This document shows positions 1-32,000 of a stretch of DNA of 32,000 nt, piece after piece. The position numbers and the translations under genes were made by a program. Source of the DNA: Nitrososphaeria archaeon (GTDB lineage: Archaea > Thermoproteota > Nitrososphaeria > Conexivisphaerales > Conexivisphaeraceae); the NCBI GenBank assembly GCA_046536535.1, contig JAWDMO010000003.1, positions 1-32,000 of the forward strand, written 5' to 3'. The stretch's first letter is position 1. Each line of letters begins with the position of its first letter. The notes under the pieces are model-generated. The model was not told the origin of the DNA. It saw only the letters and a list, made by a program, of their open reading frames with translations, and did no database searches.

Positions 1-127
1 TGCGCCGGTCCCTATCGCCGGGCATGGCCCGGGTAACGCAGGCCCGGCGCAAGTGCGCTGGATCAAAATCGGCGGACAACGAGCTCGGACCGCGCAACAC
101 GGCACAAAATCCCTATCATTCGCTAAA

Positions 128-201
128 AGCCTCGGGCGGGATTTGAACCCGCGACCTCCGCCTTACCAAGGCGGCGCTCTAGCCAGCTGAGCTACCGAGG
201 C
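128..201 (-). tRNA. tRNA-Thr (anticodon GGU)
   Basis: The reverse complement folds as a 74-nt cloverleaf: GCCUCGG-UA-GCUC-AGCUGGCUA-GAGC-G-CCGCC-UUGGUAA-GGCGG-AGGUC-GCGGG-UUCAAAU-CCCGC-CCGAGGC-U. It has a 7-bp acceptor stem and a canonical T-loop. CCA is not encoded. Confidence 0.9.
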
Positions 202-222
202 GCGAAAAATTCCCCCGGTCAA

Positions 223-230
223 TTTATAAG
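223..230. promoter_or_regulatory. TATA-like box (TTTATAAG) shared by divergent tRNA-Thr and the 254 CDS
   Basis: This AT-rich octamer in GC-rich DNA lies 24-31 nt upstream of the GTG at 254 and about 22-29 nt upstream of the tRNA 5' end on the other strand. Confidence 0.45.
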
Positions 231-253
231 CGTTCCCCCGTCGAATTATACGT

Positions 254-1186
254 GTGGAGAGAATAGGCCTCTTGGATGGTCTGGAACTCCTCTCACCGTA
301 CCCGGCCGCGATCATGGGGGATGCCCTCCTGGTCGCGGATCTGCACCTGGGGATCGAGGAGGATCTGGAGCTGCAGGGGATCCACGTGCCGTACGACATA
401 TCTGGGGAGATCAGGAACACGGTGCTCGATGCCCTCCGGGAGGGCGGTACCAGGAGGCTCATCGTCATTGGGGACTTGAAACATGAGCTGGGATCGGGGC
501 TTCGCGCGGAATATGACGAGGTAGGGAAACTTCTGCGCGGCGCCGCGGAGCTGGGTGTGAAGACGTCGTTGGTCCGCGGCAACCATGATAACTTCATCGC
601 GCCGACGGTCAGGAGGCTTGGAGGCGAAGTGCTCCAGGACTTCGCGATGATCGACGGTTGCTGCCTCGCCCACGGCCACGCGGATTTCCGCCCGGGAAAT
701 CGCGGATGCAGGTGCCTCGTCATTGGGCACGAACATCCCACGGTGACTGTGATGGATGAGGTAGGCGTAAAGCATCGGTTCAAGGCATTCCTCTGGGGCA
801 AGGTGGACGGCGTGGAGACGCTCGTGCTTCCGAGCCCGAACCCCCTGGCGGGAGGTATGCCGGTGAACGAGGTCGGAGCAAATGAGCTGCTTTCCCCGAT
901 CCTGAGGAGGATCGGCGTGGACTCGTTCGAGGTCTACGCCCTGGAACCGCGCGAGGCGATCGTGCACATGGCGACCGTGGACGCCCTCAGGGCGCTCTTG
1001 GCGCCCCGACACCGCGTGAACGGTTCGAATGTACTATATCGAGCTGTCCGACAGGCCGATCACGGGGCCCGGTCGAAGCCGATGCCATCCGCGCGCGCAA
1101 CTATACCCCGATGGACGAAGTACACCTGGCGCACCGCGAGCTCCGCATCGAACTCGTTCAGCGCTGACACCGCGTCTACGGGATAG
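254..1186 (+). CDS. calcineurin-like metallophosphoesterase
   Basis: GTG start. Carries the metallophosphoesterase motif series VADLHLG, IGDLKHE, RGNHDN, AHGH, IGHEHP. The last ~60 aa are R/S/A-rich, overlap the convergent gene and look unconserved. Confidence 0.75.
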   Translation: MERIGLLDGLELLSPYPAAIMGDALLVADLHLGIEEDLELQGIHVPYDISGEIRNTVLDALREGGTRRLIVIGDLKHELGSGLRAEYDEVGKLLRGAAELGVKTSLVRGNHDNFIAPTVRRLGGEVLQDFAMIDGCCLAHGHADFRPGNRGCRCLVIGHEHPTVTVMDEVGVKHRFKAFLWGKVDGVETLVLPSPNPLAGGMPVNEVGANELLSPILRRIGVDSFEVYALEPREAIVHMATVDALRALLAPRHRVNGSNVLYRAVRQADHGARSKPMPSARATIPRWTKYTWRTASSASNSFSADTASTG

Positions 1187-1674
1187 ACCACGTTGTAACC
1201 CCTCACCGACGCGCCGGACGCCGCGTGCAGGACGCAGATGTTGGCCACGGTGCCGGTTACCGCGATTGTGTCGACCTTCAGAAGCCTCAGGTAGTGGTCG
1301 AGCGGGGTCCCATAGAACGGGTCTATCGTCTGCTTCCTCACCACGAGGTCGCGCGGACCGGGGGCCAGATCCCCTATTATTTCCGAGCCCCATGTGCCGG
1401 CCACCGCATGCTCCCCCCATATCTTGAACTCGGGATCGTCCGGGAGATGCCAGTCCTGCGTGTAAATAATCTGTACGCCGGAGGATCTCGCGCGGTCGAC
1501 GAGCGATTTCACTTTCGGGACCGTGTCGGGGGCGGAGGGCACGAATAGCTTCCCCCTGGGATCCACGAAGTCGTTCTGCATATCGACTATCAGGAGCGCT
1601 GACGTAACGGGGTCCAGGTGGACCTCCTCCGATACCCGATATTCCGGGATCACAACCTTCCTGAGGCCGGACAT
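1060..1674 (-). CDS. isochorismatase-family cysteine hydrolase, nicotinamidase (PncA)-like
   Basis: LLIVDMQNDF, YTQDWH and VTGTVANICV motifs match the Asp/Lys/Cys hydrolase family. Confidence 0.8.
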   Translation of the reverse strand: MSGLRKVVIPEYRVSEEVHLDPVTSALLIVDMQNDFVDPRGKLFVPSAPDTVPKVKSLVDRARSSGVQIIYTQDWHLPDDPEFKIWGEHAVAGTWGSEIIGDLAPGPRDLVVRKQTIDPFYGTPLDHYLRLLKVDTIAVTGTVANICVLHAASGASVRGYNVVYPVDAVSALNEFDAELAVRQVYFVHRGIVARADGIGFDRAP

Positions 1675-2075
1675 CGCCCATTCCCGAGGCCGTCCCCGCC
1701 CTTAAGCGCTTCCTCACCATAAATCTCGCGCACCAAGCCCATCAGCACGGACACGTCGTCCGGGCCGAAGCTGAACTCGCGCGTATACGGGCAGTCGGGA
1801 TCGAGGATGGCCGCGCCCCGCTCCGCGGACCAGACAAGCGGATATATGCGACACCCGTCCGGCCTCCGCTCGTAGACGGTGCACAGGCCATCTTCCCCCA
1901 GGAAGAAGCAATCGCCGCTATCCTTCGTTGCCAGCACGAGGACTCCGTCCACATGCCTGGTGAAGTCCTCGCGCCTGTAGCCGAGCGACTCCAGCCTCTC
2001 CACGTCCCGCATAGTGAGGGGCATCTCCGTCCTCACGCAGCATGAGTGGCATCCGTGCGCAATGCATGGATTCAA
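1650..2075 (-). CDS. YkgJ/UPF0153-like Cys-cluster (Zn/Fe-chelating) protein
   Basis: N-terminal C-x4-C-x2-CC cluster (CIAHGCHSCC) plus a second Cys set (GDCFFL, GLCTVY, DGCRIYP). Its 3' end overlaps the start of the next gene by 25 nt. Confidence 0.6.
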   Translation of the reverse strand: MNPCIAHGCHSCCVRTEMPLTMRDVERLESLGYRREDFTRHVDGVLVLATKDSGDCFFLGEDGLCTVYERRPDGCRIYPLVWSAERGAAILDPDCPYTREFSFGPDDVSVLMGLVREIYGEEALKGGDGLGNGRCPASGRL

Positions 2076-2346
2076 GTCGAGAACCCCTGTGTATGCTTAA
2101 GTAAACTATCCGTCCGCGAGGGCGGGGCTTTCCTGTTCATCGGCGCGCTTATCTTCACATATGGGATCGGGAAATATCCCGGCATACTCGCGGAGGCGCG
2201 GTCATACCCGGGCGTCTCCCCCGCGTTCCATGAAGAAAGCCCCTCCATACTTATCACCATGGCCGAGGCATCTGCCATTATTTTGCCATTACGTAAACTA
2301 CCCCGCCCTCGCGGGAGGAGTCTTCCGCCCCCTTATTCCCCGGCCG

Positions 2347-2634
2347 TTAAAGCCGCAACCCGTAAGCCTTGGCGAAGCGCTCGAGCCTCTCGTATTCATC
2401 CAGGAACTTCAGGCCGATCTCCGTGAGCCTGTAGCCCTTCACATCGCCGGACTCCACGATCTCCAGCATGCTGCTCTTGGCCAGCTCATCGAGTATCCCG
2501 GACAGCTTCGCGTACGACGTGTTGGCCTTCCTCATGACGGCCGATATCCTGGCGAAACCCTCGTCCCCGGCCCCATCCCTCACGGCCCTCAGGACATCTG
2601 CGTAGAGACGGACCCTGCTCCTGTATACGCTCAT
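2347..2634 (-). CDS. small archaeal winged-helix transcriptional regulator (HTH_45-like)
   Basis: The 95-aa product starts at the internal ATG MSVYRSRVRLYADVLRAV... and ends ...GYRLTEIGLKFLDEYERLERF. The upstream part of the 321-aa track ORF is R/G/P-rich shadow sequence of the membrane gene. ATGA start/stop overlap with the upstream gene. Confidence 0.7.
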   Translation of the reverse strand: MSVYRSRVRLYADVLRAVRDGAGDEGFARISAVMRKANTSYAKLSGILDELAKSSMLEIVESGDVKGYRLTEIGLKFLDEYERLERFAKAYGLRL

Positions 2635-3215
2635 CCGCCTCCCTCCGCGCCCCTGTAGGAGTAGACGCCCGACGCCAGCAGCAGCGCGTATCCCGCGGCC
2701 TGGACCGCCTCCACGATGAGCAGGTTCGCTATCCCGAGCGACGTGAAGCCGAGCACCAGCGATGCGAACAGCACGTAAAGGCCGGTGGCCGTCAGCAGGC
2801 TCGCCCGGTACCTGTTCTCGGTGTAGAAGATGGTTGTCTCCACGGCGGCGTAGAGGACCAAGTAGAGCGAGACGCCCTTTGCCAACGTGTACGCCGCGAG
2901 GACCGGTGTGGGCAGCATGAGCAGTAGCATGTAGGATGCGGACGCGCGGGGGGATACCGAGTACACGTGTGAAATCGCCAGCACGAAGAAGGATACCGCC
3001 ATCACTGCTGAGCTGAGCGCCAGCGCGATTTCGGAGCTCAGGATGAGCCACGCTATTTTGAGGGCCGAGCTGAGCGCCAGTAGGCCGAACGATGCCGCGA
3101 GGAGCCGGAGGGTCCTCGATTCGAGGCCGAGCGCGGCCCTCGCGGAGAGGGCGGCCAGCGCAGCGGTCAGCGCGAATTCTAGCACGACCAGCGCGAGCAA
3201 CTGCACCGGGAACAC
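2631..3215 (-). CDS. polytopic membrane protein, unknown function
   Basis: 194 aa, almost entirely hydrophobic L/A/V-rich helical segments. A TATA-like element (revcomp CTTATATTT at ~3238-3246) lies ~25 nt upstream. Translationally coupled to the wHTH gene. Confidence 0.65.
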   Translation of the reverse strand: MFPVQLLALVVLEFALTAALAALSARAALGLESRTLRLLAASFGLLALSSALKIAWLILSSEIALALSSAVMAVSFFVLAISHVYSVSPRASASYMLLLMLPTPVLAAYTLAKGVSLYLVLYAAVETTIFYTENRYRASLLTATGLYVLFASLVLGFTSLGIANLLIVEAVQAAGYALLLASGVYSYRGAEGGG

Positions 3216-3357
3216 ATCGTGTACGGGGCGAATGGAAATATAAGCATTTAGTGCAGACGATGCGCCTCACGATAGCTGGACCTATACGCCGATGCTGTTC
3301 ATCCATATACATCCACGTCGGGCGATCGAGCCTGCGCCCACCCGGGAGATGAGATAT

Positions 3358-3367
3358 CCTTAAAAGG
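3358..3367 (+). promoter_or_regulatory. TATA-like box (CCTTAAAAGG) for aSUI1
   Basis: AT-rich element ~30 nt upstream of the GTG at 3394. Confidence 0.4.
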
Positions 3368-3393
3368 AGGCTTCGGCCTAGCTGTTACGAACA

Positions 3394-3705
3394 GTGTCTC
3401 AGGATATATGTCCGGTCTGCGGACTGCCGAAGGATCTCTGCGTATGTGGGGAACTGGAGAAGGAGCAGTCCAAGATAGTCGTGAAGTTGGAGACGAAGCG
3501 CTACGGCAAGCCCATGACGGTTATCGAGGGACTCGATGGCAAGGAACTCGACGTCCACGATCTCACGAAGCAGTTGAAGAGGAAGCTGGCATGCGGCGGA
3601 ACGGCCAAGAACGGCGCGATAATGCTGCAGGGGGATCACCGGGATAGTATAAGGGGGATCCTGGTGGAGCTGGGGTTCAAGGGAGATGGCATAGAGGTCT
3701 ACTGA
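3394..3705 (+). CDS. sui1: translation initiation factor aSUI1 (eIF1 homolog)
   Basis: N-terminal CPVCG...CVC knuckle, then KRYGKPMTVIEGL...LKRKLACGGTAKNG...LQGDHR, the typical SUI1 domain. Confidence 0.9.
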   Translation: MSQDICPVCGLPKDLCVCGELEKEQSKIVVKLETKRYGKPMTVIEGLDGKELDVHDLTKQLKRKLACGGTAKNGAIMLQGDHRDSIRGILVELGFKGDGIEVY

Positions 3706-3785
3706 GGTGCCCGCGAGCGAATATGTAATTTGATCCGTGCATGTGATTCGGGGCTCGCCGAGCCAAGCTGGTAGTAAGTATTGCC

Positions 3786-4388
3786 ATGCGCACTGGGATC
3801 TTTGAGGTCGATGGCAAAGGATATCTGAAGCCGCGGGCCGACCCTCGGGGTATGTGCGTGCTGGGATATGATGAATTCATCGAGGCCAACGAGCGCTACA
3901 AGGTCATACATCCGTTCAACGCCGAGCTCATGGATGGGGACGGCTATGTCCTGACGGTGAGGGACGACGTCGAGATCAGGTATCTGGAGCACAGGAACTT
4001 GGTATCGCATGAGATAGTGTTCGTGCCCCCGAACTACGTCGCGCACCTGACGGCCAAGAGCAGGTTCGGGAGGCTCGGGATATCGTTCCTGAACGCCGCG
4101 AAGGTGCACAGCGGATTCGCGGGGAGGCTGGCCCTGGAGGTCGTCAACCTGAACAACGATCGCGACAGCGTGACCGTGAGGAGGGGCGAACCGTTCATGC
4201 ACTTCGAGCTCATGAGGAGGGAGGGAGTTCCAAGGCCTTATCAGGGGAGGTATATGTTCCAGTTCATGGACGACGAGGAGGTGGAAATGTACCTCAAGTT
4301 AATAGGGAGGGAGCTGGCGGATGTCATGGACATGAGGACCCTCAGGGAGCTGGCCGGGAGGAGGGTCAGGGCCATAGAGGAGATCTAA
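3786..4388 (+). CDS. dcd: dCTP deaminase / dUTPase-fold family protein
   Basis: SRFGRLGISFLNAAKVHSGFAGRLALEVVNL matches the dCTP deaminase core. The family-typical N-terminus begins at the internal Met (MCVLGYDEFI, nt 3852), so the true start may be 3852. Confidence 0.7.
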   Translation: MRTGIFEVDGKGYLKPRADPRGMCVLGYDEFIEANERYKVIHPFNAELMDGDGYVLTVRDDVEIRYLEHRNLVSHEIVFVPPNYVAHLTAKSRFGRLGISFLNAAKVHSGFAGRLALEVVNLNNDRDSVTVRRGEPFMHFELMRREGVPRPYQGRYMFQFMDDEEVEMYLKLIGRELADVMDMRTLRELAGRRVRAIEEI

Positions 4389-4715
4389 TTGGTCCAGAGG
4401 AAGCTCACGCGCGTCGAGAGGCTCTTCATAAGGTCAGGCGAGAGCGCCAGGGCGGCTGGGCTCTACCGCAGGAGGGTGCTGAACCTCGTAGCGTCTATCA
4501 TAGCCAACCAGTCCATGAACAGGCGCGAGTATGTCCAGGTGAAGCTCGGGCTCCTGGAGATCTATAGGGCGATTTCGTCCCGGAAGGCCGGGCTTGAATG
4601 GTTGGAGCGCGCGTATCTGGCGCTGGAGGAGCTCGAGGGGCTCGCCAAGGAAGGTGCGGAGCCTGGGGTGCTCTTGGACATGGTGCGTGAAATAAAAGGG
4701 GAATTGAACCTGTGA
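4389..4715 (+). CDS. hypothetical helical protein
   Basis: The ORF starts (TTG) on the base after the dcd stop. Composition looks coding and no homology was recognised. Confidence 0.4.
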   Translation: MVQRKLTRVERLFIRSGESARAAGLYRRRVLNLVASIIANQSMNRREYVQVKLGLLEIYRAISSRKAGLEWLERAYLALEELEGLAKEGAEPGVLLDMVREIKGELNL

Positions 4716-4718
4716 GGC

Positions 4719-5702
4719 CTAGCTGGCCTCCTCCTTAGCCTTCAACCTATTGGCCTCGGCGACCGCAAGCGCGTCGTCCAGACCCAGCGCCGCCTTGAGA
4801 CCCTTGTACCGGTTCCTTATCGTGACCTCCGTCACGCCCGCGGCCTCCGCTATCTCCTTCTGGGTCTTGTTCTCGCCCTCGAGCACGCATGCTATGTAAA
4901 GCGCCGCGGCCGCCATCCCCATCGGATCCTTGCCGGCGGATATCCTGACTTCGGACGCCCTCCTCAGGAGCTCCACGGCCCTCCTCTGGACCCTCTCGCT
5001 GAGCCCGGCCTTGCTCGCTATCCTGCTCACCGACTTCACGGGATCGGCGATCGGCATCCTCAGGTCTAGCTCGCGGACCAGCAGCCTGTAACATCTGGCG
5101 ATATCCTTCTTCTTGAGGCCGCTCACCTCGGCTATATCCTTGAGGGTCCTGGGGGTCTCGAGCGCCCGGCACGCGGCATAGAGCGATGCGGCTATCAGCC
5201 CGCTTATGCTCCTCCCCCTCACGAGGCCCTTCTCGAGCGCCTTCCTGTAAACGTACGCGGCCCTCTCCACTATCGCCTGGGATACGCTCAGCTTGTCGGC
5301 CAGCGTGTCCAGCTCGTTGAACGCCTGCCTCAGGTTCCTGTCCACCGGCTCGTGTACCTGGCTCCTGCTGTTCCACGTCCTGAGCCTCTGCATCATGCTC
5401 CTCACGGGGGCCTCCAGCGGCTTCCCGCTCGCGTCCTTGTCCCTCGGGCCTATGACGGTGGCCAGCCCCATATCGTGCATGGCAAGCGAGAGCGGGACGC
5501 CCGCGCGGCTCCGGTCATCCTTCTCCTCCTTGCTGAACGCGCGCCACTCCTGTCCGGGGTCTTCGATCCTCTCCCTGACGACGAATCCGCAGTTGGAGCA
5601 GGTCAACTCCCCTGTGTTAGGATCCATGATCAGCGTGCCCTTTCCGCACCTAGGACACCTAGATCCGGGTTCGTACTCCATGAAACTTGGCCCATAGACC
5701 AA
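4719..5702 (-). CDS. tfb: transcription initiation factor IIB (TFB)
   Basis: Zn-ribbon CPRCG...CSNCG followed by two cyclin-like repeats and a C-terminal HTH (IAEAAGVTEVTIRNRYK). Start is either TTG at 5702 or ATG at 5681. TATAAAA (revcomp of 5723-5729) lies upstream. Confidence 0.95.
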   Translation of the reverse strand: MVYGPSFMEYEPGSRCPRCGKGTLIMDPNTGELTCSNCGFVVRERIEDPGQEWRAFSKEEKDDRSRAGVPLSLAMHDMGLATVIGPRDKDASGKPLEAPVRSMMQRLRTWNSRSQVHEPVDRNLRQAFNELDTLADKLSVSQAIVERAAYVYRKALEKGLVRGRSISGLIAASLYAACRALETPRTLKDIAEVSGLKKKDIARCYRLLVRELDLRMPIADPVKSVSRIASKAGLSERVQRRAVELLRRASEVRISAGKDPMGMAAAALYIACVLEGENKTQKEIAEAAGVTEVTIRNRYKGLKAALGLDDALAVAEANRLKAKEEAS

Positions 5703-5765
5703 CTATTAACACCCCAAATGGTTTTATACCCGAGTGGTAATAGATATGAGACCGATATTTAAACT

Positions 5766-6587
5766 TTGTTGAGGATCAACGCGCTCGAGGAGAGGGCCAG
5801 GCGCGCCGCGCGCAGATACGACGGCCTGTCCATCGCTATCATAGGCTGCGCCGCGGAGGGAATCCCGGCCGAATGGTGTCCGATGGATGTCGTGGCCTTC
5901 CCGAGCGAGGAGGAGGGTCAGGAGATCTGGAGGGAGCGCGGATCCGTCGTCAGGATAATAGTCGCGCGGAGGCCGCCGCGCGAGGAGATCCCGTCGATGA
6001 TAATCGTCGATGATAGGTCCATGGAGGCAGCTGCACTGAAGGCGAGCTGGAAGGATAGGAGGGAGGAGCTGGCGCGCGCCGTCGCCAGGCGCGACGCTAT
6101 GGATGCCGCCGAGAGCACCGCCAGGGGGCTCGAGGCCGCGGACGCCACGGCCGTATACTACTACGCGATGAAGTCGTTCTCGCTCCTCACATCGTCCGCC
6201 GTGGCGGCGGCCGGCAGTATCCCGAGGCCAGCGCACTTAGTTAGACAGGCGAGGGCTCTGGACGTGTTGCCGCCGGGTCCGCCCGGCGAGCTGGCGCATG
6301 TGAAGAGAGTTGTGGATGCCGTCGGTAGGATCCTGTACTCGGAGCTGGACGAGGAGGTCGAGGGATATGTCTTCCGCAGGAAGGCCGAGGCGCTTATCGA
6401 GTCGGGGCTCCTGCTTGACGCAATCACGCTGGCATTCTACGAGGCATCGCGTAGAATAGGTGACGACCTCGCCCTAGCGCATATGAGGAGCGCGTGGAGC
6501 CCGGAGGACGGCAGGGCTTTTCTGATGAAACTGGCGGCCGAGGAGTCCAGAATCTGGAGGCACATCCGGAAGTCTGGCAGGGGATGA
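5766..6587 (+). CDS. hypothetical protein
   Basis: 273-aa ORF with a TTG start and coding-like composition. An AT-rich box (TAATAGAT, 5739-5746) lies ~24 nt upstream. No family recognised. Confidence 0.5.
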   Translation: MLRINALEERARRAARRYDGLSIAIIGCAAEGIPAEWCPMDVVAFPSEEEGQEIWRERGSVVRIIVARRPPREEIPSMIIVDDRSMEAAALKASWKDRREELARAVARRDAMDAAESTARGLEAADATAVYYYAMKSFSLLTSSAVAAAGSIPRPAHLVRQARALDVLPPGPPGELAHVKRVVDAVGRILYSELDEEVEGYVFRRKAEALIESGLLLDAITLAFYEASRRIGDDLALAHMRSAWSPEDGRAFLMKLAAEESRIWRHIRKSGRG

Positions 6588-6640
6588 AGCGTCCGCTTTG
6601 CCGCACATCGGACGCCGTTGGCGGCTGTTCGTGAGTAGCT

Positions 6641-6892
6641 TGCTGTGTACACGCGCTTTTCATTTCAATCAACGCGGCCATCAACCTCCACCTGGGGATG
6701 AAGGGGGTTTCCCCGCCCGTGGCGGAGAAATGGATGTATATCCGCCCACGTATGGTGGATTGATACCCCCGAATGGAGGCGGAGGAACTCCGATGAACCC
6801 GCGAGGGGTCTGTATGATGCCGTGAAGCCCCAGCTCTACGCGTACGACAGGTACACTGATGCGTACATGTGCGCGCCTATGTAGAGCGAAAC
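6641..6892 (+). mobile_element. decayed IS200/IS605-type tnpB 3' end plus right-end omega-RNA-like scaffold (copy A)
   Basis: One frame reads ...CCVHALFISINAAINLHLGMKG, resembling the TnpB C-terminal C..CG..D.D.NAA.N motif. About 220 nt are near-identical to 9346-9576. Similarity ends at GTAGAGCGAAAC. Confidence 0.6.
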
Positions 6893-6974
6893 CCGTCGAT
6901 CCTATGGAACAATTTCGCATGCGGCGTCTCGGATAAGACCTCCGGGAGGGCAGTCGATCCACGGCCTGACCTCG

Positions 6975-7316
6975 CTACTGTGAGGAGGACTCCGTGGCCT
7001 TCTTGAGCGATATCCGGCTGTCCTTGAACTCGAGCTCGTAGACGTCGTTGACCTCGAAGCGTATTCCTAGCATCTCATACTCGTCCTCGGTCAGGTAGAG
7101 TACTATCTTAGGCATGGCCATCTCCCTCATGGGGGGCACCAGGCCCCAGCTCTGAAGCTGGTTCATGAGGTTTGAGAGGAGGGCTGCCTCCTCCTGGGGG
7201 GCTCCGATGAATCCGGACGTGTGCCTCCTGACGCCGATGAGCTCTATCTGTTTCCCGGACGCGCCCGTCTCGGGGTCCGTGAAGCTCGATATGCGGAACA
7301 CCCTGACAAGGACCAA
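6975..7316 (-). CDS. hypothetical 113-aa protein (last gene of the recombinase-like/DHH operon)
   Basis: TTG start 29 nt after the DHH stop, on the same strand. Coding-like composition. No family recognised. Confidence 0.5.
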   Translation of the reverse strand: MVLVRVFRISSFTDPETGASGKQIELIGVRRHTSGFIGAPQEEAALLSNLMNQLQSWGLVPPMREMAMPKIVLYLTEDEYEMLGIRFEVNDVYELEFKDSRISLKKATESSSQ

Positions 7317-7345
7317 GGATATCCCGGGTCATCGCGCAGCCTGAA

Positions 7346-8320
7346 TTAAACGTTTTCCCGGTCGTCGTGCAGCCTGAAGTCGATTCCAGACAGCCTCCCC
7401 GCTATGTAATCGGCTATTGCGTCCAGTTGCTCCTCGGTCGGATTCGGGAACAAGTCCTCTATTGATCCGCCGGCCGCGTGCCGGAGATGCCCGCCTCCCC
7501 CGAACGCCTCGCCTATCGCCTTCGCGTTCACGTCGTCACGATCGCTGCGTATGCTCAGATGCCCCCTCCCGGACACCATGAATATGATGTCGCCGCCGAT
7601 TCTCTCTTGGACAACGTTGGAAGCGTCCGTGCCGCTGTAGGCGCCGCGCAGCCCCACGACCAAGCGATATCCGTTCACCTCGCGAACCCTAGACCTGAGC
7701 AGGAGATCGTAGTCTTGCCTGAGTATCTTCCCATATTCCCTGGCCTGGATGTCCATCTCTACAGTCCACAGGATGCCGAGCGAAAGCGAATTTATCAGGC
7801 GCAGTTTCAGGTCATCCCCGCGGCCGCCGATGTAATGATAGTATGATATCAGGCGGGATAACATGTCGGCGAGCGGTTCGCTCCTCAGGTTGAAGTCGCT
7901 GTCGTGGGCCAGCTCCGCGAGCCTGGACTCCACGGGATCACCTGCCCTTCCCACGTGCTCCAGGACGACCTCGGCCGCGCACCTGCCCTCCGTGTCGTGT
8001 GTGAGCAGGTCGACGACATCCCCGACGGCCCTTACGCAGTCGTCATCCCAGGCGTGGTGATCCAGCCATAGTACCCTAGCGCCCCGGGTCTTCCAGCCGG
8101 ATACTATGGACGCCCATCTCGATATGCTCTTCCTATTGCAGCCTATGTCGGCTATGATCACGGTCTCGCCGACCCCCGGCCTCACATCCCTCTCCACCGC
8201 GTTCACGTATTCATCATCGTAGTCCGCGAGCGCGACCTGTGCCCCCGGATTCTCCCGGACGACGATCGCGGCGGACGCCATGCCATCGAGATCCTTCGTG
8301 TGGGTTATCACGACTACCAT
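7346..8320 (-). CDS. DHH/DHHA1-family phosphoesterase (NrnA / RecJ-core-like)
   Basis: Motif I ITHTKDLDGMASA, motif II IIADIG, motif III WLDHHAW, motif IV HDSDFN, and DHHA1 motif FGGGGHLRHAAG. Confidence 0.85.
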   Translation of the reverse strand: MVVVITHTKDLDGMASAAIVVRENPGAQVALADYDDEYVNAVERDVRPGVGETVIIADIGCNRKSISRWASIVSGWKTRGARVLWLDHHAWDDDCVRAVGDVVDLLTHDTEGRCAAEVVLEHVGRAGDPVESRLAELAHDSDFNLRSEPLADMLSRLISYYHYIGGRGDDLKLRLINSLSLGILWTVEMDIQAREYGKILRQDYDLLLRSRVREVNGYRLVVGLRGAYSGTDASNVVQERIGGDIIFMVSGRGHLSIRSDRDDVNAKAIGEAFGGGGHLRHAAGGSIEDLFPNPTEEQLDAIADYIAGRLSGIDFRLHDDRENV

Positions 8321-8342
8321 ATGCGCGAGTTCCCGGAGGTAC

Positions 8343-8909
8343 CTAGTTAGCCTTTCCGGATTCCAGCTCCCTCAGTTTGCGCCAGACGGTTGACTTGCTC
8401 ACGTCCAGCGCCTTGGCTATGGCGCGCACGCTCATGCCCCGCTCGCGCAGCTTGAGGAGCTCCGCCTCGTCCACCGATCTGGGAGGGCGGCCGGTCTTCT
8501 TGGAGGACTGCTGTCTCTGATTCCGCTGCGAGGCGGCGAGCTCCACGGCCATCGACAGCAACTCCATCATGAGCTTCCCCAGCGCCGTGCGCCCATCTAT
8601 CCTGAGACCCCTACTCACGAGGACAACCGATATCCCGGACGCGTAGAGCTTCCTCACCACCTCATAGGATGACTGGAGGTCCGGGCCGAACGAGGAGAGG
8701 TCACGCGCCAATATCGTCTTGGCGCCGTTCCAGCTGCACAGCTCAAGGACGCGACTGGGTGGATCCCGATCCCCGGACGCGCTGACGGCGCCGACCAGCA
8801 TGTAACCATGATCCTCAGCCCACGCCCTGATGTCGGGTTCCTGATCGTCGCCATCCCCTAGATAGCCCACGGCGAGCGCGGCCCTGACCTCCTCGACGGT
8901 GCGGGACAT
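8343..8909 (-). CDS. serine-recombinase (resolvase/invertase)-like protein with substituted catalytic residues and a C-terminal HTH
   Basis: Collinear by eye with gamma-delta resolvase / Hin: GY-LGDGDDQ vs GYARVSTxxQ, SASGDRD...LELC, ARDLSSFGP vs LDRLGR, and GRPPRSVDEAELLKLRERGMSVRAIAKALDVSKSTVWRKL for the HTH. The nucleophile Ser and flanking Arg positions are Gly/Ser/Pro here. Confidence 0.7.
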   Translation of the reverse strand: MSRTVEEVRAALAVGYLGDGDDQEPDIRAWAEDHGYMLVGAVSASGDRDPPSRVLELCSWNGAKTILARDLSSFGPDLQSSYEVVRKLYASGISVVLVSRGLRIDGRTALGKLMMELLSMAVELAASQRNQRQQSSKKTGRPPRSVDEAELLKLRERGMSVRAIAKALDVSKSTVWRKLRELESGKAN

Positions 8910-9082
8910 GATGCCGCATATTATACGGTTGCCGACCCTAATGGTTGAGATCTAGATTGATAGACAAATCGCTGACTTTCGGCCGCACTTTCGAGTGCAG
9001 CATGATGCGCCCTCGGACTAGGCGTCCCGCTGACGGGACAGCTGTGTTTCAGATGTCGGCGCCGACGGCGGCGGTCCCTCAG

Positions 9083-9178
9083 TAGGTAAGTTTTGAATTA
9101 TCATTGTTGTTATTAATTATTAGTAATATTGCTCGGGATAATTGCCGGGATTTTTAAGTTAAATCGAAATATCATATC
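9083..9178. other. sharp AT-rich island in GC-rich DNA
   Basis: AAGTTTTGAATTATCATTGTTGTTATTAATTATTAGTAATATT...TTTTTAAGTTAAATCGAAATATCATAT. It lies between the recombinase-like gene and the tnpB relic and contains no ORF. Confidence 0.6.
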
Positions 9179-9213
9179 CAGATGACCGCATCATCCAACC
9201 CTTTCTGGATGGA

Positions 9214-9576
9214 GTGAGGTCCGTGTTTAAGGAGGGTCGACGGAGCCGTGGAATTATCCCTAGGACACGTGCTCCTGATACGGGTGGGTCGACTAAGATA
9301 GGAGGCGCGGCCTTCAGGTGCGGGCTCGCAATTGACATGCGACTGAACGCGGCCGTCAACCTCCACCTGGGGATGAAGGGGGTTTCCCCGCCCGTGGCGG
9401 AGAAATGGATGCATATACCGCACACGTACGGTGGATTGATACCCCCGAATGGAGGCGGAGGAACTCCGATGAACCCGCGAGGGGTCTATACGATATGATG
9501 CCGTGAAGCCCCGGCTCCACTGTTCATTCGATGTGTACGATCACGTATATCCGCGCATGCCTACGTAGGGTGAAAC
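9214..9576 (+). mobile_element. tnpB pseudogene fragment plus right-end omega-RNA-like scaffold (copy B, most complete)
   Basis: The translation ends ...GGAAFRCGLAIDMRLNAAVNLHLGMKG, a degenerate TnpB C-terminal Zn-finger / D.D.NAA.N motif. 9346-9576 repeats 6671-6892. The last ~105 nt also repeat at 21422-21524. Similarity ends at GTAGGGTGAAAC (9576). Confidence 0.65.
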
Positions 9577-10496
9577 TCCAGGAGGAACAGGTGGGACTCC
9601 GGGGATCCTAGGGGCTCCGACATGTCGGCGCGGAAGTAGCCGGCAGCCCTGTTCAGATATGGCGGCCCCCTGCGGCTGAAGACGGTGATGACCCTGCCTC
9701 CGTGGTCGATCCGGTAGCCGTCGCACGGCTCATGCGATCTGACGATCGCTGAGAGCCCATTTTCCGACAGGAACCTGGCCGTCACGTCGGGGCCGTAGAG
9801 GTGTCCGGCCCCCCTTGGGGAGGGGGCCGAGCCCGGGAGCGGTGTGGGATCCCCCCAGAGCATGTCCTCTAGATCCTCCCTGCCGGGGCGCTCGATTTCG
9901 TCCAGGCGACGGGGTTCGGATGGGGGACCGCCGTGGACCATGAATACTCCGTTTCCGGACACCGCGGCGTGTGGGAGCCTCTGGAAGAGGTCCATCGAAA
10001 GCCCGTGGAGCGCGGCGCTCCTATCGCCGAACCTCGATGCCAGGACGTCCGGGTAATCGTGGGGCACCGGCATCAGCCAGGGAGGCGGCTCGTGATTTCC
10101 CCTGAGGACGACCACCGATTGGGGGTATTCGAGCTTCAGCGATAGCACCACCGCGAGAGCCTCGACCTGGTCCGGCCCTCTATCTACGTAGTCCCCCAAG
10201 AACACCAGGGCGCCGCGCTCCAGCGCCGCGGGCGCGGGGCCGGCGAGTATCGAGCCGATGGCGTCGTAGTCCCCATGGATGTCCCCTATGACCACGAGCT
10301 GGCCGGATGAGCTCGTTATGCGGACGACGCCGCCGCGCCTCTGGAGCTGACCGCATGAACCATCCTCCTGTCCCAGGAGCTCGATGGCCCTCTCGAGTAT
10401 TCCCTCGAACTCGTCGGCGCCGAGCCCGCGAACGGATTTGTAGATCTCAAGGGGGTCCCTGATATCCATACCCGTGGTCGGCGACGCGGTGGCCAT
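9561..10496 (-). CDS. PPP-family Ser/Thr protein phosphatase (metallophosphoesterase)
   Basis: GDIHGD, GDYVDRG, GNHE, VHGG and RSHE motifs in canonical order. The last codons and stop (HPT*) lie inside repeat copy B. Confidence 0.85.
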   Translation of the reverse strand: MATASPTTGMDIRDPLEIYKSVRGLGADEFEGILERAIELLGQEDGSCGQLQRRGGVVRITSSSGQLVVIGDIHGDYDAIGSILAGPAPAALERGALVFLGDYVDRGPDQVEALAVVLSLKLEYPQSVVVLRGNHEPPPWLMPVPHDYPDVLASRFGDRSAALHGLSMDLFQRLPHAAVSGNGVFMVHGGPPSEPRRLDEIERPGREDLEDMLWGDPTPLPGSAPSPRGAGHLYGPDVTARFLSENGLSAIVRSHEPCDGYRIDHGGRVITVFSRRGPPYLNRAAGYFRADMSEPLGSPESHLFLLEFHPT

Positions 10497-10808
10497 TTAA
10501 CGTTGCGTCTGTAGTTCGATCGGAATCGGGCGGTTTGTATGATGTCGATCGCGATCATCCCGGGATGAGCACCAGCCGTGGCCTGAACGGCAATCCCATC
10601 ACCTCGGGCTTCCCTGAAACGCGTTCCCGGCCACCTACATCCACTTCCTTTCACGAAGCCAATGGGGAGCGTCCCGGTGAGGGTATTTGCCGCACGGATG
10701 GTATATAGTACGGGCATCCCACGCCGGTTGTGCCTTCAGACTGGAATTGTCCGGAACGAAATTTGGACCTATTGTGAGGAGGTGGATTTGCGGCCGTTAT
10801 GACGCCGC

Positions 10809-12704
10809 CTACGCCACACCGGTGAATATTGGCCGCAGGGATATCTCCCTGGGCACGTAGAGCGGCCTTGTCGGCATTCCGCCCTGCGCGCGCTCCAGCT
10901 CGGCCACCAGATCCTCGAGGCCCATGCGGAGCGTGGGCTCCTTCCCTATCGCGCGGCCCTGCCGCGGTGTGACTGAGTAGTGGCCGCCCGCGATCTCCTC
11001 ATCCCCGATGACCACCAGGTACGGTATCCAGCTGGACTTGGCGTCGCGGATGCGCTTCGAGAGCGTTAGGTCCCTGTCGTCCAACCCTACCCTGAAGCCC
11101 CTGCGCTCGAGTTCCCCGGCCAAGTGGACCGCATGGTCCATGTGATCGGCCACCCTTACGGGTATTATCCTCACCTGTTCGGGCGACAGCCAGAACGGAA
11201 GCATCGGGTTCAATCCCGCTCTCTCATCCCAGGCTGCCCTCTCGAGCAGCGACGCCAGCGTCCTCTCTATGCTCCCGAAGCTCGACGCGTGGAGTATTAT
11301 GGGCACCGGCCTCTCCCTCCCGTCATCGGCAACGTACTTTATGTGGAAGCGCTCGCCGTTCTTCACGTCCCACTGCACTGTGGATATCTGGACGTTGTTG
11401 CCGTCCGGGAATATCGCCTGGTACTCGCTCTTGAAGGCATAGTAGTGCGACATTTCCTTCATCAACTTGATGAACGCGGGCACTTTCATCTCAGCGACGA
11501 GCGATTTTATATATTCTCTGTATTTCTCGTAGTAATCCTCAACGAATTCGAACCCCAGCACCCAGTGGTCCCCCGATATGACGTCGTCCATGAGCTGTTT
11601 GAACAGGAGGCTCAGCCTCCTGTACTCGGCCTTCGCCTGTTCCTCATCGGATATGAACGCGTGGTGGTCGGTCATGAGGAACGACCTGACCCTCATCAGG
11701 CCCGTGAGCTCGCCCTTCTGTTCCTTCCTGAAACAGTTCGCCTCCTCGTAGACCTTGAGCGGCATCTGCCTGTAGGTGAACGTAAGCCTCTGGACGAACG
11801 GGAACGCCCCGGGATCGCTTGCGAACCTCAGGACGAGCCCTCCATCCATCGAGTAGTCGCGCTCGTGGAATTCGCCCTGCAGCATCCTTATGGATTCCAC
11901 ATCGGTCCTGTAGACTAGCGGATTCTGCATCTTCATGGCGCCCCACTCCCGCGCCACCCGGAAGTACGCGTAGTCGAGTATCAGGTCCCTGATGAGCGCG
12001 CCGTTCGGATACCATTTCATGTGCCCGACGTCACTCTCGGGGGAATAATCCACGAGTTCTAGCTTCCTCATGTAGTACACGTGCCTAGGGGCTGCGCCCT
12101 CCCCCGGCCTGCCCTCAAGCTCGTTTCTTATGAACTCGGCCAGCATCCTGTGCTTCACGTCATCCCTCGCGAGCGGGGGAGCACTCCTCCAGTTTTCCCT
12201 CGTGACCTCATGCTCCGAGCCATCATCATCTATTACAATGAACCTGTGGAACTTCTCCTTCGGAGCCTCGGCGCCGCGCGGGCGCCCTCCTCTCCCCGGC
12301 TCCACGACCTTCAGCTGCTCGGCTAGAGGATGCCCCTTGATCCTGACCTGGAAGCTCTTAGTCCAGCCGAACGGTGCCTTATGCACGTCGAGCCCCCGGG
12401 ATGACAGGCCGGCGGCTAGCGATCCCAGAATCTCTATAGCGACCTGTGGCCGCGCGAGTTCGCTACTGAGGTGAGCGTATGGGTAAACGACCGCACGATC
12501 GCACCCGACTTGGCGGGCGACATCCGCCACCTCGGATGCCATCCCCTCCGCCTCAATCGGGCCATCCCCCGCCTCGACGCTCACCAGAGCGACTATAGCG
12601 TCCCTGAATTCGCGGGGGCCCTCGGGCGCCTCGTCCGCCACGTCCCCCTCCCTGCCGACCGGCCAGTATGAGAACTCGTCGACGTGCCATATCAGTGCCC
12701 TCAT
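10809..12704 (-). CDS. thrS: threonyl-tRNA synthetase, archaeal type with N-terminal editing domain
   Basis: 631 aa. The N-terminus MRALIWHVDEF... resembles the archaeal ThrRS editing domain. A class II core (FRKEQKGELTGLMRVRSF) and a C-terminal anticodon-binding domain follow. Confidence 0.9.
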   Translation of the reverse strand: MRALIWHVDEFSYWPVGREGDVADEAPEGPREFRDAIVALVSVEAGDGPIEAEGMASEVADVARQVGCDRAVVYPYAHLSSELARPQVAIEILGSLAAGLSSRGLDVHKAPFGWTKSFQVRIKGHPLAEQLKVVEPGRGGRPRGAEAPKEKFHRFIVIDDDGSEHEVTRENWRSAPPLARDDVKHRMLAEFIRNELEGRPGEGAAPRHVYYMRKLELVDYSPESDVGHMKWYPNGALIRDLILDYAYFRVAREWGAMKMQNPLVYRTDVESIRMLQGEFHERDYSMDGGLVLRFASDPGAFPFVQRLTFTYRQMPLKVYEEANCFRKEQKGELTGLMRVRSFLMTDHHAFISDEEQAKAEYRRLSLLFKQLMDDVISGDHWVLGFEFVEDYYEKYREYIKSLVAEMKVPAFIKLMKEMSHYYAFKSEYQAIFPDGNNVQISTVQWDVKNGERFHIKYVADDGRERPVPIILHASSFGSIERTLASLLERAAWDERAGLNPMLPFWLSPEQVRIIPVRVADHMDHAVHLAGELERRGFRVGLDDRDLTLSKRIRDAKSSWIPYLVVIGDEEIAGGHYSVTPRQGRAIGKEPTLRMGLEDLVAELERAQGGMPTRPLYVPREISLRPIFTGVA

Positions 12705-12756
12705 TAGCTCGCTCAGGGCTCGCCGGGGCTTCTAATTTGCTTTTCATCCCCCACCA

Positions 12757-13500
12757 TTAACCGCGGTCCGGCGAACGTGTCTCCAGGCCTATGCGGGGAC
12801 ATATGTCGGACATGGGGCATTCGTCACACCTCGGGCCGCGGGCGCGACAATGAACCCTCCCGAGCTGTATCAGGAGCCTGTGCACCGCCCGGTAATCTCC
12901 GGGCTCGAATATCGACTGTAGCCTTGACCTGATCTCCTCGTAGCCGGCGCCCGCGCGCACCAGACCTAGGCGGCGGGAAACGCGCGATATGTGGGTGTCG
13001 ACGGGGAACGTGGGCATCGACGCGCAGAAGAGGAGGACGACATCCGCCGTCTTGGGTCCCACGCCGGGCAGTTCCATGAGCGCGGTCCTGGCATTCTCCA
13101 TATCCATCGCGAGCACGCGCGAGAGATCCCCACCGTACCGCTCCACGACAATCCGTGCCATCTCCCTGAGCTTCCTGGCCCTCTCCCTGTAAATGCCGGC
13201 CGGCCTTATGGCATCCTCCAGCGCGCCGAGCGGCGCCCGGGAGATCTTCCAAGGGGTGACCCCTATTGATTCAGCCAAGGAGGAGAATGCAGCGTATCCG
13301 TTCCGATCGTTCGTGTTCTGAGATAGGATGGTGGCCACAAGGGCGCCGAATGGATCGTCGCAGCCCGGCGCTGCATGATCGATTAGGAAATATCCGCCGT
13401 CCAGCGCGCGATCCCGCCGGAGCCTCCGCAGCACCTCGGATCCTAACGCGCGCCCAGCCTCCTCTTCGCCTCCACGATTATCCTGGCCGTCATCCCCCAA
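12757..13500 (-). CDS. nth: endonuclease III (HhH-GPD DNA glycosylase)
   Basis: HhH motif [18 protein letters not shown], catalytic D in FPVDTH, and 4Fe-4S cluster C-x6-C-x2-C-x5-C ([17 protein letters not shown]). An alternative GTG start at 13434 would remove the 58-nt overlap with the Nudix gene. Confidence 0.9.
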
Positions 13501-14009
13501 ATCACTGCCCCCTCCCTGAGCCTGAACTCGGGCCGCCCTCTCTCGTCGGCGCGCTCCCTGAGGTCATCCAGCGGCGCCCATATATAATCCACGAGCTCGC
13601 GCGACAGCCTTACCTCGACCGGCACGATCAACCTGAAGACGAACGGTTTCACGAGCATCTGCGGCGCGTTGGTCGGCGAGAAGAAGTCCATGTCGAACAT
13701 GAACTCCGCGGACGACGACAGATCTATCCCGGTCTCCTCGAGGGTCTCCCTGACGGCTGTCGCATGGAGATCCGGGTCCGAAGCCTCCATCCTGCCGCCC
13801 GGGAGCGCCCAATCCCCGGACCACGGGTCGAGCGCGTTATCGACCCGCTTCACTATGAGCGCGCGGTAGCGGCCGGGGGCGCCCTCGAGCACCATCGACA
13901 CAGCCGCATACGCACCGTTCGACCGCGTGGCTTCCGACTTCCCCCTCGGATGTTCACGCCGCGATTCGACATCCCCGCCGTCCTGACCGGGGATTCCCTG
14001 AGATCTCAA
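13443..14009 (-). CDS. Nudix hydrolase
   Basis: Nudix box [25 protein letters not shown]. Overlaps the upstream gene by 4 nt. Confidence 0.8.
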
Positions 14010-14545
14010 GCGTTACACCCCTTTATAGCTTCGTTCAAGATTACTGCGATATTCATGGACGGGGTAAGCGTCACCGAGGCGCCCCGGTTGAAGCGGGGGT
14101 CGGTGAGGTACGCCTCTGCCCCATCGACGGCCCGTGCGGGCAACACGGATGCATCCCTCAGTATCCTAAGGGGATCGGGGTGGGAACCACCCTTGGAGCC
14201 CGTGGAGCTCCGCCCTCTACCCACTGTCAGCGGGCAAGGCGGGGCAATGAAGCGGGAAGCCCCGTCCGTAAGGACGGGGTAGTTCACGGCCACGATGTAC
14301 GGGTGCGGCCTCCCCATAGCGCCGAGCAGCGCGCCGCTGAGGTCAGAGCGCATTTTGCGCACAGCTGGACGGTTAACAATCACCCTCGGATTTCCCTTAA
14401 CCTTAACATCGTGAACGACATAGTAACTCGGTGTGTTATATCCCACCACCTCGTGCGCATTGATCCCGTATCCCTGTGCCTTCAGCGATATCACCCCCAT
14501 TACTCTGATGCGTGACCATGGGTTGGCCGTATATTTATTCCCCAT
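14006..14545 (-). CDS. hypothetical protein
   Basis: 179-aa ORF translationally coupled to the Nudix gene. No family recognised. Not pyruvoyl arginine decarboxylase by motif. Confidence 0.5.
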
Positions 14546-14646
14546 GGCCGATCATTTCTCTTAGAGATGGAGAATGCGCGCGGTCAGCTTCCCGGAAATC
14601 CGGAGCGCCGCCCACAATGGAGATGTGTCGGCGGGCCCGGACAGCT

Positions 14647-15522
14647 TCAGGAAGTTGAAGGTCCGCCCCGCGTGGAGGATGGAGCCTCGTCGGCAATCGA
14701 CGCGAGCATCAGGAGGGCCTTTGCCGCCAGCGCGGAGGTGGCGCCCGATTGATCGTAGGGGGGGCTCAGCTCGACGACGTCGAACCCCGCGAGCGCCGCC
14801 CCGTCCAGCGACGCCAGCAGACGGAGGAGATCGATGGATCCCACACCTCCCGGCTCCGGATTTCCCACGCCGGGGGCAAATGCGGGGTCTAGTGCATCCA
14901 TATCCAAGCTTACGTAGATTCTAGTCCCGGAGCGGCCGAGCCCTGACAGGACTTTCCGGGCATCCTCCAGATCATATACGGTGTAGATCGACACCCCGCG
15001 GGACCGCGCGAAGTCCAGCTCCTCGCTCGAGAACGCGCGGCCGCCCACGTGCACTATATCCATGTCACATGACTCCATGAGCCTCCTGAGGAAGGTCGCA
15101 TGCGATGTCCTGAGGCCGTAGATTTCGTCGCGCATGTCCAGGTGCGCGTCGAACACGACCAGGGTGGCGCCGCAGAACGGCCTGTAGGAGGCCAGCGTGA
15201 TCGTGTGCTCCCCTCCCACGACGGCCGGCACCTTCCCGGACTCCGACAGCTCCGACACTGCGGCCTCCACATATCTGAGCATGCTCGCGGTATCCGACGT
15301 GTATTCCAAGTCGCCGGCATCCCCTATTGAGAGGCCCTCCAGGGATCTCCCGAGCTCAAGGCTGTAGAACTCCATGTTGGGCAGGGCCGTCCTGACGGCC
15401 GATGGCCCCAGGCGGGCGCCCGGCCTGTAGCTCTGCGTGGCGTCAAACGGCACCCCGATCATGACGACCCTGTAATTCCCCGGCGCCGGGGACCACTCGG
15501 TCGGAGATCTCACGCGGAACAA
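14647..15522 (-). CDS. speB: agmatinase (arginase/ureohydrolase family)
   Basis: GVPFDATQSYRPGARLGP, GGEHTIT, DAHLDMRD, SLDMDALDP and VELSP metal-binding motifs. TTG start 1 nt after the polB stop. Confidence 0.9.
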   Translation of the reverse strand: MFRVRSPTEWSPAPGNYRVVMIGVPFDATQSYRPGARLGPSAVRTALPNMEFYSLELGRSLEGLSIGDAGDLEYTSDTASMLRYVEAAVSELSESGKVPAVVGGEHTITLASYRPFCGATLVVFDAHLDMRDEIYGLRTSHATFLRRLMESCDMDIVHVGGRAFSSEELDFARSRGVSIYTVYDLEDARKVLSGLGRSGTRIYVSLDMDALDPAFAPGVGNPEPGGVGSIDLLRLLASLDGAALAGFDVVELSPPYDQSGATSALAAKALLMLASIADEAPSSTRGGPSTS

Positions 15523-15523
15523 T

Positions 15524-18079
15524 TCAGGAGAAGAACTCCTCTATGCTGGTTATTCCCATTATCTCCTCGAAGCTATAGCCGAGCGCGTCCAGAAGCTGAT
15601 CGAATGTTGAGCGCAGGTAGTCGATGTATTTATCCACGTCGACATCCTCCGGTCTCGCCATCGAAACAGGCTTCACGCCGAGCCCGCCGGCGGTCTTCAC
15701 GTATGATATTATATCCCCCGGTTTGACGTCCTTCCCGGCGTTCCTGAGGAGCCGGGCAGCCTTCACGTGCTGGGGCGTCGTATCCTTATACTGGTCGATC
15801 GACTTGCTCAGCATCACGTGGAACGCTAAGACGTCGAGCGGCACCTTCCTGTTTCTTATGTCCAGGTATGCCTGCCTTATCATCCCCCTGATCTCGGAGC
15901 TCGCGTGCTCGAAGTCCTGCTCCGAGCTGACCCTCGATAGCACGTCCAGGACGTCGTAGAAGACCTTCTTTATATAATCGGGTGTGTTGCTCTTCTTGCC
16001 GGTGAGCCCCTTGACCTCCACGCGGCCTCCCGGATATACGCCGATGTAGTTCTTCTTCCTCTCGCTGAATGCGACGTAACGGAACACCTTATCCACGTCC
16101 AGATCTATTCCCAGCTTCTCCTTCGCCCAGTTAGTGAGCTCCTTCACCTGATCCTCGCTCGGCGCCCTCACGAAGAGGGAGTCCGTGTCGCCGTAGATCA
16201 CCTCCAGGCCCATCTCCTTGGCATGGTTCAGCGTCTGGGTGATCGCCCACCTGCCATACGCGGTCGTGGCCTCGGCCACCGGCAGGTAGTAGAGGGCGAA
16301 GTTCTCGAACCCCATCACGCCGTAGCTCGCGTTGAGTATCACCTTGAGTGCCTGTGATATGACGGAGTAGAATTCCTTTTCCTCATTCGTGACCCCGGGC
16401 CTCTTTGAGAGCGCCTTGAAGTAGTCCACGCGTATGTCCCTGAGAGATCCTATCAGCAGCGACGTTATTCCGCGCCTCTTCTTGCAGATCCAGTGGGCGG
16501 TGTCCGGGACGCGCAAGGAGGGGTCGTCGCGGCACTCATCGTGCGGACAGCGCACGGTCTCATACGATATGTTGTAGACCTTTATTATGCTGGGATACAG
16601 CGACGCGAAGTCCAAGACCACGACGTTGAAGTGTATCCCGGGAACCGGCTCTATGACCAAGCCTCCCCTGTACTTCTTATCCTTTATCACAGCCTTCGAG
16701 TAGGAGATCGATCTGGACTCCAGGTCCTCCTTCCTCGGGACTATGGCGCCCCACCGCCTGTGCTCGAATATCAGCAGGCTCCTTATCCAGTTGGAGACGC
16801 TGGTCCTAGCGACGTCCGCCATCGGCATCTTCGCGACCCTCATCACGGTTATCAGGAGCCTCATCAGCAGGTCGTTGTTGAACTCCGAGAGCCTGTAGGT
16901 GAGCTCGGAGTCGGTGTAGTTGTAGTATGCGAGCATTTCGAACGATAGATCGTTGATGGAGCCCTCGAATTCAACCTTCTCCATCCCCAGCAGGGCCTCG
17001 GCGAGCGCGTTCAGCGTATGCTCTGAGTACCGGTTGTTGAACGCATATCCCTGTATGGCCCGATTGTTGAAGACCTTGTACAGATCCACGTGGATCCCGT
17101 GGCGGACGTGGGCCTCGTTGCTACCTAGCGTTATGGGGATCGCGTCCTTGGGTATCCCGAACCTGAGCGCGCGGTGATATAGATATGGGAGGTCGAAGTC
17201 GTCCCCGTTGAACGTCAGGATCACCGGATAATCCATCATGTCCTTGAAGAACGCTAGGAGCAGTTCCTCCTCCGAGTCGAACACGAGCTCCTGGACGTCC
17301 GGCGGCAGCCTGCGCTCCCCGACCTCGAGCTCCGGCCGCCTCAGCAGATAGACGCGTTTTACACCATCGCTCCCCACGAGCGAGATGCTGATCACCTTCT
17401 GATCGGCCCTCTGCGGATCGGGGATCCTGTCCATCTGCTCCGTGAATACCTCTATGTCCATGGCCGCGCGCTTCACCTTCGGGAACGGCTGGCTCAACAC
17501 CTCCGCCCACTCCTCTACGTAGCGCCTGAACTCGGGCTCGACCCGCTCCAGCGCGTTCGTGAGCGCGGCCCTGACATCGCCGGGGACCTCGAACGCCGGC
17601 GGCTTCACGACGCCGGATTCGACCCTGTAGAATGCGCCCGGATGTATCCCCATGTCGTAGATGTAATTCAGGTAATACGTTATATCGGCCTCGTACGCCT
17701 CGACGACGTCGCGCAGGCCCTTCCTGCCGCCCGATCCCGAGACCGCCAGCGGATCGTCAACGACTATCTTCGTGAACGGCACACGCCCGTCGTTCAGCAG
17801 ATCCATCTTCTCCTCCACGCGGAGCTCCAATACGTCGTCCCTGTCGCGGAGGAATACAAGTTCCTCCGGGGGCGCCCTTGTGTACAGATATGGCCTGTGC
17901 CCCGTAGTGTCGTAGTAGAACCGGATTTCCTGGGACCGGGGGTCGTAGAATTGCAGGTATGCCAGCTTCCTCTGCCCATCATAGCCCGCTCCCAGGAGCA
18001 GGGAATCCGGCACATCGTTGCTGTGCTCGGTCAACTTGGACAGACTTTCGATTAGCTGCGCGGGCGTGGGAGGATCCAT
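15524..18079 (-). CDS. polB: family-B DNA polymerase
   Basis: Exo I AMDIEV, motif A DFASLYPSII, motif B KVILNASYG, motif C YGDTDS. 851 aa. Confidence 0.95.
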   Translation of the reverse strand: MDPPTPAQLIESLSKLTEHSNDVPDSLLLGAGYDGQRKLAYLQFYDPRSQEIRFYYDTTGHRPYLYTRAPPEELVFLRDRDDVLELRVEEKMDLLNDGRVPFTKIVVDDPLAVSGSGGRKGLRDVVEAYEADITYYLNYIYDMGIHPGAFYRVESGVVKPPAFEVPGDVRAALTNALERVEPEFRRYVEEWAEVLSQPFPKVKRAAMDIEVFTEQMDRIPDPQRADQKVISISLVGSDGVKRVYLLRRPELEVGERRLPPDVQELVFDSEEELLLAFFKDMMDYPVILTFNGDDFDLPYLYHRALRFGIPKDAIPITLGSNEAHVRHGIHVDLYKVFNNRAIQGYAFNNRYSEHTLNALAEALLGMEKVEFEGSINDLSFEMLAYYNYTDSELTYRLSEFNNDLLMRLLITVMRVAKMPMADVARTSVSNWIRSLLIFEHRRWGAIVPRKEDLESRSISYSKAVIKDKKYRGGLVIEPVPGIHFNVVVLDFASLYPSIIKVYNISYETVRCPHDECRDDPSLRVPDTAHWICKKRRGITSLLIGSLRDIRVDYFKALSKRPGVTNEEKEFYSVISQALKVILNASYGVMGFENFALYYLPVAEATTAYGRWAITQTLNHAKEMGLEVIYGDTDSLFVRAPSEDQVKELTNWAKEKLGIDLDVDKVFRYVAFSERKKNYIGVYPGGRVEVKGLTGKKSNTPDYIKKVFYDVLDVLSRVSSEQDFEHASSEIRGMIRQAYLDIRNRKVPLDVLAFHVMLSKSIDQYKDTTPQHVKAARLLRNAGKDVKPGDIISYVKTAGGLGVKPVSMARPEDVDVDKYIDYLRSTFDQLLDALGYSFEEIMGITSIEEFFS

Positions 18080-18094
18080 GGGGTCGGGAGGGGT

Positions 18095-18787
18095 TTGATG
18101 GTCCCTTTAACCTTAATGGAGGGTGAACTCCCCCAATGGAGGTTAAGGAGCGGAGGTTCCCTTAGCGATGTAGGCTGGATAGCCCCCGGCGCGAGTCAAG
18201 AATTAAAGGACGCCGTTCCACGGCCGGGCGTGGAGCCGCTGAGATCTGAGCGCGTGTTCTCGGGCAGGATATTCTCCGTCAGGCGCGACGTGTTGAGGAC
18301 CCCGACGGGCGAGATTGTGCGCGACGTCGTCGAGCACCCAGGGGCCGCCGCATTCCTGCCGGAGGCGCCGGATGGATCCGTCGTGCTCGTGGAGCAGTAC
18401 AGGCACGCCGTCGGGAGGAGGCTCCTGGAGGTCCCCGCGGGCACGCTGGAGCCGGGCGAGGCCCCCGAGGATTGCGCCAGGAGGGAGCTCCGGGAGGAGA
18501 CGGGTTACGAGCCCGACGAGGTGGAATACCTGGGGGACATCTTCCTGGCCCCGGGTTACAGCTCGGAGAGGATATACCTGTACCGCATCAGGGTCTCGAG
18601 AAGGGGGAAGGCGGAGCCGGAGCCCGACGAGGATATACGCACGGTGACAATGACGTTCGACGAGCTCCTTGCACGCGCATCTTCAGGGGAGATAGAGGAT
18701 GCGAAGACCCTCGCGATAACATTGATGATGGCGGCGCGGAAGGGCCTCGTCCGCGGTCAGCGCTCGGGCGCGAACTTGAAGCCGTAG
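18095..18787 (+). CDS. Nudix hydrolase, ADP-ribose pyrophosphatase-like
   Basis: Nudix box GTLEPGEAPEDCARRELREETGY preceded by the NudF-like segment FSGRIFSVRRDVLRTPTG. The start is uncertain (TTG at 18095 or downstream). Confidence 0.8.
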   Translation: MMVPLTLMEGELPQWRLRSGGSLSDVGWIAPGASQELKDAVPRPGVEPLRSERVFSGRIFSVRRDVLRTPTGEIVRDVVEHPGAAAFLPEAPDGSVVLVEQYRHAVGRRLLEVPAGTLEPGEAPEDCARRELREETGYEPDEVEYLGDIFLAPGYSSERIYLYRIRVSRRGKAEPEPDEDIRTVTMTFDELLARASSGEIEDAKTLAITLMMAARKGLVRGQRSGANLKP

Positions 18788-19155
18788 TATATTATGCCGT
18801 CAGTCCCGTCCTCCCTCAGTTTCCTTATGACGGCCCTCACGCGCGCCCCCACCTTGAGCTCATCTCCCGTGAAGTCGACCAGCTGGCCCAGCACGACCAC
18901 GCCGTTGTCCAGCTCGACCAGTCCGAACGTGAGGGGTCTGTACCTGCGGAAAGACGTGCCCACCTCGTTGGTCGTCGTGAAGCCGATGATCCTGCCGCCC
19001 TGCGGCATCGGGGCGCTGTCGAGTTCCCTGCTGCCGCACTTGGGGCAGACCTTGACCGGCGGGTAGAACGCGGCGCCGCAGGATCTGCAGATGGAGCCCT
19101 TCATATCGTAGTACGTGCGCTTCGTCCTCCAGTAAGCTATGGGCGGTAGTGCCAT
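18757..19155 (-). CDS. DUF35 Zn-ribbon/OB-fold protein of the archaeal thiolase/HMG-CoA synthase complex
   Basis: CRSCGAAFYPPVKVCPKCGS ribbon plus an OB-fold tail. Lies immediately downstream of the thiolase gene. Confidence 0.85.
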   Translation of the reverse strand: MALPPIAYWRTKRTYYDMKGSICRSCGAAFYPPVKVCPKCGSRELDSAPMPQGGRIIGFTTTNEVGTSFRRYRPLTFGLVELDNGVVVLGQLVDFTGDELKVGARVRAVIRKLREDGTDGIIYYGFKFAPER

Positions 19156-19158
19156 TGC

Positions 19159-20295
19159 TCAGCGCCTCCTCACGGCGGTCAGGACCGCCGTCCCTCCGAA
19201 GCCCCCGAGGTTGACGGCCACGCCCATCCCCGCCCCCTGTATCTGGTTGGCGCCGGCGTTCCCCGAAACCTGGAGCGCCGCCTCCGCCACCTGATAGACG
19301 CCGGCCGCCCCCACCGGAAAGCCCCTCGCCTTCATGCCCCCGAACGTCGATACCGGGAGCTTCCCACCCGATGAGAATACGCCATTCTTGGCGAGGGCCG
19401 GGGCGCCGCCCCTGGGCGCCGCGCCGAGCTCCTCCAGCTCCAGCGCTGCCATCACGGCGAATGAGTCGTGCAGTTCCAGGAAATCCGCGGCCGATGGGTC
19501 GATGCCCGAGCTCCTGGCCGCGGCCGCGATCGTCGCGAGAGCGGGCAGCGACAGCGGATCGCCGCGCGAGTAGAAATCCACGCTGGACGTCGCGTAGTCC
19601 GAGAACGCTATCTCCGCGTCGGCACCCGATGGATCCGTCGTCAGGAGCAGCGCCGCGGCGCCGTCCCCCATCGGCGGCGAGTCCATGAGCCTCACGGGGT
19701 CCGAAACGATTGGGGACTCCATTATGTGCCGGATCGTCACGGGCCTCCTGAACTGCGCGTGCTGCGCCTTGGCGCCGTTCTCATGCGCTATGACGGGGAA
19801 CTGCAGGAGATCCTCGTACGATGAGCCGTACCTCTCCATGTAAAGCTTAGTCAGGAGGGCGCCCAGCGTGTATATGTTGGCCCCGGTCATGAGGACGTAC
19901 TCGGCGTCCTCCGACATGGACATGGCCTCGAGGGCGTCCTCCGACATGGAATCCCTCACCTTCTCGACCCCCAGCACCAGTATGCGGTCGAATGCGCCGC
20001 TCCTAAGCATCCTGTACGCCGTCGCGACGGCCACACCGCCCGACGCGTGTCCGGCCTCGATCCTGAGCGCCCTTATGCCCCTGAGTCCCGCCCTCTCGGC
20101 GGCCAGGGCCCCCAGCTGCCCCTGTGAGAGCAACCTCTCCGCGGCCATGTTGGACACTATCAGCAGGTCCACCTCGGGCCATCCGGCCTCGTCCATGGCC
20201 CCCATGACCGCGTCGGCCGAGAGGTCCAGCAGGGACATATCCCAGTGATCCCCCACCGGCAGCATCCTCAGGGACCTGACGTACGCGCCGCTCAT
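19159..20295 (-). CDS. archaeal acetoacetyl-CoA thiolase (acetyl-CoA C-acetyltransferase)
   Basis: Thiolase-like fold with a Gly-rich C-terminus (GGMKARGFPVGAAG, NLGGFGGTAV). ATGA overlap with the HMG-CoA synthase stop. Confidence 0.85.
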   Translation of the reverse strand: MSGAYVRSLRMLPVGDHWDMSLLDLSADAVMGAMDEAGWPEVDLLIVSNMAAERLLSQGQLGALAAERAGLRGIRALRIEAGHASGGVAVATAYRMLRSGAFDRILVLGVEKVRDSMSEDALEAMSMSEDAEYVLMTGANIYTLGALLTKLYMERYGSSYEDLLQFPVIAHENGAKAQHAQFRRPVTIRHIMESPIVSDPVRLMDSPPMGDGAAALLLTTDPSGADAEIAFSDYATSSVDFYSRGDPLSLPALATIAAAARSSGIDPSAADFLELHDSFAVMAALELEELGAAPRGGAPALAKNGVFSSGGKLPVSTFGGMKARGFPVGAAGVYQVAEAALQVSGNAGANQIQGAGMGVAVNLGGFGGTAVLTAVRRR

Positions 20296-21350
20296 TGTCT
20301 GACCTTCCCCCTGTACCTGGCGTACGACGCGTAATCTATCTCGATCCCCCTCTCGACCATGCTCCTCACCGTCACGTGCGCGCCATCCCTCCTCTTTAGC
20401 ATGCCGTCCAGCACGTTTATGACGAACGCGTCGCTTCCAGCACCGCTGCCGAAGCTCGCCAGCAGTATCCTGTCGCCGGGCCTTGATACGTCGAACGTTG
20501 CGGCGAGCCCCATGAGCGCGCTCGCCGAGTACGTATTGCCTATCTTATCGTTCAGGAGGCCCGGCTCCAGCTGCTCCATCTTGAACCCGAGCTGGAGCCC
20601 CGCGGTTACCGGGAAGCGCGGATTCGGCTGATGGAAGATAGCGTATGCGAAGTCCCGGGGGTGATACCCGGTATCCTCCATGAGCCTCGACACGGATGAT
20701 TTTATGTGGTGAAAGTACGCCGGCTCGCCGGTGAACCTGCCGAGGTGGCGCGGGTACGGTTCACCCTGGCGGCGCCAGAAGTCCGGCGTATCCGTGACGT
20801 AAGACACGCCGTATTCGATCTCGGCTATCGGATCCGCCGTGCCGTGCCCCAGCACGTACGCGACGCTCCCGCTGGCCGCCGTATATTCGAGCTCGTCGCC
20901 CGGCCTGCCCTGTGCGGTGTCGGACGCCACGGCGAGCCCGGAATCTATCATGCCGGATCCCACAAGCCCCTCCACTATGTGCAGGCCCTCGGTCGCGGCC
21001 TTGCACGCGAACTCCAGATCAGCTGCCAGCGTGTATCTCTGTCCCAGCGCCTCCGCGACTATCGTGCTCGTCGGCTTCACGGCGTACGGCTTCGACTCGG
21101 TGCCCACGAATATCGCGCCCACGCTGTCGATCCCGGCCATGCGCATGGCCCTCCTGGAGGACTCTATGGCCATCGTGGCCGCGTCCTCATCCTCGTACGC
21201 GACCGCCTTCTCCTTGTTCGGTCCACCCTCGTCGCCGGTCCACACCCTGGCTATCTCTGACGTAGGTATGCGCCTGATGGGGATATACGCGCCGTAGCCC
21301 AGTATGTAGACAGGCCTGTTAGTCTTCAACCCACACAACGGCACCGCCAC
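20292..21350 (-). CDS. hydroxymethylglutaryl-CoA synthase
   Basis: The N-terminus ILGYGAYIPIRRI, EFACKAAT (active-site Cys context) and FHQPN are typical of archaeal HMGCS. Start is either GTG at 21350 or TTG at 21329; a TATA-like box (revcomp CATATAACC at 21353-21361) favours 21329. Confidence 0.9.
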   Translation of the reverse strand: MAVPLCGLKTNRPVYILGYGAYIPIRRIPTSEIARVWTGDEGGPNKEKAVAYEDEDAATMAIESSRRAMRMAGIDSVGAIFVGTESKPYAVKPTSTIVAEALGQRYTLAADLEFACKAATEGLHIVEGLVGSGMIDSGLAVASDTAQGRPGDELEYTAASGSVAYVLGHGTADPIAEIEYGVSYVTDTPDFWRRQGEPYPRHLGRFTGEPAYFHHIKSSVSRLMEDTGYHPRDFAYAIFHQPNPRFPVTAGLQLGFKMEQLEPGLLNDKIGNTYSASALMGLAATFDVSRPGDRILLASFGSGAGSDAFVINVLDGMLKRRDGAHVTVRSMVERGIEIDYASYARYRGKVRQ

Positions 21351-21421
21351 GTGGTTATATGTATTTAGAATGCCGTAGTAATATTAGGCAATAGACGAAA
21401 CAATCTCGGCCGACGTCCCCT

Positions 21422-21524
21422 CCCCCGCGAGGGGTCTGTACGATATGATGGGATGAGGCCCCGGCTCCACTACCCATACGGTGGATATGTCGATGCATAT
21501 CTGCGCGCCTACGTAGGGTGAAAT
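21422..21524 (+). repeat. orphan right-end omega-RNA-like fragment (copy C)
   Basis: CCCGCGAGGGGTCTGTACGATATGATG...CCCCGGCTCCAC...GCGCGCCTACGTAGGGTGAAAT matches the last ~105 nt of copies A and B. It ends 8 nt before the rpoP stop codon. Confidence 0.6.
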
Positions 21525-21531
21525 CCATCGT

Positions 21532-21696
21532 TCAGACAGCGGGAATCTGCTTGACGACCTCCGGCCTGACCTTCCTGAATACCCTGTAGCCGCATATGCA
21601 CTTGACGCTCAGATAACTGTCCAGCTCCCTCTTCGTCACCCTTGCACCGCATCTCACGCACTCGTAAACTACGTCCTCGGATTCCTGCGCCGACAT
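21532..21696 (-). CDS. rpoP: DNA-directed RNA polymerase subunit P (Rpo12/RpoP)
   Basis: Translated by hand (too short for the ORF track): MSAQESEDVVYECVRCGARVTKRELDSYLSVKCICGYRVFRKVRPEVVKQIPAV. It has the C-x2-C...C-x-C ribbon and the RVFRKVRP tail typical of RpoP. A TATA-like element (revcomp CTTTTAATAT at 21717-21727) lies upstream. Confidence 0.8.
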   Translation of the reverse strand: MSAQESEDVVYECVRCGARVTKRELDSYLSVKCICGYRVFRKVRPEVVKQIPAV

Positions 21697-21859
21697 ATGG
21701 CGCCGGCGGGAAATGCCATATTAAAAGATTTTCGCAATTGATGCCGCGTTGTACATCCCCCAGGAATATCGCTCGACGGCCGCCGTTCGCAAATAGTTTG
21801 CTGCATACACCCCTTCTTCGATCAATAGGTAATAATTCTATGTCGAATTTATAGGGTGT

Positions 21860-22446
21860 TAGGGGTCTGGGGGAAGCGGTAAAACTCCGACCTTCAGGGA
21901 GGAGATGAATTACGAAAAGCATATATGCATAGTAATGCTATAATTCCTCGTGGAAAGTCCTGCGAATAAGCCCTTCGGAGAAGGCATGCAGGATACTCCC
22001 ACGACAAAACCGGTCCATGACCGGTTTGGAATGCCTCCACAGCCCGCCCCAGGTGCTGTGGATAAAGGCATGTCCAGATTGCACGCAGACAGGGATGCGT
22101 GCAAGGGGAGCACTGATACCCCCAGAGGGGCAACGTTCAGGGCGGGGACGACCTCGAAACTCAATAATGGAGGCCCTGCGAAACGCTCCCCGACCGCGAG
22201 GGATGAGGGAGTAACGGGAAGCAAAAGTAGAGCCTCCGTCGCTTTAGAGAGGAGAGCATGTCAGCATGGTGAAGTGAATTGGGGGCGGGAATGTCCCGGA
22301 TGCACGCTCATCCCCGATGGAATGTGAACGCGGCGAGGAATCAACGCCGGGATCCGGGACGGGCCCCCGCGGAGGCCGAACCCCTAATACCCAAGGGACG
22401 AGCGGGTTCGGCAAGGAGTCGGGAAGCACGCCCGGACGTGTGCAGC
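21860..22446 (+). ncRNA. candidate large structured RNA of unknown family (boundaries and strand uncertain)
   Basis: No credible ORF in any frame. Consecutive perfect hairpins at 21950-22002, 22007-22027, 22031-22071, 22079-22104, 22376-22411 and 22426-22443; the last has a G-U pair that only works on the + strand. TATA-like boxes at 21848-21855 and 21921-21928. Confidence 0.4.
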
Positions 22447-23622
22447 TCACATTATCGAGGCCCTCTGTGGAAACTTCAGCTGGAGCACCGACAGGCCTTG
22501 GCCGGCTGAACTGTGGACGACCGACGGCTCCACGCCCTTGCTCCTCAGATATCCCAGGAACGCAAGGAACCACGGCGTGGGGGGCAACTTGGCAGGACTC
22601 CCGTACTCTATGGTCATTATCTTTGTCAACTGATCGTATCTCACGGATCCCCGCGGCAGGCTATCCCTCAGAAGGGCGCTCCACAGGACCATCGATGCCT
22701 CGGCGGGCTCCCCATCGATCTCGGGCAGCAGCTTGAGGAACCCGGAGTATGCCGCGTCGGCGATGGCGCCTAGGTCATGTATGGGGAGCGTCGAGAGCAG
22801 CGCCTCCAGAATTCCGCCGTAGAGTTCATCCTCACCTCCCAGCAGGCTCGCAGCGCCTGACATGCCGGTCCTCACGAGGTCCAGGAACCTCTCCAGCGGC
22901 ATCCCGCTCTCCCATAGGCCGTTGAAGAGCGCCCCGAGGGCTTCCACGATGATCGGCGATTCGAGTGCCATCCCCACCCCGGCCCTGCTGTCCAGGAGGA
23001 GCGCGATCCTGCCGTCGAACGTGAACGCGCTCCATCCTCCGCCGTGCAGCGCGACGCGCGTCAGCTCCGCGAGCTCGGTGATCTCCGTGGACTCCTCGTC
23101 ATAGCCGTCGACCACGAGCCTTATCTCGACGTCCCCGAGCGCGGCGGACCTGAGCTCCTTCTTGGCGCTGAGCGCCAGTTCTGCGCCCCAGTGATCGAGT
23201 ATGCCGTGCACCTCCCTGGAGGCGCCGGATATCAATTCCCTCAACCTTTCCACGATCGCGGTCCCCGCGACCAGCGAATATCTCCCCTCGGGGCCCTCCA
23301 CGGCGCCGATGCCCTTGCCCAGCCTCCTGAGCTCCTCGAGCGTCCTCCTGAGCCTCCTAGCCCTCCTCTCCTCCTCCTCGACCATGTCGCCCAGGACCTC
23401 ATCCGGATCCATCGCCGCGCACAGGAGGGGCCTGCCGTGCAGCTCCGCGAGCCCCTTCCTCTCCAGGGATTTCACTGCCTCGTAGACCTTCGTGCGCGGC
23501 ACCCCCGCCCTGACCGCCAGATCCGCCACCTTGGCCGGACCCCCCCTGAGGAGCGCTGCGTATATCCGGGATTCGTACTCGCTCAGTCCCATCTCCTTCA
23601 ATCTCTCCAGCACGCCGGCCAC
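22447..23622 (-). CDS. TrmB-family wHTH transcriptional regulator with an extended C-terminal domain
   Basis: (V)AGVLERLKEMGLSEYESRIYAALLRGGPAKVADLAVRAGVPRTKVYEAVKSLERKGL is a canonical TrmB N-terminus. The ORF is open up to 23742, but the family-typical start is the GTG at 23622 (or ATG at 23592). Divergent from cdvB. Confidence 0.8.
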   Translation of the reverse strand: MAGVLERLKEMGLSEYESRIYAALLRGGPAKVADLAVRAGVPRTKVYEAVKSLERKGLAELHGRPLLCAAMDPDEVLGDMVEEEERRARRLRRTLEELRRLGKGIGAVEGPEGRYSLVAGTAIVERLRELISGASREVHGILDHWGAELALSAKKELRSAALGDVEIRLVVDGYDEESTEITELAELTRVALHGGGWSAFTFDGRIALLLDSRAGVGMALESPIIVEALGALFNGLWESGMPLERFLDLVRTGMSGAASLLGGEDELYGGILEALLSTLPIHDLGAIADAAYSGFLKLLPEIDGEPAEASMVLWSALLRDSLPRGSVRYDQLTKIMTIEYGSPAKLPPTPWFLAFLGYLRSKGVEPSVVHSSAGQGLSVLQLKFPQRASIM

Positions 23623-23762
23623 GTCGTGTACGCCGCGCGCCGCGCATAAGTCGATGGGGGGCCACGTCGCTGGACGTCCGCGTCTAATGATTTTGTCACC
23701 GATTCCCCGGATATCGCGGTGACAAAACCGAGAACTAGTCATACGGGGAAAGGGTATCGAAC

Positions 23763-24413
23763 ATGAGCGACTTCGCCAAGAGGTGGCAGCAGGAGCCCAA
23801 GCAGGGCGTTGGTGCCCGGTTGAAGGACAGCATAGCCCCGGAGGGCCCCCTGAAGGACCGCCTGGAGCAGGCGATAAGGCAGATAAACATACAGGTATCG
23901 AAACTCGACGCGCTTTCGAGCAGGCTGAAGGACAGGGATCAGAGGCTCTTCGAGACGATAGTCAGGTACGTCCAGAAGCACGACACCACGCACGCCACGG
24001 TCTACGCGAACGAGCTGGCGGAGCTCCGGAAGATGGAGAAGATGATAGAGCAGGCCAAGATAGCGATGGAGCAGATAGTGCTGAGGCTCAACACCGCGAC
24101 GACGCTCGGCGATGTGGTGGTTACGCTCGCGCCGGCCATGAGCGTGATAAAGAGGGTCAGGGCTGGCCTGATGGGCGTGATGCCGGAGGCCGAGGGAGAG
24201 GTTTCGGAGATCAACAACCTGCTGAGCAGCATACTGGTCGATGCGGGACAGATGAGCGGCCTGAGCGTGAACTTCGAGACCGCCAACGAGGACGCCGAGA
24301 GGATACTCGCCGAGGCATCCGCGATAGCCGAGCAGAGGATGAAGGAGAAGCTCCCCGAGCTCCCGACCGGCTACGACACCGGCCTGGGAGTGGGGCTCGG
24401 ACAGAAGTCCTAG
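23763..24413 (+). CDS. cdvB: ESCRT-III / Snf7-family protein (CdvB-like)
   Basis: From memory it is closely collinear with Sulfolobus CdvB: GPLKDRLEQAIRQINIQVSKLDALSSRLKDRDQRLFE, YANELAELRKMEKM, ALEQ-type helix IAMEQIVLRL, GVMPEAEGEV. Confidence 0.85.
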   Translation: MSDFAKRWQQEPKQGVGARLKDSIAPEGPLKDRLEQAIRQINIQVSKLDALSSRLKDRDQRLFETIVRYVQKHDTTHATVYANELAELRKMEKMIEQAKIAMEQIVLRLNTATTLGDVVVTLAPAMSVIKRVRAGLMGVMPEAEGEVSEINNLLSSILVDAGQMSGLSVNFETANEDAERILAEASAIAEQRMKEKLPELPTGYDTGLGVGLGQKS

Positions 24414-24447
24414 GCCTGCGTCCCAAAACCTCCCTTTCGCCTTTCAA

Positions 24448-24466
24448 GCTATATCTCCATTTTTTT
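24448..24466 (+). promoter_or_regulatory. TATA-like box (GCTATATC) plus T7 run between the two ESCRT-III genes
   Basis: GCTATATC at 24448-24455 lies ~26 nt upstream of the TTG at 24481. The T7 run at 24460-24466 could act as an archaeal oligo-T terminator for cdvB. Confidence 0.35.
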
Positions 24467-24480
24467 CCACCTCATCACAG

Positions 24481-25227
24481 TTGTCCTGGGAAGCAGTCCA
24501 CATTATCGGAGGCGAATTGAGGCTACCGTGGAGGAGGATCGACGACAGGGCCCGCGCTATAACGAGCCTGGAGGACGCGCTCCGCGTCCTCAGGACCAGG
24601 AGAAACCTACTGTCCGGCATGCTGGGCAGGATGAGGACGCGCGAGCGGGACCTCGTGTCGAGGATATCCATGGATAAGTCGAGCGGCGACCAGAGGCGGC
24701 TGGCGCTCCGCGTGTCGGAGTACCGCGACGTCAAGGGGATCATCGGGCTCCTGGAGGCGGCCGAGCTCTCGCTTGAGAAGGCCATATTGAGGCTGGAGAA
24801 CGTCGAGTACTACCTCATGATAACGAATGAGATCTCAGCCGCCGCCCAGGCCCTCAGGGGCGTGGGGGACATCCTGGAGACGATACCCGGAAACCTGAGG
24901 GACGTGACGGACGGGCTTGCCGATGCCCTGGCGCTGCTCACGGGAAACATCTCGCTTTCGGAGGACCTCAGGATCGACGCCGCGGTCGGCATAGGCGATA
25001 AATTCGACGTGCAGGACATAATAGACGAAGCGGTGGACGAGGTCTCCGATATGATAATGAGGAAGTTCGAGACGCCCGAGCCCCAGGGCATGGTACGCGA
25101 CGATGTATCCAAGATACTGGACATGGCGAAGGACGTGGGGAACGACGAGTTCAGCAGGGCGATCGCCGGGGTGATATCGGGCAGGCGCTTGGCCGGCGAC
25201 GAGGAGCAGGAGGGCGTCGCCGTGTGA
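24481..25227 (+). CDS. divergent ESCRT-III / Snf7-like paralog
   Basis: Helical-hairpin layout as in Snf7 (LRTRRNLLSGMLGRMRTRERDLVSRI; RRLALRVSEYRDVKGIIGLLEAAELSLEKAILRLENVE) and an acidic C-terminal region. Its stop overlaps the Vps4 start (GTGTGATG). Confidence 0.65.
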   Translation: MSWEAVHIIGGELRLPWRRIDDRARAITSLEDALRVLRTRRNLLSGMLGRMRTRERDLVSRISMDKSSGDQRRLALRVSEYRDVKGIIGLLEAAELSLEKAILRLENVEYYLMITNEISAAAQALRGVGDILETIPGNLRDVTDGLADALALLTGNISLSEDLRIDAAVGIGDKFDVQDIIDEAVDEVSDMIMRKFETPEPQGMVRDDVSKILDMAKDVGNDEFSRAIAGVISGRRLAGDEEQEGVAV

Positions 25228-26411
25228 TGCGCAACCCCGGGGAGGAGCTGGAGGACGCCGCCGCGAGATACGCGAGCGAGGCAATAAAGCTGGACAGCCA
25301 GGGTAACTACGCCGGCGCCGTCGTGAAATACCAGAACGCGGTCGAGGCGCTGCTCAAGCTGATACGGCTCTATCCGGACAATCCGGTCAACAAGATGTAC
25401 TACGAGAAGGCCATGGCGTATCAGGAGAGGATAAAGGCGCTGCAGCGGCTGAGGGGGGTTTATGCGCCGTCCGACGGGGACAGGCCGTCGTCCCACGATG
25501 ACGGCAACGTCAAGGTTGCGCCCATGGTCGAGACCGTGAAGGCGACGTTCGAGGAGCTCCTGGTGACCGAGAAGCCGAACGTGAGCACGAAGGACGTGGT
25601 GGGGCTTGACGACGCGAAGCTGGCGCTCAGGCAGGCGATCGTCTACCCGTATCAGCGTCCCGACCTGTTCCCGCTGGGATGGCCCAGGGGGATGCTGCTG
25701 TTCGGGCCGCCCGGCTGCGGGAAGACGATGCTCGCGGCCGCCGTCGCCAGCGAGATAGACGGATATTTCCTGAGCGTTGACGCCGCGTCGATAATGAGCA
25801 AGTGGCTGGGGGACGCCGAGAAGAACGTGACAAGGCTGTTCGCTTACGCCCGCGGCCTGGCCGAGTCGAAGCCGGTCGTCATATTCATAGATGAGGTGGA
25901 CTCGCTGCTCACCGTCCACCGCCAGGAGGTCGGCGGCGAGACGAGGGTCCGGAACCAGTTCCTGAAGGAGATGGACGGACTATCCGATAAGGGCAGGAAC
26001 CTGCAGCTCTACGTGCTGGCCGCGACTAATAAGCCGTGGACGCTCGACGAGCCGTTCCTCAGGCGTTTCCAGAAGAGGATATACGTGCAGCCCCCGGACA
26101 AGGACACGAGGAAACTCCTGTTCGAGAAGTACACCGAGCCGCTGGTCCTGGATTCCGACATCGATCCGGACGAGCTGGCGAAGCTGACCGACGGATACTC
26201 GGCGAGCGACATAAGGGACATTTGTCAGGATGCCCAGCTGAAGGTCGTGACTGAGCTATTTGAGAGCGGAAAGGCCAACGATCCCGAGAGCAAGCCCAGG
26301 CCCATAAAGATGAAGGACTTCAAGGAGATAGTCAAGCAGAGGAGGCCCAGCCTCATAGCGGAAAGGGTGAAGCTCTACGAGAAGTGGAACGAGATGTACA
26401 GCGCGATCTAG
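25224..26411 (+). CDS. cdvC: Vps4/CdvC-type AAA+ ATPase with N-terminal MIT domain
   Basis: MIT-like three-helix N-terminus (AARYASEAIKLDSQGNYAGAVVKYQNAVEALLKLIRLYPDN...YQERIKAL), Walker A GPPGCGKT, Walker B VIFIDEVD, and Vps4-type C-terminal helix YEKWNEMY. Confidence 0.9.
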   Translation: MMRNPGEELEDAAARYASEAIKLDSQGNYAGAVVKYQNAVEALLKLIRLYPDNPVNKMYYEKAMAYQERIKALQRLRGVYAPSDGDRPSSHDDGNVKVAPMVETVKATFEELLVTEKPNVSTKDVVGLDDAKLALRQAIVYPYQRPDLFPLGWPRGMLLFGPPGCGKTMLAAAVASEIDGYFLSVDAASIMSKWLGDAEKNVTRLFAYARGLAESKPVVIFIDEVDSLLTVHRQEVGGETRVRNQFLKEMDGLSDKGRNLQLYVLAATNKPWTLDEPFLRRFQKRIYVQPPDKDTRKLLFEKYTEPLVLDSDIDPDELAKLTDGYSASDIRDICQDAQLKVVTELFESGKANDPESKPRPIKMKDFKEIVKQRRPSLIAERVKLYEKWNEMYSAI

Positions 26412-27709
26412 GGCGTGAGCCTGGTCGGATCCCTCGGATACAGCACAGTCTCCCTTATGTTGTTGACCCCCGCCACCACCATGAGATATCTGTCGGCGCC
26501 GAATCCCCATCCGGAGTGCGGCGGCATTCCCCACTCGTAGAATTTCAGGTGCTCCCTGAAGCCCTCCGGGTTCAGCCCCTTCGCCCTCAGCCTCTCCTCA
26601 AGTAGGGGTCCGTCGTGTATGCGCTCCCCGCCGCTCGCCAGTTCGAGCTGTCCGAACATCAGGTCGAAGCTCTCCGACAGGCCGTCCCCGCTCGGCTGTA
26701 TGTAGAACGGTTTCGCCTCGAGCGGCCAGTCGACTATGAAGTAGTATCCGCCGTACTCCTCAGCGAGCACCCTCACCGCGTCCCCGCCCAGGTCCTCCCC
26801 GAACGCCAGGTTCAGCCCCTTCGCCCTCAGCGCCTCAAGTGCCTGCGCGTACGTTATCACGGGGAACGGCGCGCTGGCCCTGGGGGGATCGCGCCCCAGC
26901 GCCTCGAACTCGGCGGCGGAGCCGTCTATCGCGGAGTTGCCGGCCTCCACCACTAGTCCCTCCAGGAGGTCCATTGCGTCCCTCTTATCGAACATCGCCG
27001 CCTCCACGTCGACGCTGGTGAACTCGTTCAGGTGCCTCTGCGTGTTGAATTTCTCCGCCCTGTAATAGAACGCTATCTCGAATACCCTCTCCAGGGCCAT
27101 CGTCAACTGCTCCTTGTAAAGCTGGGGGCTCTGCGCCAGGTACGCCTTCCTGCCGAAGTACTCCAGCTCGAAGAGATCAGCCCCGCCCTCCGCCGCGGAT
27201 CCGATTATCTTCGGCGTGTTGACCTCCACGAACCCGCTGCGCGCGAAGTAATCCCTGGCGGCCCTGAGGAATTTCGCGCGTATCGAGAATATGGCGGCCG
27301 TCCTCGGATTCCTCAGGTCCAGCGGCCTGTTGTCGAGCCTCACGTCGAGCCCGGCCGGCACGTTTCCCGATGGATCGAGCGGGAGCGGGCGCCTGACGGG
27401 GCCCAGGACCTCGTATTCCTCGGCCCTGACCTCCAGCGGGAACTTATGGCTCTTCCCCCTGACGACGTCGCCCCTCACGTGGACGTAGCTCTGAAGCGCC
27501 GTGCCGCGGACGTCGTCCATCGACCCGCCCAGCTTGGCCCTGTCGTACACTACCTGGGCAGATCCCCTGCTATCCCTGAGCACCTGGAAGATCAGGGAGC
27601 CCAGATCCCGCTGCTCCTCCACCCATCCCGTTATCTCGACGGGCTTTCCCTCCATGTCGGGGGTTATCCCGTCAAGAAAAAGCCCTTTTCTTAATCGGCG
27701 GTCTCTCAA
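26408..27709 (-). CDS. aspS: aspartyl-tRNA synthetase (archaeal/eukaryal type)
   Basis: N-terminal OB fold (VEITGWVEEQRDLGSLIFQVLRD), class II motif 2 (FYYRAEKFNTQRHLNEFTSVD) and motif 3 (GGERIH...PPHSGWGFGADR). Start is TTG at 27709 or ATG at 27655. Confidence 0.95.
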   Translation of the reverse strand: MRDRRLRKGLFLDGITPDMEGKPVEITGWVEEQRDLGSLIFQVLRDSRGSAQVVYDRAKLGGSMDDVRGTALQSYVHVRGDVVRGKSHKFPLEVRAEEYEVLGPVRRPLPLDPSGNVPAGLDVRLDNRPLDLRNPRTAAIFSIRAKFLRAARDYFARSGFVEVNTPKIIGSAAEGGADLFELEYFGRKAYLAQSPQLYKEQLTMALERVFEIAFYYRAEKFNTQRHLNEFTSVDVEAAMFDKRDAMDLLEGLVVEAGNSAIDGSAAEFEALGRDPPRASAPFPVITYAQALEALRAKGLNLAFGEDLGGDAVRVLAEEYGGYYFIVDWPLEAKPFYIQPSGDGLSESFDLMFGQLELASGGERIHDGPLLEERLRAKGLNPEGFREHLKFYEWGMPPHSGWGFGADRYLMVVAGVNNIRETVLYPRDPTRLTP

Positions 27710-28205
27710 ACTGGATCTCGAGATCCAGCCCCCTCAGTGCCTTAATAATCTTCTTCGCCTTACCAAGGCTCACGCCCGAGTTGCGGTCGGGCCTCCCGGC
27801 CACCAGCACCCTGGTGGTCTTGGAGCCATCCGGGAGCCACACCGTGTTGAGCGTCAGAACGCGCAGCGGGTGAAGCAGGTACTCCACGAACCTCCGATCG
27901 TCGCCCTCCTCAGTCACCCATATCCTCTCGTTGTTCAGGTGCTCCTTGAGCTTCCTGAGCACGTTGTTATCCGATAGGATCTTCCTCGCATCGCCCGATC
28001 CGAGGACCAGCACCAGATCGCCCTCCATCTCGCGCGCCCTGACGAGCGTGATATCCTCCAGAACCGGTATATCCTTGGCGGCCTTCACCAGTATATATGA
28101 TACCTCCACGTCGACGCTCGTGATCTCGCCCTTCTCAAGCCTAGCCTCACATCTGGGACAGAGGACACCAATCCTTGCATCGGCGAGGCATATGGGCAAC
28201 TTCAA
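27672..28205 (-). CDS. hypothetical protein with Cys-rich N-terminus, possible RNA-binding (KH-like) C-terminus
   Basis: 177 aa, ICLADARIGVLCPRC at the N-terminus. Lies directly upstream of, and overlaps, aspS. The functional assignment is weak. Confidence 0.5.
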   Translation of the reverse strand: MKLPICLADARIGVLCPRCEARLEKGEITSVDVEVSYILVKAAKDIPVLEDITLVRAREMEGDLVLVLGSGDARKILSDNNVLRKLKEHLNNERIWVTEEGDDRRFVEYLLHPLRVLTLNTVWLPDGSKTTRVLVAGRPDRNSGVSLGKAKKIIKALRGLDLEIQFERPPIKKRAFS

Positions 28206-28407
28206 CTAATATACCACCCGGTTCTCGCTGAGCGGAGCATCCGCCTGCCACTATAAATATTTTCCTAACCGGGCCATCACTACCCAAAATACATGGCGCG
28301 ATTGCGGGCCCCTAATCTCCAACGTATCCGCAGCCCGTGCACCTGCGGCAATCCGATAATGTAAACTTGCCAAAATTTTAAAAACACTGAATCGCTGGCT
28401 TCCCTGA

Positions 28408-28701
28408 TCAGGCGCTGCGCTGAAGGATTATCTCGACGCTGCTGACGTTGCTCTTGCCGCCGGTCTGCTGGTTGTCCACCTGCTCGGTCCCTATGCGGAC
28501 CTCCTTGACCTCGACGTCCTTCAGGAACCTGTTCTTCAGTATCTGCGATGTGTCCACTGCCTTGCTTATGGCCATCCCTCTGGCCTTCAGGATCACCTGG
28601 TTCTGGCCGTTCTGGAACAGCGTGAGGACGGCCAGCACATAGTTCATGGGCGGCTTTTTGCCGATCAGGACCACGTTTGTTGGCTGAGACTGTGAGGACA
28701 T
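28408..28701 (-). CDS. albA: Alba (Sac10b) chromatin / RNA-binding protein
   Basis: NVVLIGKKPPMNYVLAVLTLF...VILKARGMAISKAVDTSQILKNRF is a canonical Alba core. TATTTAAG (revcomp of ~28740-28747) lies upstream. Confidence 0.9.
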   Translation of the reverse strand: MSSQSQPTNVVLIGKKPPMNYVLAVLTLFQNGQNQVILKARGMAISKAVDTSQILKNRFLKDVEVKEVRIGTEQVDNQQTGGKSNVSSVEIILQRSA

Positions 28702-28803
28702 GGCATCACACCTTGGCTCGGGGGTGATGTCCTTATCTTAAATACATTGCGGTCGCCGTCCCGTGCGTCCAGATAAGCTTAGAACCCCGCGCGCCCCCAT
28801 CGA

Positions 28804-30297
28804 TTGCGCTTGGACGGGCGTTCCCAGGTGGCGCATGTGCCGGGGAAACGGAGCCACGTGTTCTTCGTCAATGGGCTCCTCTCCAGGGCATTCAGCTACA
28901 TGCTGCAGGTGTCGCTACCTCTCATAGCGGTGTACTACTCGATCCTCGGGCCGAGGCTCGTCGGGCTCGCAATGCTGGCCCTCTGGACGTCCGGTGGGAT
29001 TGCCGCAATGCTCGTCGCGTACACGAAGTCCAGGGCTCTCCTCGTGGGATCCCTGGCCGCCATGCCGGTGATCTCCCTGCTGAGCGCGCTGGGCGCCCGG
29101 TTCATATTTCCGTCATTCGTTGCGCTGTACTTCCTGGTCGCGGTGATCAGCACATACCTGGCGCCCTTCTCATACATGGCCGGAAAGGGGAGGGGCACCG
29201 CGTCCTACACGGCCGGAATATCGGCGGGCATGCTCCTGGGCGTGCTCTTCCAGCTCGCCGCCGAGTCCGCTCCCCGCTACTACCTCTACGCGCCGATGTC
29301 GTTCTCGCTCTCGCTGGCCATGGCGCTGCTCTTCCCCAGGGGCGCGAATGTCGGCGAGAGGAGGAGCGCCAGGGAGACCTCCGCCGGGATCCTCAGGCCG
29401 TTCATGAGGAGGGAGCTCCACGAGATGCTCTCCATAAATATGCTATCGTCGGCCATCTGGCCCCTTATGACGATATATGCGGAGGTCTTCGCGATCGACG
29501 TCCTCCGCCTTCCCACATACCTAGCGATAGCCGGAATCGTAGTCGCGTCCTCGGCCTCGCTGGCGTCGAGGGTCATCCTATCGTTCGTCGACGTCAGGCG
29601 CAGGATCACGCTGTACTTCTCCATAGCGGCGACGTCCCTGGGCATAGCCGTGCTCTCCGCGTCGCAGGGCGCCGGCGCGTTCTTCACGGCGATGCTCATG
29701 ATAGGCATGGGCCACGGCCTCCAGATGCCCCTGATATACGCGGCGGCGTTCGAGTCGTCCCGGGGGACGGAGGTCGAGTCCTACGCGATGCTCAATGCGA
29801 CCATGGGCGCCGGAGAGTTTCTGGCGTCATCGCTCGGGACGGCGCTCGTGGCGGTGATCGGCTTCAGGCTCGGATTCGACGCATTTCTCCTGATGATACT
29901 CGCGCTGGCGGCGCTAATGACCCTGGTGGCCCGCCGCGGAGCCGCCCGCTGGACTCGCGCGCTGGAGGCCTGGGTCCATCCGTCACAGCGCGTCCAGCGG
30001 CGGGATCTCCCGCCCGGCGGCGCTCGACCGCGCGTCCACCAGTTCCCGTATGATGTCCCGGGCGTCGCCGACGTCGACGCCATCCGCCTCCTCCAGGCGC
30101 CCGGAGCTCACATTGTAAGTCGCCGCGCCCCCCCGAACGTACACCCTTATCCTGTGGCTGAAGGCGTCGCGCAGCGCGTCGCGTGGAAGCCGCGAGATCC
30201 ACTCGGCCGGTATCGATATAGGGCCGAAGCTCTCCGCCGCCGCGACGTCGGTTCCAATGCGTACATCCCTCGCGTCGCTCCCGGTCCCGATCGATGA
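28804..30297 (+). CDS. polytopic membrane protein, MFS-transporter-like
   Basis: The first ~385 aa are serial hydrophobic helices. The last ~110 aa are R/P/A-rich and fully overlap the convergent sulfatase-like gene. The start is uncertain. Confidence 0.6.
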   Translation: MRLDGRSQVAHVPGKRSHVFFVNGLLSRAFSYMLQVSLPLIAVYYSILGPRLVGLAMLALWTSGGIAAMLVAYTKSRALLVGSLAAMPVISLLSALGARFIFPSFVALYFLVAVISTYLAPFSYMAGKGRGTASYTAGISAGMLLGVLFQLAAESAPRYYLYAPMSFSLSLAMALLFPRGANVGERRSARETSAGILRPFMRRELHEMLSINMLSSAIWPLMTIYAEVFAIDVLRLPTYLAIAGIVVASSASLASRVILSFVDVRRRITLYFSIAATSLGIAVLSASQGAGAFFTAMLMIGMGHGLQMPLIYAAAFESSRGTEVESYAMLNATMGAGEFLASSLGTALVAVIGFRLGFDAFLLMILALAALMTLVARRGAARWTRALEAWVHPSQRVQRRDLPPGGARPRVHQFPYDVPGVADVDAIRLLQAPGAHIVSRRAPPNVHPYPVAEGVAQRVAWKPRDPLGRYRYRAEALRRRDVGSNAYIPRVAPGPDR

Positions 30298-31326
30298 GCG
30301 TATGATGGACGGTATCTGGGTCAGGCTCACGTACCGCCTTTCCTGCCTCGGTGCCCTCATCCATCCGGGCCACCTGATGTACAGCGGGACCCTGAGGAGG
30401 CCGTCCCTCAGGAAGTAACCGTGGCCTATTCCGCCGTCGCCGAGCAGCTGTCCGTGGTCGGAAGTGACGATCGTCAACGAGTTGTCCATGTACCGGCCGA
30501 GCGCCCTCACGACGTTGATGGCCCTGTCGATCGCATACCTCGAGTGCATGGGGTAGGCGCTCCTCCACATCTCCGCGACGTCCCCGGGGACGCTGCCCTT
30601 GAACACGGCGCTGAACGAGGCGCTGGCGCTGAGCCTGCCCGAGAGATCCCTCGGCGTATAGGGCTCGTGCGCCTCCATGAGGTTCACGAAGAGCATGAAC
30701 GGCTCGCGCTCCATAAGGCCGTTGCCCACCGCCCTCAGGATGGAGCTGGAGCCCTTGTCGGTGATGTCCATGCCGAGCTCAAGCCTGAGCGCCCTCAGGA
30801 TCGCGCGCCCCAGCAGGCCTCCCTTCCCCATGCCCAGGAACTCCCGGGCGGTCCTCAGGTAGTTCCCGCCGTTGCGCCAGAACGACTCGTTCAGGCGGGA
30901 GAATTCATCCCAGTCCAGTGCCTCCGGCAGATACGGCGACGCCGTGAGATGTCTGGTGTACCTCCTGAATCCATACTGCGGCGTTATGAACAGGTTGGCG
31001 GTGACGAAGTACATCCCATACCCATCGTCCATCAGCTCCCCCAGGATCCCGTCGTCCATCCTCAGCATGCCGTCGCTCGACACCTCGTCCAACCTCCCGT
31101 TCTCCGAATATCCCTCGTGTACGCCGTGTATTCCCGGATAGAGTCCGGTGAACATGCTCACGTGGCTCGGGAGGGTCCAGGGCGCCGGCGCTATCGCGTT
31201 CCCGTACTTCACGAAGCCCATGTCGAGCAGCGCGTCCAGTCCACTCGAGTGGTCCTCCCTCAGGGAGTCGACGACTATCAGGATCACGTTCGGCCGGGGC
31301 ATTTCATTCCCTTCCCCGCGCGTCAC
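29983..31326 (-). CDS. sulfatase-like (alkaline-phosphatase superfamily) hydrolase/transferase
   Basis: N-terminal PNVILIVVDSLRED metal-binding motif. The nucleophile motif reads WTLPSH (Thr in place of the Cys/Ser of C/S-x-P-x-R sulfatases). TSDHG lies near the C-terminal third. Confidence 0.8.
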   Translation of the reverse strand: MTRGEGNEMPRPNVILIVVDSLREDHSSGLDALLDMGFVKYGNAIAPAPWTLPSHVSMFTGLYPGIHGVHEGYSENGRLDEVSSDGMLRMDDGILGELMDDGYGMYFVTANLFITPQYGFRRYTRHLTASPYLPEALDWDEFSRLNESFWRNGGNYLRTAREFLGMGKGGLLGRAILRALRLELGMDITDKGSSSILRAVGNGLMEREPFMLFVNLMEAHEPYTPRDLSGRLSASASFSAVFKGSVPGDVAEMWRSAYPMHSRYAIDRAINVVRALGRYMDNSLTIVTSDHGQLLGDGGIGHGYFLRDGLLRVPLYIRWPGWMRAPRQERRYVSLTQIPSIIRSSIGTGSDARDVRIGTDVAAAESFGPISIPAEWISRLPRDALRDAFSHRIRVYVRGGAATYNVSSGRLEEADGVDVGDARDIIRELVDARSSAAGREIPPLDAL

Positions 31327-32000
31327 ATGTACCCGTAGCGGCGCAGGAGCTCCATGATTCCCTCCTTGTCCTGCGCCCTCCCGACCCTCTCCGGGGTTCC
31401 GTCCAGGTCCTGCTCCCAGGCCGGCCTGTCCCCCGATTGCCTCGTCTCGTACTTATCGTCGATGCTCCTGTACCCCCTCCTGTACAGGGGGTTGATCGGG
31501 AGCTTGTTCGAGAGCGTGTAGTCCCAGATATCCCTCTCGGTGAACGGAAGTATCGGGTGTATCCTCACATGGGTGGGGTCGGACCTCCTGCTGAAGAAGA
31601 CCTCCCCCGCCCTAGCGGGGTTCTCGTCCCACCTTATCCCCACGGCGAGTCCCTCGTATCCCCCATCGATCACCAGCTCCCTCATCGGCACCGTCTTCAG
31701 GAGGTGGTTCGCGGCCACGTTGTTCAGCGCAAATCTGAACGTCGGCGCGGTGTAGCCGATCCTCAGCAGCTCGTCCGCGTCCGCCGGGTCCAGCTCGTCG
31801 ACGCTCACCTCCTCCCCGTATTCGTGTCCCCTCAGCCTATCGTTTCCCTTGAATATCACGCGGAACCCCCACTCCTTCGCCACGTCCTCGATGAACTCCA
31901 GCGTCTCGTCGAAGTGCATGAAGTGGTCTATGAACGCGACGTCGAATCCCCTCCCCGTCCTCGTCGACGCCTCCCTGAACAGGTGGAGCACCACGGTGCT
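31323..32000 (-). CDS. PAPS-reductase / CysD-like ATP-pyrophosphatase family protein (5' end beyond window)
   Basis: VVLHL...DVAFIDHFMHFDETLEFI, the DTG..F.ET-type motif region, and a CysD-like tail ERVGRAQDKEGIMELLRRYGYM. ATGA overlap with the downstream sulfatase-like gene. The ORF is open to the window edge. Confidence 0.75.
   Translation of the reverse strand, partial: STVVLHLFREASTRTGRGFDVAFIDHFMHFDETLEFIEDVAKEWGFRVIFKGNDRLRGHEYGEEVSVDELDPADADELLRIGYTAPTFRFALNNVAANHLLKTVPMRELVIDGGYEGLAVGIRWDENPARAGEVFFSRRSDPTHVRIHPILPFTERDIWDYTLSNKLPINPLYRRGYRSIDDKYETRQSGDRPAWEQDLDGTPERVGRAQDKEGIMELLRRYGYM

Follow-up and report, generated by a model that had tools for sequence, protein, structure and literature searches.

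Genes are tightly packed in the 32,000-nt stretch of an archaeal contig analysed here (the window), with one long interruption between the start of rpoP (21696, minus strand) and the stop of a TrmB-like regulator gene (22447, minus strand). What does this tract encode, if anything? An earlier note, made from the letters of the DNA, had proposed that about 0.6 kb of it (21860–22446) is a single hairpin-dense RNA of unknown class, read from the plus strand and lying next to an ESCRT locus.

Coding content and folding of the tract

The tract was bounded by rpoP and the TrmB-like gene as the note had placed it, and a sliding coding score confirmed that it is the longest low-coding stretch of the window (960 nt, compared with 630 and 600 nt for the next two). 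The hairpins that had been listed were present at their positions, and the tract was more stable than dinucleotide shuffles of it on both strands (z = −5.05 for the plus strand and −4.1 for the minus strand). Its plus strand is purine-rich, resembling the sense strand of genes in this window. Codon scores were below zero in all six frames, GC3 in these frames was about 0.6 compared with 0.76–0.88 for the genes of the window, and the short ORFs of the tract gave no Pfam match. These results bear out the claim that the tract is non-coding. It has one weak trace of a protein, in that the translation of 22067–22153 matches the C-terminal tail of TnpB (72% over 29 amino acids, E = 2e-9), an echo that is present because the RNA core described below overlaps the 3′ end of tnpB in full-length relatives. 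A decayed gene detectable by translated search had been named in the earlier note as evidence against its RNA; this 29-amino-acid tail alone was found, a minor trace of that kind.

The Rfam search that had been proposed returned no known family in 21600–22600 on either strand, even at E ≤ 10, and the sole Rfam match in the window was a tRNA at 128–201. Two more low-coding stretches of about 600 nt, at 6451–7080 and 8821–9420, were also without an Rfam match. On the rpoP side, a spacer (21697–21851) lies outside the element described below and has no homology to any copy of it, the similarity to one copy, L090, beginning at 21850. An AT-rich box about 25–30 nt before the ATG, at about 21722–21735, marks a probable rpoP promoter on the minus strand. 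On the other side, the mechanical ORF of the TrmB-like gene (22447–23742) encodes 431 amino acids, compared with 391 in the deposited protein (P0001), and the true start is probably about 40 codons downstream of the start of that ORF.

Relatives of the tract in hot-spring metagenomes

Relatives were located by translating a spurious plus-strand ORF (21950–22327) and searching a protein collection with the product. This search returned 25 ‘proteins’ of widely differing length from hot-spring metagenomes and metagenome-assembled genomes (MAGs). The peptide encoded by 22078–22134 was common to all 25, and two of them (P0028 and P0030) start with a typical TnpB C-terminus. Their contigs share DNA in unrelated contexts (PPase/S10; MscS/flavin reductase; OMP decarboxylase/TatC), and the similarity of these loci to the window spans 21850 or 21881 to 22264 and then ends. 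A separate match covers 22291–22411, and therefore the tract is composite. Instead of the single 0.6-kb unit that had been proposed, homology to other loci splits it into an element of about 415 nt (21852–22264) and an unrelated segment of about 160 nt (22289–22446). The adjacency to ESCRT genes is incidental, since relatives of the element sit in many unrelated contexts. Plasmid and phage collections gave no match to the tract.

Using the invariant core of the element (22079–22134) as a scan motif over metagenomes, we obtained 97 stretches. After they were oriented, three recurring blocks became apparent: the left hairpin block (21885–21911), the core, and a right block ending in ...GAGGAGAG(U/C)AUGUCAG. 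About 100 relatives in hot-spring metagenomes have in common the left-end hairpin (21885–21904), the core, and the right-end hairpin with the 10 nt that follow it (22234–22264), and they fall into three size classes. Copies with tnpA and tnpB are about 1.55 kb long, with the left block at about −1465 nt from the core and ORFs of 141 and 362–385 amino acids; copies with tnpB only are about 1.15–1.27 kb long, with the left block at about −1067 to −1188 nt; and copies without an ORF are 0.3–0.39 kb long, with the left block at about −215 to −290 nt. The window copy, with its left block at −222 nt, falls in the last class. The distinct mini-copies (n = 20) measure 301–386 nt, and the window copy measures 381 nt from the left hairpin to the right end.

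The 141-amino-acid ORF, present in L118, L144 and L147, is a Y1 (HUH) TnpA (Pfam Y1_Tnp, E = 7e-41), and the 357-amino-acid ORF of L118 is a TnpB (PF07282, E = 1.3e-22, with a weak match to PF01385). At 13 loci, ORFs of 338–385 amino acids terminate in the core, which lies within the last tnpB codons in gene-bearing copies. Neither tnpA nor tnpB was found within the 32-kb window, which holds a single copy of the element. This copy has the family ends and contains no protein-coding gene, as judged by the lack of a coding signal and of Pfam matches. Decay intermediates were observed at L087:4852–5361, L178:240–612 and L102:10976–11333, in which the last 60–100 or so tnpB codons (the Zn-ribbon part) are left between the left end and the RNA core.

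Two copies were observed on some contigs (in L129, and as L107 and L109 of a shared contig), and the 5′ RNA module of L181 (see below) is 100% identical to that of the window in a different context. From these alignments, both features look like signs of recent mobility. The window copy is 92–100% identical in parts to ordinary copies. We also observed copies (P0013, P0019 and P0020) deposited under MAGs labelled Thermoprotei and Thermoplasmata, besides Nitrososphaeria. This labelling hints at cross-phylum spread of the element, with binning errors being possible and one of the contigs only 708 nt long.

Element ends and predicted target site

The right boundary of the element is sharp, as homology stops exactly after ...TGTCAG (...AUGUCAG in the RNA) in 73 distinct flanks. 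Here the right-end hairpin (CUCC...GGAG, 22234–22254) is followed by the terminal 10 nt, AGCAUGUCAG, which end in TCAG at 22264. On the left, the subterminal hairpin CUCC-GA-CC-UUCA-GG-GA-GGAG (21885–21904) was conserved in 52 left ends (45 distinct flanks), and its distance from the core ranged from −215 to −1487 nt. The two hairpins are near repeats of each other in direct orientation, and the ends of the family consist of subterminal hairpins on both sides, with no terminal inverted repeats. Both hairpins of the window element are of the kind recognised by the Y1 transposase TnpA. In family copies the left flanks diverge immediately ahead of a conserved TTAC, which was found 17–21 nt (mode 19) before the foot of the left hairpin in 40 of the 45 distinct left flanks; for random 30-nt windows the figure was 7%. 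A mini-copy with TTAC lies, for example, at L181:1101–1407. The hairpin foot is immediately preceded by the four bases AAAG. These flanks indicate that the family inserts 3′ of TTAC, with 19 nt to the left hairpin as the commonest spacing.

This geometry is that of IS608 from Helicobacter pylori, in which TTAC lies 19 nt before the left hairpin, AAAG provides the guide bases and right cleavage takes place 10 nt after the right hairpin (PMC3201880). On account of the TTAC spacing, the AAAG and the 10-nt right tail, we therefore assign the elements to an IS608-like IS200/IS605 family. The full-length relatives also share with IS608 a Y1 HUH TnpA and a TnpB, as well as subterminal hairpins in place of inverted repeats. 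They differ in that the right cleavage tetranucleotide is TCAG in the family and TCAA in IS608, in that GAAC or GAGC stands before the hairpin of the family, and in that the hosts are archaea of acidic hot springs. The window copy differs further from IS608 by lacking both genes and TTAC.

A hybrid left end and a second type of IS

The family follows the TTAC rule, but the hybrid left end of the window copy breaks it. In place of TTAC and 19 nt, the 5′ portion of this left end (21852–21884, plus strand) is of a second IS type (‘B-type’), with a TATA-like box followed by GTTAGGGGTCTGGGGGAAGCGGTAAAA, and both TTAC and the outer stem are missing. We found this hybrid left end in L090, L133, L140 and L142 as well, which represent one locus, so that with the window it is known from at least two contexts.

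The second type is a related IS200/IS605 element that we observed in L122 (minus strand, from 699), L129/L181, L105, L106 and L176. Its left end forms a longer composite hairpin (GGGGGAAG...CUUCCCCC) around an inner hairpin almost identical to the one found in the first type. L122, L129 and L181 have the same start as the window copy and a different TnpB after the left end; L105, which also has this start, is a B-type mini-element, a gene-less copy of about 250 nt. By its sequence the window copy looks like a recombinant of the two IS types at the shared hairpin, and with neither TTAC nor the outer stem in its hybrid left end, it may be immobile. Among the copies with the hybrid end, L090 and L133/L140/L142 have the same left flank and left end, and differ in their 3′ domains (long versus short) and right flanks. 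This comparison suggests right-end recombination or replacement in related organisms.

The predicted RNA of the element

Between the left hairpin and the right end, the plus strand of the window copy comprises four parts. The AT-rich segment at 21905–21948, with TATA-like boxes at 21921–21928 and 21938–21943, is a candidate promoter of the RNA. It is conserved among mini-elements, and in full-length copies its first part sits between the left-end hairpin and tnpA or tnpB. We infer that the first TATA-like motif (21921) would place the RNA start near 21950. Next comes a 5′ RNA module (21949–22078) with three stem-loops (21950–22002, 22007–22027 and 22031–22071), which was found at 39 loci with 71–100% identity and is specific to mini-elements. 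The second and third stems show compensatory changes, and homology of the 130-nt module to the 3′ coding region of tnpB was not above that of shuffles. The module has no detectable counterpart in tnpB-containing copies, and any role of it in a TnpB complex would therefore be hypothetical. The invariant core (22079–22134) consists of a stem (22079–22104) followed by GGGGAGCACUGAUACCCCCAGAGGGGCAAC; it is 100% identical to L087 over 57 nt and has four compensatory pairs in the stem. The last part is a variable 3′ domain (22135–22233), which exists in two lengths, the right end falling at +154 to +156 from the core with one and at +82 to +83 with the other. The long variant, with about 72 nt more than the short one, is present in the window.

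In a consensus structure of 15 mini-elements, 97.3% of cells were paired, and 17 of 71 pairs were compensatory, compared with 9.2 ± 1.7 in shuffles and 0–6 with slid partners. Covariation supports the stems 22007–22027, 22031–22071 and 22079–22104, and also a hairpin at 22134–22150. For the long 3′ variant (21 sequences), 13 of 44 predicted pairs across 22078–22264 were compensatory, including the helix of 22173–22179 with 22227–22233. It is this helix that covaries, rather than the long-range GGAGGC/GCCUCC pair drawn in the earlier note, where GCCUCC belongs to the right-end hairpin. The last six bases of the scaffold, UGUCAG (22259–22264), pair with CUGAUA (22113–22118), and this pairing is kept in nearly all copies (sets of 14 and 21 sequences); the helix resembles the guide-adjacent pseudoknot of solved TnpB complexes. 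All stems are intact in the window copy. The conservation of the stems with compensatory changes agrees with the view that the plus strand is the meaningful one, and several conserved G-U pairs fit this strand only, a pattern that single-stranded DNA of the top strand would also give.

In known TnpB systems, the 3′ end of tnpB also encodes part of an omega RNA, which is read from the same strand as the gene and extends to the edge of the transposon, beyond which the flank serves as guide (PMC8612924). The RNA gene of the present family has this layout of a TnpB omega RNA: in full-length copies it shares sequence with the 3′ part of tnpB, in the same orientation, and extends as far as the right end, so that the flank would act as guide. 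The main part of the tract is thus not an RNA of unknown class but belongs to a class that the earlier note had set aside, being the omega-RNA-bearing right part of an IS200/IS605 (TnpA/TnpB) element. Archaeal precedents exist in the ‘sotRNAs’ of IS1341-type tnpB genes and in SisTnpB1 of Sulfolobus islandicus (PMC4615843; 10.1101/2023.03.06.531077). What the family shares with these RNAs and with that of ISDra2 (omega RNA or reRNA) is the layout and a helix joining the last scaffold bases to an upstream loop, the comparison being one of layout, not of sequence. ISDra2 has TTGAT as its TAM. For the family the predicted TAM is TTAC, compared with TTTAA for SisTnpB1 (10.1101/2023.03.06.531077). 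The sharp right boundary and the known layout (PMC8612924, PMC10055086) place the predicted guide portion of the window RNA in the flanking DNA outside the element, at 22265–22284 on the plus strand if a length of about 20 nt is assumed.

Synteny around the tract

The TrmB-like protein assigns the window to a Conexivisphaerales-like Nitrososphaeria MAG. We fetched relatives via the TrmB-like gene and via HMG-CoA synthase. In four relatives TrmB is followed by the gene for a 253-amino-acid membrane protein and then by aCPSF. In the closest relative retaining the rpoP–HMG-CoA synthase pair, the gene for an 876-amino-acid protein (L017:971–3601) ends 167 nt before rpoP. Conservation of synteny, which the earlier note had suggested checking, was not found: the closest relatives lack the tract beside either flanking gene, and its neighbourhood is not conserved. 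No similarity to the tract was detected in the TrmB or rpoP loci of those relatives by DNA or by translated (tblastx) comparison, and we rejected a decayed neighbouring gene as its origin on the grounds that tblastx against these loci gave nothing.

An apparent 1.9-kb ‘gap’ after TrmB in L002 was also dismissed. At L002:6088–8895 the membrane-protein gene and aCPSF read through as a single ORF of 935 amino acids, uncalled in the record. This read-through is probably a frameshift or a gene-calling problem, with no true gap.

As the flanks of the relatives differ on both sides, the tract coincides with a breakpoint of rearrangement or, possibly, with a chimeric join. A homologue of the 876-amino-acid gene is present elsewhere in the window, at 15530–18061, about 3.5 kb beyond the thiolase gene. 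Therefore, either the rpoP–HMG-CoA synthase–thiolase block has been rearranged relative to the closest relative, with the element at the breakpoint, or the MAG contig is chimeric.

The second segment of the tract

The segment next to the TrmB-like gene, which we call RNA-B (22289–22446, plus strand), has stems at 22376–22411 and 22426–22443 and is 82% identical to L087:6141–6260, L088 and L178. Its homologues extend over L087:6139–6296 and L178:1387–1544. L087, L088 and L178 represent one locus in three samples, and RNA-B was seen in just this one other genomic context. In L087 a copy of the element is 775 nt away from the homologue, on the far side of an S10 gene. A perfect 9-bp stem (22375–22383 with 22404–22412) is kept through a change from G-C to G-U, and this single substitution favours the plus strand. 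The predicted fold of RNA-B was not unusual (z = −1.6). No more copies were found by protein-level searches on both strands or by a covariance model over 0.69 Mb, and Rfam gave no match to RNA-B in the window and chance-level matches only for the L087 homologue. We asked whether the element had split an RNA-B gene by aligning 21697–21860 locally to the DNA that precedes RNA-B in L087; the outcome was marginal, as 7 of 300 shuffles reached the same score. Upstream of the L087 homologue, at L087:6000–6135, there is a strong TATA-like box, and this stretch resembles the C/D-box sRNA sR14 weakly and non-significantly (E = 6).

Weighing the explanations

Together, the analyses described above indicate that 21852–22264 or thereabouts, on the plus strand, is very probably a miniature gene-less IS200/IS605 element of the PATE or MITE type, with an omega RNA gene, from thermoacidophilic archaeal communities. 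Were the RNA instead to belong to a new class of structured RNA that stands alone at a fixed chromosomal site, has a promoter of its own and serves the cell in a housekeeping or regulatory role, then its strong, conserved and covarying structure, the TATA-like boxes upstream and the absence of an Rfam match would be explained, and so would the window and L090 subfamily, which has lost TTAC and opens directly with a TATA-like box. We regard this as very unlikely, because both ends and the core are common to elements bearing tnpA or tnpB, the boundaries are very sharp in dozens of differing flanks, several copies occur on some contigs, and the region is missing from the closest relatives at both flanking genes. 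The data also lean already towards a family with many copies per genome that differ among strains. Least credible of all is a known large RNA, such as that of RNase P, whose sequence has diverged beyond recognition by Rfam. The tract does have an exact GGAAAGUCC at 21952–21960 and AGAUGAAU at 21903–21910, which we take to recall the CR-I and CR-IV motifs of RNase P, respectively, but the former falls within a local hairpin, no RNase P, SRP RNA or group II intron model matched 21600–22600 on either strand at E ≤ 10, and the multiple copies of the sequence and the transposon ends that bound it already refute this reading.

The break in synteny requires consideration of an assembly artefact, in which a repeated element has led to two unrelated regions being joined in the MAG contig. 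Synteny breaks exactly at the element (TrmB is elsewhere followed by the 253-amino-acid gene and aCPSF, and rpoP is preceded by the 876-amino-acid gene), the homologue of the latter gene lies elsewhere in the window, and many metagenome copies are within about 100 nt of the locus end, which is often the contig end too. A chimeric join would normally be located within the repeat, yet the element runs unbroken from its left to its right end, and rearrangements associated with IS elements are common and account for the same data. An artefact is thus unlikely, and even if there were one, the identity of the element would be unchanged. A more serious possibility, which we still consider the minor one, is that the window copy is domesticated or fossil, a non-transposing copy whose omega-like RNA is either retained for a host function or a TnpB-related function in trans, or is decaying. 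The hybrid left end without TTAC, its occurrence in at least two contexts and the integrity of every stem speak for this; its high partial identity to ordinary copies speaks against it, intact stems may just reflect youth, and both the expression of such an RNA and its partner protein would be hypothetical.

How the element may work

For the miniature element that we favour, a mechanism can be proposed from known systems. Transcription would proceed from the AT-rich box past the left hairpin, starting near 21950, and would yield a scaffold (21949–22264) followed by flanking sequence from 22265 as the guide. A TnpB supplied by a full-length copy elsewhere would bind the window RNA and would cut the vacated site, which consists of TTAC and the guide-matching flank, so that repair would restore the element. 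TnpA, acting in trans, would move mini-elements as single-stranded DNA. The window copy itself is probably no longer mobile, given a hybrid left end without the TTAC cleavage site, and may be a fossil.

Elements of this kind have a precedent in the palindrome-associated transposable elements (PATEs), which are ORF-less IS200/IS605 derivatives, some of them encoding omega RNAs (PMC10055086). Like PATEs, the window-type mini-elements have no protein gene and keep the family ends and the omega RNA region (PMC10055086), and in both cases TnpA and TnpB presumably have to be supplied from other loci. They differ from PATEs in the 130-nt three-hairpin 5′ module, which is not detectably derived from tnpB, in the two alternative 3′ domains of the family, and in the recombination of the window left end with a second IS type. 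Gene-less IS200/IS605 elements with omega RNAs are already a known kind, and in this respect nothing is conceptually new. It is rather unlikely, on our estimate, that there is more to the tract, which could be so in one of two ways. The 5′ module, confined to gene-less copies, might be a new accessory domain that makes the mini-elements self-promoted, trans-acting guide-RNA genes, the RNA of the TTAC-less subfamily, to which the window copy belongs, perhaps being retained by the host and not by the transposon, or 22289–22446 might be an undescribed small RNA.

Implications

For annotation, these findings mean that what stood out in an archaeal MAG as an ‘orphan structured RNA’ is the relic of a transposon, and they indicate that translated spurious ORFs are an effective route to homologues of non-coding DNA. 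Should the TnpB and its RNA work at high temperature, developers of small genome editors may take an interest in them. The work adds an archaeal hot-spring family to IS200/IS605, with a compact TnpB of about 357–370 amino acids and a predicted TTAC target motif. Further notable features of this family are its abundant gene-less satellites that bear guide RNAs, its ends, which are apparently recombining with those of a second IS type, and the position of the window copy at a point of genome rearrangement.
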